The notes: generated by a model not told the origin, from the sequence alone. Numbered from the stretch's first letter, positions 1-64,000 are shown. The stretch is DNA of 64,000 bases from Desulfobacteraceae bacterium Eth-SRB1 (GCA_004193555.1 RPGP01000029.1:36093-100092), one strand, 5' to 3'. A program made the numbers and translations.

Positions 1-1
1 T

Positions 2-154
2 TTTATAACCTTTTTTATGTCCCATCAAAGGCTTTGTGTTGAAATAAGCAAAAGCGGAAAAAACAGCAGAATTATGGTGGCAGGGACAGCAAACAAAAAT
101 AAACTTGGAATGCAAAGCAGGATAAAGAAAATAGCGAAAAACCTGAGCAAGTAA
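2..154 (+). CDS. C-terminal fragment of ResB/Ccs1-type cytochrome c biogenesis protein (runs off the window start)
   Basis: Open frame FITFFMSHQRLCVEI...IMVAGTANKNKLGM...LSK* directly upstream of ccsA; resembles ResB C-termini. Confidence 0.6.
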   Translation, partial: FITFFMSHQRLCVEISKSGKNSRIMVAGTANKNKLGMQSRIKKIAKNLSK

Positions 155-166
155 GTAATCAAGAAT

Positions 167-311
167 TGATGGCATTATAAAAAAGTCCAAAATTGCTATT
201 TACAAAATGTGTCAGGTGTTAAGCGTTTGATATGACAATTAAATATTTTATCTTAATACCTAACACTTAACACCTAACACTTGATGAATTCGACTTTTTA
301 CAAATTCATCA
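167..311. repeat. Family A MITE-like intergenic element (TGATG...CATCA ends, TAACAC(T/C) subrepeats)
   Basis: Starts TGATGGCATTATAAAAAAGTCC and ends TGATGAATTCGACTTTTTACAAATTCATCA; relatives at 11615, 20081, 22334, 35310, 59220. Confidence 0.75.
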
Positions 312-328
312 ATATTGAGGATAAATTA

Positions 329-1168
329 ATGAACAGTTCAAATTTGTTATCAATTGTAACATTTACATATGCCCTGGCGGCATTCTTATATATTGTTTCC
401 TGGGTTTTTAAGAAACAGTTACCCGGCAGGATTGCCACCTGGATAGCTATAATTGCTGTTATCGGCAATACAGGGGGTATTGCTTTACGATGGATAGAAT
501 CTTACAGGCTTGGAATAGGTCATGCCCCGCTTTCAAATATGTATGAGTCCCTTGTCTTTTTTGCGTGGACTATCGGGGTCATATATCTTGTAATTGAGCG
601 CACTTACCAAAATCGGATAATAGGAGTCCTTGCAACCCCTCTTGCCTTTATGGCTATAGCATATGCCTCACTTTCCCCCAATATCAGCGATCGTATACAG
701 CCTCTGATTCCGGCATTAAAAAGCAACTGGCTTATTGCCCATGTAGTCACCTGTTTTATTGGATATGCCGCTTTTGCAATCGCTTTTGGTATAAGTCTCA
801 TATACCTTCTTAAACGAAAAAAAACAGGGGACAAGGACGGTTTTTTTAATCATCTCCCGGATTTCAGCACCTTGGATGAACTGACGCATCAAATGGTGAC
901 TCTTGGTTTTTTATTTTTGACAATCGGGATAATAACTGGGGCTGTATGGGCTAATTCGGCCTGGGGGAGTTACTGGTCATGGGATCCGAAAGAAACATGG
1001 TCTCTGATAACATGGTTTGTTTATGCAACACTATTGCATGCAAGGATGATGAGAGGCTGGGAAGGAAAGAAACTCGCCTATCTTTCCATAATAGGATTTA
1101 TGGCAGTTATGTTTACATATTTTGGCGTGAATTTTTTGCCGGGTTTGCATAGTTATGGACAGGGATAA
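329..1168 (+). CDS. ccsA: Cytochrome c biogenesis protein CcsA (system II)
   Basis: WWD motif WGSYWSWDPKETW, HAPLSNMYES, multiple TM segments. ATG329 follows a GAGG RBS; the ORF-track start at 281 lies inside a repeat. Confidence 0.93.
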   Translation: MNSSNLLSIVTFTYALAAFLYIVSWVFKKQLPGRIATWIAIIAVIGNTGGIALRWIESYRLGIGHAPLSNMYESLVFFAWTIGVIYLVIERTYQNRIIGVLATPLAFMAIAYASLSPNISDRIQPLIPALKSNWLIAHVVTCFIGYAAFAIAFGISLIYLLKRKKTGDKDGFFNHLPDFSTLDELTHQMVTLGFLFLTIGIITGAVWANSAWGSYWSWDPKETWSLITWFVYATLLHARMMRGWEGKKLAYLSIIGFMAVMFTYFGVNFLPGLHSYGQG

Positions 1169-1180
1169 TAATAATTTTTC

Positions 1181-1317
1181 TTGACAAAAATGATCTTTAT
1201 AGGTAAACGATCAAGAATTATTTGTTACTTAAGATATCTTTGTCAATTTTTTAATGTATTGTGCTTTCAGGTTTATATTATAAATTGATTTTCACAATTT
1301 AGTGAAATCATTAACCA
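1181..1317 (+). promoter_or_regulatory. Putative qrc promoter region with TTGACA and a Rex-like site
   Basis: TTGACA at 1181-1186. TAGTGAAATCATTAACCA at 1300-1317 is 3 mismatches from Rex consensus TTGTGAAnnnnTTCACAA, and there is an adjacent TTCACAA at 1291. Confidence 0.3.
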
Positions 1318-1335
1318 GAGCTTTACGGAGTTTTC

Positions 1336-2121
1336 ATGAGTACATTAGATGATAAAGCTAAAGAGGTTTCTGCCGAAGCTGTCGATGAGGCAGAAACAGA
1401 GTCACCCACGGAAGTAAACGAAAAAAAACAGGATAATGGCCCATGGGGATACATTATCCTGTTTTTTATTATTGGGTTTGCGGCAAGTCTTGTGATCGGG
1501 TGGGGGATTTTTCCTAAGGTTCTCTATTCTCAGAAAAAGCAGCCGATAGATTTTAATCATGTTCTTCATGTTGCGGCTGTTGAGGAAGGATGTGAAAGTT
1601 GCCATTTTTTTCGTGAAGACGGCTCCTTTTCCGGAGTGCCTAAACTTGCCCAGTGCGTTGAGTGCCACGAAGAGGTTCAGGGGGAAGATCCTAACGAAGC
1701 CAAGTTTGTTGAGGAATATGTGGCAAAAGGAAGAGAGGTGCCCTGGCTTGTTTATTCGAAACAGCCTGATTGTGTTTTCTTTTCCCATATAGCCCATGTC
1801 AATATGGGTAAAATGGAGTGTGATACATGCCACGGTCATATTGGTGAATCTACGCATTCAAAGGTTTACGAAGAAAACAGGATTACAGGTTACAGCCGTG
1901 ATATCTGGGGGAAAAACATTGCCGGGCTCAAAAAGAATACATGGGATCGGATGAAAATGGATGATTGTGCTGAATGCCATGCTGAAAATAAAGCGGTTCC
2001 AAAAACCGTCGAGACACTTCCATGGCCTATAAGCTGGATGCCAAGGCCTTATGAAAAACCGGCCAGCAGCCAGGTTAGGGTACAGATAGACAAAGATGCA
2101 TGTTTTGTATGCCATAAGTAA
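1336..2121 (+). CDS. qrcA: Menaquinone reductase multiheme cytochrome c subunit QrcA
   Basis: One N-terminal TM helix; five CxxCH motifs (CESCH, CVECH, CDTCH, CAECH, CFVCH); first gene of a qrcABCD-type operon. Confidence 0.9.
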   Translation: MSTLDDKAKEVSAEAVDEAETESPTEVNEKKQDNGPWGYIILFFIIGFAASLVIGWGIFPKVLYSQKKQPIDFNHVLHVAAVEEGCESCHFFREDGSFSGVPKLAQCVECHEEVQGEDPNEAKFVEEYVAKGREVPWLVYSKQPDCVFFSHIAHVNMGKMECDTCHGHIGESTHSKVYEENRITGYSRDIWGKNIAGLKKNTWDRMKMDDCAECHAENKAVPKTVETLPWPISWMPRPYEKPASSQVRVQIDKDACFVCHK

Positions 2122-2172
2122 TTAAGCTACAGGCTTATTTTTTGCCAGCAATATTTATAAGGGGTATAATCA

Positions 2173-4437
2173 ATGAAAGTATGCAGAAGAAGTTTCTTAT
2201 CATTGGTAATTGGTGGTGCAGCAGGCACGGCCCTTTCGCCATTACCATGGAAGCTGATTGATGACAGTTCTATATGGACACAGATGTGGCCCTGGACTCC
2301 GGTGCCGGAAGATGGCGAAGTTAGTCATGTAAACACTGTATGCTCTCTTTGCCCTGGTGGTTGCGGGCTTACCGTTCGAAAGGTTAATGAGCGGGCAATT
2401 AAGATAGAGGGCATGAAAGGGTATCCTGTAAATGATGGCGGAGTATGCCTTCTTGGATTATCCGGCCTTCAGCTGCTTTATGGTTCTACGCGTGTTAAAA
2501 CCCCTTTGAAAAGAACAGGAGCCAGGGGTGAAGGAAAATGGGAGAAAATATCCTGGGATGAGGCCATTGCAGAAGTTGCAAAAAAGCTCGCCGATTTAAG
2601 GGCAAAAGGGTTGTCCCATACAGTCGGATGTATTGCAGGCTCGGATCGCGGGACAGTAGCTCATCTGCTTGGAAGGTTCCTGACAGCATACGGCAGTCCG
2701 AATTTTATACGTACTCCATCCATGCAGGATTCCTACGAACAGACAATGTACCTGATGCAGGGCGCTCAGGCTTCAGCCGGATTTGATGTTGAAAATGCTG
2801 ATTTTATATTGAGCTTTGGAAGCGGATTAATAGATGGATGGGGATCTCCTGTGCGTATGTTCAAGGCTAACAGCGCATTGAAAAATAAAGGCAAACTGGT
2901 GCAGGTTGAGCCTCGTCTGTCCAATACAGCAGCAAAATCAGATAAGTGGATTCCAATTAACCCTGGGACAGAGTCTGCCTTGGCTCTTGGGCTTGCACAT
3001 GTAATTATTAAAGAATCATTATATGACTATGACTTTGTTAATAATTATTCCTTTGGGTTTGATGATTGGACTGACGATCAGGGCACATCCCGCAAGGGAT
3101 TTAAACAGATTGTGCTTGATGAATACAGTCCGGATGATGTTGCGGAGATTACGGGCATTTCTTATTCCACTATAATAGATCTGGCCAAAAGCTTTGCCCG
3201 TGCATCTAAACCGCTTGCGATTTGCGGACGTGGTCAGGGAAATACCCCGGGCAGTTTAAGTGAATTTATGGCGGTACATGCCTTGAACGCTCTTGTTGGA
3301 AATATCAACAAAAAGGGCGGCGTCTGGGCTGTTCCCGACCCCGATTATATCAGATGGCCTGAAGTAGAAATGGATATTAATGCTGCAAAGGGGATGCGGG
3401 CAAATCGCATAGATGGAGCAGGGGGCAAAACTTATCCGGACTCAAGATATTTGTTGAACAGATTCCCCGAGGCAGTCAATTCCGGAAAAGAATATCCAAT
3501 AGAGGCTCTTTTTGTTGTGGGAGCCAATCCTGTTTATACTCTTCCTGACAGCAGGGCCGTGAAAGAAGCCTTTGACAAGATACCGTTTGTGGTAAGCTTT
3601 TCTTCATATATGGATGAGACCGCCGCAAATGCCGATCTTATTCTTCCTAATCATATTTTTCTTGAACGTTATGAAGATGTGCCTATGCCTGCCGGGCTTC
3701 AGAAACCTGTTGTCGGTCTTTCAAAACCGGTTGTAAAGCCCCAGTTTAATACCAGGCATGTTGGTGATGTAATAATTCAAATAGCAAAAGCATTTGGGGG
3801 AGGAATAGCAGATTCTTTTCCATGGGATAACTATGAAGCCTGCCTGCAAGAAACACTTGGTAGAAAATGGGATACTCTGAACGAAGATGGATTCTGGTTG
3901 GATTCTAATTTTAGGGCTCCGGGTTGGGAAAGGGCATTTGATACGCCATCTGGAAAATTTGAATTTTTTCCCAGAACCCTTGCCGCAAAAAACGAAAATA
4001 CATTTCCACAATTTAGCCCTGTTGAACCCGAAGGTAATGAAGGCAGGTTCCCTCTTATTCTCATTCCATATGATTATATGAGGCTTGCAAGCGGCTTTAT
4101 CGGAGATCCTCCTTTTGCCATAAAAACTGTTGAGGATACAGTGCTTAAGGGTAATGATATCCTTGTTGAGGTTAATCCAAAGTCGGGCAGAGGGTTCAGA
4201 GAAGGCGATCAGGCAATTCTTAGCACCCCGAAGGGCAGTGTAAAGGTCAGGGTTCATCTTTTTGACGGGATTATGCCAGGCTTAGTGGCCATGCCCAGAG
4301 GGCTGGGGCATACAGCATATGACGAATACCTCGCTGACAAGGGTATTAATTTTAATGAACTCATCGGTACGGTTGAAGATCCTGTTTCCGGTCTTGATGC
4401 AGCCTGGGGAATAAGGGCCAAGCTGACAAGAGCTTAA
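2173..4437 (+). CDS. qrcB: Menaquinone reductase molybdopterin-oxidoreductase-like subunit QrcB
   Basis: Tat signal (CRRSFL), Fe-S motif CSLCPGGC...C, molybdopterin oxidoreductase fold motifs, operon position. Confidence 0.9.
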   Translation: MKVCRRSFLSLVIGGAAGTALSPLPWKLIDDSSIWTQMWPWTPVPEDGEVSHVNTVCSLCPGGCGLTVRKVNERAIKIEGMKGYPVNDGGVCLLGLSGLQLLYGSTRVKTPLKRTGARGEGKWEKISWDEAIAEVAKKLADLRAKGLSHTVGCIAGSDRGTVAHLLGRFLTAYGSPNFIRTPSMQDSYEQTMYLMQGAQASAGFDVENADFILSFGSGLIDGWGSPVRMFKANSALKNKGKLVQVEPRLSNTAAKSDKWIPINPGTESALALGLAHVIIKESLYDYDFVNNYSFGFDDWTDDQGTSRKGFKQIVLDEYSPDDVAEITGISYSTIIDLAKSFARASKPLAICGRGQGNTPGSLSEFMAVHALNALVGNINKKGGVWAVPDPDYIRWPEVEMDINAAKGMRANRIDGAGGKTYPDSRYLLNRFPEAVNSGKEYPIEALFVVGANPVYTLPDSRAVKEAFDKIPFVVSFSSYMDETAANADLILPNHIFLERYEDVPMPAGLQKPVVGLSKPVVKPQFNTRHVGDVIIQIAKAFGGGIADSFPWDNYEACLQETLGRKWDTLNEDGFWLDSNFRAPGWERAFDTPSGKFEFFPRTLAAKNENTFPQFSPVEPEGNEGRFPLILIPYDYMRLASGFIGDPPFAIKTVEDTVLKGNDILVEVNPKSGRGFREGDQAILSTPKGSVKVRVHLFDGIMPGLVAMPRGLGHTAYDEYLADKGINFNELIGTVEDPVSGLDAAWGIRAKLTRA

Positions 4438-4453
4438 ATCAAAGTATGAGGTT

Positions 4454-5272
4454 TTGATGAAAGAAGAACATAAACACGTAAAAACCAAAAAGTATGGGAT
4501 GGTCATAGATCTGGATAAGTGTACCGGTTGCGGGTCCTGTATGGTAGCCTGTATGTCTGAGAATAATGTGCCTTTTAAGAAGGACGAAACAAATAAGCTT
4601 GACAGCATCACATGGCTGCGGATCTATAAGTTGACTAACGGAAAAAAGTTTCCTGAAACAGATATATGCTATATCCCAAGACCGTGCATGCAATGCGAGG
4701 GTGAACATGGCCATGCACCATGCGTATCTGTTTGTCCCGCCACTGCTACTGATTATAATCACGAGACAGGGATTGTCAGCCAGATTTATACCCGCTGTTT
4801 CGGCTGCAGGTACTGTATGGCCGCATGCCCATATCATGCCAGGTATTTTAACTGGTGGGATCCGGTATGGCCGGACGGTATGGAGAAATCTTTAAGTCCG
4901 AATGTTTCACCCAGAATGAGAGGTGTAGTTGAGAAATGCAGCTTCTGCTTTCACAGGTATCAACTTGCAAAGAACAAGGCATATGCTCAGGGACGTCGAG
5001 AACTAAAAGAGGATGAATACCAAACTGCATGTACACAGGCCTGTCCTGCCGGCGCTATTACTTTTGGCGACCTGAACAATCATAATCATGCTGTATATAA
5101 GCTTGCAAAACCGGATAACAAGCATGGTGGTCGCCCAAGAAACCCCAATGCATTCAGGCTGCTTGAGAAACTGGGCACCAATCCAAAAGTTTACTACCTT
5201 TCGACCCGTGAATGGGTGAGACGGGCCGGAGATAATTATATTAAAGATGAAGGCAAATTAGAACACCATTAA
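4454..5272 (+). CDS. qrcC: Menaquinone reductase iron-sulfur subunit QrcC
   Basis: CTGCGSC, CMQC, CFGCRYC, CSFC ferredoxin motifs (NrfC/DmsB family). Confidence 0.92.
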   Translation: MMKEEHKHVKTKKYGMVIDLDKCTGCGSCMVACMSENNVPFKKDETNKLDSITWLRIYKLTNGKKFPETDICYIPRPCMQCEGEHGHAPCVSVCPATATDYNHETGIVSQIYTRCFGCRYCMAACPYHARYFNWWDPVWPDGMEKSLSPNVSPRMRGVVEKCSFCFHRYQLAKNKAYAQGRRELKEDEYQTACTQACPAGAITFGDLNNHNHAVYKLAKPDNKHGGRPRNPNAFRLLEKLGTNPKVYYLSTREWVRRAGDNYIKDEGKLEHH

Positions 5273-5326
5273 TCTTGATATTGAACGATAACTTAATCAC
5301 CGCACATATTTAGGAGCACATAAGTT

Positions 5327-6583
5327 ATGGATTCTGCATTAATACCCGAGGGGGTTAAACGCTGTTCATTTGGAAAATTTATCTTATGGATTGTTATAGT
5401 CGGTGCTGTGCTGTTGTGGGGCGTTGTCGCCATGCTGCTTTGCTGGTTCAAGGGGCTTAACCAGACAAACATGAACGATGCCTACGGGTTTGCCCTATGG
5501 ATCTGGGCTGATCTGGCGGTTATCGCTCTTGGAGGCGGAGCTTTTTTTACCGGTTTGTTGAGATATGTCATGGGTAAAGATGAGCTAAAAAACATCATCA
5601 ACTATGCTGTCCTTATAGGGTTTATCTGTTACAGTTCTGCGCTTCTTATTCTTGGGATGGATGTGGGACAACCACTCAGGTCCTGGTTTATATTCTGGCA
5701 TGCGAATGTTCACTCCATGCTGACCGAAGTGGCTTTCTGCCTTTCCTGCTACTTTGCGGTTCTGACCATTGAATATATTCCGCTTATTCTTGAGAACAGG
5801 CAGATTGACAGGGTGCCGTTTTTTCATAACCTGAGCCATAACATGCACGGAATCATGGCGATATTTGCTGCAACAGGCGCTTTCCTTTCCTTTTTCCATC
5901 AGGGATCACTTGGCGGAACCCCGGCAGTTCTTTTTGGGCGTCCATTTTCTTTCAGAGAAGGGGTTTTAATCTGGCCATGGACATTTTTTCTCTTTACCTG
6001 GTCGGCGGCAGCATGCGGGCCGTGTTTTACAATACTTGTTACATGGATTACCGAAAAAATAACGAGGAAAAAGCTTGTTAAGCAAAATGTTATCATGCTG
6101 CTTGCCAAGATTGCCGGCTGGATGCTTGCGACATATACTGTTGCGAAGATAATTGACACCTGGTATTGGGCTACTGTTACGGCGCCGGCCCGAGGATTTA
6201 ACTTCATGGATTTTTATTCCAATAATCCATTATATGGCCCATGGATACTTGTGCTTGAAATAGTTATTTGCGGTGTTATTCCATCTATAATACTTATTAC
6301 CAAAACAGGCCGCAAGTCTTCATTTTTACTTATAAGCGCTGTGCTTCTTGCAGTGCTTGGGGCATGCGTGAATCGCTGGGTGATGGTGCTCCAGGTAATG
6401 GCTGTGCCGGTGCTTACATTTGAAAGCTGGTTTATGTACTTTCCAAGCTGGCAGGAGATCGCTACAACTATTCTTCCGGTAGCATACGGTATTATTCTGA
6501 TAATGATTTCATACCGTTATCTGCCGATATTCCCTCAGGAACAGGAAATAGAGGAGGAGAAAAATGCTTCCATTTTCGTTTGA
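5327..6583 (+). CDS. qrcD: Menaquinone reductase integral membrane subunit QrcD (NrfD/PsrC family)
   Basis: About 10 TM helices; WIWADL, DVGQPLR and FHQGSLGG motifs. Confidence 0.92.
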   Translation: MDSALIPEGVKRCSFGKFILWIVIVGAVLLWGVVAMLLCWFKGLNQTNMNDAYGFALWIWADLAVIALGGGAFFTGLLRYVMGKDELKNIINYAVLIGFICYSSALLILGMDVGQPLRSWFIFWHANVHSMLTEVAFCLSCYFAVLTIEYIPLILENRQIDRVPFFHNLSHNMHGIMAIFAATGAFLSFFHQGSLGGTPAVLFGRPFSFREGVLIWPWTFFLFTWSAAACGPCFTILVTWITEKITRKKLVKQNVIMLLAKIAGWMLATYTVAKIIDTWYWATVTAPARGFNFMDFYSNNPLYGPWILVLEIVICGVIPSIILITKTGRKSSFLLISAVLLAVLGACVNRWVMVLQVMAVPVLTFESWFMYFPSWQEIATTILPVAYGIILIMISYRYLPIFPQEQEIEEEKNASIFV

Positions 6584-6722
6584 ATGGGCGTGGGATATGG
6601 GTCATATGGTATTTATGGGCGGCCTGTGGTATGCGCTGACTATTTTAGGCCTCGGCATGACTTATTGTATTATTATGGCTGCTGTTGATACAGCAAAGGG
6701 CAAAGGTAGTCATAACCACTAA
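6564..6722 (+). CDS. 52-aa membrane protein overlapping the qrcD end (below the ORF-track cutoff)
   Basis: Strong RBS GAGGAGGAG at 6551-6559, ATG6564; MLPFSFEWAWDMGHMVFMGGLWYALTILGLGMTYCIIMAAVDTAKGKGSHNH*; one hydrophobic helix. Confidence 0.75.
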   Translation: MLPFSFEWAWDMGHMVFMGGLWYALTILGLGMTYCIIMAAVDTAKGKGSHNH

Positions 6723-6753
6723 TCGCACGACATATTAATAATAAAGACAGATG

Positions 6754-6799
6754 AAAAGCGCTTATCTCATTGTTAGATGCTGGTAGGCGCTTTTTTTTT
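6754..6799 (+). terminator. Putative intrinsic terminator after the qrc operon
   Basis: AAAAGCGC...GCGCTTTT stem followed by a T9 tract. Confidence 0.5.
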
Positions 6800-6812
6800 G
6801 GAGAATAAATAA

Positions 6813-8066
6813 ATGGACAAAATTGTTGTGGAGGGAGGAGCCTCTCTGAAAGGTGAAGTAAAAATAAGCGGATCCAAAAATGCGGCGCTGCCCATACTGG
6901 TTTCATCTCTTCTTGCAGATGGATGGAACACATATTCTAATGTTCCTGGTTTACGAGATATCAAGAGTATAAAACAGCTTCTTTCATATCTTGGGGCAAA
7001 AGTGGAAACAGATGGAAGTACCGTACGGATTGATGGTAGCGGTCTTTGTAAAAGCGAGGCGCCCTATGATCTGGTAAGGAAAATGAGAGCTTCCATCCTG
7101 GTTCTTGGTCCCCTCGTAGCCAGGCTTAAAAAGGCCAGAGTATCATTGCCGGGCGGCTGCGCTATTGGCGCCAGGCCGATAAATTTGCATTTAAAGGGCC
7201 TTGCGCGTTTAGGGGCTTCAGTTGAATTGAAACATGGTTATGTTGAAGTTTCAGCCGAACGTCTTAAAGGAAATGAGATTTATTTTGATATACCAACAGT
7301 AACCGGCACGGAAAATCTTATGATGGCTGCTGTTCTTGCGGATGGAGTTACTGTTTTACGCAATGCAGCTTGTGAGCCTGAGATCGTGGCGCTTGCCGAT
7401 GTTTTAAACAAGATGGGGGCAGATATTCACGGCGCTGGCGCTTCCATAATTACAATAAAAGGTGTCCAATCAATGCACCCTGTATCGGTGTCCATCATAC
7501 CTGACAGGATAGAGGCAGGCACTTTCATGGTTTCGGCGGCTTTGACCCGTGGAGATATAACGATTCTGGATTGCCAGCCAGCACATATGGGAACCCTGAT
7601 TCATAAGCTTAGACTAACAGGGACAGCTATAAAGATAGATGGTAAAAATATTCATGTTATTGGATCTGATGAAATTGAGAGTATTGATATTAAGACATTA
7701 CCATATCCTGGTTTTCCCACCGATATGCAGGCGCAGTTTATGGTCCTGATGTTGATTGCAAAAGGTCTTAGCATTATATCCGAAACTGTATTTGAAAACC
7801 GTTTTATTCATGTTAGCGAACTCAGGCGTATGGGCGCTGACATTACGATATCCGGCAATTCTGCAATGATTAAAGGTGTGCCCATGCTGTTAGGCGCTCC
7901 GGTAATTGCAACAGATCTTCGGGCCAGCGCTTCGTTGATACTGGCAGGCCTTGTTGCCAGAGGCAAAACAGAGGTGCATCGTGTTTATCATTTAGATCGT
8001 GGATATGAAGCAATCGAGAAAAAATTTGCCCGGCTTGGAGCGTCAATAGAGCGGGTCAGAGAATGA
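6813..8066 (+). CDS. murA: UDP-N-acetylglucosamine 1-carboxyvinyltransferase
   Basis: [38 protein letters not shown]. Confidence 0.98.
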
Positions 8067-8132
8067 AGGTCAGAAGTCAGAGGTCGGAAGTCAGAGCAAG
8101 GATTGATGATTGTCGATTGAAAAGATAGAATT

Positions 8133-8204
8133 CCTTATTCAAAATTCGACGTTGAACGTTCGATGTTCGATGTTCATCTTTTAAGCCCGCCCGAAGGGCG
8201 CTAA
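8133..8204 (+). repeat. 72-bp dispersed repeat with GTTCGAT heptamers; second copy at 29079-29150
   Basis: CCTTATTCAAAATTCGA..GTTCATCTTTTAAGCCCGCCCGAAGGGCGCTAA; 3 mismatches between the copies. Confidence 0.9.
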
Positions 8205-8221
8205 GTTCAGTAATATTAGAA

Positions 8222-10813
8222 ATGACTGACAGGATTTTTTCTCGCCCGGCTATCCCCCTTCTGGCATCTATAATATCCGGAATCATCCTTGGTTCCCTGT
8301 TGCCAGGCTATGAAATTCCGGCATATCCGGCTGTATTATTATGTTCAGGCATAATAATTTATAATATTTTACATGACAAAACTTCATCGTTTTTTATCCT
8401 GATTATTTTTTTTGCCCTGGGGTATCTCTTGATACAGCCGTGGGTTGCGCCCAGGCTTCCTTCCAGCCACATCACACATTTTACAGATTCAGGTCGATGG
8501 CTGATTACTGGCGAGATCGACAAAAACCCATCAAAAAATAATAATAGATTAAAGTTAATTTTACGTATTGAGACACTTGGAAAGGATGATAGATCTTTTT
8601 CTGTAACAGGAAAAATTCGTGTTACAGTATTTGGTAATATCCCTGAACTATATGTGGGAGACAGGATTTCCTTTGTCAGCAAAATCAGATCTATCAGGAA
8701 TTTCAGGAATCCAGGAGGATTTGATTATGAAAGATATATGAAGTTTAAGAAAATATGGGGAAGCGCATATGTGCAAGGCAGCAGACTCGCTGTACTTAAT
8801 CGAAATCCGGACAAGGGTGTTTACAGACTTATAGAAGAAACCCGCAGTAAAATATCTGCCTTTATAGATAAGACTGGGCATGGAGACCAAAAGAGTATAC
8901 TGAAAGCCTTAATTACAGGAGATAAAAGCGGAGTTTCAAAAAAACTGCGTGATGAATTTAATCGTGCAGGCGTTGGCCATCTATTAGCAATTTCAGGGCT
9001 TCACATAGGAATAGTTGCAACCTCTTCATTTATGTTTTTTCAGTGGCTGCTTTCTCGTTTTAGTTTTTTTCTGTGGAATGCATGGACCAAAAAGGGGGCG
9101 GCGATTTTATCGTTGTTTCCTGTATTTATATATGGTCTTATTTCAGGAATGTCGCCATCTACACAGAGGGCGGTGATTATGGTCACGGTCTTTCTTGTAA
9201 CATTCCTGTTTGAAAGAGAACATGATCTTATAAATACTTTAGCGCTGGCAGCAATGCTGATCCTTGTTATTTTCCCGCCCTCCCTTTTTTCGATTTCATT
9301 CCAGCTTTCATTTATAGCCGTTTTCTCAATTATATATGGCATGTCCATGACGTATAATAGCCGGATAAGTGATAGAAATATCAGTAACAAGACATGGCTT
9401 TTTAAGGCGTTGGAAATTCTGTTTTCTTTTATATTGGTTTCAATTTTTGCAATTCTTGGAACTTTGCCTATTGTCATGCATTATTTTAACCAGGTTTCTC
9501 TAATAGGTGTTTTTGCAAACCTGTTGCTTGTTCCCCTGATAGGATTTGTTGTAGTGCCCTTGGGGCTGTTTTCTGTATTTTTATATCCGATTAGCATCTC
9601 AGGAGCTTTGCTGTTTATTAATTCAAGCGCCGCAGTATTAGGATACGCTCTTGACATTGTATGTTTTATCGCTGAGTTGCCTTTTGCGGCAATAAAAACC
9701 ATCACCCCTGATTTTTTTGAGATAGGCTGTTATTATGTGCTTGGCTGGTCAATTTTAAGGTTAATTGGACTCAGGAGAAAAAAGGTTGCAGGTATAGATG
9801 GAAACGGCTCTTCTATTTCAGGAGATGCAGGGAGGAGATTTCAGAAGAATGGTGTTCCCGGACGAAAAACAGCGGCAATTGTCGCTGCAATAGTCATAGT
9901 CGCAGGTTGTGCTGATGCCGGTTACTGGTTGTATAACAGATTATGGCGCGATGATCTCAGGATTACCATTATTGATGTTGGCCAGGGTAGCTCTGCTCTT
10001 ATTGAACTGCCGGGGGGCCGGTGCGTTCTTATAGATGGAGGTGGGTTTTCAGATAATGCTGTATTTGATGTTGGGGAAAGGATAATCGCTCCGTTTTTAT
10101 GGAGCAAAAAGATTAAAACCATTGACACCATTATTCTTTCCCATCCGAATACCGATCACTTAAATGGTCTTTTATATATTGCGAGGCATTTCAATGTTAA
10201 AAGGGTATGGACAAACGGCGAGGTTGCAGATATCAACAGCTATCGCATGTTCATGGATATTATTGATGAAAATAATATTTATATGCCTGAATTTAAAGAC
10301 ATACAGCGTATGCATGAGATAAAGGGAGTAGGCATTAAAATTCTTTATCCACCGGATGATTATATTGTAAAAAGAGAAAAGGAAAAATGGCGTAATTTAA
10401 ATAACAATTCTCTTGTAATAAAAATTGAATTTGGATCAAAGTCGTTTCTTTTTCCAGGAGATATTATGGCTGGCGGCGAAAGAGAACTTGTTGCGATTGC
10501 GGGGGATGAATTAGAAAGCACAGTTCTTATAGCGCCCCATCATGGGAGCAGGACATCAAGCACAGAACTGTTTTTGAAAAAAATAAAACCGGAAGTCGTG
10601 ATCGTATCGGCAGGCTGGCAAAACAGGTTTAATTTTCCGCACCCGACTGTATTAAAAAAATTCTATAAATTAGGATGCCGTATATTTCGCACAGACATAA
10701 ACGGAGCACTAACAATATCAACCGATGGCCAATCCTTAAAGATCAAGCCTTTCGAACCAGCCACAGATTTACACAGACCCGCCTGCCACTGCGAGGCACG
10801 AGCGGGCAGATGA
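8222..10813 (+). CDS. comEC: DNA internalization competence protein ComEC/Rec2
   Basis: HLLAISGLHIG competence domain; DVGQG, SHPNTDH and PHHGS metallo-beta-lactamase motifs. Confidence 0.95.
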   Translation: MTDRIFSRPAIPLLASIISGIILGSLLPGYEIPAYPAVLLCSGIIIYNILHDKTSSFFILIIFFALGYLLIQPWVAPRLPSSHITHFTDSGRWLITGEIDKNPSKNNNRLKLILRIETLGKDDRSFSVTGKIRVTVFGNIPELYVGDRISFVSKIRSIRNFRNPGGFDYERYMKFKKIWGSAYVQGSRLAVLNRNPDKGVYRLIEETRSKISAFIDKTGHGDQKSILKALITGDKSGVSKKLRDEFNRAGVGHLLAISGLHIGIVATSSFMFFQWLLSRFSFFLWNAWTKKGAAILSLFPVFIYGLISGMSPSTQRAVIMVTVFLVTFLFEREHDLINTLALAAMLILVIFPPSLFSISFQLSFIAVFSIIYGMSMTYNSRISDRNISNKTWLFKALEILFSFILVSIFAILGTLPIVMHYFNQVSLIGVFANLLLVPLIGFVVVPLGLFSVFLYPISISGALLFINSSAAVLGYALDIVCFIAELPFAAIKTITPDFFEIGCYYVLGWSILRLIGLRRKKVAGIDGNGSSISGDAGRRFQKNGVPGRKTAAIVAAIVIVAGCADAGYWLYNRLWRDDLRITIIDVGQGSSALIELPGGRCVLIDGGGFSDNAVFDVGERIIAPFLWSKKIKTIDTIILSHPNTDHLNGLLYIARHFNVKRVWTNGEVADINSYRMFMDIIDENNIYMPEFKDIQRMHEIKGVGIKILYPPDDYIVKREKEKWRNLNNNSLVIKIEFGSKSFLFPGDIMAGGERELVAIAGDELESTVLIAPHHGSRTSSTELFLKKIKPEVVIVSAGWQNRFNFPHPTVLKKFYKLGCRIFRTDINGALTISTDGQSLKIKPFEPATDLHRPACHCEARAGR

Positions 10814-10966
10814 ACGCAGATAGGTTTAAATACAAAAAAATCACAAAGGAAGGGGAATTATTGAAGATTGAAGATTTGTGGAATCGCTTTGCTCTGTTTC
10901 TTTTTAAAAATTGATAGAATTCCTTCAATATTCAATCGACAATATTCAATTTTCAATAATATAATC

Positions 10967-11521
10967 TTAGTGCCTTAGTGCCTTTGTGGCTGAACTATTG
11001 CTTTTGTTCCAGGCCTTTTTCAATTCTTCTATTTTTGTTGCAAATTTTTGTTTCATCTCCTTGGGAACTACTTTGGCCATTTTTTCAGATATCGATGTAA
11101 CATGGGGGGCAAGCAGAGACTTTTTTATTACAGGCGCACCATTTGGGAGAAAGCTGGTGAAGACAATTAACAGAACAGAAACGATCAAGACCCCTTTGAT
11201 GATGCCGAACCCAGCCCCACAAATTCGATCAACCCAGCCCAAAAAGGCAATATTGAGTATATATTTAATGATTATTCCAAGGATGCTGATAATAAGAAAA
11301 ACACCACAAAAAACAATCATAAAGCTCAGTATGTTGCAGTATGAATCGTTTGATATCCAACCGGATAAAAATTCTGCAATCACAGTATAATAAGTATAGG
11401 CCGCATAAAAACCTCCAAACACACCGATTATTGAAGATATTTCTTTAATTAATCCTCTAAAAAAACCTCTTATAAGGCAAAAACCAGCAATAATTACTAT
11501 TATAATGTCAAATGTATTCAT
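10967..11521 (-). CDS. cvpA: CvpA family membrane protein
   Basis: GFFRGLIKEI...LGWVDRICGAGFG pattern; 4 TM segments. Confidence 0.85.
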   Translation of the reverse strand: MNTFDIIIVIIAGFCLIRGFFRGLIKEISSIIGVFGGFYAAYTYYTVIAEFLSGWISNDSYCNILSFMIVFCGVFLIISILGIIIKYILNIAFLGWVDRICGAGFGIIKGVLIVSVLLIVFTSFLPNGAPVIKKSLLAPHVTSISEKMAKVVPKEMKQKFATKIEELKKAWNKSNSSATKALRH

Positions 11522-11614
11522 GGGTTACCTTTAAAATAAAACTATAATCTCAAGTTTCGCATTCTTAATTTCCATTGCCGTCTAACACTTTCGAGGAATA
11601 GCAAGGTACGAAAC

Positions 11615-11743
11615 TTGACGAATTCGTAAAAAGTCAAATTCATCAGGTGTTAGGTGTTAAGATAAAACATTTAACTGTCATATCAAGATCTTAACACTTA
11701 ACACTGTTCGTAAAAAATGGTTTTTCGACTTTTTAAAATATCA
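11615..11743. repeat. Family A intergenic element
   Basis: TTGACGAATTCGTAAAAAGTC...GTGTTAGGTGTTAAGATAAAACATT...CTTAACACTTAACAC; core nearly identical to 59220-59278. Confidence 0.8.
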
Positions 11744-11835
11744 AAGCAGATATTTAAGTCAAGATGTATTTCTTTGTTGTAATTTGTTGTTTGCAATGGC
11801 TTAAAAGAATATGATATATAATAAAATTAATTTAT

Positions 11836-12834
11836 ATGGCGAACAATATGGATGATAAATCTGACAATATACAATTCGAACAGACCTTCTCTGATGTAGA
11901 TCTGGCAAGGCAGCTTTTTGGAGAGCATAACAACAACCTTCAGAGAATTGCGGATGCATTAGAGGTTAAAATTAATGCAAGAGGCAATACAGTATTTATT
12001 CAGGGAGATACTATTGCCGCAAACCTTGTGCAAAATATTCTCAGGCAGCTCTATGGTCTTTTGATTGATAATTATCCACTTTATCCCAATGATATCGATT
12101 ATGCTGTCAGGGTTCTGAGCGAAGATGACAGTGTTAATCTGAAAGATATTTTCATGGACACAGTTTTTATTACGTCCAAAAAGCATTCAATAACCCCCAA
12201 AAGCCGTGCGCAAAAAGAATATATTGATGCTATGCGGAAATATGATATGGTTTTTGGAATCGGGCCAGCCGGAACAGGGAAAACGTATCTGGCAATGGCT
12301 ATGGCGGTTGCATCGCTTTCAAAAGGTATGGTGAGCCGAATAATTCTTACAAGGCCGGCCGTGGAAGCAGGTGAAGCGCTTGGGTTTTTACCGGGAGATC
12401 TTACGGAAAAGGTTGATCCATACTTAAGGCCTCTTTATGATGCCCTTCATGATATGATGCATTTTGAAAAGGTATCAAATCTTATGAGGCGGGGAGTTAT
12501 TGAAGTAGCTCCCCTTGCTTTCATGCGCGGAAGAACATTAAATGATTCATTTGTTATTTTAGATGAAGCGCAAAACACTACGTCAGAACAGATGAAGATG
12601 TTACTTACCCGTATAGGATTCAGCTCAAAGGCTGTTATTACAGGTGATATAACCCAGACTGATCTCCCGACAGATAAGACTTCCGGACTTGTTGAAACAA
12701 AGAATATTCTGCAGGGGATAGATGGAATCAAGTTTGTCTTTTTTTCAAAAACCGATGTTGTTCGTCACAGGCTGGTTCAGGAAATAATAAAAGCCTATGA
12801 AGATCTGGACGCAATAAAAAAATTGGGGGATTGA
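11836..12834 (+). CDS. phoH: PhoH family ATPase
   Basis: GPAGTGKT Walker A, RPAVEAGE, MRGRT, DEAQN. Confidence 0.95.
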   Translation: MANNMDDKSDNIQFEQTFSDVDLARQLFGEHNNNLQRIADALEVKINARGNTVFIQGDTIAANLVQNILRQLYGLLIDNYPLYPNDIDYAVRVLSEDDSVNLKDIFMDTVFITSKKHSITPKSRAQKEYIDAMRKYDMVFGIGPAGTGKTYLAMAMAVASLSKGMVSRIILTRPAVEAGEALGFLPGDLTEKVDPYLRPLYDALHDMMHFEKVSNLMRRGVIEVAPLAFMRGRTLNDSFVILDEAQNTTSEQMKMLLTRIGFSSKAVITGDITQTDLPTDKTSGLVETKNILQGIDGIKFVFFSKTDVVRHRLVQEIIKAYEDLDAIKKLGD

Positions 12835-12917
12835 GGAATTTAGGGATTCAGGAATTGAGGAATTAAAAGTAACAATATCCTTCAATTCCTAAATTCGCAA
12901 TTCCTAAATTATGAATA

Positions 12918-15329
12918 ATGAATATCGATAAAAGCAAAGAATCGGTCAACAGGATTTTTGAGAACAGCAAGTATGTTCGATGGGTTATTCTGCTGGTTGT
13001 TACAATAATATTTACCATTATCATTTATCCGAGTCTTGTTATCACAGAGCATTCTTACGAGGAAGGGGAGGTTGCTGAAAGGGATATAAAGGCTCCAATA
13101 GATTTTTTTATAGAGGATATTGATGCAACTGAGACAAACCGCAGGCTGGCTGTTGAGAAAATATTGACCGTTTACGATCATGATGCGGCCCTTGCAGAAA
13201 AATTAAGCCGTAATGTGAGAGAAGTCTTTGCTGATCTTAGAGGAGTGTTTGAATCCGAGAGAGAAAATCAAAATGAAATTACGGCAAAAAACCCACATCC
13301 CTCATCAGCCGAGATCAGCATGGATAATGCTTCAATACATAAGCAAATTCTTCATATGAAGGAAAGTTTTGAAGATAAAATCGGTATAAGTGTGAGCAAA
13401 GGCGCATATTCAATTCTTGAGAAGGAAAAGTTTTCTATTGAGATTTCTAATTTTATAACAGGCATTTTAATAAGAATTCTTGAAAACGGTGTTGTTACAA
13501 ACAAGGAGATTCTGCTTAGAGAGTCTGATAAAGGGATATTGTTAAGAGATGTCGAAACAAAGACAAATAAGCTTGTTAACAACTTAAAACAATTTTACGG
13601 TCTTGACCAGGCGAAAACTATGGTTAGAATTGTCGGTCAACCTCTTCTCAAAGGGGTTAACTATTCTCTGGTAAATCTCATTGTTGACTTTGTTCAAAGT
13701 TTAATACAGCCAAACATAACATTAAACAGAAGTGAAACAGAAGAACTGAAAAAAAAGGCCGCAGCAGAAGTTAAGCCTGTTCTTCATAAAATCATGGCCG
13801 GAGAAATGCTTTTACGCGAAGGAGAAAGGGTTACTAAAATCCAGCGGTTAAAGCTCAATACTTTGCAGGCACAGATAAAAAAGAAACAAATATTTGCAAG
13901 TAGTATTGGATCTGCAATGCTGATTATGTCCCTTTTTGTGATAAGCTATATTCTTTATATAGGCAAACATAGCTATATTATGCGGGATCAGAACAAAAAT
14001 CTGCTGTTTATGGCCAGTATGCTCATCACTTTTTTTATCCTTGCCAGAATATCCGTATCTGTTTCCGAAACACTTACACTCAGTACGCCATTTTCCCTGT
14101 CTGCTTCATCAGTGCTTTTTGGTGTTCCCCTTGCTGCGTGTGCTATGACCATATGTTTATTTATGGGATTTGAAACGGCTGTTTCCTTTGCCATGGTAAT
14201 TGCAGTCAGTACAGCGATAATATTTCAAAATAGATTTGAAATGTTTATATATTTTTTACTTAACAGCACAATGGCGGCTTATTGGATTCAAAATTGCAGA
14301 GAACGGAAAGTATTTATAAAAGCAGGAGTAAAACTCGGCTTGCTGAATGTATTGCTTGCAACGGCAATAAACATTTATATGGCGGACTCTTCAGGCTTAA
14401 CGCTGTTATATAGCTGTGCTTTTGCATTTATAGGCGGCATTAGCGCAGGCATTGTTACAGCAGGAATTGTGCCTCTTGTAGAAATTGCATTTGATTACAC
14501 GACAGATATCAAGCTACTGGAGCTTGCAAACCTTGATCGTCCGATTCTCCGCAGGCTAATGATTGAGGCTCCCGGCACCTATCATCATTCCGTTATTGTC
14601 GGCTCAATGGTTGAAGCCGCAGCCTCTGAGATAGGCGCCAATCCATTGCTTGCAAAAGTTTGCGGATATTATCACGATATCGGTAAGATCAAAAAGCCGA
14701 TGTATTTTATTGAAAACCAGACAAATGGAAAAAACAGGCATGATAAGCTTGCCCCTTCAATGTCCAGCCTCATATTGATAGCTCATATTAAAAATGGTGT
14801 AGAGATGGCAAGGGAGAATAAGCTGGGACAGGATATAATCGACACAATAAGACAACACCACGGTACAAGCCTTATCAGTTTCTTTTACGAAAAAGCAAAG
14901 AAACAAAAAGGCGAGGATGCGGTAGATATTGACAACTTCAGGTACCCCGGCCCCAAACCTCAGACAAAAGAAGCCGCTCTTGTCATGCTGGCGGATGTGG
15001 TTGAGGCCGCATCAAGAACACTTGATAATCCCACAACATCCAGGATACATGGACTTGTTCAGAATTTGATAAACAAAATTTTCTCAGATGGTCAACTCGA
15101 AGATTGTGAACTTACGTTAAAAGATTTGCATAATATTGCAAAGAGCTTCAATAATATATTAAGCGGAATATACCATCACAGAATTGAATATCCCGAGAAA
15201 CTCGTCTTGCAAAATGGAAAAGGAGCAAATGGTAATTCGGTTAGACAACAGGCAACGCAGGCACAAGATATATCCGAAAAGGATAAAGCAAACGGCACAG
15301 GCCATATTAGACGACTTGGATTGTTCTGA
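12918..15329 (+). CDS. 7TM-HDIG phosphohydrolase (PgpH-like)
   Basis: Extracellular 7TM-HD domain, TM bundle, GTYHHS / YYHDIGK HD domain. Confidence 0.9.
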   Translation: MNIDKSKESVNRIFENSKYVRWVILLVVTIIFTIIIYPSLVITEHSYEEGEVAERDIKAPIDFFIEDIDATETNRRLAVEKILTVYDHDAALAEKLSRNVREVFADLRGVFESERENQNEITAKNPHPSSAEISMDNASIHKQILHMKESFEDKIGISVSKGAYSILEKEKFSIEISNFITGILIRILENGVVTNKEILLRESDKGILLRDVETKTNKLVNNLKQFYGLDQAKTMVRIVGQPLLKGVNYSLVNLIVDFVQSLIQPNITLNRSETEELKKKAAAEVKPVLHKIMAGEMLLREGERVTKIQRLKLNTLQAQIKKKQIFASSIGSAMLIMSLFVISYILYIGKHSYIMRDQNKNLLFMASMLITFFILARISVSVSETLTLSTPFSLSASSVLFGVPLAACAMTICLFMGFETAVSFAMVIAVSTAIIFQNRFEMFIYFLLNSTMAAYWIQNCRERKVFIKAGVKLGLLNVLLATAINIYMADSSGLTLLYSCAFAFIGGISAGIVTAGIVPLVEIAFDYTTDIKLLELANLDRPILRRLMIEAPGTYHHSVIVGSMVEAAASEIGANPLLAKVCGYYHDIGKIKKPMYFIENQTNGKNRHDKLAPSMSSLILIAHIKNGVEMARENKLGQDIIDTIRQHHGTSLISFFYEKAKKQKGEDAVDIDNFRYPGPKPQTKEAALVMLADVVEAASRTLDNPTTSRIHGLVQNLINKIFSDGQLEDCELTLKDLHNIAKSFNNILSGIYHHRIEYPEKLVLQNGKGANGNSVRQQATQAQDISEKDKANGTGHIRRLGLF

Positions 15330-15672
15330 CGCAGAACTTTCCATTCTGATTGTTGATGATCTCCAGATGGAAGTATTAAATAGAGAGTATTTAGATCGCA
15401 GCGGAACAACAAACGTCATTTCTTTTTCCATGCAGGAGGGCGAATTTTCAAATATAACTCCTCAGCTTTTAGGCGATGTGGTCATTTCTATTGAAACTGC
15501 TTATAAAGAGGGAGAAGTTGCGGGTATCAGCACGGAGGAGCGTTTTACGCAGCTTCTGGTGCACGGCATTCTCCACCTTTTTGGTTATGATCATGAGAAT
15601 TCAAAGGAAGAAGCGGATAAAATGGAGAAAAAGAGTAATGAGTTGTTGGATGTGTTGAGCGTTAAGTGTTAG
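15229..15672 (+). CDS. ybeY: rRNA maturation endoribonuclease YbeY
   Basis: HGILHLFGYDH zinc motif; probable start ATG15229 after AGGAG; overlaps the upstream gene. Confidence 0.93.
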   Translation: MVIRLDNRQRRHKIYPKRIKQTAQAILDDLDCSDAELSILIVDDLQMEVLNREYLDRSGTTNVISFSMQEGEFSNITPQLLGDVVISIETAYKEGEVAGISTEERFTQLLVHGILHLFGYDHENSKEEADKMEKKSNELLDVLSVKC

Positions 15673-15682
15673 GTGACTAAAA

Positions 15683-15820
15683 GAAGTTACAAGTGCCTAA
15701 AGTGAGCTAAAGTACCTAAAGTTAATGGGTCGCTACGCTCCGTTTTTATATAAAATTGGTAGCGCCAAAGGCGCAATCCTTAACTTTAGGCACTTTAGCT
15801 CACTCGTAACTTGTAACTTT
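15683..15820. repeat. Family B palindromic element (GTGCCTAAAGTGAGCTAAAGT arms)
   Basis: Arms are inverted copies of each other; relatives at 18275-18366 and 52218-52362. Confidence 0.85.
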
Positions 15821-15843
15821 TATTATATATAGGAGGCTTATTG

Positions 15844-16563
15844 ATGGCGGGATTAGCTGTAAATGTTGATCATGTTGCAACATTAAGAGAAGCCAGAAAA
15901 ATACATTATCCTGAACCTGTGGCAGCGGCGGTATTTGCGGAACTGGCCGGGGCAGACGGGATAGTTGTCCACCTGCGGGAAGACAGGCGGCACATACAGG
16001 ATCGTGATGTCAGGATATTGCGAAAGATTGTTCAGACAAAACTTATTCTGGAGATGGCTTCAACATCTGAAATGGTTGGGATTGCTCTTGATATAAAACC
16101 TGACATTGTAACACTGGTGCCTGAAAAGCGTGAAGAGGTCACAACCGAGGGAGGCCTGGATCTTGTTGTGCATAAAAACAGTGTTGCCGAGGCAGTTGAC
16201 TCACTGCAGAACGGCGGTATTCCTGTAAGCATATTTATTGATACTGATCCGGAGCAGATAAAGCTGGCTCACCAGATAGACGCTGCCATGGTTGAAATTC
16301 ATACAGGAACATTTTGTGACGCAACAACATCTATTAAAAGAGAAAAGGCTTTTTCTACAATCGTTGATGCTGTTAAACTTGCGCACAAGCTGAAGCTAAA
16401 GGTCAATGCCGGTCATGGGATTTGTTATAAAACTATAAAAGCTTTTAAAGGTCTAAAAGAAATTGATGAGTTCAGCATTGGTCACAGCATTGTTTCAAGG
16501 GCGGTTCTTGTGGGAATGGAAAGAGCTGTTAAAGAGATGTTGGCGCTTATTAAAGAACTTTAA
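15844..16563 (+). CDS. pdxJ: Pyridoxine 5'-phosphate synthase
   Basis: VNVDHVATLR, HLREDRRHI, NAGHG. Confidence 0.97.
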   Translation: MAGLAVNVDHVATLREARKIHYPEPVAAAVFAELAGADGIVVHLREDRRHIQDRDVRILRKIVQTKLILEMASTSEMVGIALDIKPDIVTLVPEKREEVTTEGGLDLVVHKNSVAEAVDSLQNGGIPVSIFIDTDPEQIKLAHQIDAAMVEIHTGTFCDATTSIKREKAFSTIVDAVKLAHKLKLKVNAGHGICYKTIKAFKGLKEIDEFSIGHSIVSRAVLVGMERAVKEMLALIKEL

Positions 16564-16597
16564 TCCACAGATTACACGGATTACTCTAATATTTTGA

Positions 16598-16629
16598 TAC
16601 CCCCGCAGCTTGCCGCGGGGTAGTTCATT
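16598..16629. repeat. REP-like palindrome
   Basis: ATACCCCCGCAGCTTGCCGCGGGGTAGTTCATT hairpin. Confidence 0.6.
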
Positions 16630-16640
16630 GGAGCTCGATA

Positions 16641-18248
16641 ATGTATCTTGTAACAGCGAGTGAAATGCAGGAAATGGATCGCAAGACCATTGAGTCTTTT
16701 GGGATTCCCGGCAGGATTCTTATGGAAAATGCAGGCCGGGGCGCCACACAGGTTCTATTTGATAAATATGCCGGGCTTGCGAATAAAAAGGTTGGCGTTA
16801 TAGCCGGGCGAGGGAACAATGGCGGAGACGGTTTTGTAATCGCTCGTTATCTTTCCCAGAAAGGCACAAAAGTGACGGTATACCTTTTGTCGAAAAGCAG
16901 TCTAATTAAAGGTGATGCCGCTGCAAACCTGAAACTGTTAACCCCTTTAAGCATACCAGTTGTTGAAATTCCTGACAGGAAAGTTTTTTCAAAGCACAGG
17001 TCGTCTATTGTTCATCAGGAGATATGGGTTGATGCTATATTAGGAACCGGGCTGGAGTCGGATGTCAAGGGATATTTCAGAGAAGTTATTGAGTTTTTAA
17101 ACAGTCTAAACAAACCTGTTTTTGCAGTAGATATACCTTCAGGCCTTAACTCAGATACGGGCCAAGCGTGCGGCGTTTGTATTCGCGCAAACACTACTGC
17201 AACCTTTGCATTTGCAAAGATAGGGCAGATTTTCTTTCCCGGCGCAAATTATACAGGGGATCTTAAAATAGTGGAAATTGGAATACCGCCCCATATTGCC
17301 GAAGAAGTCGGGCCCAGGCAATATCTCTTAACGCGCGGTATGATCAGTGATTATTTAAAGCCGAGGTTGCAGGATGCACATAAGGGCAGCGCAGGTCATT
17401 TGCTCTTGATAGCGGGATCGCCGGGAAAAACCGGCGCTGCGGCAATGACCGCAATGTCGGCAATGCGAACGGGAGCAGGGCTTGTTACCTTGGGAATACC
17501 AAAGAGTTTAAATACTGTTTTGGAATCCCAGTGTCTCGAAGTAATGACATGTCCGTTATCGGAGACAATAGACGGCATGCTCAATGAATCTTCATTTCAG
17601 GCCATTATAGATCTTTTTTCCGGCAAAAAATGTTTTGCAATTGGGCCTGGAATCGGAACTTCCGCTGAAACAAAAAATCTTGTTCATCGGGTTATTCAGG
17701 AAAGCAAGATGCCGATTGTGATTGATGCTGACGGGTTAAACATTCTTGCCGGGCACACACAGATATTGCACAATCTAAAGGCTCCGGTTATTTTGACTCC
17801 TCATCCCGGAGAGATGGCAAGGTTGATTAATTCAAGCGCCAGCGCTGTGCAGAAAGACAGGATAAATTGCGCCAGGAATTTTGCGGAAAAATTTAATGTC
17901 CATCTGGTTTTAAAAGGCGCAAGAACGATAATTGCCCATCCTGACGGCAAGGTTTTTGTCAATCCCACCGGAAATTCAGGGATGGCATCCGGCGGAATGG
18001 GTGACGTGCTGACAGGAATAATAGCAGGCCTAATTACCCAGGGTTATTCTCCTGAATCAGCCGCACATGCCGGCGTGTACCTGCATGGGGCTGCTGCTGA
18101 CGAGATGGCTGAAACAAGAGGCCCTATAGGTTTTCTTGCATCAGATGTAATGAACGCCATACCCGGGCAAATTGGAAGGCATATCTCTCCTTCGTCATTC
18201 CGGCGAATGCCGGAATCCAGAATGCATAGGGAAGAAATTAGAGGGTGA
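16641..18248 (+). CDS. nnr: Bifunctional NAD(P)H-hydrate epimerase/dehydratase
   Basis: GRGNNGGDG, DIPSG, HKGSAG, TPHPGEM, SGGMGDVL. Confidence 0.95.
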   Translation: MYLVTASEMQEMDRKTIESFGIPGRILMENAGRGATQVLFDKYAGLANKKVGVIAGRGNNGGDGFVIARYLSQKGTKVTVYLLSKSSLIKGDAAANLKLLTPLSIPVVEIPDRKVFSKHRSSIVHQEIWVDAILGTGLESDVKGYFREVIEFLNSLNKPVFAVDIPSGLNSDTGQACGVCIRANTTATFAFAKIGQIFFPGANYTGDLKIVEIGIPPHIAEEVGPRQYLLTRGMISDYLKPRLQDAHKGSAGHLLLIAGSPGKTGAAAMTAMSAMRTGAGLVTLGIPKSLNTVLESQCLEVMTCPLSETIDGMLNESSFQAIIDLFSGKKCFAIGPGIGTSAETKNLVHRVIQESKMPIVIDADGLNILAGHTQILHNLKAPVILTPHPGEMARLINSSASAVQKDRINCARNFAEKFNVHLVLKGARTIIAHPDGKVFVNPTGNSGMASGGMGDVLTGIIAGLITQGYSPESAAHAGVYLHGAAADEMAETRGPIGFLASDVMNAIPGQIGRHISPSSFRRMPESRMHREEIRG

Positions 18249-18274
18249 GAATGGAAAGAAGATGAACGTCGAAT

Positions 18275-18366
18275 GTTGATGTCGCTTCGCTCAGCAAGTT
18301 TATAAAACAATCGGAGCAAAGCGACTCCTTAACTTTAGGCACTTTAGCTCACTTTAGGCACTTTAA
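18275..18366. repeat. Family B palindromic element (partial)
   Basis: GTCGCTTCGCTC...GAGCAAAGCGAC hairpin followed by TAACTTTAGGCACTTTAGCTCACTTTAGGCAC. Confidence 0.75.
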
Positions 18367-18377
18367 ACTTCTTTCTT

Positions 18378-18869
18378 ATGATATCTAAACAGATTCAGAT
18401 AATAACAGAATCTCTTGAAGAAACGCAGGCTTTGGGCCGGAAGATAGGCATGTTGCTTGAGGCCGGAACGGTTGTAGCCTTAAGCGGCGATCTTGGAAGC
18501 GGAAAAACCGTTTTTGTCCAGGGACTGGCAAGAGGGCTTGATGTTCCGAATGAATATTATATAACCAGCCCCACCTATACTTTACTTAATGAATATCCTG
18601 GAAGATATACTCTTTTCCATGTTGATCTTTATCGCATTGAAAATCCGGTTGATTTAGAAGATATCGGACTATACGAAACAATTGATAGTGATGGTGTAGT
18701 AGCCGTTGAATGGGCAGATAAACTACAAAAAGATTTTTTGTCAGAATATATTGCCCTGCATTTTGAAATTTTAGGCGATGAATCACGAAAAATTGTTATT
18801 ACTGGATATGGACATGAAAGATGCGATCTGATAGAGAAAATACAAAAAATATATGAGGAGAAGACATGA
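18378..18869 (+). CDS. tsaE: tRNA threonylcarbamoyladenosine biosynthesis ATPase
   Basis: GDLGSGKT, SPTYTL, HVDLYR. Confidence 0.95.
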   Translation: MISKQIQIITESLEETQALGRKIGMLLEAGTVVALSGDLGSGKTVFVQGLARGLDVPNEYYITSPTYTLLNEYPGRYTLFHVDLYRIENPVDLEDIGLYETIDSDGVVAVEWADKLQKDFLSEYIALHFEILGDESRKIVITGYGHERCDLIEKIQKIYEEKT

Positions 18870-20083
18870 GTTTGATTGTTCAAAAATTCGGCGGCACTTC
18901 AGTGGCTGATCTAAAGCGGATACGAAGTGTCGCAGAACGGGTTGCAAAAAGCTTTGATCAGGGCAACGATGTGGTTGTTATCCTTTCAGCCATGGCAGGT
19001 GTTACGGACGACTTGATCGACATGGCAAATCAGGTTACTGTTTTACCTGATAAGCGCGAGCTGGACGTTCTGCTTGCTACAGGTGAGCAGACAACCGCAG
19101 CTCTTCTCGCTATGACTTTGCAGTCGATGTCCTATCCGGCTAAATCCATATTAGGGTATCAGGCAGAAATTATTACCAACTGTAATCATGGCAGCGCCCG
19201 TATTGTTAAAATAGGGGCTGATCGTATAAAGGAGCTTATTGAAAAACGTAATATAGTAGTGATGGCAGGATTTCAGGGATGTGACCCGGAAGGCAACATA
19301 ACGACTCTTGGACGTGGCGGCTCAGACACATCGGCTGTGGCAATAGCTGCGGCAATTAAAGCAGATACATGTGAAATATTTACAGACGTTGACGGCATAT
19401 ATACCGCTGATCCAAATGTTTGCGAGAAGGCAAGAAAACTCAGCGCAATCTCTTATGATGAAATGCTTGAAATGTCGGGCCTTGGCGCCAAGGTTTTACA
19501 GATTCGATCCGTTGAATTTGCCAAAAAATATAATGTCCCTGTGCATGTAAGATCATCATTCAGCGAGGAGGAAGGCACAATGGTTGTTAATGAAGATTCG
19601 AGTATGGAGCGTCTAATTGTATCAGGCATAACACACAACAAAGATACCGCCCGTATAACCCTGAAAAAGGTTTTGGATCAACCCGGGGTGGCTGCGAAGA
19701 TTTTTTCGCCTATTGCCGACGCAAAAATACTTGTGGACATGATTATCCAGAACACCCGTGCCGAAGGGCTGACCGACCTGACATTTACTGTTTCAAAAAA
19801 GGATTTCAGCAAGGCGCTGGAAATAGAAAAGCAGGTAGCAAAAGAGATTGGGGCTGAAAAGGTATTTGGCGACGAAAGTATCGCGAAGGTATCTGTTACC
19901 GGCGTTGGAATGAGGAGTCATTCAGGCGTGGCATCAAAGATGTTCACGACTCTTGCCGGTGAAAATATAAATATTATTATGATAAGCACGTCAGAAATCA
20001 GGATTTCCTGTATAATAGAGGAAAAATATGCTGAGCTGGCTGTGCGCGTTCTTCATAAGGCATTTGGGCTGGATAAAGATTGA
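18866..20083 (+). CDS. lysC: Aspartate kinase
   Basis: VQKFGGTSV, TLGRGGSDTSA, two ACT domains. Confidence 0.97.
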   Translation: MSLIVQKFGGTSVADLKRIRSVAERVAKSFDQGNDVVVILSAMAGVTDDLIDMANQVTVLPDKRELDVLLATGEQTTAALLAMTLQSMSYPAKSILGYQAEIITNCNHGSARIVKIGADRIKELIEKRNIVVMAGFQGCDPEGNITTLGRGGSDTSAVAIAAAIKADTCEIFTDVDGIYTADPNVCEKARKLSAISYDEMLEMSGLGAKVLQIRSVEFAKKYNVPVHVRSSFSEEEGTMVVNEDSSMERLIVSGITHNKDTARITLKKVLDQPGVAAKIFSPIADAKILVDMIIQNTRAEGLTDLTFTVSKKDFSKALEIEKQVAKEIGAEKVFGDESIAKVSVTGVGMRSHSGVASKMFTTLAGENINIIMISTSEIRISCIIEEKYAELAVRVLHKAFGLDKD

Positions 20084-20215
20084 TGGCGTCGTAAAAAGTC
20101 CCAAAAACGTCATGTCGGACTTGATCCGGCATCCAGAACCTATTGAATTTACTGGATCCCGGCTTTCGCCGGAATGACGAAAAATGGTGTTTTTGGACTT
20201 TTTACGAGACCATCA
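20081..20215. mobile_element. 135-bp MITE (family A) with 21-bp TIR and AGAT duplication
   Basis: TGATGGCGTCGTAAAAAGTCC / GGACTTTTTACGAGACCATCA; AGAT at 20077-20080 and 20216-20219; internal dRS3-like palindrome. Confidence 0.8.
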
Positions 20216-20338
20216 AGATTAGGGATTAGAAAAGACAGACGTCGGAGGTCAGAGAACCAATAATACTGAACCCCGAACTCTTGAACTTCAAAATCTTCCT
20301 GTGCTTCGTGGTAAAAAGTAGGACTGGAGAACAAAAAA

Positions 20339-21649
20339 ATGGTAACATTTGATTCTTTGATTGCGCGTGAGGATAAAATTGTTGTTGTTGGTCTGGGATA
20401 TGTAGGCCTTCCTTTGGCTGTGCATTTGTCAAAACATTTTGAAGTGGTTGGTTATGATTTTAACTCAGGCAGAATTAAAGAACTTAAATCAGGGCATGAT
20501 CGGACTCTGGAGGTGTCTGAGAAGGAGATTCTTGAAACAGAAATTAATTTTTCAAGTAATCCAGAGGATATTTCTTTATGCAGCCTGATTATCGTCGCTG
20601 TTCCCACGCCTATTGACGAATACCGTATACCTGATTTGAAGCCTTTACGCATGGCTTCGGCAATGGTTGGAAAATACATGGTAAAAGATTCATGCATAGT
20701 ATTCGAATCAACGGTTTATCCCGGTGCTACCGAAGAGGTTTGCGTTCCTATTCTGGAACTCGAGTCAGGCTTAAAGATAGAAGCAGACTTTACGGTTGGT
20801 TATTCTCCTGAACGGATTAATCCCGGGGATAAAGAGCATACTATTGAAAATGTCGTAAAAATTGTTTCCGGTTCAGACTCTGACACATCCGATCTTTTAT
20901 ATAAAGTTTACGGCAAAATAGTAAAGGCAGGCATACATCTTGCGTCTTCGATTAAGGTGGCCGAGGCAGCCAAGGTTATAGAAAATACCCAGAGAGACAT
21001 AAACATTGCCCTTGTCAATGAACTTTCCATGATTTTTCAAAAAATCGGGATAGATACATTAGAGGTGCTTGAGGCAGCCGGCACCAAATGGAACTTTCTT
21101 CCTTTTAGGCCCGGACTTGTGGGTGGGCACTGTATAGGGGTTGATCCGTACTATTTGACTTTTAAGGCTGAATCGTTGGGATATCATCCTGAGATGATAC
21201 TGGCAGGCCGCAGGATAAATGACAGCATGGGCAAATATGTTTCTGAGCGGGTCGTCAAGATGCTTATTAAAGCAGGCAAGAAGGTTTGCGGCGCAAAAAT
21301 TGCTATACTGGGAATTACCTTTAAGGAGGATGTCCCGGACATGAGGAATACTAAAGTTGTGGATGTTATAGATGAGCTCAGGGACTATGGAATAGAGGTT
21401 TTTGTGCATGATCCCCTTGCTGATGCTGAAGAAGCCAACAAATATTATGGAGTTGAGTTAAAGAGTATGGACAGGCTTGCTGGAGTTGATGCCGTAATTT
21501 TAGCGGTTTCACACAAACTTTACAAGGAGCTTGGTTTTTCAGGCATAGCCGGTTTATGCCAAAACAAGATTCCGATCGTTATAGATTTGAAAGCTGTTTT
21601 CAGTTACAGTGAGGCGGAAAAAATGAATGTAAGATATTGGAGACTTTAG
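20339..21649 (+). CDS. Nucleotide-sugar dehydrogenase (TviB/WbpO-like)
   Basis: GLGYVG, ESTVYPG, GGHCIGVDP. Confidence 0.92.
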   Translation: MVTFDSLIAREDKIVVVGLGYVGLPLAVHLSKHFEVVGYDFNSGRIKELKSGHDRTLEVSEKEILETEINFSSNPEDISLCSLIIVAVPTPIDEYRIPDLKPLRMASAMVGKYMVKDSCIVFESTVYPGATEEVCVPILELESGLKIEADFTVGYSPERINPGDKEHTIENVVKIVSGSDSDTSDLLYKVYGKIVKAGIHLASSIKVAEAAKVIENTQRDINIALVNELSMIFQKIGIDTLEVLEAAGTKWNFLPFRPGLVGGHCIGVDPYYLTFKAESLGYHPEMILAGRRINDSMGKYVSERVVKMLIKAGKKVCGAKIAILGITFKEDVPDMRNTKVVDVIDELRDYGIEVFVHDPLADAEEANKYYGVELKSMDRLAGVDAVILAVSHKLYKELGFSGIAGLCQNKIPIVIDLKAVFSYSEAEKMNVRYWRL

Positions 21650-22212
21650 ATTATATTCGGCTTTTCAACATAATTCTTGAGCCACCATGAATCCCAGTCA
21701 GTTTTCATAATGCTTTTTGCAAGTTTTTCCCCTGTCTTTGTTTGCAGGCGTTTTAACACAAATTGCAGCCATTTCTTTGGAGGTTCGTAGCCGGTGTCGA
21801 TTAACTGTTTCAACTCAAGAATAAATGCGAGTTGGTCAGCGTCATGCGCGAGGTTGGCCTCTTTAGTTTTGTCTTCATTGAATTCATGCATTAAGCCTGC
21901 GAGGGATCGTCCAAAAGGAAGGTCTGCGGTTGTATCTTCCACAGCCTTATTTGTATCCGGGGTTACATATTGTTTATGCACGTAATTAAGATCCCCGATT
22001 TTTGCTTCAGACAGGTCGTGCACAAGACACATCGATATCAGCCTGAGAGCATCGACACCAGTCTCTAAGTTTGATATTACATATCCGATAAATGTTGTAA
22101 TAAATGAATGTTCAGCTACAGACTCTTTGCCAAGGCCGAGAAAATGAAATCCGGATCTGGGAACCTCTTTTAGCATTTTTGCTTCGAACAGAAGATTTGC
22201 AATATGTTTCAT
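21646..22212 (-). CDS. HD domain hydrolase (YfbR-like)
   Basis: ESVAEHS, CLVHDLSE, DADQL. Confidence 0.88.
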   Translation of the reverse strand: MKHIANLLFEAKMLKEVPRSGFHFLGLGKESVAEHSFITTFIGYVISNLETGVDALRLISMCLVHDLSEAKIGDLNYVHKQYVTPDTNKAVEDTTADLPFGRSLAGLMHEFNEDKTKEANLAHDADQLAFILELKQLIDTGYEPPKKWLQFVLKRLQTKTGEKLAKSIMKTDWDSWWLKNYVEKPNII

Positions 22213-22580
22213 GATCGCTCCCGATAATTTGACAGATTAATATGGCATCATAAAAAATTAAAAAACTTTCTTTTGCAGAATGAGTTAGGTGTTAAGATTT
22301 TGGCAAACCAGATAATTATTTCAACACGCAACCTGATGAATTCGGTTTTTTACGAATTCATCCGCATTATAACATAGTGAAATTAAAGAACAAGCAAATT
22401 TGTTGACAGAACAGGCAAGTTTATATAATTTTAATAATTCAATATTTGCTATAACATCAATTCAGCTTTTAGCAGTTAGCACAACAATTTCAATATATTT
22501 TTATAGCCACATAAAGAGACTTGAAAAATGTTCAATTTTGCAAAGGTCTCATAAAATTATTAGAGAAACCGGAGTTATTT

Positions 22581-23306
22581 ATGATTCAAACCAACATAAT
22601 CAATATGATAATTAATGCCGGACTAATGGTGCAGTTTGTGCTGCTTCTCCTGCTCTTTTTTTCCATAACATCGTGGGCAATCATGATAATCAAATATCGA
22701 TATCTTAGAAGGGCATTTAAAGAATCGGTGCTTTTTACCGATTTTTTCTGGAAAAGCAGGGATCTTTCCGATGCTTTTGCAAGAGCAAAGCATCTTCACG
22801 GCAGCCCTGTTGCCAAGGTTTTCAGGGTGGGATATCTTGAGCTGAAAAAATTAAGCCAGTCCAGCGCTCCGGTTTCAACACATTCAAGTGAGTCGGCGAC
22901 TTATTCCCTGGGCGCTAACTTTGCCTCTGTTGACAATGTTAAAAGAGCTTTGCGCAGAGCTATAAATACAGAGACAACCAGAATGACCAAAATGGTTCCT
23001 TTCTTAGCGACAACAGGAAACACAACACCTTTTATCGGTTTGTTCGGGACTGTATGGGGTATTATGAATTCATTTCATGGAATCGGTTTAAGAGGTTCGG
23101 CCAGCCTTGCTGTTGTAGCCCCTGGGATTTCTGAGGCACTTATTGCGACTGCGGCAGGGTTGGCAGTTGCAATACCGGCTGTTATAGGTTTTAATTATTT
23201 TATGCAGAAGATAAGCATTCTTGAGACCGAATTGCAGGGATTTGCCGCAGATTTCCTAAATATTCTTGAACGGGATATCATAAGGGAAAAGGAGAACAAT
23301 CGATGA
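22581..23306 (+). CDS. tolQ: Tol-Pal subunit TolQ
   Basis: TPFIGLFGTVWGIM, APGISEALIATA; GGAG RBS before ATG22581. Confidence 0.95.
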   Translation: MIQTNIINMIINAGLMVQFVLLLLLFFSITSWAIMIIKYRYLRRAFKESVLFTDFFWKSRDLSDAFARAKHLHGSPVAKVFRVGYLELKKLSQSSAPVSTHSSESATYSLGANFASVDNVKRALRRAINTETTRMTKMVPFLATTGNTTPFIGLFGTVWGIMNSFHGIGLRGSASLAVVAPGISEALIATAAGLAVAIPAVIGFNYFMQKISILETELQGFAADFLNILERDIIREKENNR

Positions 23307-23737
23307 CTTATGGAGGCAAAAACAACCAACTCATGTCCGATATAAACGTGACACCATTTGTTGATGTTATGCTCGTTCTTTTAATTATTTTTATGGTAAC
23401 TGCACCCATGATGGTACAGGGTGTAAATGTTTCCTTGCCGGAAACGACTTCTGAGCAGCTACCTTCAAAAGAAGAGCATCTTGTAATTACTATCGACATC
23501 AATAATAAAATTTATATTAATGATTATCAGGTGACAATCGATTTTCTGCAGGAAAAACTGATTAAAATATTTAATGGCCGCAGTGACCGTGAGGTTTATC
23601 TCCGTGCCGATAAAGGGATACCGTATGGAATGGTGGTGCGTGTCATGTCGGAAATAAAGGGAGCCGGGGTCGAGAGATTAGGCATGGTGACAGAGCCTGT
23701 TATTCACAAAAACAAAAAAAAAGAGCTTAAAAGCTAA
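23303..23737 (+). CDS. tolR: Tol-Pal subunit TolR
   Basis: DINVTPFVDVMLVLLIIFM, LRADK. Confidence 0.95.
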   Translation: MTYGGKNNQLMSDINVTPFVDVMLVLLIIFMVTAPMMVQGVNVSLPETTSEQLPSKEEHLVITIDINNKIYINDYQVTIDFLQEKLIKIFNGRSDREVYLRADKGIPYGMVVRVMSEIKGAGVERLGMVTEPVIHKNKKKELKS

Positions 23738-23760
23738 AAAAGCTTTAAAGCTAATGGCAG

Positions 23761-24666
23761 ATGAAAGAAAATATGCATGCACATGCTTATTTGCTTTTTG
23801 GGCTGGAAGATAACCCTCGCGCATTATTTTTAACTTTTACTTTTTCAATTATATGCCATCTGATTTTCTTTGCTGTTTTAATATTAGCGCCGGGATATAA
23901 GCCTTACAGTAAATATTCGCCTTCTGTGATAAATGTTAGAATGGTTGCTTTACCGGCTTATGATGCAGCGCAGGGGTCGGGCGGGGAAATTGCGGCTAAA
24001 CAGCAACAACAGGTCCCAAGGCAAAAAAAGGCTCAGGTTTCCGGAAAATTAAAAGAAGCAGCCGTAAGAATAGCCGATAAGTCCTCAAAAGCTGTTTCAA
24101 TTGCGCCAAAAAGCAAAAAGATAAAAAAATCGCTGAAAAAGAAGACCTTTAAATCTTCAAAGGTGGTTAAAAGCGCGATAGCAGCCATCGAAAAAAAGGT
24201 TGAAGAGTCAAGACCGGATCCGGTTGCCGAGGCGATTGACAGATTAAAAAGCAAGGTAAAAAAAAGCGGGAGAATTGGTCAGCCAGGGCATAAAGCAGGG
24301 AAAGGTTCAGGCCGATCCGGAGCGGGGATAACAGGTGGATCAGGCGCCGGAGGCAGACACGCGCTGGAATTAATAGATATTTATAGAGTTGAAATTGCTT
24401 ACCAGATTCAAAAAAACTGGGCATTTTCCGAGTCATTGGCAGGAGGGCGCACAGATCTTGTGGTTGAGCTGGCATTTACCGTCATGCCAGGCGGTGAGAT
24501 AAAGGATATATGGTTTGATACAAGATCCGGGAACCGGTATTTAGACGAATCCGCTTATAAGGCCGTTATGAAATCAAATCCTGTAAGCCCGCATCCGCCT
24601 GGACTTTCAGAAAAGGTTGTTTATGTTGGTTTAAGATTTGGCCCTAAAGGTGCGAAACTTGAGTAA
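23761..24666 (+). CDS. tolA: TolA-like energy transducer (TonB C-terminal domain)
   Basis: TM anchor, Lys-rich linker, C-terminal SGNRYLDESA; located between tolR and tolB. Confidence 0.8.
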   Translation: MKENMHAHAYLLFGLEDNPRALFLTFTFSIICHLIFFAVLILAPGYKPYSKYSPSVINVRMVALPAYDAAQGSGGEIAAKQQQQVPRQKKAQVSGKLKEAAVRIADKSSKAVSIAPKSKKIKKSLKKKTFKSSKVVKSAIAAIEKKVEESRPDPVAEAIDRLKSKVKKSGRIGQPGHKAGKGSGRSGAGITGGSGAGGRHALELIDIYRVEIAYQIQKNWAFSESLAGGRTDLVVELAFTVMPGGEIKDIWFDTRSGNRYLDESAYKAVMKSNPVSPHPPGLSEKVVYVGLRFGPKGAKLE

Positions 24667-24679
24667 AGAAGCTTCATCT

Positions 24680-26026
24680 ATGTTGAGTTACAACGGACAA
24701 CGGAATTTGGGTTTTAATATAATCGGCTTAATAGCTGTAATACACCTTTTTTTTATTGGACCTGCTTTGTGTCAAGCAGGATACGATTATATTGATATAA
24801 ATAATCCTTTTTTACGAAAGATACCGATTGCCATTCCTCTATTTAAAACAGTATCTGAAAGTCCTGTTGAGAAACGGATGTCGAACAAGTCATCCGATTT
24901 GCTTTCCGAGACTTTGAAATTTACAGGTTATTTTAAAATTCTTGATCAGGATGCTTTCCTTGTTGATCCGGAGAAATCCGGCATAATTGCTTCAAATATA
25001 AATTTTCAAAACTGGACAAGCATCGGCGCTGAGCTTTTGATAACCGGTGGCCTTCAGATTAACGGGGATATCGTTGAGATGGAGCTCAGGCTCTATGATC
25101 CATTTAAAGGGAGATTGCTTGTCGGCAAAAAATACAAGGGGCGGATAAGCGATCAACGTAAAATAATCCGGCGTTTTTGCAGTGAAGTGATATATATAAT
25201 GACCGGCAAAAGAGGTATCTTTGATAGCAAAATAGCTTTTATATCAACGGGTTCTGGGAATAAGGAGATATATATATGTGAATTTGACGGAAACAATCCC
25301 GTACAGAAAACCCGAACAAAAAATATTACTCTTTCGCCGGCCTGGTCATCGGACGGGAAATGGATAGCTTATACTGCCTATAAAAGAGGCAAACCTGATC
25401 TTTACATAGAACATTTAAAAGAGAAACGCGGCGTAGTGGTTGCAAAAAAGGGTATTAATATAACACCGGCATGGGTTCCGGGCAAATTTGCACTGGCAGC
25501 AACCCTTTCTTATTCAGGAGACCCTGAAATTTATATGTTGACCGGAACCGGTAAAATTATTAAAAGATTAACATATAATATGGGAATTGATGTTTCGCCT
25601 GTCTGGTCTCCGGATGGCGCTAAAATGGCCTTTGTCTCGAACAGGTCAGGAACCCCCCAGATTTATATCTTGGACATTGAATCAAGAAAGGTTGCAAGGT
25701 TAACTTTTCATGGTCGTTACAATACTTCGCCGAGCTGGTCGCCGGATGGAGACAGGATAGCATATGCTGCTATGAAAAACGGGCAGTTCAATATATATGT
25801 GATCAGCGCTGATGGTGGTGATCCGATCCAGTTGACATATAATGAGGGTGATAGTGAGACCCCTTCATGGTCTCCTGATGGAAGTCTTATTGTATTTTCT
25901 TCGACACGGGAGGGGGCCAGCAGACTTTATGTAATGACTTCTTACGGAACCGATCAAAGGCGTTTGCTTGCTTTGCCCGGTGAGCAGACAAGCCCGAGAT
26001 GGTCACCGAACTGTATTAATAATTGA
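24680..26026 (+). CDS. tolB: Tol-Pal beta-propeller protein TolB
   Basis: Repeated PxWSPDG (PD40) motifs. Confidence 0.95.
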   Translation: MLSYNGQRNLGFNIIGLIAVIHLFFIGPALCQAGYDYIDINNPFLRKIPIAIPLFKTVSESPVEKRMSNKSSDLLSETLKFTGYFKILDQDAFLVDPEKSGIIASNINFQNWTSIGAELLITGGLQINGDIVEMELRLYDPFKGRLLVGKKYKGRISDQRKIIRRFCSEVIYIMTGKRGIFDSKIAFISTGSGNKEIYICEFDGNNPVQKTRTKNITLSPAWSSDGKWIAYTAYKRGKPDLYIEHLKEKRGVVVAKKGINITPAWVPGKFALAATLSYSGDPEIYMLTGTGKIIKRLTYNMGIDVSPVWSPDGAKMAFVSNRSGTPQIYILDIESRKVARLTFHGRYNTSPSWSPDGDRIAYAAMKNGQFNIYVISADGGDPIQLTYNEGDSETPSWSPDGSLIVFSSTREGASRLYVMTSYGTDQRRLLALPGEQTSPRWSPNCINN

Positions 26027-26219
26027 CTAACATATTAGCCCGTTAAGAAAATTAGGATAACAGGATAAACAAGATTTTACCTGCCTGTGCGTAGCACGCA
26101 GATAGATTTCAAGTGAACAAGCGAGATTAAGCCTCACTTTAGCTGTCCAGTAAATCATAAAAATCATAGTTTGAGTAGGGTGTACAAATGAAATGCAAAG
26201 AATTGATCAACAAATCATT

Positions 26220-26516
26220 ACTCAAGTTTTGCACCCTTTAATTTAGCCAAAGCGTTGGACGGTAAGGGCTAAAAATAAATTTTTAAAGCGAAATATACTA
26301 CCTGTAGTTTTAACGGCGGCGACAATCAATTAATATAAGATTGATGCTTAATACATCGTTAAATTCAATATGTTATATCTCCTTTGCGCCTGATCATAAT
26401 GTATAGCAAACAGGTTGCTGGTTACAAAATATAAGCAAATGATTTCGCTGTAAAAATGTTATTTTCAACCCTTACCGTCTTGACATTGATGGGAATTAAG
26501 GGTGCGAAACTTGAGT
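26220..26516. mobile_element. 297-bp MITE (family C) with about 23-bp TIR and CATT duplication
   Basis: ACTCAAGTTTTGCACCCTTTAATT / AATTAAGGGTGCGAAACTTGAGT; inner inverted pair GACGGTAAGGG / CCCTTACCGTC; CATT at 26216-26219 and 26517-26520. Confidence 0.8.
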
Positions 26517-26760
26517 CATTAGTTGCGCATACAGAGATTACAAGCGAATGGATTGGTTTTTAGATTTAATTATTATTAATTTTGGTGAACGGAAAGTTGA
26601 AATCACGTGTAGCGCAGGCGCTTGCGCCGCGTGAACGCAACTTAATGGATTTTAATGAGGATTTACAGGATGTGTTTTCATATTTTAATCCTGAATATCC
26701 TGTTAATCCTGTCAAAAAGTCTTTTTGAAAGACCTAAATTGATTGAAAAAGGAGGACGAA

Positions 26761-27336
26761 ATGCGAAAAAAAATGTGGATAGTTTTGGCTCTGTTACTTG
26801 TAATTCCTGGTTTGTTGTTTACCGCTTCATGTGCAAAAAAGGCGGTTAAATCTGAGCCTGCTGTAACCCAGACGGCTGAGGATGAAGCGGCAAGAGCGGT
26901 TGCTGAAAAGGCAAGGCAGGAAGAGCTGGCCAAACAGCGTGCTTTAGAGGTGAAGCGCCTTAAAGAAGAAGCGGCAATGCGCGAGAAGATGGCAGCCAGG
27001 AATATTTTCATTAATGAAGATATTTACTTTGACTTTGACAAGTCTAATCTTCTTCCGTTGGCGCAGGATATTTTAAGAAGGAAGGCTGACTGGTTGTGGA
27101 GTAATGCCGGGGCCTCCGTGATTATTGAAGGTCACTGTGATGAACGCGGCACAAACGAGTATAACCTTGCCTTGGGAGACAGACGCGCTGAAAGTGCACG
27201 AAGCTTCCTTGTCGATCTTGGTATCGCAGGTTCGCGATTGACGACTATAAGCTATGGCGAGGAAAGTCCTGTTGATTCCGGTCATAATGAAGAATCATGG
27301 GCAAAGAACAGGCGAGCACATTTTATTATAGAATAG
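26761..27336 (+). CDS. pal: Peptidoglycan-associated lipoprotein Pal
   Basis: Lipobox FTASC, YFDFDK, EGHCDERGT, KNRRA. Confidence 0.96.
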   Translation: MRKKMWIVLALLLVIPGLLFTASCAKKAVKSEPAVTQTAEDEAARAVAEKARQEELAKQRALEVKRLKEEAAMREKMAARNIFINEDIYFDFDKSNLLPLAQDILRRKADWLWSNAGASVIIEGHCDERGTNEYNLALGDRRAESARSFLVDLGIAGSRLTTISYGEESPVDSGHNEESWAKNRRAHFIIE

Positions 27337-27453
27337 ATTGCTTAAGCAGGAAATTGGTCGAGTGGTTGAGTAGGGAATTGGTTGAGTAGGAGCTATTCGA
27401 CCACTCAACTACTCGACTACTCAAGCGAAATCCGGGAACTTTATCGGTTTGCT

Positions 27454-28311
27454 ATGAAATCCTTTATTGTATTCATTATTACATGTCTCACAATGTTGTG
27501 CGGGTGCGCATTACAGCAGGATGTTATTTCACTCTATGATCGTGTGGGTGTACTCGAACAGCGCCAGAATGATCTGGAAAAGTGGGGAGAAGAATTTGAG
27601 AAAGTGCGGCTTAAGTCTCTGACTGAAGAGTATGATAAGACCCAGGAAGAAAGGGATCGTCGTTTCAGAGATCAATATGCCCAGTTGCATGTTATGCTCA
27701 ATAAGCTTAGTGAGGATATCCGCACCTTAAATGGGAAACTAGAAGAAACCGACTATCTGTTAAAACGGAAAGTGGAGAATATTGAAGCTTCGGATAAGAA
27801 AAGAAAGAATAAATTGGACCAAATAGGGGGAGTTGCAGGTTTAAATAAGGATCGTATTATATATCTGGAAAAGTATTTGAACCTTGAACCTTCCGGAGCC
27901 GGTCCGGCAATTGAGGGTAAGGGCGTGGCTGAAAAGGATTTTTCAGAAAGTGAAATTTACACATTTGCTAAAAAGGCATTTGATCAAGGCGATCTTGAAG
28001 TTGCGCTTGGAGGTTTTAAAAAACTGATAGAAAAATATCCAAATTCGAAAAATGCAGATAACGCACAATTCTGGATTGGTGAAATATATTATCGTGAGAA
28101 GCACTATGAAAATGCAATATTAGAATACCAGAAGGTAATAAAAGGATATCCAAAAGGGAATAAGGTGTCGGCTGCTCTTTTAAAACAGGGATTCGCCTTT
28201 CTACTGCTCGGAGACAAGGGGAATGCCCGTCTTATTTTAAAAGAATTGACAGTAAAATATCCAAAATCCAGTGAAGCTAAGATAGCATTACAGAAGTTAA
28301 AGGGATTTTGA
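27454..28311 (+). CDS. cpoB: Tol-Pal system protein CpoB/YbgF
   Basis: Lipobox LCGC, coiled coil, TPRs (ADNAQFWIGE). The ORF-track start at 27382 lies in a repeat. Confidence 0.9.
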   Translation: MKSFIVFIITCLTMLCGCALQQDVISLYDRVGVLEQRQNDLEKWGEEFEKVRLKSLTEEYDKTQEERDRRFRDQYAQLHVMLNKLSEDIRTLNGKLEETDYLLKRKVENIEASDKKRKNKLDQIGGVAGLNKDRIIYLEKYLNLEPSGAGPAIEGKGVAEKDFSESEIYTFAKKAFDQGDLEVALGGFKKLIEKYPNSKNADNAQFWIGEIYYREKHYENAILEYQKVIKGYPKGNKVSAALLKQGFAFLLLGDKGNARLILKELTVKYPKSSEAKIALQKLKGF

Positions 28312-28350
28312 GGCATTTTTCAAAGGTTTTGACAAGTTGTCCATGAGCAT

Positions 28351-28836
28351 ATGATTATCAAAGCCATCGGTATAGATCCAGGTCTGTCCGCAACAGGTAT
28401 TGGTATTGTCAGGGGAAGAGGATTGAAGATTGATGGCTGTTCCTATGGCAGCATTAATACTCCCAAAAACATTCCTTTGTCTGCTCGCCTCAATCAAATC
28501 TTTTCCAGCCTTCTTAAAGTATTGGAGGATGAAAAACCGGACATTATGGTTGTAGAGGATATATTTTCTCTGCATAAGTATCCGAATGCCGGTATAACAT
28601 TGGGTAAGGTTACAGGTGTAATTCTTCTTGCTGGAGGCCATGTTAATGTGCCTGTTACAGAAGTCCCTGTTCGTGAAGCCAAACAGGTTTTGACAGGGAA
28701 CGGTAATGCAAGTAAGATGCAGCTTGAAAAGGCGGTCAGGCATTTATTAAACCTGTCGGACCCCATTAAGCCTTACCATGCTTCAGATGCGTTAGGCCTT
28801 GCTCTTATTGGCCTTTATCGATATAAAGGAATTTAA
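28351..28836 (+). CDS. ruvC: Holliday junction resolvase
   Basis: IGIDPG, VVEDIF, KQVLTGNGNASK, DALGLA. Confidence 0.95.
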   Translation: MIIKAIGIDPGLSATGIGIVRGRGLKIDGCSYGSINTPKNIPLSARLNQIFSSLLKVLEDEKPDIMVVEDIFSLHKYPNAGITLGKVTGVILLAGGHVNVPVTEVPVREAKQVLTGNGNASKMQLEKAVRHLLNLSDPIKPYHASDALGLALIGLYRYKGI

Positions 28837-28984
28837 GGATTGAGGGATTAAGGGATTGGGGGAATTGAAATCAATAGAATACCCTAAATTTCTAAATTTC
28901 TAAATCCCTAAATCTTTTATCTTGATAGTATAGGAATTTCCATTTTATGCCTAATGAACTCGGTATCATAGGATATAGGTGAAT

Positions 28985-29150
28985 TTTTTGAACGTCCAAC
29001 GTCCAACATCGAACATCCAACGTCGAACATCGAATGATGAGATCGCTTCGCTCTGCCGGTTTATAAATTGGCAGAATACCTTATTCAAAATTCGATGTTG
29101 GACGTTCGATGTTCGACGTTCATCTTTTAAGCCCGCCCGAAGGGCGCTAA
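28985..29150. repeat. Heptamer-armed palindrome (AACATCG/AACGTCC), including the second 72-bp repeat copy
   Basis: GAACGTCCAACGTCCAACATCGAAC... is inverted to ...GATGTTGGACGTTCGATGTTC; relative at about 54083-54200. Confidence 0.85.
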
Positions 29151-29163
29151 CTTAAGAACTATT

Positions 29164-29784
29164 ATGATAGGATATATTGAAGGCAAACTTTTAAAGAAAG
29201 AAGATGACCGGATACTTCTTCTTGCCAGTCAGGTCGGATATGAGATTCTGCTTCCCGCATTTGTAATGGAAACCTTGCGGTCAAAGGAGATTGGCGAAGA
29301 ACTTTCTTTTTATATTTATTATCAACAAACGGAAAGACAGCCAAAGCCTGTATTGATCGGTTTTAATCTTGAGGTGGAAAGAGAATTTTTCAAGTATTTT
29401 ATTTCGGTTGAAGGTGTTGGTCCATTAAAAGCGGTTCAAGCGCTGACTATTCCTGTTCGTGAAATAGCAAGAGCCATTGAATCAAAAGATGTTGCTACGC
29501 TAAGACGATTAAAGGGTATTGGGAACAGAACAGCTCAAAAAATTATCGCCAGTCTTGAAGGCAAGATGGATAAATTTGCATTAATCCGTAAATCAGAGAA
29601 AAAAGAGGCGGTTGTCGAGCATGATTTATCAAGGCAGGTATTAGATGTTCTTATTTCTCAGCTTGGCTATAAAGCTGCTGAAGCAAAGCTGATGATTTTG
29701 GAAGCCATGAAACGCAATATTACTATTTCAACACCGGAAGAACTTTTTGAAGAAGTATATCGTGACGAGCAAAACTTAACTTAA
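29164..29784 (+). CDS. ruvA: Holliday junction DNA-binding protein RuvA
   Basis: VGYEI, ISVEGVGP, LKGIGNRTAQKI. Confidence 0.93.
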   Translation: MIGYIEGKLLKKEDDRILLLASQVGYEILLPAFVMETLRSKEIGEELSFYIYYQQTERQPKPVLIGFNLEVEREFFKYFISVEGVGPLKAVQALTIPVREIARAIESKDVATLRRLKGIGNRTAQKIIASLEGKMDKFALIRKSEKKEAVVEHDLSRQVLDVLISQLGYKAAEAKLMILEAMKRNITISTPEELFEEVYRDEQNLT

Positions 29785-29957
29785 TGTCATTAACTTAAGA
29801 AAATTAGGAGGCGCTCACAGCGATATTTTTTTTACCACGAAGAACACGAAGGAAAAGAAGATAAAGAAAAAACCTTCGTAATCTTCGTGTTCTTCGTGTT
29901 CTTCGTGGTGATTGATAAAACTGCCTAATTCCTGACCCCTGCAAACAGATACAAATT

Positions 29958-30998
29958 ATGACAGACGACATACTGACATATTCTTCTGACAAACAGGGCA
30001 TGCTTACCGGATCATGCCTGCCTGTTGACCTGGAACCGGAAATTCTCTCTTTGCGTCCGGAACGGCTTTCTGATTATGTTGGTCAGAGAGAGGTTGTTGA
30101 AACACTTAAAATTGCAATTGAAGCTGCTTTGCAGCGCGAAGAACCGATAGATCATATTCTTTTTCATGGACCTCCTGGGCTCGGCAAAACCACTCTGGCC
30201 CATATTATCGCAAATGAAATGGGGGGTAATCTTACTGTTACTTCAGGACCTGCTCTCGAAAAAGGTGGAGATCTTATAGGCATACTTACCCATCTTGAAG
30301 AGGGGGACATCCTGTTTATTGATGAGATACACCGTACGCCAAAGACAGTGGAAGAGTTTTTATATCCTGCCATGGAGGATTTTGCCGTTGATTTTGTATT
30401 TGACAAGGGGGCGCATGCGCGGAGTCATAGATACCGCCTGAAACGCTTTACTCTTATTGGAGCAACCACACGTGTTGGTCTGTTATCTGCGCCTTTGCGG
30501 GACAGGTTTGGCATTTTAAGGAGCCTTGACTTTTATGAAGAGGAAGATCTGGTACGGATTTCCAGACGTTCGGCTGCTTTGCTGAAAGTTGATATCGATG
30601 ACAAAGGAGCGGGTGAGCTTTCGACAAGATCCAGAGGAACTCCGAGAATTGTTAACAGATTATTAAAACGTGCAAGAGACTACGTCCAGGTACGAGCCGA
30701 TGGAAAAATCACGAAGAAAACGGTAGAAGATGCCTTGGCCCTGGAGGGGGTTGATGAAAGAGGTCTGACGGATCTGGATCGTCGTTACCTAAAGACAATA
30801 ATTGAGTTTTATCATGGGGGCCCGGTTGGTATTGAAGCAATTTCAGCCACACTTCAGGAAGAAACCGATACACTTGTGGATGTTGTTGAACCTTATATGC
30901 TGAAAATCGGCTTTATTATTAGAACCTCTTCAGGAAGAAAGGCTTCGGAAGCAGCATACAAACATCTTGGCTTCAGTGTTCAAGAGAAGATGTTTTAG
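29958..30998 (+). CDS. ruvB: Holliday junction branch migration helicase RuvB
   Basis: [26 protein letters not shown]. Confidence 0.98.
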
Positions 30999-31066
30999 CG
31001 GCTGTAACAGGGTAAATTCACAAAAGACTTTTTTACAAGTTCATCATTATCTTTTAGGGTATAGAT

Positions 31067-32446
31067 TTGATTGATCATATAAAATCACGAATATTTCTTA
31101 TATGGTTCGGACTCTTGCTTGTAATAAATCCGGCAGCTCTTGCATCTCAGAGTAAAAATTTTGAGGCAAAATGTTTGCCGGCTACTGCGAAAATTCATGC
31201 AAAAGATATCACCATGCCGGATGTCTTTCTCTCTTTTGGAATGGGAAAGGATGTTACATATGGAATTGTTGTCGAAAAAAATACCCAGCAACTTTCTTTA
31301 TATGCTTATGATGGCACATTTAATGAAAAATTGCGCTTGAATTGTTCAACCGGCGAGGTTACAGGAGATAAGTCCCGTTCCGGAGACAGGAAGACACCTG
31401 AAGGCGCATATTTTTTTACAGGAGAATTCAAAAAAAAAGATCTTTCACCTATATATGGAACAAAGGCCTTTCCTATAGATTATCCTAATCTTTCTGATCG
31501 GATTGAAGGTCGCAAGGGTTATTCGATCTGGCTTCATGGAAGCGACAAACCGATAAAACCGAGGAATTCCAATGGCTGTGTAGTTCTTGCAAACAGTGAT
31601 ATTGACAGGTTGGCAAAATATATAGATTTAAATAAAACCCCGATTATTATTGTGGACAGGCTTTCCTTTGTGCCTGCAGATTATAATAAAGAAATTAAAG
31701 ATTCCATATTTAAGTTAATTTCACAATGGGAAGAGGCTATTGAAAATGGCACTTATCATGAATATTTGAATTTTTACAGCCATGAATATGTTCCTGATAT
31801 TTCGTGGTGGTCTGACTGGACCGGAATTAAAAATAGTTTTCAGGCCTCTGACCTGAAGTTATCTGTTGAACTGAAAATGAGTTCAATTTTCAGGCACAAC
31901 GGAATTTATATGGTTTTGTTTGACCAGGTTGTCAGTTCTTCAGGCATTAATTTATTGGTTGGACGCAAAAAGCTTTATGTCTCAGATAAGGAAGGCCAAT
32001 TCAAAATAGTCGGCGAAGAGTATCAGACAATTTCGAAAAGTCATAGTAGGTTCAAACAAAAGCATCCACTTGTTGTTGCAAGCTGCGACCTGAAAAAAAG
32101 GTTGGAAGGCAAAAATGAAATCGAAAACCTGATTGATGGATGGCTGAAAGCCTGGTCTGATAGAGATATTACAAGCTATGGCAAATTTTATGCAAATAAT
32201 TTCCGGTCCCAGGGCATGAATCTGAGGTCCTGGCTTAAATATAAAGAACGATTAAACCGGAAATATAATTTTATTAATGTTTCAAAAGATAAACTAATTA
32301 TTAAAAAAAGCGGAAAGAGGGCTGAAGTTTCTTTTGTGCAAACCTATAAATCTAACACTTTTAAGGCTGTAGGCATAAAACGGTTAATATTAATACGTGA
32401 AAAGGGGTTATGGAAAATCTACCGGGAAACCTGGAAAAAGTTGTAA
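31067..32446 (+). CDS. YkuD-family L,D-transpeptidase/carboxypeptidase with NTF2-like C-terminal domains (Csd6/Pgp2-like)
   Basis: GDRKTPEG, IWLHG...SNGC catalytic motif; two repeats of the W..AW/I...Y..FY type. Confidence 0.8.
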   Translation: MIDHIKSRIFLIWFGLLLVINPAALASQSKNFEAKCLPATAKIHAKDITMPDVFLSFGMGKDVTYGIVVEKNTQQLSLYAYDGTFNEKLRLNCSTGEVTGDKSRSGDRKTPEGAYFFTGEFKKKDLSPIYGTKAFPIDYPNLSDRIEGRKGYSIWLHGSDKPIKPRNSNGCVVLANSDIDRLAKYIDLNKTPIIIVDRLSFVPADYNKEIKDSIFKLISQWEEAIENGTYHEYLNFYSHEYVPDISWWSDWTGIKNSFQASDLKLSVELKMSSIFRHNGIYMVLFDQVVSSSGINLLVGRKKLYVSDKEGQFKIVGEEYQTISKSHSRFKQKHPLVVASCDLKKRLEGKNEIENLIDGWLKAWSDRDITSYGKFYANNFRSQGMNLRSWLKYKERLNRKYNFINVSKDKLIIKKSGKRAEVSFVQTYKSNTFKAVGIKRLILIREKGLWKIYRETWKKL

Positions 32447-33309
32447 AATCGCTGTCTTTGCCAAAACAATCAAAAAGGTCTGACTCATGGATTCTTTTGG
32501 CAATAGGAGATCATGGGAAGACAATATCGTTTGGAAAGCTTAAGGGACTGGTGGTTGCATTGGCACTGGCAGTGGTTATTGTTGTTGTTTTAGTTTTATA
32601 CTCATTAATTGTTTCAAGAAGCTTAAGTAAAGAAAATGATGGATTGCGGAATGCTCTGGATGTATCAAAAAAGCAGATCGCGGCTTTGCGTGATGAGAGG
32701 GACATTTTCATGGTTCGTTCTGTTCTGGATAAATCCGGAGTCAAAGATAGCCTTGTCGGTATTGAGGAAAAGCAAACATGTGAGACTCCCGGCGCTTTGC
32801 CAGACAAGAAAGCATCTGTTGAAACCGGTCCCGAACAGGCAGGTGTTGATAAAACAGTTTTATTAATTAGCGAGAAGCAGCCGGAAGAAAAAACAGCTTC
32901 AGCAAGACAGACAAACCTGCCAGTGGCTTCAGTTGAAGATTTCGTGATTTTATTTGAACCTGCCGGCAATATATTGAAGGTGCAGTTTAAAATCATAAAC
33001 ACATCTTCCGATTCTCAGCCTGTTTCAGGACACGCTTTTGTTATATTAAAGGATGATGATATTGATGATAGTAAATGGTTGATATTTCCCCGTGTTACTC
33101 TGGCTTCAGGAAAACCCTCGCTTTATAAAAGGGGACAGTATTTTTCTATTTATCGTTTTAAAACAGTGAGGTTCAGGGCACAGAATGACACAAACCCGAA
33201 ACGGTTTAGTAACGCTTCTGTATTAGTATACAATACAGAAGGGGATTTGCTGCTGGAAAAAAGTTGTCCGGTAAAAATTACAGAAGTTATTGAGGATACC
33301 TTAGAGTAA
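32410..33309 (+). CDS. Hypothetical bitopic membrane protein with coiled coil
   Basis: One TM helix, then a coiled coil and a beta-rich C-terminus; located inside the cell-shape cluster. Confidence 0.7.
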   Translation: MENLPGNLEKVVKSLSLPKQSKRSDSWILLAIGDHGKTISFGKLKGLVVALALAVVIVVVLVLYSLIVSRSLSKENDGLRNALDVSKKQIAALRDERDIFMVRSVLDKSGVKDSLVGIEEKQTCETPGALPDKKASVETGPEQAGVDKTVLLISEKQPEEKTASARQTNLPVASVEDFVILFEPAGNILKVQFKIINTSSDSQPVSGHAFVILKDDDIDDSKWLIFPRVTLASGKPSLYKRGQYFSIYRFKTVRFRAQNDTNPKRFSNASVLVYNTEGDLLLEKSCPVKITEVIEDTLE

Positions 33310-33324
33310 GAAAAGGATTTAATT

Positions 33325-34887
33325 TTGTTTCATAGAAACAGGCAATCAATAATTTATTCGGTGTGCAAAACCATAATTGTTGTTTTTTCGATTATGCTTG
33401 TTTTTATCCTGTCGGATGTTGTTTGGCCGGATGTTATATGGGCGCAAAAAAAGGTACACACTGTTTTTTTTGAAGGCACCGATCATGAGCTTGATATATA
33501 CAAAATATATGGCAAGATGCCTGGGAAAACACTTCTTCTGATAGGCGGAATTCAGGGAGATGAGCCGGGAGGATTTCTTTCAGCAGATCATTATGCAGAT
33601 ATCAGTCTCGCTAAAGGAAACCTTATTGTAGTTCCAAGAGCCAATTTCAAGTCTATTGTTTTGTGCCGGCGCAAGGTAAACGACGATATGAATCGAAAGT
33701 TTGCAGAGGATCGCAAAGATAACTATGAAACCAAGATCGTTGAAATTCTAAAAAAATTGATTAATGAAAGTGACTGCCTGCTCAATCTGCACGATGGCTC
33801 AGGTTTTTATTCGGATAAATGGGAAGGGCCTGATAGAAACCCGGAGAGATACGGCCAGTCAATTATTTCAGATTGTGAAGTCTATGTTAATCCTGAAACA
33901 GAAGAAGTTATCGAGCTTGGCGCTATGGCGAACTGGGTAGCCGATAGAATCAATAAGAGTATAAAAAATCCTCTTTACTATATTCGTTTCAACAATCACA
34001 GAACCGCTGAAAAAAATTCCTTGCACAAGGAACAGCGTAAATCGGCTACATATTATGCTTTATATAGATGCGGCATACCGGCATTTGGTATTGAGACAAG
34101 TAAATCGCTTCCCCTGGAGTTGAAGGTGCGCCATCATAACCTTGCAATAAATGCATTTATGGAAAGATTTGATATTATTCCCGAGACCCCGGGTCTTAAT
34201 CTTGATAAGCCCGTGCTGGATTATCTGGTTTTATCTATAAACGATTCTTTGCCGATTGTTGTTAAAAACCAGGAGACACTTCATATTAACTCCGGCGATA
34301 TTATTATGATATCTCATATTGAGGCAAACTACGAACGAGGGCTTTCCGCTGATGTTATCGGTTACGGAAGCATAAGAGATGTGCGGAAGAAAATTAGAGT
34401 AACAGGGCCGACGAGAATTGTTGCAAGGAAGGATTATTTTCCATGCGGAAGTGTTTATGTAGTGCATGGGGAAAGCCGTAGAATAATGGCTAAAGGCGTA
34501 TCAGTTTCAAAGAAACCAACCCTGACGCCTTATGTACATTCTTTCAAAGCCAAAATTAACGGCAAAAAAATAATTTATAAGAACAATGATCATGTCAAAT
34601 TGATAAAAGGCGATACTTTTGAGCTTGTGGATGTAATCGGCGGTCCCGGAGATCCTTCGGATATGATTGTAAACTTTAAAGGCTTTGTGGGTAATACAGT
34701 CAACAATACGGGGGAGGACAGGGGATATGTAATTAATACCGCCAAAGATCTCTGGAAGAATTATTCGCTGGATAAAAAAGGATTAAAATATAAAATAATA
34801 GTTACATATAATGAGGAAAAAGCAGGAGAATTGTTTATAGATCTTGAAGAACCTGCTTTGGATAGTTTTCATTCAGATACTGATTAG
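33325..34887 (+). CDS. M14/M99 D,L-carboxypeptidase (Csd4/Pgp1-like)
   Basis: GGIQGDEPGG (Gln zinc ligand typical of Csd4), DMNRKF, LNLHDG. Confidence 0.85.
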   Translation: MFHRNRQSIIYSVCKTIIVVFSIMLVFILSDVVWPDVIWAQKKVHTVFFEGTDHELDIYKIYGKMPGKTLLLIGGIQGDEPGGFLSADHYADISLAKGNLIVVPRANFKSIVLCRRKVNDDMNRKFAEDRKDNYETKIVEILKKLINESDCLLNLHDGSGFYSDKWEGPDRNPERYGQSIISDCEVYVNPETEEVIELGAMANWVADRINKSIKNPLYYIRFNNHRTAEKNSLHKEQRKSATYYALYRCGIPAFGIETSKSLPLELKVRHHNLAINAFMERFDIIPETPGLNLDKPVLDYLVLSINDSLPIVVKNQETLHINSGDIIMISHIEANYERGLSADVIGYGSIRDVRKKIRVTGPTRIVARKDYFPCGSVYVVHGESRRIMAKGVSVSKKPTLTPYVHSFKAKINGKKIIYKNNDHVKLIKGDTFELVDVIGGPGDPSDMIVNFKGFVGNTVNNTGEDRGYVINTAKDLWKNYSLDKKGLKYKIIVTYNEEKAGELFIDLEEPALDSFHSDTD

Positions 34888-34901
34888 CAGGCTATTATAT
34901 T

Positions 34902-35264
34902 TTGTACAGGAGATGTATTGTGTGGGATAAAACTGAAAATATTTCTATCATAGATAAAGGGTTGATTGTAGATGGCACGGTTTCCGTCAAGGGAAAATTA
35001 GTAATAAAAGGGACAGTGAAGGGAACGCTTGTAGGAGAAACCGTGATTGTTGCCAGGGAAGGGGTTATTTGTGCAGATACAAAGGTAACGAGTATTACTA
35101 TAGGAGGAATCTTTGATGGGGAATTAGAGGCCTCAAACGAGCTGATAATACTTTCTACCGGCAACTGTACAGGTAAAATAGTTTGTAAGGATCTTGTTGT
35201 TGAGGCCGGAGGTAAATTAAATGCCGATGTGACATGTACTGCGACGCAAGGCGCAAAAAAGTAG
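34902..35264 (+). CDS. Bactofilin (CcmA-like polymer-forming cytoskeletal protein)
   Basis: SIIDKGLIVDG...GKLVIKG..KG beta-helix repeats. Confidence 0.9.
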   Translation: MYRRCIVWDKTENISIIDKGLIVDGTVSVKGKLVIKGTVKGTLVGETVIVAREGVICADTKVTSITIGGIFDGELEASNELIILSTGNCTGKIVCKDLVVEAGGKLNADVTCTATQGAKK

Positions 35265-35309
35265 TAAAACCTTCTTCTTTGTCATTTTGACCGGCCAGCT
35301 ACTGAACCC

Positions 35310-35339
35310 TGATGAATTCGACTTTTTACGAATTCATCA
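35310..35339. repeat. Minimal 30-bp family A palindrome
   Basis: TGATGAATTCGACTTTTTACGAATTCATCA; 1 mismatch to 282-311, related to 22334-22363. Confidence 0.85.
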
Positions 35340-35456
35340 ATTATGACAAACTCGTAAGTCAAAAAGGTACACTTTCGTCATTCCTGGAAAGGTTAGAATA
35401 TAGTAATTACAAATAGTTATCTCTGTGTTCTCTGTGCGCTCTGTGGTAAATTGATT

Positions 35457-36239
35457 TTACTGTTCTTCCCATTTGAATTTTGCATATAGCGGAAAATGAT
35501 CTGACGGGTAGATGCCGTTAATTTTATCATGAATTACTTTGCAATCCTCTGGAACAATCCTGCCGCGATATAAAATCCAGTCAATATGATTTCCATTTTT
35601 ATTTCCCGAAAATCCATGATGTGTACCAGGGAAAGGTTCCCTGAAGGTATTTTTAAAACAGGACTTATTTGTTGAGTTTGATTTTTTATCCTGTCCGGTT
35701 AACATCTTATAACAGGGACAGGAAGGGCCTGCATTAAAGTCTCCCATAAGAATTACAGGCAGTTCAGATGGAAGGGTTGACAGCCGCTCCATAATCATCT
35801 CTGCGCTTTTAGTCTGGATATTAGCGTCGAAATCAAAGTGGGTATTAATATATATAAGCGAATGGTCATTACTTTTAAATATGCCGATTGTGCATTGTCT
35901 CGGCCAGCGGCTTTCCCTGGAACGGCTGGGTATCATTGGCGTGGGACTCAGAAAAAAATGTTCATTGTGAATACATTCCCAAGGTTTTTTATAAAAAATT
36001 ATATTGTTCTGCCAAAATGAAGGAGCAGGCTTTCTTTTTCCTATGAACCTGTATTCAGTAAGGATATTTTTGAGAAAATCTGTTTGAAAATCATTTGCTT
36101 CCTGAAATCCGATGAAATCAGCGGGATATTTATCTAAAAGGGAGGGAAAGCATTTCTTCCGGTACTCCCAGTCGTTGGGGCCGTCATCTGCCAGTCCAAA
36201 ACGAAGATTGAGAGTTATTACTGAAAAGATGTCATTCAT
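35457..36239 (-). CDS. Endonuclease/exonuclease/phosphatase family protein
   Basis: TLNLR, GFQEA, THFD, MGDFNA, IDWI, SDHFP. Confidence 0.92.
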   Translation of the reverse strand: MNDIFSVITLNLRFGLADDGPNDWEYRKKCFPSLLDKYPADFIGFQEANDFQTDFLKNILTEYRFIGKRKPAPSFWQNNIIFYKKPWECIHNEHFFLSPTPMIPSRSRESRWPRQCTIGIFKSNDHSLIYINTHFDFDANIQTKSAEMIMERLSTLPSELPVILMGDFNAGPSCPCYKMLTGQDKKSNSTNKSCFKNTFREPFPGTHHGFSGNKNGNHIDWILYRGRIVPEDCKVIHDKINGIYPSDHFPLYAKFKWEEQ

Positions 36240-36392
36240 TTTAACCTGCTTTTTGTTAGCTGCTGCGCACATCGGCAATATCTGCAAGATAAAATCTTTA
36301 CTTCGGTTTCAAATTGTTCCATATCCGTTCTTATCTTTTTCAACGTCAATCAGTCAAACCAAAAAAGTTTGCAGGCTCTCTACAATAGCAGC

Positions 36393-37355
36393 TTACAGAT
36401 CCAATGGGCTTCGAACACCTCGCCCCCCTTTATTCAAAACATGAGTGTATATCATAGTAGTACTGACATCTTTATGGCCCAGAAGCTCTTGAATCGTCCG
36501 AATATCATAACCGTCCTCTAACAAATGTGTTGCAAAGCTGTGGCGAAACACATGGCTGCTTACCGTTTTTGTGACTCCTGAAATCCGAGCGGCTTTTTTT
36601 ATTGCCTTACTTAGACTATCCAGATGAATATGATGGCGTCTTTTAATACCGGAACGAGGGTCAACAGACAAGGTTTTGGATGGAAAGGCATACTGCCATC
36701 CCCATTCTTAGGAAGCATTTTTATATTTCTTTGCCAGAGCATTCGGAAGATAGACTGAACCATAGCCTTGAGACAAATCCTTTTCATGCAGCTTCTTGAC
36801 ATATTTTAGATGTTCTTTTAACGCAAGTTTAGCATCTTCCGGAAGCATTGTAACCCGGTCTTTTTGACCTTTGCCATTGCGAACTACAATCTGGTTCATC
36901 TCAAAATCTATATCTTTAACCCGCAATCTTACGCATTCAATCCCCCGAAGACCACATCCATAAAGAAGTTTTACTATCAATTGAAATATACCTGTGATGG
37001 AATTGATAATTTCCATAGTTTCATCAAATGTCAAAACAGTCGGAAGACGTTGAGGCTTTTTCGCTCGAAGCGCATCAATATTTTTAAATACATCTTTATT
37101 TAGAACATTTTTATATAAAAACAGTAATGCGCTGAAAGCCTGGTTTTGTGTTGAAGCAGCTACATTACCTTTGACAGCCAAATCGGTGAGAAATGCCTCT
37201 ATCTCTTTTTTGCCCATATCTTTTGGATGCCGCTTATTGTGAAAATAAATATATCGTTTTATCCATGAGACATATGCTTCTTCCGTCCTTATGGAGTAAT
37301 GTTTTAAACGAATCTTATTCCGTACGATGTCTAAAAGTTTCGGCTGCTGGTTCAT
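36393..37355 (-). pseudogene. intI: Integron integrase with an in-frame stop at 36708-36710
   Basis: [39 protein letters not shown], plus the integron-specific insert YLPNALAKKY...EWGWQY. The two ORFs are in the same frame, separated by TAA. Confidence 0.93.
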
Positions 37356-37699
37356 GGTATAATAACTTGATTTTAGAATAATTATGAAGTATAGGTTTAG
37401 AGAATTTTCTTCCATATTTGTACTATTTTTCTGGATTTTGCAACAAATAAAAGTTTATAAAGATATTTTTCTGAATATAACATTATATCTTTTTTTATTA
37501 AGAAATAATTATTAATTTTATTATAGAAATATTATTTGCGAAGGTTACCTAACAGAAAATATATTTTATATTTTTCAATAGATAGATTAATACACTTGAA
37601 ATGAATATAGATGTTAAAATACCTTTAAAGAAATCTAACATCCGGTATTTTAACATAATTTACAACTATTCAAGATAATTTAACTTTATTAACGTTATT

Positions 37700-37730
37700 T
37701 AGAATATTTTCGTAATAATAATTGTTATCT
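37700..37730 (+). other. attI recombination point (G|TTATCT at 37724)
   Basis: GTTATCT is the exact complement of AGATAAC, the R'' of the first attC; it lies just upstream of the first cassette ORF in an AT-rich region divergent from intI. Confidence 0.75.
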
Positions 37731-37761
37731 GTAGCGATGATGAATATAGGAGGATCTTTTT

Positions 37762-38424
37762 ATGTGGCTGACAATATTTGGAGTCGTACTTGGTGCAATA
37801 ATTGCCATTTTAATCACTATTGTCATAGAGCTTCTCCGAAAACCCAACTTTGGTTTTGAGATTCTCCCTCCCAAAGATATGGATTTTGATAACCAACCTG
37901 CAAATCGGATGAGAGCTGTTTGCCTCAAATTGGTAAATAAGCCTCTGCCAAAAGGGGCGCGATGGATGTCCCGAAATCCAGCCCTCCAGTGTCACGGCGC
38001 TATAACCTTTCATCATCTTGATGGGCAGAATGTTTTTGGAAGATCCATGATTGTGCGTTGGTCTGGTGCGCCTGAGCCGAACCCATTACGAATCCGGATA
38101 GGTGCCGCAGAAGGATTGGTATTTGATCCTGTAAGAATTACTCATATCCAAAAAATGGATATTTATCCGGGTGAAAGCGCTGACATTGATATTGCTGCAA
38201 GATTTGACGGAGAACCTGAATGTTATGGCTGGAGCAATGAAAGCTATTTTTCAAATCCACCTTGGCGCACAGCCCAATGGCGACTTGAACCACATCGGTA
38301 CATAGTAAAAGCAACTATTTTTTCATCGGGAGAAACCTGCTCAGAAATATTCCGTCTAATTAATGATGTTCAGCAACAGGATTTTAGGTTAGAAGCTGCA
38401 TTACCTCAAGATTCTGCGCTATAA
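37762..38424 (+). CDS. Integron cassette 1, hypothetical protein with N-terminal TM helix
   Basis: AGGAGG RBS; bounded by attI and attC1; no family recognised. Confidence 0.8.
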   Translation: MWLTIFGVVLGAIIAILITIVIELLRKPNFGFEILPPKDMDFDNQPANRMRAVCLKLVNKPLPKGARWMSRNPALQCHGAITFHHLDGQNVFGRSMIVRWSGAPEPNPLRIRIGAAEGLVFDPVRITHIQKMDIYPGESADIDIAARFDGEPECYGWSNESYFSNPPWRTAQWRLEPHRYIVKATIFSSGETCSEIFRLINDVQQQDFRLEAALPQDSAL

Positions 38425-38434
38425 AATTAATTAT

Positions 38435-38562
38435 AGATAACAACCGCTTGCACTCTGACCGGCGGGGTCGTGCGGCTTTACAAAGTTTTCGGTATGCGAA
38501 ATAACGCACCATTAAACAGACCTCAGGTTTGCTCCGCCGTCAGGTGAAGCGGGGCGTTCGGT
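38435..38562 (+). other. attC site 1
   Basis: R'' AGATAAC; L'' CTT[G]CAC[T]CTGAC[C]GGCGG pairs with CCGCCGTCAGGTGAAG; R' GTTCGGT. Confidence 0.9.
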
Positions 38563-38588
38563 GTAATAAAAAAGGAAATTACAAGTCA

Positions 38589-39245
38589 ATGACCAAAACG
38601 AACTTAACAATTGAACTTCTTCAGACAGAAGCCAATAAATTTGCTACAGTTGAATCTTCTCACGATGAGCCAAGTTTGTTTGGTGTAACAGACGGCAAGG
38701 CGGTTGGGACATACTTAGAACATAAATTTCAAAAATATCTGCATGAAAATTATGTATATATTGAAGGCTCATCCGCTAAAGGCATTGATTTCCCTGAACT
38801 CGGGGTTGATCTAAAAGTAACAAGCATTAAACAGCCACAGTCATCATGCCCTTTTAAATACGCAAAACAAAAAATATACGGCCTTGGATACGCATTGCTC
38901 GTTTTTGTTTATGAGAAAATTGATAAGAATAAACAAAAAACAGGCAGATTAAATATACATCACACTGTTTTTGTCGAGAAACATCGAACGGCGGATTTCC
39001 AAACAACTTCAGGGCTGAGAAAAATCATCGAGAACAATGGCAATCAAGATGATATTATAGCTTTCTTTGAAGAGCGTTTACTTCCAGTCGATGAGATCCA
39101 AGCACAAGAACTGGCCGAAGAAATATTACAAAAGCCGCCGGAACTTGGCTATTTGACGATATCAAACGCCCTACAGTGGAGGTTGCAATATAGTCGGGTA
39201 ATTCAAGAAGCCGGCAATATTGAAGGTATAAATAAGGTTTACTGA
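38589..39245 (+). CDS. Cassette 2: putative type II restriction endonuclease
   Basis: IDFP..GVDLKVTS resembles a PD-(D/E)xK motif; stop overlaps the MTase start (TGATG). Confidence 0.7.
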   Translation: MTKTNLTIELLQTEANKFATVESSHDEPSLFGVTDGKAVGTYLEHKFQKYLHENYVYIEGSSAKGIDFPELGVDLKVTSIKQPQSSCPFKYAKQKIYGLGYALLVFVYEKIDKNKQKTGRLNIHHTVFVEKHRTADFQTTSGLRKIIENNGNQDDIIAFFEERLLPVDEIQAQELAEEILQKPPELGYLTISNALQWRLQYSRVIQEAGNIEGINKVY

Positions 39246-40774
39246 TGACGAAAAAAAAGAAAATAGAATTTGGTGATTTCCAAACACCAATTGAACTTAC
39301 CGATAATATATCAAAATTTATTAAAACCATTTTCCCCACACCAAACATTATTATCGAGCCAACATGTGGCTTAGGGAGTTTCGTTAAATCCTGTAAATCT
39401 ATTTGGGGAACAGATTGCTCTTATTATGGGTTCGATGTAAATCCTCAATATATTGAAAAATGTAATACGAACATTAATGACCGAGGTAATTGCCACTTTG
39501 AAGTGGCAAATTTTTTCCAGAAAAACTGGAAGGATCTGTTTCTTACTTACAAAAAATCTAAAGTTTTAGTAGTCGGAAATCCTCCGTGGGTTACGAATGC
39601 GGCTTTGGGTGTTCTCAACAGTAGCAATTTGCCTCAAAAATCTAACTTTCAGGGTTTAGGTGGTTTTGCAGCAAAAACAGGAAAAGCAAATTTCGACATA
39701 GCAGAATGGATGCTAATAAAATTAATTGAAAGCTTAAAGGGATGTAACGCATGCATAGCAATGTTATGTAAAACAGCAACTGCTAGAAAAGTTTTAAAAC
39801 ACTTTTGGATTAATAATAGCCAAATTAATAATAGTTTTATTCATTTAATTGATGCTAAACAGTATTTTAACGTATCTGTTGATGCTTGCTTATTTGTCAC
39901 TTTCGTAAATTCTAAAGATAAATCTAAAGACGCATATATTTATAATGATTTGTCTTTTAGAAATGAAGTAACTCATTTAGGTATATATGCTAATGAATTA
40001 ATAGCAAATATTGATGATTTTGAGAAGTATCGTGATGTAGATGGTATTGATTACTATAAATGGCGTTCTGGAATTAAGCATGATGCTTCTAGGGTAATGG
40101 AGTTAACAAAGGATAATGATAAATTTAAAAACGGTTTCGGAGAATACGTTGAGATAGAGAGTGAATATCTATATCCGCTTTTAAAATCATCAGATCTTGG
40201 CAATAATAGACTTACACCTCGAAAATATGTGATTGTTACTCAAAAGACCGTAGGAGAAAATACTATAGTAATAAAAAAAACTGCACCGAAAACATGGGCA
40301 TATCTGGAACAGTATTCTTCTATTTTGGATAGCAGAAAAAGTATTATTTATAAGAATCGTCCACGATTTTCTGTTTTCGGTATAGGTGATTATAGTTTTA
40401 CTTCATGGAAGGTTGCGATTTCTGGTCTTTATAAAGGGATTCATTTCTGTGCAATTGGGCAGTATGATAAAAAACCGATTATGGTAGATGATACTTGTTA
40501 TTTTATCCCATGTAGTTCAAAAGCTGAAGCAATACTTTTTGCTCAACAACTAAATTCTGAACCTTGCATGAAATTTCTTAAATCTTTAATATTTTTTGAT
40601 GCCAAGAGGCCAATTAATATAGATATTTTAAGAAGGATTGATTTTAAAAAACTTTCTGAAATAAATGAAAAAGAGGATGAAGTTTTAAAATTTTTGACTT
40701 ATGCCCAAGCTCCATTAACTCAACAACTCTCGTTGGTTTTTGAAAAAACGGAAGAATACCGAACAATCGGATGA
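39245..40774 (+). CDS. Cassette 2: N6-adenine DNA methyltransferase (gamma class)
   Basis: Motif I IEPTCGLGSF, motif IV GNPPW. Confidence 0.88.
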   Translation: MTKKKKIEFGDFQTPIELTDNISKFIKTIFPTPNIIIEPTCGLGSFVKSCKSIWGTDCSYYGFDVNPQYIEKCNTNINDRGNCHFEVANFFQKNWKDLFLTYKKSKVLVVGNPPWVTNAALGVLNSSNLPQKSNFQGLGGFAAKTGKANFDIAEWMLIKLIESLKGCNACIAMLCKTATARKVLKHFWINNSQINNSFIHLIDAKQYFNVSVDACLFVTFVNSKDKSKDAYIYNDLSFRNEVTHLGIYANELIANIDDFEKYRDVDGIDYYKWRSGIKHDASRVMELTKDNDKFKNGFGEYVEIESEYLYPLLKSSDLGNNRLTPRKYVIVTQKTVGENTIVIKKTAPKTWAYLEQYSSILDSRKSIIYKNRPRFSVFGIGDYSFTSWKVAISGLYKGIHFCAIGQYDKKPIMVDDTCYFIPCSSKAEAILFAQQLNSEPCMKFLKSLIFFDAKRPINIDILRRIDFKKLSEINEKEDEVLKFLTYAQAPLTQQLSLVFEKTEEYRTIG

Positions 40775-40830
40775 ACTCTGACTGAAAAAGCCTGGCCGTT
40801 TTTTGGTTTCTACAAATTTTGTTGTTTATC
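40758..40830 (+). other. attC site 2, left half (interrupted by IS21)
   Basis: R'' ACCGAAC is the complement of GTTCGGT at the start of cassette 2; L'' GGATGAACTCTGA; ends abruptly at TGTCAA. Confidence 0.85.
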
Positions 40831-40955
40831 TGTCAATGGACAATAATTTTGACCCACTACCGGACAATAAAACTGACCCACCCCCTGCACTTAGTTTAAA
40901 TTGATTTTTTGTTTGAGCCGATAGCTTTCACCCCCCATCATAAAAATATGTGAAC
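40831..40955 (-). mobile_element. IS21-family terminal region (probable right end)
   Basis: TGTCAATGGACAATAATTTTGACCCACTACCGGACAATAAAACTGACCCACC: TG start and tandem transposase-binding repeats. Confidence 0.75.
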
Positions 40956-42295
40956 CAAATGGCATTACCAAAGGCAGCCTGGATTAATAAACCATCACCG
41001 AGATAAAGAGAAGTGATTCGGTGATACACTAAATACTGATGGAGGTGTCTCATTTTCATTGACACATTCCGCATTACCTTTAATGGTTCTTAACCGTCAT
41101 ATTGAAATAATCATCAAGTGCATAATGTGCAAAGATATTTGGCTATCGGACTACGAACGCTTAGTAGCCTCCTTCATCACTTACCGTTAATTCTCCATTA
41201 CTGAGAATACCTGCCTTAAACATCCTTCGGATATATCTTAGGAAGCGTTTATCTTGTATCTTGCTGGACAATTGTTCCATCAGTAGTTCATGGTCAATTG
41301 TTCTAAAATAGTTTGACAAGTCAAGATCAATAACTTTCCTCACTGATTGGCTGTATAAATGTCTTCGAAGTTCTTTTAAAGCATCATGACACCCCAATTT
41401 TGGTCTAAGTCCATATGAGCTATTCCAAAATAAAGGTTCATAGATAGCTTCAAGTATTTTCTGCACTCCTTTCTGGACAATTTTATCTTCAAAATTGCCT
41501 ATTCCCAATGGTCTTGTAAGCACATTTCTTCCTTCTTTTAGAATTAGTATCTCACCAAGAATAAAGGGAATATGCAGGGGACATTGTTTTCAACTTTTTC
41601 AGTAGAGCATCGAGATTCTCCTCCAGATTTTCACCATACTTTTCTTTTGTCATACCATCAATACCAACCGCTGCTTTTCCTTTGAGCGACTGATACCAAT
41701 CCAGCAAATTCTCTTTATTGAAATGATGCATTAATTGATTAAATACCATTTCAGGATTATCTGCTGATAATTTACTTATTATTGCAAATTTTGTTTCCAT
41801 AATTACCGATATTCTGCGCTACTATCGTGTCGCTGCAATATCAATTATAACCTGGGCCTTCCTCCACCGGCGTTACCCGGTTTCAACAGTACTATGAGTC
41901 CTCCCCGACCTATTATTCGTCTCAATTTCCTTGCTTATTAGGCTTTGTAATTGATACTCCATCCATGGAGGAAACAGTAAGGTCTCCACGTTTATAAAAT
42001 AGCTTTGTTTACATGCCACGATCCTCGGGAGGTGCCATAACGTCTACCATTTGGCGTTGAGGATTTATGGTGTTGTTTGCCTTCTGACGCCGCGAGCGAA
42101 ATGAAAGCACCTCAAATGACAAAATTAACGGAACTCAATCGCTTCAACATATGTTTCGGCCCCACCTAAACTCTGCAATGCTGCAGCACAATGGCTTGTT
42201 ACCAGACGCTGCACAAGACTCGATAATCGATGTGCCGGGTCAAAGCACTTTCGATGTATTCACTTTCAGATGCCAGCTGGCACTTCGTGGCGCAC
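40955..42295 (-). repeat. Indel-rich inverted copy of 45754-47100 (group II intron 5' part, RT fragments and IS3 end)
   Basis: Same GTGCGCCACGAAGTG start, same RT peptide (frameshifted), same IS3 junction. Confidence 0.9.
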
Positions 42296-42315
42296 AGCGG
42301 TTTTTTGCGTCGGCT

Positions 42316-43180
42316 TCCGGGTAAAGGTACCGGTTACCCGGCGCCCTCCCCACAGACCCGTACGTGAAGCTTGCCCTCATACGGTTCCTCGATTCAGGCC
42401 CTTTTTACCGAGCCGTCAACCAATCAGGCGACACCCCGATTGGCGCATAACTTTGATGCCCATAGGCAAATCAAATATTATTGTGGACTATTCTGGGTAG
42501 CGGTAATGGGTGCGTTCTGCGCAAGTCTTCGAACAAGACGTTGCCAGTGTGACTGCGGCGGCTTAGCCACCTCCGCCACGCCCTCTCGGGATGTTCGAAC
42601 ACGACTTCCAGAGCCTTGTAATTACCACAAACTCCGTAGTACTGGTAAAAACCCCTTAACTTACTCCAGAGCACCTTGTACTGTTCTTTCATCGCATCAT
42701 GCCGGTTAGCCTTACACCATTGCCACAGCATCTTCATGAAACGGTGTAACCGCTTCCTCGCTGTTTTCTTCTTTATCACCCAATATCCTCTTCGAGACTT
42801 CCCCCAGTAAAATGTGAATCCAAGAAAGTCAAACGTTCCCTTTCCTTTCCGCACTACCTTTGAAGCCGGCTTCCTGAACGGAATTACCCTGGTTTTTTCC
42901 GGATGAAGGGCCAACCCATAGCGATTAAACCGCTTGGGCAATACGTCCATTATCCTTGCAGCGTCTGATTCCAGTTCACAACCTATTACGAAATCATCCG
43001 CCCAACGGATTATGAAGCATTTCCCTTTCATTCGGGGTAAAGCTTTCTTTACGACCCAGTCGTCGAGTACATAGTGGAGAAATATATTGGAAAGCACGGG
43101 CGAAATCACCCCGCCTTGGGGTGTGCCTTTCCCGGGATGAGAAAGAACTCCTTCCTCCATTACACCTGCATTCAACCATT
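42316..43180 (-). mobile_element. Group II intron A, 3' half: RT/maturase C-terminal part (ORF 42471-43175) plus domains V and VI
   Basis: GTPQGG, RWADD, LHPEKT; DV/DVI GGAACCGTATGAGGGCAAGCTTCACGTACGGGTCTGTGGG...TACCCGGA. Confidence 0.9.
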
Positions 43181-43194
43181 TGGACGCGGGCTTA

Positions 43195-44286
43195 GGGGAC
43201 GTTCTTCAGTTCATAAGTTTGTATCATCAATGAGTAAATATTGATGTTCTTTTGCGATTTTTTCACCCCGTTTTACAGACAAACTCACGGCTGGTTCAGA
43301 TAATTTCAGCTTACGTGAAAGTTCCGACATCCTCATTCCCAATTCCCTGACGGCCCAATAGCACAGCAAACTTCTTGCCTGAACTATGTGAGGATATTTT
43401 CCTTTTATCCACAAATCTTTGGCTTCAAGCCCCAATAGATGAGAAACCCGCCGGACAACCTTGTCAAGATCAAACCCCATGGCCTGAAGAGAATATTTTT
43501 TATCCAGTTTGTCTTGAGCAGCTTTAAGGACTGTATTGACAAAATCACCATCACCCAAAATACGCTCATCACCTTTTTGATAAACTCCGGCCCTTCGCAT
43601 TGATTTTGCTTCTGACCATCCACCTATGCTGCGTATTAAACCTCCACCAGTCAGATCAGTTCTTTTTCCGTCAGGAATTCCTTTCTTTACATAAGATCGA
43701 TATCGCCGCCTCGCAACAGAAACCTTTGTATCGAATAAACACAGGACAATCAAGGGGAATAGGGTACATTCTTCACATTGTAAGTTGCTAATATATAGAA
43801 AGAGTGACATAAAAAAATATGCCAAGAAAAGTCAGGATAGATGCATCTGGTGCTCTTCACCACATTATTGCCAGAGGCATTGATAGAAATACAATCTTTC
43901 AGGATGATTTTGACCGAAAGAACTTTATAGACAGTTTGGAAAGATGTCCATGACGCTTGTGCCTGCGATTATATGACATGGCATAACCGGTCAAAAGTCG
44001 TCTCATCACTGTTGCAACAGGAGCAAGACCGGTTCTGAGCAGCAAATGGAAATGATTCGGAATCAGCGCCCAGGCATAGCAGATTGTTTTGCTTTCATTT
44101 AGAATGGCAGGCAGCCTGTCTATAAAGTTCTTTCGGTCAAAATCGTCACCAATTGCCGACATAATCAATGCCTCTGCAAGCGTAGTAATTGAGAGCACCA
44201 GAGCATCTATCCTGGCTTTCCATGGCATATTTTTCTTGTGTCACACTTTCTATATATTAGCAACTTATAATGTGAAGAACGTCCCC
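43195..44286 (-). mobile_element. Y1 (HUH) RAYT-like transposase element with 25-bp terminal inverted repeats; centre disrupted
   Basis: MP.KARIDA..., YAWALIPNHFHLLLRTG, C-terminal HTH; TIRs GGGGACGTTCTTCAnnnnATAAGTT at 43195-43219 and 44262-44286; TA on both flanks. Confidence 0.8.
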
Positions 44287-44288
44287 TA

Positions 44289-44612
44289 TACCCCCCATTG
44301 CTTATACTCAACAGCAATTAAGTATGGTGCTGTAATGATAAAATCTGGACGGATAGTTTCTTCGCCGCAAAAGGTGAGTAGCACGTTCTTAACTCCCCAT
44401 ACGCACCTTCTGCCCCTCAATAAAGTTATATTGCCTTTCAAGGCATCATATATCCAGATTCGGAAAATGTTTCCAATGGTTCCATTTCGAACTTCCGGGT
44501 TTTGGATTTAAATTGCGGGTTGCCGACAATATATTTATGAACCTCCTCAATAAATTGGAATTGGACTTTAGCTGTTTTCTTCGATTACCAAGGCCCCCTC
44601 ACCTATTTTGAG
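44289..44612 (-). pseudogene. Remnant of cassette 3 (possible PD-(D/E)xK nuclease), cut by the RAYT element
   Basis: Follows R' of attC2; frameshifted peptide ending IRPDFIITAPYLIAVEYKQW. Confidence 0.35.
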
Positions 44613-44687
44613 CTATAACAACAAGGATAACCTGATGATGAAAGCAAAACAAATATGGCTACAAAAGCAAAGAAAGATTAGGTAAGC
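44613..44687 (-). other. attC site 2, right half (displaced and inverted)
   Basis: Minus strand TCAGGTTATCC-TTGTT-GTTATAG; TCAGGTTATCC pairs with GGAT[G]AAC[T]CTGA of the left half; abuts the IS21 left end. Confidence 0.75.
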
Positions 44688-45753
44688 TGTTAGCGGTCCG
44701 TTTATAATGACGGTAGCCGAACAATAAAACTGACCCACCCTCAAACAGTGCTTAACAGGCAGCATAATAAAAAAATTATTTACCATAATTAATATGTTGT
44801 AGGAGGTTCCTCATTATTTTCAATAAGGAGGAACAGATGTGAAGAAGATTGGAATAGCCAGGTTTACATAAAGATTAAATTGCTCTATGATGATGATGGC
44901 CAGCGGGTACATTTTAGCTCCGTGCCATTGCTATCAGACTTCAGGTATCGAGGAATACAATCGAAGATACCTGCAAATGAATGAGGAAGAGATCTGCAAG
45001 ATATGTAAAGCAAGAGACGGACAGAACTCGGTAAAATATAAAATTATATTATCTCCTGCTTGAAAATATGAAGAAATTATCTGCTGTTAAAATCAAACTT
45101 AAAATAGGGATAGTTTAACTGTCTCTAACGGGTCACCAGCCAAGGCGCTACGTAAACGGAATCAGGCAAACTATAGCCATTGAGAGCAGAAACGCTATTA
45201 TGAACCTGTTATGGATATGGTTCCAGGGAGTTCAGTGCTTGGTGAATCACGGAGAAATCAAGGAGGAATGTTCCTGTTGGCGATAAATTTATCACTATCC
45301 TATTTTGTAGTATTTGTTCTCTCTTTTTACGACAAATGCTTGTATGTTGCGGCCTCTAATCGGCCAATTAATACAGAAGGCATGTTTATCAAGGATGCAT
45401 GATGAGGGCCTTTTAGATACTTTGACGGTGTTTGTGAAATTATTATTCTATGACCAGACTAAGCTTGTTACAATCACCAGAAGGAGTTCAGAGGAGGAGT
45501 CTGGTTCAATGAAAGTTTTTTATCAATATGCTTCTGCGGCCCTTGGATATATACGAGGTATGTGAAGGATATTATGACCGAAACAAGAACCCAAGGGTCG
45601 AGTCCGGTGTAAAATATGTAAGAACGATTTTTTTTCTATGGCGACACATTTGATTCTTTTTGATCAGCTCAAGCACGAATCTTTGCAGTTAGATTGGATA
45701 CGGTTGCAAACAAAAAGCGTATTCACGGCTTACGAAAAAGCCGGAAGAACTTT
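44688..45753 (+). mobile_element. istA: IS21 left end and frameshifted 5' part of istA
   Basis: TGTTAGCGG...ACAATAAAACTGACCCACC; peptides RAIAIRLQVSRNTI, RYYEPVMDMVPG, YDQTKLV, ESGVKYV across frameshifts. Confidence 0.75.
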
Positions 45754-46988
45754 GTGCGCCACGAAGTGTAAAATAACTGGCATCTGAAAGTGAATGCATC
45801 GAAAGTGCAACCCAGCACATCGATTATCGAGTCTTGTGCGGTGTCTGGTAACAGGCACTGTAAAGCGTAGACAGAGAGTTTGTAGGCCGGAAACATATGT
45901 TGAAGTGATTGAGTTCCGTTAATTTTGTCATTTGAGGATGGCTGATGGCTTCGCGGCGTCAGAAAGCAATATCATAGCCGACACTAAATGGGGAGGAAGC
46001 TATGACACCTTCGGGATCGTAGAGCCTGGCATGCAAACAAAGCTATTTTATAAACGTGGGAGACCCTATTGTTTCTCCAAGGATAGAGTATCAATTACAA
46101 GCCTAATAAGCGAGAAAGTTGAGACGAATAATAGGGAGTCAGAGAACTCATAGTACTGAAGAAGCCGGGTAATGCCGGTGGAGGGAAGGGGTTCAGGTTA
46201 AATCGCTATTGTGAAGGACACATAATAGATAACACAGAATATCGGTGATTATGAGAACAAAATTTGCAATAATAAATAGATTATCAGCAGAAAATCCTGA
46301 AATGGTGTTTAATCAATTGATGCACCACTTCAATAAAGAAAATTTGCTGAATTGGTATCAATCGCTCAAAAGAAAAGCAGCGGTCGGTAGTGATGGTATG
46401 ACAAAAGAAGAATATGGTAAAAATCTTGAAGAGAATCTTGATACTCTACTGGAAAAGCTGAAGACAATGTCCTATGTTCCCGGTTCTGTAAAGCAAATAT
46501 TAATTCCTAAAGAAGGAAGTAAAGGAGCTACAAGACCATTGGGAATAGGCAATTTTGAAGATAAAATTGTCCAGAAAGGAGTGCAGAAAATACTTGAAGC
46601 TATCTATGAACCTTTATTTTGGAATAGCTCATATGGATTTAGACCAAAATTGGGGTGTCATGATGCTTTAAAAGAACTTCGAAGACATTTATACAGCCAA
46701 TCAGTGAGGAAAGTTATTGATCTTGACTTGTCAAACTATTTTGGAACAATTGACCATGAACTACTGATGGAACAATTGTCAAACAAGATACAAGATAAAC
46801 GCTTCCTAAGATATATCCGAAGGATGTTTAAGGCAGGTATTCTCAGTAATGGAGAATTAACGGTAAGTGATGAAGGAGTGCCACAAGGTAGTGTCTGTAG
46901 TCCGATATTAGCCAATATCTTTGCACATTATGCACTTGATGATTGGTTTAATATGACGGTTAAGAACCATTGTAAAGGTAATGCGGAA
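45754..46988 (+). mobile_element. Group II intron B, 5' half with RT N-terminal part (ORF from about 46251), truncated by IS3
   Basis: GTGCG 5' end; AAVGSDG, RPLGI, SYGFRP, DLSNYF, GVPQGS; stops before the YADD motif. Confidence 0.9.
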
Positions 46989-48558
46989 TGTGTCAATGAA
47001 AATGAGACACCTCCATCAGTAATTTAGTGTATCACCGAATCACTTTCATTCGGTGATGGTTTATTAATCCAGGCTGCCTTTGGTAATGCCATCGGTTTTG
47101 GAACCTTTCCCTTGAACCGGTTTGGATGTTTTTCAAAGGCTATTTTCAATACCTTTTCACGCTCTTTGATAATTTGTTCAGCCCGTCCATAATGTACATC
47201 TTCCGGTGTGACAAAACCAATACCTGAATGGTAGTGTCCTGTATTGTACCAAAGGAAGAAGCCATGACAAAAGAATCTGGCATCTTCAATAGCGCCAAAC
47301 CGCTCTGGAAACTCAGGCCGATATTTCATGGTCTTGAACTGCGATTCTGAATAAGGGTTGTCATTGCTGACGTAGGGTCTTGAATGACTTTTGGTAATCC
47401 CTAAATCAGCCAATAACAATGCCTTAAAATAATAAAGATGTTAATTGGCCTCTTGGCATCAAAAAATATTAAAATTTAAGAAATTTCATGCAAGGTTCAA
47501 ATTTAGTTGTTGAGGCAAAGTATTGCTTCAGCTTTTTGAACTACATGGGATAAAATAACAAGTATCATCTACCACTTAATCGGTTTTTATCATACTGCCC
47601 AATTGCACAAAATAAGATCGCTTTATAAAGACCAGAAATCGCAACCTTCCATGAAGTAAAACTATAATCCACCTATACCGAAACAGAAATCGTGGACCGA
47701 TTCTTATAAAAATAATACTTTTTCTGCTATCAAATAAGAATACTGTTCCAGATATGCCCATGTTTTAGTTTTTTTTTATTACTATAGTATTTTCTCCTAC
47801 AGTCTTTTTGAGTAGCTGTCATATTTTCGAGGGTGTAAGTCTATTATTGCCAAGATCTGATGATTTTAAAGCGGATATAGATATTCACTCTCTATCTCTT
47901 GTATTCTCGAAACCGTTTTTAAATTTATCATTATCCTTGTTAACTCCATTACCCGCAGAAGCATCGTAGCAATTTCCAGAACGCCATTTATAGTAATCAA
48001 TACCATCTACATCCGCGATACTTCTCCAAAATCATCAATATTTGCTATTAATTCATTAGCATATATACCTAAATGAGTTACTTCATTTCTAAAGACAAAT
48101 CATTATAAATATATGCGTCTTTAGATTTATCTTTAAATTTACAGAAGTGACAAATAAAGCAAGCATCAACAGATACGTTACAATACTGTTTAGCATCAGT
48201 GCCGTGAATAAAACTATTATTAATTTGTGTAATCAAAGTGTTTTAAAACTTTCACAGCAGTTGCTGTACATAAAGCATTGCTATGCATGCGTTACATCCT
48301 TTAAACTTTTCAATTAATTTTATTGGCATCCATTCTGCTATGTCGAAATTTGCTTTTCTGTTTGCTGCAAAACCTACACCTAAACACAAAGAGAGTTAGA
48401 TTTTGAGGGCAAATTGCTGTTGAGAACACACACCCAATTTGTTGCTTTGCTAACATGGGTTGCTATTGATGCATTCTTTAACATTTTATTTCTCCTTCCC
48501 GCCCTCTATAATATACACTAAATTATAGGTTGGGAAGTGTCTCACTTATATTGGCACA
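46989..48558 (-). mobile_element. IS3-family element, 1570 bp, interior overwritten
   Basis: 26-bp IRs TGTGTCAATGAAAATGAGACACCTCC (46989) and TGTGCCAATATAAGTGAGACACTTCC (48558); transposase C-terminus at 47024-47419 (SNDNPYSES, WYN...H); RBS and ATG at 48484. Confidence 0.85.
47425..48437 (-). repeat. Indel-rich inverted copy of the MTase gene segment 39605-40630
   Basis: Colinear reverse-complement match across about 1 kb with many small indels. Confidence 0.92.
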
Positions 48559-49367
48559 GAGGGTGGAACATCTTCAAGTGAAATAAATCTGAAAATATCT
48601 CTTAATATTCCAATGGTGCGGGGGATATTTTCATAGGCGAGTTTTCTGTTGAAATCCTTTTTTGCCCGCATTCGTGCGGCAAACAGGCCATAAGTGATTG
48701 TCTGGGAATAGAGATCTGCAAAGTCTTCTTTTGAAAGCCCGCTGATTAAAAACTGCCTGAATGCGTCATAAAATCCAAGGATAAAGCTTTTGCCGGTTTT
48801 TTCTTCCTCTGCCAGTTCATCGGCAATTACCTCGTTCTTTAAAAAGCTCGTGCGTTTTGCAAGCTCTATTGCCAGATTTTTTGCATTATAAACCTTGGGC
48901 AAAGAGAATGAATAAAACGCCTCCATCAATTTTGTAAAATCCGGTTCTTTTTCAACAGGAGGAATTGTTTTGAGCTTATGTACGATAAAGGGTCGTGCTA
49001 TTAATACTTTATTGACAAGAATGCCGTTTCGATAAAGCCTGAACTCGAAAAAATTGGTTAATATCAGGTTGGGGAAGGTTTTTCTGTATCTTTTTAGCTG
49101 TTCTGACTCTTCTATCAAATCCAGATTTTCAGTTGTTGGGGCTTTAGCTTCTATATATCCTACAATATGCTGCCTTCCATCCCAGACCCGGAAATCAGGA
49201 TTGCCTGCCTCGGTGGCTTTGGGGAGTGTGGTAATGTGTATTTTGCTTTTGCCGAAAGATTGCGCTATTTTTTTGAACAATTCATCAAGGGTTGCATAAT
49301 AACTTTCCTCCCTGGCATCCCCCTGATTTGCAATTTTAAATATTTTTTTCAGATAAGATTTCAGCAT
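48559..49367 (-). pseudogene. N-terminal part of a type IIG/ISP restriction-modification enzyme, truncated by IS3
   Basis: AREESYY, GNPDF...GYIEAK nuclease motif, FADLYSQTITYGLFAAR; frame runs into the IS3 IR. Confidence 0.8.
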
Positions 49368-49380
49368 TCAGATTGCCTGG

Positions 49381-49444
49381 ATTTAACATGTTAGATAAGA
49401 CCGTGGTTCGCTTCGCTCTCACGATCTATCTTTATTCGTTATGC
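49381..49444. other. attC site 3 (64 bp)
   Basis: ATTTAAC-ATGTT-AGATA[A]GACCGTG...CACGATCTATCT-TTATTC-GTTATGC. Confidence 0.65.
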
Positions 49445-49774
49445 TCCGGCGCTATGCTGTAAACTATTGCCGGTATCTTTAATAGGGATAATTCGTCGTT
49501 CAATATCCGTCCAAATTTTACGCTTCGTCATTCGCAGATTATATTCAGTTTGCAGATTCAGCCAAAACTGAGCTTCAACTCCAAAATACCGCTGTAGCCT
49601 CAAGGCTGTGTCAGCAGTAATGGACCTTTTTCCATTCACAATTTCACTTACCCTGTTGGGGGGAACTGAAAGCTCACGAGAAAGCTGATTAATGCTAATG
49701 TTTAATGGTTTCAGAAAATCCTCACGAAGGATTTCACCAGGTTTTATAGGGTCAAGATTTTTTTTTGTACTCAT
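49439..49774 (-). CDS. higA: HigA antitoxin
   Basis: PGEILRE, ITADTALRL, FWLNLQ. Confidence 0.93.
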   Translation of the reverse strand: MSTKKNLDPIKPGEILREDFLKPLNISINQLSRELSVPPNRVSEIVNGKRSITADTALRLQRYFGVEAQFWLNLQTEYNLRMTKRKIWTDIERRIIPIKDTGNSLQHSAGA

Positions 49775-49782
49775 AGGTCACC

Positions 49783-50061
49783 TCAGTGATAGTCCGTAAT
49801 TTCAACATGGTACGCATTACCGTCATTCCATTCAAAACATACGCTCCACTGCTTATTGATACTGGTAGCATATTGCCTTTTTCGATCCCCGGAAAGGGCA
49901 TGAAATTTGTTCCCTGGATTAAGCATCAACGCTTCTATGCTGGGAGCGGCATGAAGAACCATTAACCGTTTTCTTGCCTGCCTTTCAAAGGCTTGAAAGC
50001 GGCGTACCCGTTGATCGTTGAATAGTTTTTCAGTATCTCGGCAGGCAAATGATTTAATCAT
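49783..50061 (-). CDS. higB: HigB (RelE/ParE family) toxin
   Basis: MIKSF, L.G.R..Q.....N.QW..CFEW, EITDYH. Confidence 0.92.
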   Translation of the reverse strand: MIKSFACRDTEKLFNDQRVRRFQAFERQARKRLMVLHAAPSIEALMLNPGNKFHALSGDRKRQYATSINKQWSVCFEWNDGNAYHVEITDYH

Positions 50062-50073
50062 ATTTAAATATAA

Positions 50074-50099
50074 ATATTACGCATGGCGTAATATGTCAA
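50074..50099 (-). promoter_or_regulatory. higBA promoter/operator
   Basis: Perfect inverted repeat ATATTACGC-atg-GCGTAATAT (50074-50094) directly after a minus-strand TTGACA. Confidence 0.7.
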
Positions 50100-50330
50100 A
50101 CGAAAACTCCATCCCTGTTCGATAATCTGGCGCATATACCAGATTCTTTTACCTTTTCCATGAGCAGGATGTGGTGTTCCTATGGGATTTTCGCAACAAG
50201 CTGTTGCGGAATGATCTTGGAGCCCCAGCCTTCAGCCTTTTTTTACAACAGAGTGTCATTTTGTCAGGAATGAAGAAGCGATCTTTATGCTTCCCGCAGG
50301 GTGGTGTGGGGCCGAGGAAGAGAAACCCGA

Positions 50331-50540
50331 TTATGCAAACATTAATCGACCCTTAGCTTGAGGGATTTCACGACCCAGTTCTGTTGCGGTTTTAATCCAT
50401 TCGTTGATGATGACTTTAGAATTTGCAAGAGCTTCTTGATACGTTTTGCCATCTGCCATACATCCAGGCAATTCCGGCACCTCTGCAATAAAAGAATTAT
50501 CCTCTTTGCTCCAGTAAATAATTATTTCGTATTTATTCAT
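50331..50540 (-). CDS. hicB: HicB family antitoxin
   Basis: FIAEVPELPGCMADGKTYQEAL. Confidence 0.9.
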   Translation of the reverse strand: MNKYEIIIYWSKEDNSFIAEVPELPGCMADGKTYQEALANSKVIINEWIKTATELGREIPQAKGRLMFA

Positions 50541-50796
50541 TGTCTTCCCCAAAATTTAATTTATATTTTAAAATGATATTTCGAATCTGTTTCACTTGAT
50601 ACGGCTTAGCCTCTGAACCTATCGGTTGTAAATTCAATATTTCGTTAACATTGTTTTTGGTGAAAATATGATGGTCACCCCGTATTCGTTCATAAAATCC
50701 AAAGACCTTCAGCAAATTACATAATCCAGAAAACGGGATATTGGCATCTGAAGTGCCGCGAAGGATTTTTATTAAAAGCTTGTCATGTGTGGCCAT
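50533..50796 (-). CDS. hicA: HicA family toxin
   Basis: RIRGDHHIF, AKPYQVKQ. Confidence 0.88.
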   Translation of the reverse strand: MATHDKLLIKILRGTSDANIPFSGLCNLLKVFGFYERIRGDHHIFTKNNVNEILNLQPIGSEAKPYQVKQIRNIILKYKLNFGEDNE

Positions 50797-51101
50797 ATTA
50801 TATCCTAATTTAAATGGCGGTTTGCAACAATTATGCTTGTCACAAGTAACTCTTCATTATTGATTATGTAAATCAATTAATGACACAATCAAACCAATTG
50901 TGCAATATTATTTCTTGAACCGCACTAACGAGTGCAGCCCCCGTCCTGTTGCAAAGCGGGATTCAAATGTTTGGGTTAAGTGTAAACAAATAGTCATATA
51001 GTTCCAATAACTTGATAAGATATTGATTATGATGTATGGAATATCAGCATGATAAGCAACAACGGTATCATCACCGTTAGCCGGCATAAGGATATTAGAT
51101 T

Positions 51102-52145
51102 ATGGAACGGATGGACTATTTTATAAGACGTTTTTTACTTGTGATTCCAACATTTATCGGGATCACGGTTTTATGTTTCCTGCTTATCCAGTTTGTTCCC
51201 GGCGGGCCGGTGGAACAGGCTATAATGCGGATGAAAGGTATAGGCGCGGCTGAATCGGGCAGGGGAGTTGAAGCCGGCGCATCTATATCCGAGCAGCAGA
51301 GGAAGGCCATTGAAGCGCATTTCGGCTTTGATAAATCTATTACTAAACGATACTGGAAGTGGCTTGTCACAGACAGGCTTGGCATGAAAATGGAATCATA
51401 CAGGTTCCCCAACAAAACTGCCTGGCAGCTTATCAAAGAACGGTTTAAAGTTTCCCTCGTTTTTGGAGTAACAGGATTTATTTTGTCATATCTTGTCTGT
51501 ATTCCCCTTGGGATATTAAAAGCGCTCCGGCACAACAGTATGTTTGACCTTACCTCGAGTATCGTTGTCTTTACAGGGTATGCCATTCCGGCTTTTGCAT
51601 TTGGAATGGTGCTGAAAATGCTGTTTTGCGGAACTGTGGAAGGCCTGTGGGATTTATTCCCTGTTTCAGGATTTTATTCAGACCATTTTACAGAAATGTC
51701 ATTCTGGATGCAGTCAAAGGATATCTTCAAGCATATGTTTCTTCCGGTGCTCTGTTATATGATCGGAAACTTTGCAATTTTAACCCTTTTGATGAAGAAT
51801 TCTCTTCTTGAGCAGATAAGTAAAGACTATATCAGGACTGTCCTTGCCAAGGGAGGAAGTTTTAACCGGGCCATATGGGGACATGCCCTGCGCAATTCTT
51901 TAATTCCTATTGCAACGGGACTTGGCTCAATCCTTACCGTCATGTTTGCCGGTTCTGTGATTATTGAGCAGGTCTTTGAAATTCCGGGGATGGGGCGACT
52001 AAGTCTTGAAGCGATAGTAGGGCGGGATTATCCTGTTTTTATGGGCATCCTTTCTCTTACTTCTGTTTTGGGGCTTGTCGGGAATATTCTTTCTGATTTT
52101 TTATATGTTCTCATAGATCCCCGTATTAACTTTCAGGAAAACTGA
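51102..52145 (+). CDS. Peptide ABC transporter permease (YejB/OppB-like)
   Basis: FVPGGP, DYIRTVLAKG, EQVFEIPGMG. Confidence 0.92.
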   Translation: MERMDYFIRRFLLVIPTFIGITVLCFLLIQFVPGGPVEQAIMRMKGIGAAESGRGVEAGASISEQQRKAIEAHFGFDKSITKRYWKWLVTDRLGMKMESYRFPNKTAWQLIKERFKVSLVFGVTGFILSYLVCIPLGILKALRHNSMFDLTSSIVVFTGYAIPAFAFGMVLKMLFCGTVEGLWDLFPVSGFYSDHFTEMSFWMQSKDIFKHMFLPVLCYMIGNFAILTLLMKNSLLEQISKDYIRTVLAKGGSFNRAIWGHALRNSLIPIATGLGSILTVMFAGSVIIEQVFEIPGMGRLSLEAIVGRDYPVFMGILSLTSVLGLVGNILSDFLYVLIDPRINFQEN

Positions 52146-52217
52146 GCCAAGGGAGTCAAATTACACCCACAGAAGAGGTGGCTTGTTTTATATTGGTCCT
52201 CAAAGGTAGTTTGTTTT

Positions 52218-52362
52218 GAGTGCCTAAAGTGAGCTAAAGTGCCTAAAATGCCTAAAGTTAAGGAATGCATCTTCGGTGCTGCCAATTCTATATGAATTAA
52301 TGGAGCGAAGCGACTCCTTAACTTTAGGCACTTTAACATACTTTAGCTCATTTTAGGCACTT
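52218..52362. repeat. Family B palindromic element
   Basis: GAGTGCCTAAAGTGAGCTAAAGTGCC...TTTAGGCACTT. Confidence 0.85.
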
Positions 52363-52430
52363 CATATTCCCGGTCAAAGATAGAAACTACCTGTAAAAAG
52401 TGTAAACTGGCAAATGAAGGATGCCAAATA

Positions 52431-54044
52431 ATGATCCATAAAATATTTAAAAACCCGATAACAAGAAAAAGACTTATCCGTTTCAAGGAGGTTAAACGGG
52501 CTTATATTTCATTGTGGATACTTGTTATTCTTTATCTTGTAAGTCTTGGTTCTGAACTTATATGCAATAATAACCCTTTGTATGTCAGGTTTAACAGCAA
52601 ATCATATTATCCTATATTAAAATTTTATCCTGAAGACCTGTTTGCCGGAAACGGTGAAAAAACAAGGCCGGATTACAAGAAGATAAATAACAGTGATTTT
52701 TTTAAAAGAAATCCTGATAACTTTATGATTTTTTCGCCGGTTCCTTACAGCCCTTATGAGAGCATTAATCCGGAGTCGATTCCGGTTTCAGACAATATAA
52801 CACTTATATTTACCCCCATGCCGGGAATCGGCACAGTCAATATAGGAAAGGATTTTTCAATAGTCCGGTCTGCTTCATTCGGTTTTTTTATTGGCAGGAA
52901 GGATGAAGAAGTAGAAAGCCTTGTGCTGACCGAATATATTAACATCCCGGAAAGGGTCAGGCAGGCTGTTGCAAAACGGTTTGCAAATGAGAATGCGCCG
53001 CGTTTAACCGTTTCAGTGGTAAAAGGTTATCATGGAGTAGAAGCCATAATCTCCCTTTCTGCTTTTCGCCGGAGAAGTAAGCCCCCGGAAACCATAAGGA
53101 TGACGTTCAGGGAGGCTGGAACAATTGATCAAAACCCTGAAAAATATGTTTTAAGCAAAGAACTCGAACTTATTGAAAATAGTACCGGGCATGACAACAG
53201 GGGGATATGGAATTATCTTTCCGGTCGTGACAGGGAAACAATTTTAAATCTTGCGGAAAGACGCTTTTTAGGTCCCATCGATAATGTTGTATTGCGTATC
53301 AAGAACCGGTTTTACACTGTTGGTTTTGAAAAACAGGATGTTCGCTTTCCGTTTGCTCCTGTAAAGGGGCATCTGATGGGGATTGATGGGGCAGGAAGAG
53401 ATGTTTTAAGCAGAATCCTTTATGGATTGAGAACTTCACTTACGTTTGGGTTGCTGCTTGTAGCATGTTCAATGGCCATGGGTATTATTGCGGGAGCTCT
53501 TCAGGGATATTATGGCGGCGCCATTGATATTACCGGCCAGAGATTTATTGAAATCTGGAGCGCACTGCCTTTTCTTTATATTATGATTCTTATGGGATCG
53601 GTCTATGGGCGGAGTTTTTCTTTACTTCTGTTTTGTTACGGGCTTTTCAACTGGATAGGGATCTCTTATTATGTCCGGGCGGAATTTCTTCGCTTGCGTA
53701 AAAAAGCCTTTGTAGAGGCCGCAAAATGTATGGGGATATCATCATTCAAGACAATATTTAAACATATTCTTCCCAATGCCATGGTGCCTGTAATAACATT
53801 TTTTCCTTTTTCTCTCGTTGGCGCTATCGGAGCGCTTGCAGCCCTTGACTATCTTGGATTCGGGCTCCCTCCGCCTACGCCAAGCTGGGGAGAACTTCTT
53901 TTCCAGGCACAGCAGTACAGATGGGCCTGGTGGCTTATTCTCTATCCTTCCCTGTCCCTGTTTACTGTAATGCTTCTTGGAGTATTTGTGGGTGAAGGGA
54001 TAAGAAATGCGTATGATCCTAAGAGATACACCAGGCTTGAATAG
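52431..54044 (+). CDS. Peptide ABC transporter permease (YejE/OppC-like) with a large insertion
   Basis: GIDGAGRDVLSRILYG, EAA-type loop FVEAAKCMG, PPTPSWGELL. Confidence 0.9.
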   Translation: MIHKIFKNPITRKRLIRFKEVKRAYISLWILVILYLVSLGSELICNNNPLYVRFNSKSYYPILKFYPEDLFAGNGEKTRPDYKKINNSDFFKRNPDNFMIFSPVPYSPYESINPESIPVSDNITLIFTPMPGIGTVNIGKDFSIVRSASFGFFIGRKDEEVESLVLTEYINIPERVRQAVAKRFANENAPRLTVSVVKGYHGVEAIISLSAFRRRSKPPETIRMTFREAGTIDQNPEKYVLSKELELIENSTGHDNRGIWNYLSGRDRETILNLAERRFLGPIDNVVLRIKNRFYTVGFEKQDVRFPFAPVKGHLMGIDGAGRDVLSRILYGLRTSLTFGLLLVACSMAMGIIAGALQGYYGGAIDITGQRFIEIWSALPFLYIMILMGSVYGRSFSLLLFCYGLFNWIGISYYVRAEFLRLRKKAFVEAAKCMGISSFKTIFKHILPNAMVPVITFFPFSLVGAIGALAALDYLGFGLPPPTPSWGELLFQAQQYRWAWWLILYPSLSLFTVMLLGVFVGEGIRNAYDPKRYTRLE

Positions 54045-54269
54045 GAGGTCAGGGGTCAGGATTCAGGGGGTTAGGGGAAAAGATGAACATCGAACATCGA
54101 ACGTCCAACATCGAATGATGAATGTTGTTGTCGCTTCGCTCTTCAATTTAGAAAACAAATGGAGCGGAGCAACTCCATATCTTTAGGCGCTTTACACTGA
54201 GCCCTGAACGGTTACAAATAATCTGCGAAAATCTGCGTAATCTGCGGATGGGATTGAAGGAATTTAAAA

Positions 54270-55238
54270 TTGCTGGAAGTAAAAAATATTACTGTTACAT
54301 TTGAAACAGATGAAGGTGTTTTCAAAGCTGTTGACGATGTTTCGTTAAATATAAACAAAAACGAAATAGTCGGACTGGTTGGTGAATCAGGATGCGGCAA
54401 ATCAGTTACAGCCTTAAGCATACTGCGCCTTATCCCTTTGCCGTCCGGCAGGATTGAAAAGGGTGAAATTCTATTCAAGGGCAAAGATTTGCTGAAGCTC
54501 GATGCCGGGGAAATGAGGAAAATCCGCGGCAGGGCAATCAGCATGATCTTTCAGGAGCCAGCTTCTGCGCTGTCTCCATTGCACAGGATCGGCAAACAGA
54601 TGGTTGAAACCATACTGCTCCATAAGGATATGACAAATAAAGAGGCCTGGAATATTGCCGAGAACTGGCTGAAAAGTGTAAAGATACCAGATGCAGGAGA
54701 AAGGATGTTTGATTATCCTTATCAGCTTTCAGGCGGTATGCAGCAAAGGGTTATGATTGCAATGGCATTGATGCTTGAGCCTGATCTCGTCATAGCTGAT
54801 GAACCGACAACTGCGCTGGATGTGACTATTCAGGCCCAGGTTTTTGAGCTTATTCGAGAAATGAGGAAATCACGAACTGCTGTACTTCTTATTACGCATG
54901 ATATGGGAGTTATCTGGGAAATGTGCGACAGGGTGATCGTTATGTACGCTTCAAGAATAGTCGAAGAAGGAAGCCGAAGCGATATTTTCTCAAAACCGGC
55001 CCATCCATATACCATTGGACTTCTTAAATCGATTCCTAAACTTTCCCCTGAACTTTCCGGTGATGCGGGCAGACTTAGAGCAATACCGGGATATGTTCCG
55101 TCACCATATAATTATCCATCAGGGTGTCATTTCCGTGATCGGTGCCCGGATGCATTTGATAGATGCAAAAAGGAAATACCGGAATTTGTTGATCTTGGGC
55201 CAGGACACAGGGCTGCATGTTTTCTTAGAACAAATTAA
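54270..55238 (+). CDS. Peptide ABC transporter ATPase (OppD-like)
   Basis: GESGCGKS, LSGGM, ADEPT, C-terminal GCHF..RCP. Confidence 0.95.
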   Translation: MLEVKNITVTFETDEGVFKAVDDVSLNINKNEIVGLVGESGCGKSVTALSILRLIPLPSGRIEKGEILFKGKDLLKLDAGEMRKIRGRAISMIFQEPASALSPLHRIGKQMVETILLHKDMTNKEAWNIAENWLKSVKIPDAGERMFDYPYQLSGGMQQRVMIAMALMLEPDLVIADEPTTALDVTIQAQVFELIREMRKSRTAVLLITHDMGVIWEMCDRVIVMYASRIVEEGSRSDIFSKPAHPYTIGLLKSIPKLSPELSGDAGRLRAIPGYVPSPYNYPSGCHFRDRCPDAFDRCKKEIPEFVDLGPGHRAACFLRTN

Positions 55239-55260
55239 AAGATGAACGTCCAAGTTCAAA

Positions 55261-56304
55261 TTGTTGCAGCTGAAATTTAGACTGAGCTTTCATAATACCT
55301 TGAAAGCACACACACAGGTCAGGAGTTTTGAAATTAAAAAATATCCAATAATCGAAGTAAATAACCTTAAAACCTGGTTTCCGATAAAACGGGGTGTTCT
55401 GGCCGGAACAGTTGGATATATCAGGGCGGTTGATATAACCGGTTTATATATTAACAGGGGAGAAACCCTTGGTCTGGTTGGCGAGTCCGGATGCGGGAAG
55501 ACAACATTCGGCAGAACATTATTAGGCCTGGAAAAACCCAGAACCGGCGAGATACTTTTTTATGGAAAAAATATTCTTGAATTAAGCCGTCGGGAGTTAA
55601 GGGAATTAAGAAAGAAAATGCAGATAATCTTTCAGGATCCTTTGTCTTCCCTTAATCCGAGAATGAATATTCTCGATATAGTTACAGAGGGCCTGTCTGA
55701 ATTCGGGAAGATAGAAGGAACCAGGGAAGATCATGCAAAAGGGCTTATGAATGAAGTAGGGCTCGATGATGACGCTATATACCGTTATCCTCATGAATTT
55801 TCCGGAGGACAGCGACAGCGCATTAATATTGCAAGGGCGATAGCTTTAAGGCCTGATTTCATAATATGTGACGAGCCTGTAAGCGCGCTTGATGTATCGG
55901 TGCAGGCACAGGTAATAAACCTTCTAATGGATCTTCGTGAAAGTTACAATCTTTCCTATCTCTTCATCTCACATGACTTAAGTGTTGTGAGCGCTATTTC
56001 AAACCGTGTTGCAGTCATGTATCTTGGCAGGATAGTGGAAAGCGGGTTGACCGGTAATGTAATCAAGAATCCGATGCATCCTTATACAAAGGCTCTTATT
56101 AATGCTGTTCCGGAACCAGGACTTTATAGTGGTGAGCATAAAAAGGAGAAAATTATTCTAAAAGGAGAAATGCCTTCTCCTTCTGCGCCTCCTTCCGGAT
56201 GCATGTTTCATACACGTTGTCCCGAGGTTATGGAAATTTGCAGTAAACAGGAGCCGAAGGAGACAAGATCAGGTATGCATCAGGTTTGTTGCCATCTGTA
56301 TTAG
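55261..56304 (+). CDS. Peptide ABC transporter ATPase (OppF-like); true start uncertain
   Basis: GESGCGKT, FSGGQRQR, CDEPV. Confidence 0.93.
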   Translation: MLQLKFRLSFHNTLKAHTQVRSFEIKKYPIIEVNNLKTWFPIKRGVLAGTVGYIRAVDITGLYINRGETLGLVGESGCGKTTFGRTLLGLEKPRTGEILFYGKNILELSRRELRELRKKMQIIFQDPLSSLNPRMNILDIVTEGLSEFGKIEGTREDHAKGLMNEVGLDDDAIYRYPHEFSGGQRQRINIARAIALRPDFIICDEPVSALDVSVQAQVINLLMDLRESYNLSYLFISHDLSVVSAISNRVAVMYLGRIVESGLTGNVIKNPMHPYTKALINAVPEPGLYSGEHKKEKIILKGEMPSPSAPPSGCMFHTRCPEVMEICSKQEPKETRSGMHQVCCHLY

Positions 56305-56490
56305 GACAGAGGTCGGAGGACAGAAGTCAGGGGGCAGGTGACAGCAAGGTGGGTAACGGTTTACAGTTTACATGACGGTTGAACAAAACATCAGCCAGAG
56401 AGGCTGACAAGAAGCAATCAGTTGTTGCATAGTTTATTGATAAAGTGTTCGGTGTAAACCGACAACCGTGAACCGTAAACTGTTACTTGG

Positions 56491-57108
56491 TTATTTTGGT
56501 TCTAACAAGGCTTTGGGTTGTCCGGCTTCAGGCTGTTTGGCTTTGGGCTTTGCCAGCAAAATCTTTATAGATTTTATTTTTTGCTTTATTAATTCAGTCT
56601 GACTGTCATTAATCTCAAGCAAGGCAGCCTTGTTAAGATACCTTAATGCTGCTTCAAAACCGGAAATGGTTTCTTTGCTTGCGGCTACATCTGCCTTGTA
56701 CATGAGTATCATCAGGTCGATGCTGTTTAAGCGGGTATAAGCGGCTTTGCTGAGATCCTGTGTAGTTCCAAACGACAGGGCTTTGTTCAGGTATAACTTG
56801 ATACCTTCAAAATCAGGCATGCCAGGCGCATCGAGGAGAGCGTCAGCCCTGTCAATATAATAATTAAAGGCAAAGGGAAAGGCTTCTTCTTTGGAATAAA
56901 CCGCCCGAATTGATTCAGGTGGTTGAGCTCCGGGCAGCGTTATAAGCAGGCCGGCGCCCATGGGAGCAAATTTGCCCTGCCAGATTTCAACAGCGCCGTC
57001 TGTGACATTAATATAATATTTATTTTTATTTGAAAAGCTGGTGCCAATAGTGATGATAGCCAAAAGAACAATACAGGCTGCAACAAAATATTTTGTTATT
57101 TTTCCCAT
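56491..57108 (-). CDS. Hypothetical exported or membrane-anchored protein
   Basis: Hydrophobic N-terminus, helical C-terminus; no family recognised. Confidence 0.7.
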   Translation of the reverse strand: MGKITKYFVAACIVLLAIITIGTSFSNKNKYYINVTDGAVEIWQGKFAPMGAGLLITLPGAQPPESIRAVYSKEEAFPFAFNYYIDRADALLDAPGMPDFEGIKLYLNKALSFGTTQDLSKAAYTRLNSIDLMILMYKADVAASKETISGFEAALRYLNKAALLEINDSQTELIKQKIKSIKILLAKPKAKQPEAGQPKALLEPK

Positions 57109-57203
57109 GGGCTAAGAACCTTTCACTTTTTAATTTTTATATATAGGATCAGATCATTTTTGTAAACATTTTTTACTGTTTTTATCGATTAGTATAAACG
57201 GAA

Positions 57204-58013
57204 ATGAACCGGTTAAAATTAGACAATAAAAAGAACAGCTTGGATTTAACGTTAAAGGATCTTGATTCTTTAATGGTTGCATTTTCAGGTGGTGTTGACA
57301 GCGCTTTACTTCTTGCAGTGGCATATGAAGTGCTTGGCAGGAAAGTAACGGCGATAACAGCAATATCAGATATACATCCGGCAAAGGAAAAAGAAGCGGC
57401 GATTGAGTTTGCAAAAAAACTGGGCATAAAACATATCTTGCTGAAATCAAAGGAAATGAACCACCCCAATTTTGTGGCAAACAGGAAAGACAGGTGCTAT
57501 ATATGCAAAAAAATTCTTTTTAAGGATATATTAACAATTGCAGCTCAATTGGGGATTAAAAATGTAGCCCATGGAGCCAACATAGATGATCTGAAAGATT
57601 TTCGTCCGGGACTGAAGGCAGCACATGAATTAGGGGTTATAGCCCCTTTAATTGATGCAAAGCTCACAAAGGATGATATAAGGCTGCTGTCAAAAGAGAT
57701 TCATCTTACTGAATGGAACAAGCCGGCTATGTCTTGCCTTGCAACAAGAATTCCTTATGGAACACCAATAACCAGAGAGGCCCTTGAACTGGTGGAGCAG
57801 GCTGAAGATGTTCTATTTGGCCTCGGTTTTATTACATGTCGTGTCAGGATACATGGTAACGTGGCACGGATAGAGGTCAATCAAGAAGATTTTACAAAAA
57901 TATTGGATGAACGAATCAGGCAAACTGTCGTTGGCAGGTTCAGGACAATTGGATTTCGCCATATTGCTGTGGATCTGGAAGGTTATATTCAGGGAAGCAT
58001 GAACAGGCCTTGA
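57204..58013 (+). CDS. larE: LarE-like ATP-dependent sulfur transferase (PP-loop)
   Basis: AFSGGVDS, DRCYICK, DFRPG, CLATRIPYG. Confidence 0.88.
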   Translation: MNRLKLDNKKNSLDLTLKDLDSLMVAFSGGVDSALLLAVAYEVLGRKVTAITAISDIHPAKEKEAAIEFAKKLGIKHILLKSKEMNHPNFVANRKDRCYICKKILFKDILTIAAQLGIKNVAHGANIDDLKDFRPGLKAAHELGVIAPLIDAKLTKDDIRLLSKEIHLTEWNKPAMSCLATRIPYGTPITREALELVEQAEDVLFGLGFITCRVRIHGNVARIEVNQEDFTKILDERIRQTVVGRFRTIGFRHIAVDLEGYIQGSMNRP

Positions 58014-58082
58014 AATTTGCGCCAATAAAGTTTATCATTGTTTGATTTTTTACGAATTCATTATAATTATTGGATAAATATT

Positions 58083-59213
58083 ATGGAAAAACTAAAACAA
58101 TTCTACCTTTTGGTACAAGATGTATGGAAAAATGGTCTGTTTGGAATAGATATCGGCCACTTTATCGTTGCCGTATTAATCTTTTTTGCTTTTATTCTCC
58201 TGCGCCGGTTATTTGCAAGATTTATTATTAGCAGGATCAAAGCCGTTACAAAAAAAACAAAAACTGTAATTGACGATGATATGCTGGAGGCTCTTGAGAA
58301 ACCGGTACAGTTTATACCGGTTGTTTTAGGTGTTTTTTTTGCTGCCGAATATCTTCCCCTGTATCCTGAAATTGAGGTTATTGCTAACAAACTGGTCCGT
58401 TCCCTTATCGTATTTGTGATATTCTGGGGCCTTGTAACTCTCATAAAACCGATGTCGTTTTTATTAAAACGGCTCGAGAAGATTTTTACATCTTCGATGG
58501 TGGACTGGCTGCTTAAAGCGATCAAAGTCACTTTTATTTTCATTGGCGCAGCGACGATTCTTGAAATATGGGGTATTAAAATTGGCCCGATTTTAGCTGG
58601 ACTGGGACTGTTTGGAGTAGCTGTTGCCCTTGGGGCGCAGGATCTTTTTAAAAATCTTATTTCCGGCGTTTTAGTGATTGCTGAAAAGAGGTTCAATATT
58701 GGGGACTGGATTCGCGTTGATAGCGTAGTTGAAGGCACAGTCGAGTCCATCGGATTTCGTTCCACGGTTGTCCGACGCTTTGATAAAGCGCCGGTTTTTG
58801 TGCCAAATTCAAAATTATCCGATCATGCGGTTATCAATTTCAGTTCCATGACCCACAGGAGGATTTACTGGAAAATCGGAGTGGAGTACCGCACTACAGT
58901 CAAACAGCTCCGGCAGATTCGCGACTCTATCGAGCAATACATTTTAGAGAGTGAATATTTTGCAAAGCCTCCCAAAGTTCCCATGTTTGTGCGTATTGAC
59001 AGATTCAGCGATTCTTCCATTGACATCATGGTATATTGTTTTACAAAAACCACAGAATGGGGCAAATGGCTGGAGATAAAGGAAACACTGGCTTACCGGA
59101 TCAAGCAAATTGTTGAAGAGGCGGGCAGCGCTTTTGCTTTTCCCAGCCAGTCTCTTTATGTTGAGACACTGCCGACAGAAGTGGCAGAAATATTTGTTCC
59201 GCCTGTCACCTGA
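58083..59213 (+). CDS. Mechanosensitive ion channel (MscS family)
   Basis: LGAQDLFKN..SG, GDWI, EGTVESIGFRST, AFPSQ. Confidence 0.93.
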   Translation: MEKLKQFYLLVQDVWKNGLFGIDIGHFIVAVLIFFAFILLRRLFARFIISRIKAVTKKTKTVIDDDMLEALEKPVQFIPVVLGVFFAAEYLPLYPEIEVIANKLVRSLIVFVIFWGLVTLIKPMSFLLKRLEKIFTSSMVDWLLKAIKVTFIFIGAATILEIWGIKIGPILAGLGLFGVAVALGAQDLFKNLISGVLVIAEKRFNIGDWIRVDSVVEGTVESIGFRSTVVRRFDKAPVFVPNSKLSDHAVINFSSMTHRRIYWKIGVEYRTTVKQLRQIRDSIEQYILESEYFAKPPKVPMFVRIDRFSDSSIDIMVYCFTKTTEWGKWLEIKETLAYRIKQIVEEAGSAFAFPSQSLYVETLPTEVAEIFVPPVT

Positions 59214-59219
59214 ACCCAA

Positions 59220-59407
59220 GTGTTAGGTGTTAAGATAAAACATTTGACTGTCAAACCAAGCTCTTAACACTTAACACTGTAACTTCTCAATAGGTCCGGG
59301 CAAACAGTTACTGGATTCCGGCTTTCGCCGGAATGACGGTTTATTGAGTTACTTAACACCTAACACGTTTCGTAAAAAGTGGTTTTCGACTTTTTATGAA
59401 GCCATCA
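59220..59407. repeat. Composite family A element with a dRS3-like palindrome
   Basis: GTGTTAGGTGTTAAG...CTTAACAC; CTGGATTCCGGCTTTCGCCGGAATGAC at 59311-59337; ends ACTTTTTATGAAGCCATCA. Confidence 0.8.
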
Positions 59408-59443
59408 ATTTTAAAACAACCAAAGTGTGGCACCATTTTTCTT

Positions 59444-61315
59444 ATGCATTCATCTCAAGCCGATAACTTTAAAACAATCCTTTTGGTTTCAACGCCATGG
59501 CCCTTTTACAGCCGTCCGTCTATTCAGCTTGGCGCTTTAAAAGCCTATTTAAAATCCGAGTTTCCAGAATTGGGAATTATGGCCCTTCATCTTTACCTGA
59601 AGGTAGCTGAAAGTATCGGATACAGGCAATATCATGAGATTTCGGAAAGTACCTGGCCTGCGGAATCAATATATGCTGCACTGTTATTTCCGGAAAGAAT
59701 TAATGAGATTAAGAAGGTTTTTTACCGTGAAGCCAGGGGTAACGCTTTGCTTAAAAAGGTGGATTTCAGCGCTCTCACAGGCAGGGTAAAGGAAGTATCA
59801 GAAGAAATTATCAGCAGAGTGGACTGGGGAAAATGCGGTCTTGTGGGCTTTTCTATCTGTCTTTGCCAGCTCTCTTCTTCTCTTTATTTTATCAGAAGGA
59901 TAAAAGAGATTATTCCGGATCTTCCTATAGTGGTGGGCGGTTCTATGTTTGCTGGAGAGAATACCCGTGATTTGCTGAAGACATTCAGCGAAATAGATTT
60001 TGTGGTCAATGGGGAAGGGGAGCTTCCCCTCAGCGAACTGGTTTGTCATTTAAAAAATTCCGGCAATCCCGGCGAAATACCTCCTATACCAGGAGTTGTC
60101 GCAAGGAATGGATCTAATGCCGATCATGCTGTTTCCTTTCATCAGATGCGGGATTTAAGTAAACTTCCACCACCTGACTATGATGATTATTTTTATTTAA
60201 TGAAAACTTTTTCCAGGGAAAAGATTTTTTTCCCGACCCTTTCCACTGAGTCTTCCAGGGGGTGCTGGTGGAATTCTCCGAAAAAATCCGGGAAACGGAC
60301 GGGCTGTGCATTCTGCAATCTTAATCTGCAGTGGGATGGATACAGGACCAAGACTGTAAGCCAGGTGGTTTCGGAGATAGATTTACTGACAAGCAAATAC
60401 AAAATACTTTCCGTTGTCTTTACGGATAATCTGCTTCCGATTCGGGAGAGCGCTGAGATTTTTCCCATGCTTGATAAACTTGGTAAAGATCTGCGCCTTT
60501 TTGCGGAAATTCGGGCAGATACGCCCGTAAGCATTTTAAAAGCCATGCGTATTGGCGGGGTGTGTGAAGTACAGATAGGTATTGAGGCGTTAAGTTCGAG
60601 GTTGCTTAAAAAGTTAAACAAAGGAACAACCGCTATTTGCAATCTGGAGATCATGAAAAATTGTGAAGAGTTAGGCATTTTAAATGTTTCGAACCTTATT
60701 TTTTGTTTTCCGGGGAGCGATACGGCAGATGTGGAGGAAACTTTGCATACCCTGGAATTTGCCACCTTTTATCGTCCATTGCGGGCCGTATATTTTTGGC
60801 TTGGACTTGGAAGCCCGGTCTGGCAGAATCGTAAATCGTCCGGTCTGACAGCGGTTTTTAACCATCCCAACTATGAAGCATTGTTTCCTCCTGATATTTT
60901 CCGGTCGATCCTTTTCATGATACAGTCTTACAGGGGGGACAGGGAATATCAGAATAAGCTGTGGCGGCCGGTAAAGAAAAAAGTGAAAGCATGGAACAGG
61001 TTATATAATGAACTAAATAGCGGATTTTCATCTTCTCCCATTCTTAGTTTTAGAGATGGGCGTGATTTTTTGATTGTCCGCCAGAAACGGATTGGAGGAG
61101 ATCCCCTGACACATCGAATTGTGGGTATCTACAGGGACATTTATCTTTTTTGCTGTAAGCAGCGTTCGTTAAAACGTATCATCGCAACTTTTCCGCAGTT
61201 GAAGGAAGATAAGATTATAAAATTTTTGAAGGCGATGGTGGATAAAAGATTAATCTTTGAAGAAAATGACAGATATCTCAGCCTGGCAATCAGGTTGAAG
61301 AGTAAAGAGAAATAA
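59444..61315 (+). CDS. RiPP-maturation-type B12/radical SAM protein (TIGR03975-like)
   Basis: PSIQLGALKA, SRGCWW...CAFC, VQIGIEALS, K.C.E.GI. Confidence 0.85.
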   Translation: MHSSQADNFKTILLVSTPWPFYSRPSIQLGALKAYLKSEFPELGIMALHLYLKVAESIGYRQYHEISESTWPAESIYAALLFPERINEIKKVFYREARGNALLKKVDFSALTGRVKEVSEEIISRVDWGKCGLVGFSICLCQLSSSLYFIRRIKEIIPDLPIVVGGSMFAGENTRDLLKTFSEIDFVVNGEGELPLSELVCHLKNSGNPGEIPPIPGVVARNGSNADHAVSFHQMRDLSKLPPPDYDDYFYLMKTFSREKIFFPTLSTESSRGCWWNSPKKSGKRTGCAFCNLNLQWDGYRTKTVSQVVSEIDLLTSKYKILSVVFTDNLLPIRESAEIFPMLDKLGKDLRLFAEIRADTPVSILKAMRIGGVCEVQIGIEALSSRLLKKLNKGTTAICNLEIMKNCEELGILNVSNLIFCFPGSDTADVEETLHTLEFATFYRPLRAVYFWLGLGSPVWQNRKSSGLTAVFNHPNYEALFPPDIFRSILFMIQSYRGDREYQNKLWRPVKKKVKAWNRLYNELNSGFSSSPILSFRDGRDFLIVRQKRIGGDPLTHRIVGIYRDIYLFCCKQRSLKRIIATFPQLKEDKIIKFLKAMVDKRLIFEENDRYLSLAIRLKSKEK

Positions 61316-61316
61316 T

Positions 61317-62795
61317 ATGCCAAAAAATGTTAATGCCGAGATAAGCGATTTGCAGCGTGATCTTTACGGCCTGCTGGAAAAAAATCCGGGAGAAGCAGTT
61401 ACTGCTGCCAGAAACTTAATTCCAACCGGGTTGCTTGGAAAAGACTTGATTGACAACTTAAAGGCTTGTGTTTTAGTTGATGCCGGAAAGGCAGGAAAAG
61501 ATAAAGAGGCAGTAGAAGATGGCGTTAAAATATTTCGAAAGATATTTCATAATAATCCGGAGCGGCCTGATATCAGGTATAATCTGGCTAATGGGCTTTT
61601 TGGTCTTTCGGAAATGGAAGATGTTTCTGATGGCGTCTGGCATCTCAATACATGGGAGATGCGCAGGGAAGCCAGGCGGTTTTATGAATTTACAACACGT
61701 AATTCAAAAGATCCCAATCTGGCTACACAGGCGCTGACAAATGTTGGAAATTTACTCTGGCGATCCTATCGTTGGGTGGAAGCTTATGATTCGTATATAG
61801 AGGCGCTGAATCATGATCCGTCAAACGGCATTGCGGCCGCACGTGCAGCACAATTACTTCTTTACTATGCCGATATAGGTATCGGCGACCCGGAAGTTTT
61901 AAAAGGGGTTGCATTGCGTCACATACATATATTTAAAGATTCTTCTGAAAATATATTGAAGTATGGAGGCAGACACGCACTTGAGTCGTTGTCGAAACTT
62001 CTTGAATCAGGGGCAGCCAAAAAACCAGACCGTGAACCGGCAAATTTAAACCGTTATGAAAGTTTTGTTGCAAAGAACAGGCTTGCCCTTTCAGCTACCA
62101 TTGAAGGATTGGACAGATCTGCGTTATATTGGGATTCGCTTATTATCAGCAGCATAAACAAGCCTGTTAATATTAAATCAGGTGTTTCGCCTGTTATCGC
62201 CATGTTTAATATCATGAAAGCAGATTACCTGTTGGCTCGACGGTTGGCTTATTATGCTTTTAAGGGCAGATTTCCGGAAAGCGGCAATTATTACGACACC
62301 CTTGATAATGCGAATTATGGAATGGATTCGTCGCTTATAACACTGGCGCAACGCGCCTGTTTTGATATCCTGGACAAAGTGGCGATTGCCGCCGCCGAAT
62401 ATCTTGGCATTAAGGATTTGCCTAAATCAGTTCATTTCGGCAATATATGGCATAAGAAGTCAAGGAAGACTGAAGTGCGGTTCGAATGGCGACCGGAGAT
62501 ATTGGCTGAGGTAGAAAAAGGCAATTCAGCCATAATTGCTCTTGCGGAGCTTTCCGAGGATCTCAGGGGCAGGGGTTACCTGAAAGTCAAAAAATCGCTC
62601 AGGAATGCGGCCACCCACCGTTTTGTCGTGCTTCATAAAACGAGCGTTGAAAAAGTGCGTAAGAATAAATACATTGATCACTACACGCTGGATACAATTC
62701 GCAGCGAGTCGATTTCCACCTTAAAAATGGTGCGTTCCACACTATTATATTTTGTTGAAATGATCGCTATACATGAGGCGCAGATTAAAGACTAA
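61317..62795 (+). CDS. TPR plus HEPN domain protein (LA2681-like)
   Basis: TPR-like repeats (YNLANG, LTNVGN..W); FDILDKVA; HEPN motif RNAATH. Confidence 0.8.
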   Translation: MPKNVNAEISDLQRDLYGLLEKNPGEAVTAARNLIPTGLLGKDLIDNLKACVLVDAGKAGKDKEAVEDGVKIFRKIFHNNPERPDIRYNLANGLFGLSEMEDVSDGVWHLNTWEMRREARRFYEFTTRNSKDPNLATQALTNVGNLLWRSYRWVEAYDSYIEALNHDPSNGIAAARAAQLLLYYADIGIGDPEVLKGVALRHIHIFKDSSENILKYGGRHALESLSKLLESGAAKKPDREPANLNRYESFVAKNRLALSATIEGLDRSALYWDSLIISSINKPVNIKSGVSPVIAMFNIMKADYLLARRLAYYAFKGRFPESGNYYDTLDNANYGMDSSLITLAQRACFDILDKVAIAAAEYLGIKDLPKSVHFGNIWHKKSRKTEVRFEWRPEILAEVEKGNSAIIALAELSEDLRGRGYLKVKKSLRNAATHRFVVLHKTSVEKVRKNKYIDHYTLDTIRSESISTLKMVRSTLLYFVEMIAIHEAQIKD

Positions 62796-62834
62796 TCTGT
62801 CTCAGGAGCGCTTTTCCGATATGGCAGTCAATCA

Positions 62835-63332
62835 TCATTTGTGCCGGAGAATACGTTTTTTCAGGCGTTCGGCTATTTTATCGCTCCTGTAAGACACAAC
62901 GGTAACCGGCGATTTACGGAAAATCTTTTCTGCTACTGATCCGATAAGAATATGTACAAGATCTGTGCGTCCCTTGGGTCCCATTACTATCATATCGACC
63001 TCTTCTTCAACAGTGAGCTTCAATAATTCATCAATAGGATTGCCGACCCTGAAAACAGTTTTAATCCTTTCAATTGGAAAGGATGTATCCTTGATGTACT
63101 GATTAAGAAGCTCCTTGCGCTCATTTTCTATTTCTTCAATATAATGATTGCCATCGACTTCATAACCCATTGATACAACCTTTTCCACCGCTTCAAGATC
63201 CCGCTTATTAATTATGTTTGCCAGGATCAGTTCCGAATTTGCGCAGGTTGCAAGTTTTGCCGCATAGGTAAATATTCCTTTTGAGTATTCTGAAAAAGCT
63301 AAAGCCACCATGATTTTATTGATTTCTTGCAT
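62835..63332 (-). CDS. Universal stress protein
   Basis: KIMVALAFS, DMIVMG..GR, IGSVAEKI. Confidence 0.92.
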   Translation of the reverse strand: MQEINKIMVALAFSEYSKGIFTYAAKLATCANSELILANIINKRDLEAVEKVVSMGYEVDGNHYIEEIENERKELLNQYIKDTSFPIERIKTVFRVGNPIDELLKLTVEEEVDMIVMGPKGRTDLVHILIGSVAEKIFRKSPVTVVSYRSDKIAERLKKRILRHK

Positions 63333-63342
63333 GATATTTTCC

Positions 63343-63999
63343 TCATATTTTTGGAATTCTGGGTTTTTGCATCAGGTAAAGAAAACCATAAACGGCAAGC
63401 CCTATAGGATACGCCCAGTAACGCTGGTTGTGAGCTATGCCGAGCCATGCGGAGACCTGATCAGGCCGCATAAGTATAAAGGTTACACATAGAAAAAGAG
63501 GCGCTTCATAGAACCTGTTTTTTGCCACAAACCAGCCCTGAGTGGCCGAGGCAAACGCACAATTACCAATGCATGCCATGAGAAAGATAAGAACTCCCTG
63601 TGGCCAGTTGTTGATGTTGTGGAGTATCAGGTCAGAGTTGAATATAAACATAAACGGCAGGATTGCCGTGCGGATATCGTACATAAATCCCTGCAGGCCG
63701 GTGGGGATAGGGGGCGCTTTGGCAATGGCTGCCGCTGCATAGGCAGCCAGCCCGACAGGCGGAGTGTCGTCGGCAAGGATTCCAAAATAGAAACAGAAGA
63801 GATGTGCCGACATCAGGGGGACAAAAAAATCCTGGGCCCCGGCAATGGTGACAATGGCGGGAGCTGTCAGAGAAGCCATGACAATATATGTGGCTGTAGT
63901 GGGAAGACCCATGCCGATTATAAGGCTTGCAAGAGCGGTGATGACAAGCATGAGATAGATGTTGCCCATGGAAATTGTATCGATAATCTCGGTGATGAG
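63343..63999 (-). CDS. TRAP transporter 4TM/12TM fusion permease, C-terminal part (runs off the window)
   Basis: GMGLPTTATY, HLFCFYFG...DDTPPVGLAAY. Confidence 0.92.
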   Translation of the reverse strand, partial: LITEIIDTISMGNIYLMLVITALASLIIGMGLPTTATYIVMASLTAPAIVTIAGAQDFFVPLMSAHLFCFYFGILADDTPPVGLAAYAAAAIAKAPPIPTGLQGFMYDIRTAILPFMFIFNSDLILHNINNWPQGVLIFLMACIGNCAFASATQGWFVAKNRFYEAPLFLCVTFILMRPDQVSAWLGIAHNQRYWAYPIGLAVYGFLYLMQKPRIPKI

Positions 64000-64000
64000 T

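Follow-up and report, generated by a model that had tools for sequence, protein, structure and literature searches.

The window analysed here is a stretch of 64,000 nucleotides of Desulfobacteraceae bacterium Eth-SRB1 (C29:36093-100092), taken from a genome assembly of 3.34 Mb with 42% G+C in 52 contigs. Within it, two 25-bp terminal inverted repeats (TIRs) enclose the remains of a gene on the minus strand. The left repeat (43195-43219, minus strand), which is the 3' TIR, and the reverse complement of 44262-44286 agree in 22 of 25 bases. When 43000-44500 was Markov-shuffled 100 times, no inverted 25-mer with similar spacing had more than 18 identical positions, and none of the shuffles reached 22. 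The stop codon TGA (43213-43211) sits in the left repeat, which is conserved in two intact 338-aa orthologues, L002 (G013:C169) and L003 (G005:C14), that carry the window's own TIR sequences. On the other side, the 5' leader and the 5' TIR occupy 44229-44289 (minus strand); the TIR itself is 44262-44286, and the conserved end ATAGGGGACG extends to 44289. TA adjoins both repeats. An earlier note on this DNA had described 25-bp TIRs and a stop codon inside the TIR, and both descriptions hold. The element has no IS200-type hairpins: single-stranded DNA folds of both element ends, on both strands, gave no hairpin better than shuffled sequences (z from -0.02 to -0.69). One candidate DnaA box in the 5' TIR, TTCTTCACA, fits TTWTNCACA at 8 of 9 positions; it was taken as chance because it is missing from the 3' TIR and from the other subfamilies.

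The gene between the repeats, hereafter copy B, is collinear with L002 and L003 in a minus-strand alignment apart from three places. Its N-terminal coding remnant (43935-44228, minus strand), defined by a three-way DNA alignment with L002 and L003, covers codons 1 to about 96, contains the His-Phe-His (HUH) motif at 44054-44046, and matches NCBIfam REP_Tyr_transpos weakly. The C-terminal coding remnant (43211-43740, minus strand) covers codons ~171-338 with a DnaA domain-IV-like helix-turn-helix (HTH), aligns to the orthologues without gaps at 88-90% amino acid identity, and has a weak match to Pfam Bac_DnaA_C. Two minus-strand ORFs are readable, one of 109 aa (44228-43899) that contains NHFHLL and one of 204 aa (43825-43211) with the DnaA_C-like HTH at its end. 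Codons ~9-27 are garbled by 1-nt and 2-nt deletions and clustered substitutions, with ALVLSITTLAEAL where GALHHII-RG is expected, and one further nucleotide is missing at the HLFQ codons. Codons ~97-170 (about 75 codons), including FQNRYKS/NRYKS and the catalytic YIHLNP (Y---NP), are absent. An inverted fragment replaces them, and copy B is therefore a pseudogene from which no active enzyme is possible. The HFH motif and the C-terminal HTH reported previously are thus present, but the repeats do not enclose exactly one gene, as had been stated, since what they enclose is a pseudogene in three pieces. Nor is the window copy an autonomous element, because its catalytic tyrosine region has been deleted.

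The inverted fragment (43759-43934, plus strand) is the 5' portion of a second element of the same family. Its 5' TIR (43759-43786) is followed by a leader and then, from an ATG at 43819, by 38 codons that read MPRKVRIDASGALHHIIARGIDRNTIFQDDFDRKNFID; the N-terminus is intact and begins MPRKVRIDASGALHHIIARG. As a result, the copy contains a larger internal inverted repeat, in which 43754-43934 is 81.5% identical to 44294-44116. A site-pattern test characterized the fragment as a genuine sister paralogue of the copy B 5' region, and the same test ruled out that this region is a noisy mirror of the fragment. The fragment is 99% identical to C1:1099086-1099280, a sequence that adjoins an unrelated antitoxin-like gene. 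Between the fragment and the C-terminal remnant lies the junction stretch ACAGGACAATCAAGGGGA (43741-43758, plus strand), the origin of which is ambiguous; its left part doubles as copy B codons TGTCCTGT, and the whole resembles the flank of the C1 fragment.

Intact members of the family were classified by sequence profiles and by fold. They match Pfam Y1_Tnp with 38.8-39.3 bits against a cut-off of 23, and they contain NHFH and YIHLNP, the latter fitting the class-2 motif Y---NP. The Pfam Bac_DnaA_C match of 17-18 bits lies under the cut-off; a profile of the family matches DnaA (2Z4R, residues 344-413) with E=9e-5, and a single-sequence PDB search resulted in no match. An AlphaFold model of one homologue, computed with 45 sequences (pLDDT 82.6), had as its best solved fold match TnpA-REP with its REP hairpin (4ER8; E=4e-6, TM 0.70), with the ISDra2, IS200 and IS608 transposases behind. 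The tail of the model matches DnaA domain IV (1J1V/3PVP) with a TM of 0.69-0.70 and an rmsd of 2.0.

An organization of this kind was named TIRtron, with its gene product TIRYT, by Di Nocera, De Gregorio and Rocco (2013, BMC Genomics 14:522, PMC3733652), who described a RAYT-like gene, TIRs that overlap the gene 3' end and the sequence GGGGWSAS in some TIRs. In some genomes, the TIRtron TIRs belong in addition to dispersed repeat families of moderate abundance, which occur singly or in clusters (PMC3733652). Quentin et al. (2018, PMC6006769) equated TIRYT with TnpA-Y1 subclass 2.1, the 2.1.2 branch of which has a C-terminal HTH resembling Bac_DnaA_C, HTH_23 or HTH_28, and mapped RAYT Group 1 of Bertels et al. 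(2017, PMC5581495) onto subclass 2.1. Our search of the literature found no experimental work on transposition, DNA binding or cleavage by TIRtron/TIRYT members. We read the window element, with a probability of about 0.88, as a dead TIRtron copy, that is, a one-gene element of ~1.1 kb whose TIRYT is a RAYT-like HUH/Y1 nuclease with a DnaA domain-IV-like tail. Judged by motifs and domain layout, the protein corresponds to TnpA-Y1 subclass 2.1.2. The element belongs, as a decayed Desulfobacterales representative, to the published TIRtron class; it does not found a new one. Of the earlier proposal of a poorly described class of TIR-bounded Y1 element, the RAYT-like Y1/HUH protein and the non-palindromic TIRs stand, whereas the novelty does not, as the element matches a described group with the same ends (TIRtron/TIRYT, subclass 2.1).

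The inverted repeats are a trait of the whole family. The source genome contains three intact paralogues, C40:1274498-1273494 (336 aa), C1:622536-621571 (332 aa) and C40:216567-215410. Two of these have flanking inverted repeats of 20-30 nt that start GGGACG, with the stop codon in or beside the 3' repeat; at C40:216567-215410, no clear flanking repeat was found. A scan with one genome per species yielded at least 586 relatives, nearly all from MAGs of Desulfobacterales and other Thermodesulfobacteriota. Fifty-nine intact homologues from named Desulfobacterota MAGs had enough flank for a repeat scan, and 50 of them showed a cognate flanking inverted repeat with a score of at least 12 (median 21). 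Shuffling the flanks left 1 of 59 with such a repeat, and taking the 3' flank from another locus left 5 of 59. Homologues thus keep cognate TIRs, the lack of which the earlier note had named as refuting its reading.

In the family as a whole, the gene lies between cognate, non-palindromic inverted repeats of ~25-30 nt. The 5' repeat starts ~57-62 nt before the ATG, and the 3' repeat, which overlaps the stop codon or closely follows it, ends ~25 nt after the stop. Anchored on GGGAC, the consensus at both ends is ATAGGGGACGCCCTTAA.ATTTTAAGTT. Each repeat has a conserved GGG(G)ACG box and, about one helical turn inward, an AT-rich TTTTAAGTT-like box, with subfamily-specific bases between the two. 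The family consensus of the first box is GGGGACGC, and its fit to the published GGGGWSAS is 6 of 8 positions. In other subfamilies, the TIR often reaches 3-16 nt past the box on its outer side. Runs of G beyond the box are common, yet they sometimes lie within the TIR itself.

The boundaries 43195-44286 given previously were not upheld. The element probably extends from ~43183 to ~44289, with termini uncertain by ~10 nt. On the 5' side, independent ends of the window subfamily from several genomes start at the equivalent of 44289-44290, and 8 of 11 independent 5' ends read ATA followed by GGGGAC; the TA on this side therefore belongs to the element. Several 5' ends are preceded by (R)ACA, which was considered as a target site and rejected, as the 11 independent ends have no universal flank. 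The bases next to the 3' TIR are TA in the window copy and in most solo ends, CA in L002 and TG in L003. Readable ends come from the pair C40:1273463-1274559 and C29:271203-272304, copies from another subfamily that are 99% identical over 1097 bp, lie in unrelated contexts and have sharp ends. Their identity begins ATTGGGGACG and stops at CCCCAA[G/C]TTGCCC, 7-9 nt outside the 3' TIR; in G028, 6 nt are shared past the 3' TIR. Because the 99% pair shares sequence beyond its 3' TIR, the 12 nt at 43183-43194 (GACGCGGGCTTA on the plus strand; the element runs on the minus strand), located between the intron breakpoint described below and the repeat, are by analogy probably a 3'-terminal extension of the element.

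No direct repeat was found at the flanks of this single pair, which are TTTTGACG/TCAGGG and AAGGGGGA/CAAAAA. Taken together, the 5' TA inside the conserved end, the TA, CA or TG in the 3' flanks of the orthologous ends and the 99% pair without a duplication lead us to conclude that, on comparison of these sequences, the TA is part of the conserved ends and not a target duplication. The TA flanks that the earlier note had pointed out do lie beside both repeats in the window, but they are not a duplication, as the CA and TG flanks of L002 and L003 indicate, and the comparison with IS630/Tc1 that was built on them therefore fails, the 99% pair showing no duplication either. A clean empty site was sought for the family copies and none was found. 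In the same-genus genome G001, the tRNA that flanks the C40 copy was found, but rearrangement has altered the locus, which hence is not a clean empty site.

The left flank of the window copy (42314-43182, minus strand) is the 3' part of a group II intron with the reverse transcriptase C-terminus, the maturase and domain V (Pfam RVT_1 and GIIM; Rfam Intron_gpII, domain V, at 42315-42389). Homology to the intron at C1:428373-427551 (88% identical) ends at 43182, and the C1 copy continues past the breakpoint 43182/43183. The interior of an intron on the left, claimed previously, was therefore recovered, and the statement that the two sides are unrelated is correct for the intron side. The right flank (44290-44613) had no homologue in the source genome or in 25 genomes with the family, so that the cassette remnant which the earlier note had placed on this side found no support. 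An adjacent deletion, which the earlier note had suggested, is one possible cause of the unrelated flanks. The missing half of the truncated intron was sought beside another TIRtron end and was not found there. The 3' end of the window copy thus adjoins a truncated group II intron amid many mobile-element remains.

The surroundings of the element are also organized symmetrically. A pseudo-palindrome of 8.8 kb occupies 39606-48432, with its axis near 44,025 and the inverted TIRtron pair innermost. It consists of three inverted block pairs on one axis, 39606-40620/48432-47438, 40959-42296/47092-45753 and 43754-43934/44294-44116.

How the inverted fragment came to lie inside copy B was considered under three explanations. 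The first, which we hold to be plausible although somewhat short of an even chance, is that a sister TIRtron inserted at copy B codon 170/171 in the opposite orientation and that one deletion of ~1.1 kb took the remainder of the insert together with codons 97-170. The intact 5' end with which the fragment starts and the exact resumption of copy B at the junction both agree with this history, as does the evidence that the two are distinct sister lineages, copy B retaining the ancestral base at 5 of the 16 sites where the fragment differs from both orthologues. TIRtron debris is stacked or nested elsewhere too, at C29:16768-16850, at C1:251921-251959 and downstream of L002. However, the fragment and its 99% identical twin on C1 share 10-19 nt outside the 5' end and end within 5 nt of the same inner position, which would not be expected from two independent histories of insertion plus deletion. 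The nested insertion also leaves unaccounted for that the inner pair is centred within 1 nt of the larger axis.

The second explanation is a larger palindromic rearrangement (fold-back, template switch or recombination between inverted copies) that made 39606-48432 as a whole, with the TIRtron 5' regions as its centre or seed; we regard it as possible but on the unlikely side. The coordinate sums of the three inverted blocks fall within 88038-88058, the intron is truncated at the identical point in both arms, and other large diverged inverted repeats are present in the source genome. On the other hand, the spacers between the blocks are unrelated although nearly equal in length (1457 vs 1458 nt and 338 vs 345 nt); the paired spacers showed no residual identity, and a simple fold-back copy would not yield such a structure. 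The arms also differ in age, with identities of 81.5%, 85.7% and 89.5%, and one stretch of 331 nt is a very recent insertion that is 100% identical to two other loci.

A biological account of spacers that are equally long but unrelated is difficult to give, and this is one reason to consider a third explanation, namely that errors of assembly or consensus in a long-read metagenome assembly produced the internal structure or some of the pseudo-palindrome. The paired arms are also rich in indels by BLAST (4.5-6 gap columns per 100 nt), as are several other inverted repeats. Global alignment, however, gives just 1 gap event per 4-8 substitutions, and the intron arms are mosaic, with 300 nt at 98-99% identity amid stretches of ~85%, which resembles gene conversion rather than read error. 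The C-terminal half of copy B aligns to the orthologues without gaps, and its 5' region is a genuine sister, not a noisy mirror, of the fragment, which makes a pure artefact unlikely. We consider this explanation improbable.

Beyond the window, pieces of the element are dispersed as solo 3' ends. The 75-nt 3'-end module (43193-43267, minus strand in the window) consists of the last 16 codons, the 3' TIR and TA, and also occurs as a solo dispersed repeat. The matches listed for this module number ~70, from at least 17 related genomes, and in ~45 the start differs by no more than 2 nt from a shared inner boundary. The source genome has ~15 solo 3' ends. Further classes of solo 3' ends begin 40, 115 and 138 nt from the end, and 3' ends are commoner than 5' ends by ~4:1. 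Conservation of its first codons (G-E-K-I-A-K-E) in distant subfamilies shows that the 75-nt module is gene-derived. The possibility that the solo units are MITEs with a further TIR was rejected, since none of 7 copies has a 5' TIR within 700 nt upstream. Several copies of the module stand in conserved upstream contexts across genera.

The 3' ends of near-identical copies are also mosaic. In the C40/C29 pair of the source genome, 8 of the 11 substitutions fall in the last 45 nt; in the pair from G028, the last 321 nt contain 15 of the 16 differences, and the 7.4 kb that follow are free of any. Head-to-tail stacks of 3' ends from different subfamilies also occur, with tips that are partly repeated. 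The solo 3' units of 40-140 nt with sharp inner boundaries and a ~4:1 excess, the differences crowded at the 3' side and the head-to-tail stacks suggest a reading that we hold with considerable doubt, namely that the 3'-end modules of TIRtrons are sites where new copies get installed or exchanged and not passive debris. If true, this would imply one-ended or homology-assisted spread for a Y1 transposon, and it might explain the head-to-head TIRtron ends at the centre of the palindrome.

The family was found in 32 of 41 related genomes, with 7 matches in the source genome and up to 13 in relatives. It includes near-identical pairs, many pseudogenes, many solo ends and internal-deletion derivatives, such as a 123-nt MITE-like element with both TIRs in G009. 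These sequence comparisons speak for transposon-like movement and decay of the family. In the mechanism that we propose for intact members, the HTH tail would anchor the protein on the subfamily-specific part of the repeat, and the HUH/Y1 domain would nick and rejoin single-stranded DNA near the conserved box, as suggested by the fold and the absent duplication, so that the element would move without target duplication, like IS200/IS605 and REP/RAYT. Cleavage or recognition probably takes place at the conserved box, and the HTH probably binds the variable and AT-rich part, which would make each protein specific to its own ends. The two inverted ends could pair in single-stranded DNA, uniting both cleavage sites. 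The window copy is immobile by itself; it has kept both ends, but its N-terminus is garbled, its catalytic region is gone and the first 176 nt of a sister element lie inverted inside it.

As an alternative to a decaying transposon, the family could be a RAYT-type host gene that has been domesticated, with a cellular role for its flanking repeats and dispersed 3' modules of the sort proposed for REP/RAYT. The 75-nt module is 80-90% identical at apparently orthologous loci across genera, and most RAYT groups behave as host genes (Bertels et al. 2017, PMC5581495); the same study, however, found Group 1 to be the most IS-like among the true RAYT groups. The multiple matches per genome given above, the many pseudogenes and deletion derivatives, and the near-identical pairs in unrelated contexts also speak against domestication, which we therefore judge to be unlikely.

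Under the preferred reading of a dead TIRtron copy, the window element shares with the described TIRtron/TIRYT a RAYT-like tyrosine transposase gene, long non-REP TIRs that overlap the gene 3' end, a G-rich GGGG-box in the TIR, and TIRs that in some genomes are found among dispersed repeat families. It differs in the box, which in the window TIR is GGGGACGT and matches GGGGWSAS at 6 of 8 positions only, in a Desulfobacterales host lineage where copies are unusually numerous (up to 13 per genome), and in being a rearranged pseudogene. With subclass 2.1.2 and RAYT Group 1, the family has in common the HuH and Y---NP motifs, a protein of ~335 aa, the Bac_DnaA_C-like C-terminus and the lack of REP-like hairpins by the gene. 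The surveys of subclass 2.1 and Group 1 report low copy number and low intragenome identity (PMC6006769, PMC5581495), whereas 99% pairs and many fragments occur here.

The REPtron (E. coli TnpA-REP/RAYT, 4ER8) provides the best fold match of the catalytic domain; it too has a gene bracketed by inverted copies of the presumed substrate, and gene-less copies of its end sequence dispersed in the genome. The repeats of the window family, however, are not palindromic hairpins and lack the GTAG tag, the protein contains a DnaA-type HTH in addition, and the family is multicopy and decaying (7 matches here, up to 13 in relatives), while a REPtron typically has about one gene per genome. IS200/IS605 elements (IS608, ISDra2) share the HUH/Y1 fold and, in the one readable pair, the absence of target duplication. 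They differ from the window family in their ends, which are same-strand subterminal hairpins instead of inverted repeats, and in their tyrosine motif, Y---Q instead of Y---NP; the window-family protein is more than twice as long. Only the short TIRs and, in the window copy alone, the TA by both ends recall IS630/Tc1-mariner, since there is no DDE transposase, the only gene is Y1/HUH, and the TA is not a duplication. A new TIR-bounded Y1 IS class with TA target duplication, to which the TA next to both repeats in the window copy might point, is thus hardly credible, as the layout is already published, orthologues lack TA in the 3' flank, and the 99% pair has no duplication.

The window element therefore opens no new class but extends the TIRtron family of the 2013 description by one decayed Desulfobacterales member. 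Its value is modest and concerns researchers of HUH transposases. Cognate TIRs with a GGGGACG subterminal box and a second, AT-rich box have been established as a family trait in 59 homologues with controls, and ends that can be read, free of target duplication, are now available from one pair of recent copies. The intact genes and the 123-nt two-ended derivative are possible substrates for a first biochemistry of TIRYT. Finally, leads to how TIRtrons move come from 3' modules that are dispersed one-sidedly and from 3' ends that are mosaic.

The 75-nt module that forms the 3' end of the window's TIRtron subfamily (window 43193-43267), TIRtrons being elements of about 1.1 kb with one RAYT-like HUH/Y1 transposase gene between terminal inverted repeats (TIRs), was found dispersed as a solo repeat, with copies in at least 17 related genomes. 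Examples in the source assembly lie at C40:313555-313627, C40:41578-41653, C29:15269-15344, and C1:302768-302841, and loci L033-L052 are further sites of the module. The solo module carries a single TIR only, and its inner boundary is single and sharp. At least three different conserved contexts occur upstream of it, some of which are apparently orthologous across genera.

Stacked TIRtron ends were present outside the window, at C29:16768-16850 and C1:251921-251970 of the source genome. The 3' TIR of another subfamily, that of the intact paralogue C1:622536-621571, runs straight into a 40-nt 3' module that belongs to the window's subfamily; in the C29 stack, three CCCATAKATTCC repeats come next. 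Mosaic 3' ends were also observed in near-identical TIRtron copies, in which the last 45-321 nt hold almost all the differences. The near-identical pairs are C40:1273463-1274559 versus C29:271203-272304 in the source genome, and L090/L091, the two ends of contig C21 in the related genome G028. In G028, an inverted-orientation duplication of at least 7.76 kb stops exactly at the TIRtron 3' terminus at both contig ends.

The decayed TIRtron of the window lies within an 8.8-kb pseudo-palindrome (window 39606-48432), whose three inverted blocks show 81-90% identity and have, near 44,025, a single common axis. Between the blocks lie unrelated spacers of equal length (1457 versus 1458 nt and 338 versus 345 nt). 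The group II introns in the arms are 85.7% identical overall, and a 300-nt tract at 98-99% (window 41200-41500 versus 46547-46847) within this pair suggests recent gene conversion between the arms. The right arm also contains a very recent insertion, a 331-nt element (47093-47423) with 100% identity to C40:157399-157729 and C40:802496-802826.

To the right of the TIRtron, a repeat of about 1065 nt (44688-45752) has at least six copies across the genome that have diverged to 74-84% identity, and its exact end point is the start of the group II intron at 45753. A dispersed sequence of about 60 nt (44614-44679), for which folding gave no hairpin (z -0.28 and 0.94), has 82-88% identical copies at C40:1008913-1008967 and in 10 or more related genomes. 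Elsewhere in the source genome, large inverted repeats of 2.7-6.3 kb (C1:418462-424604/438581-432443 and C40:869604-872239/885240-882557), with about 91% identity and numerous small indels, represent duplications in decay or else places where the assembly is weak.

A MITE-like TIRtron derivative of about 123 nt was located at L064 in the related genome G009 (C10:2400-2850). Its 5' TIR, leader, and four codons are fused without a gap to the final 48 nt, which include the 3' TIR, and this derivative could represent a minimal substrate.
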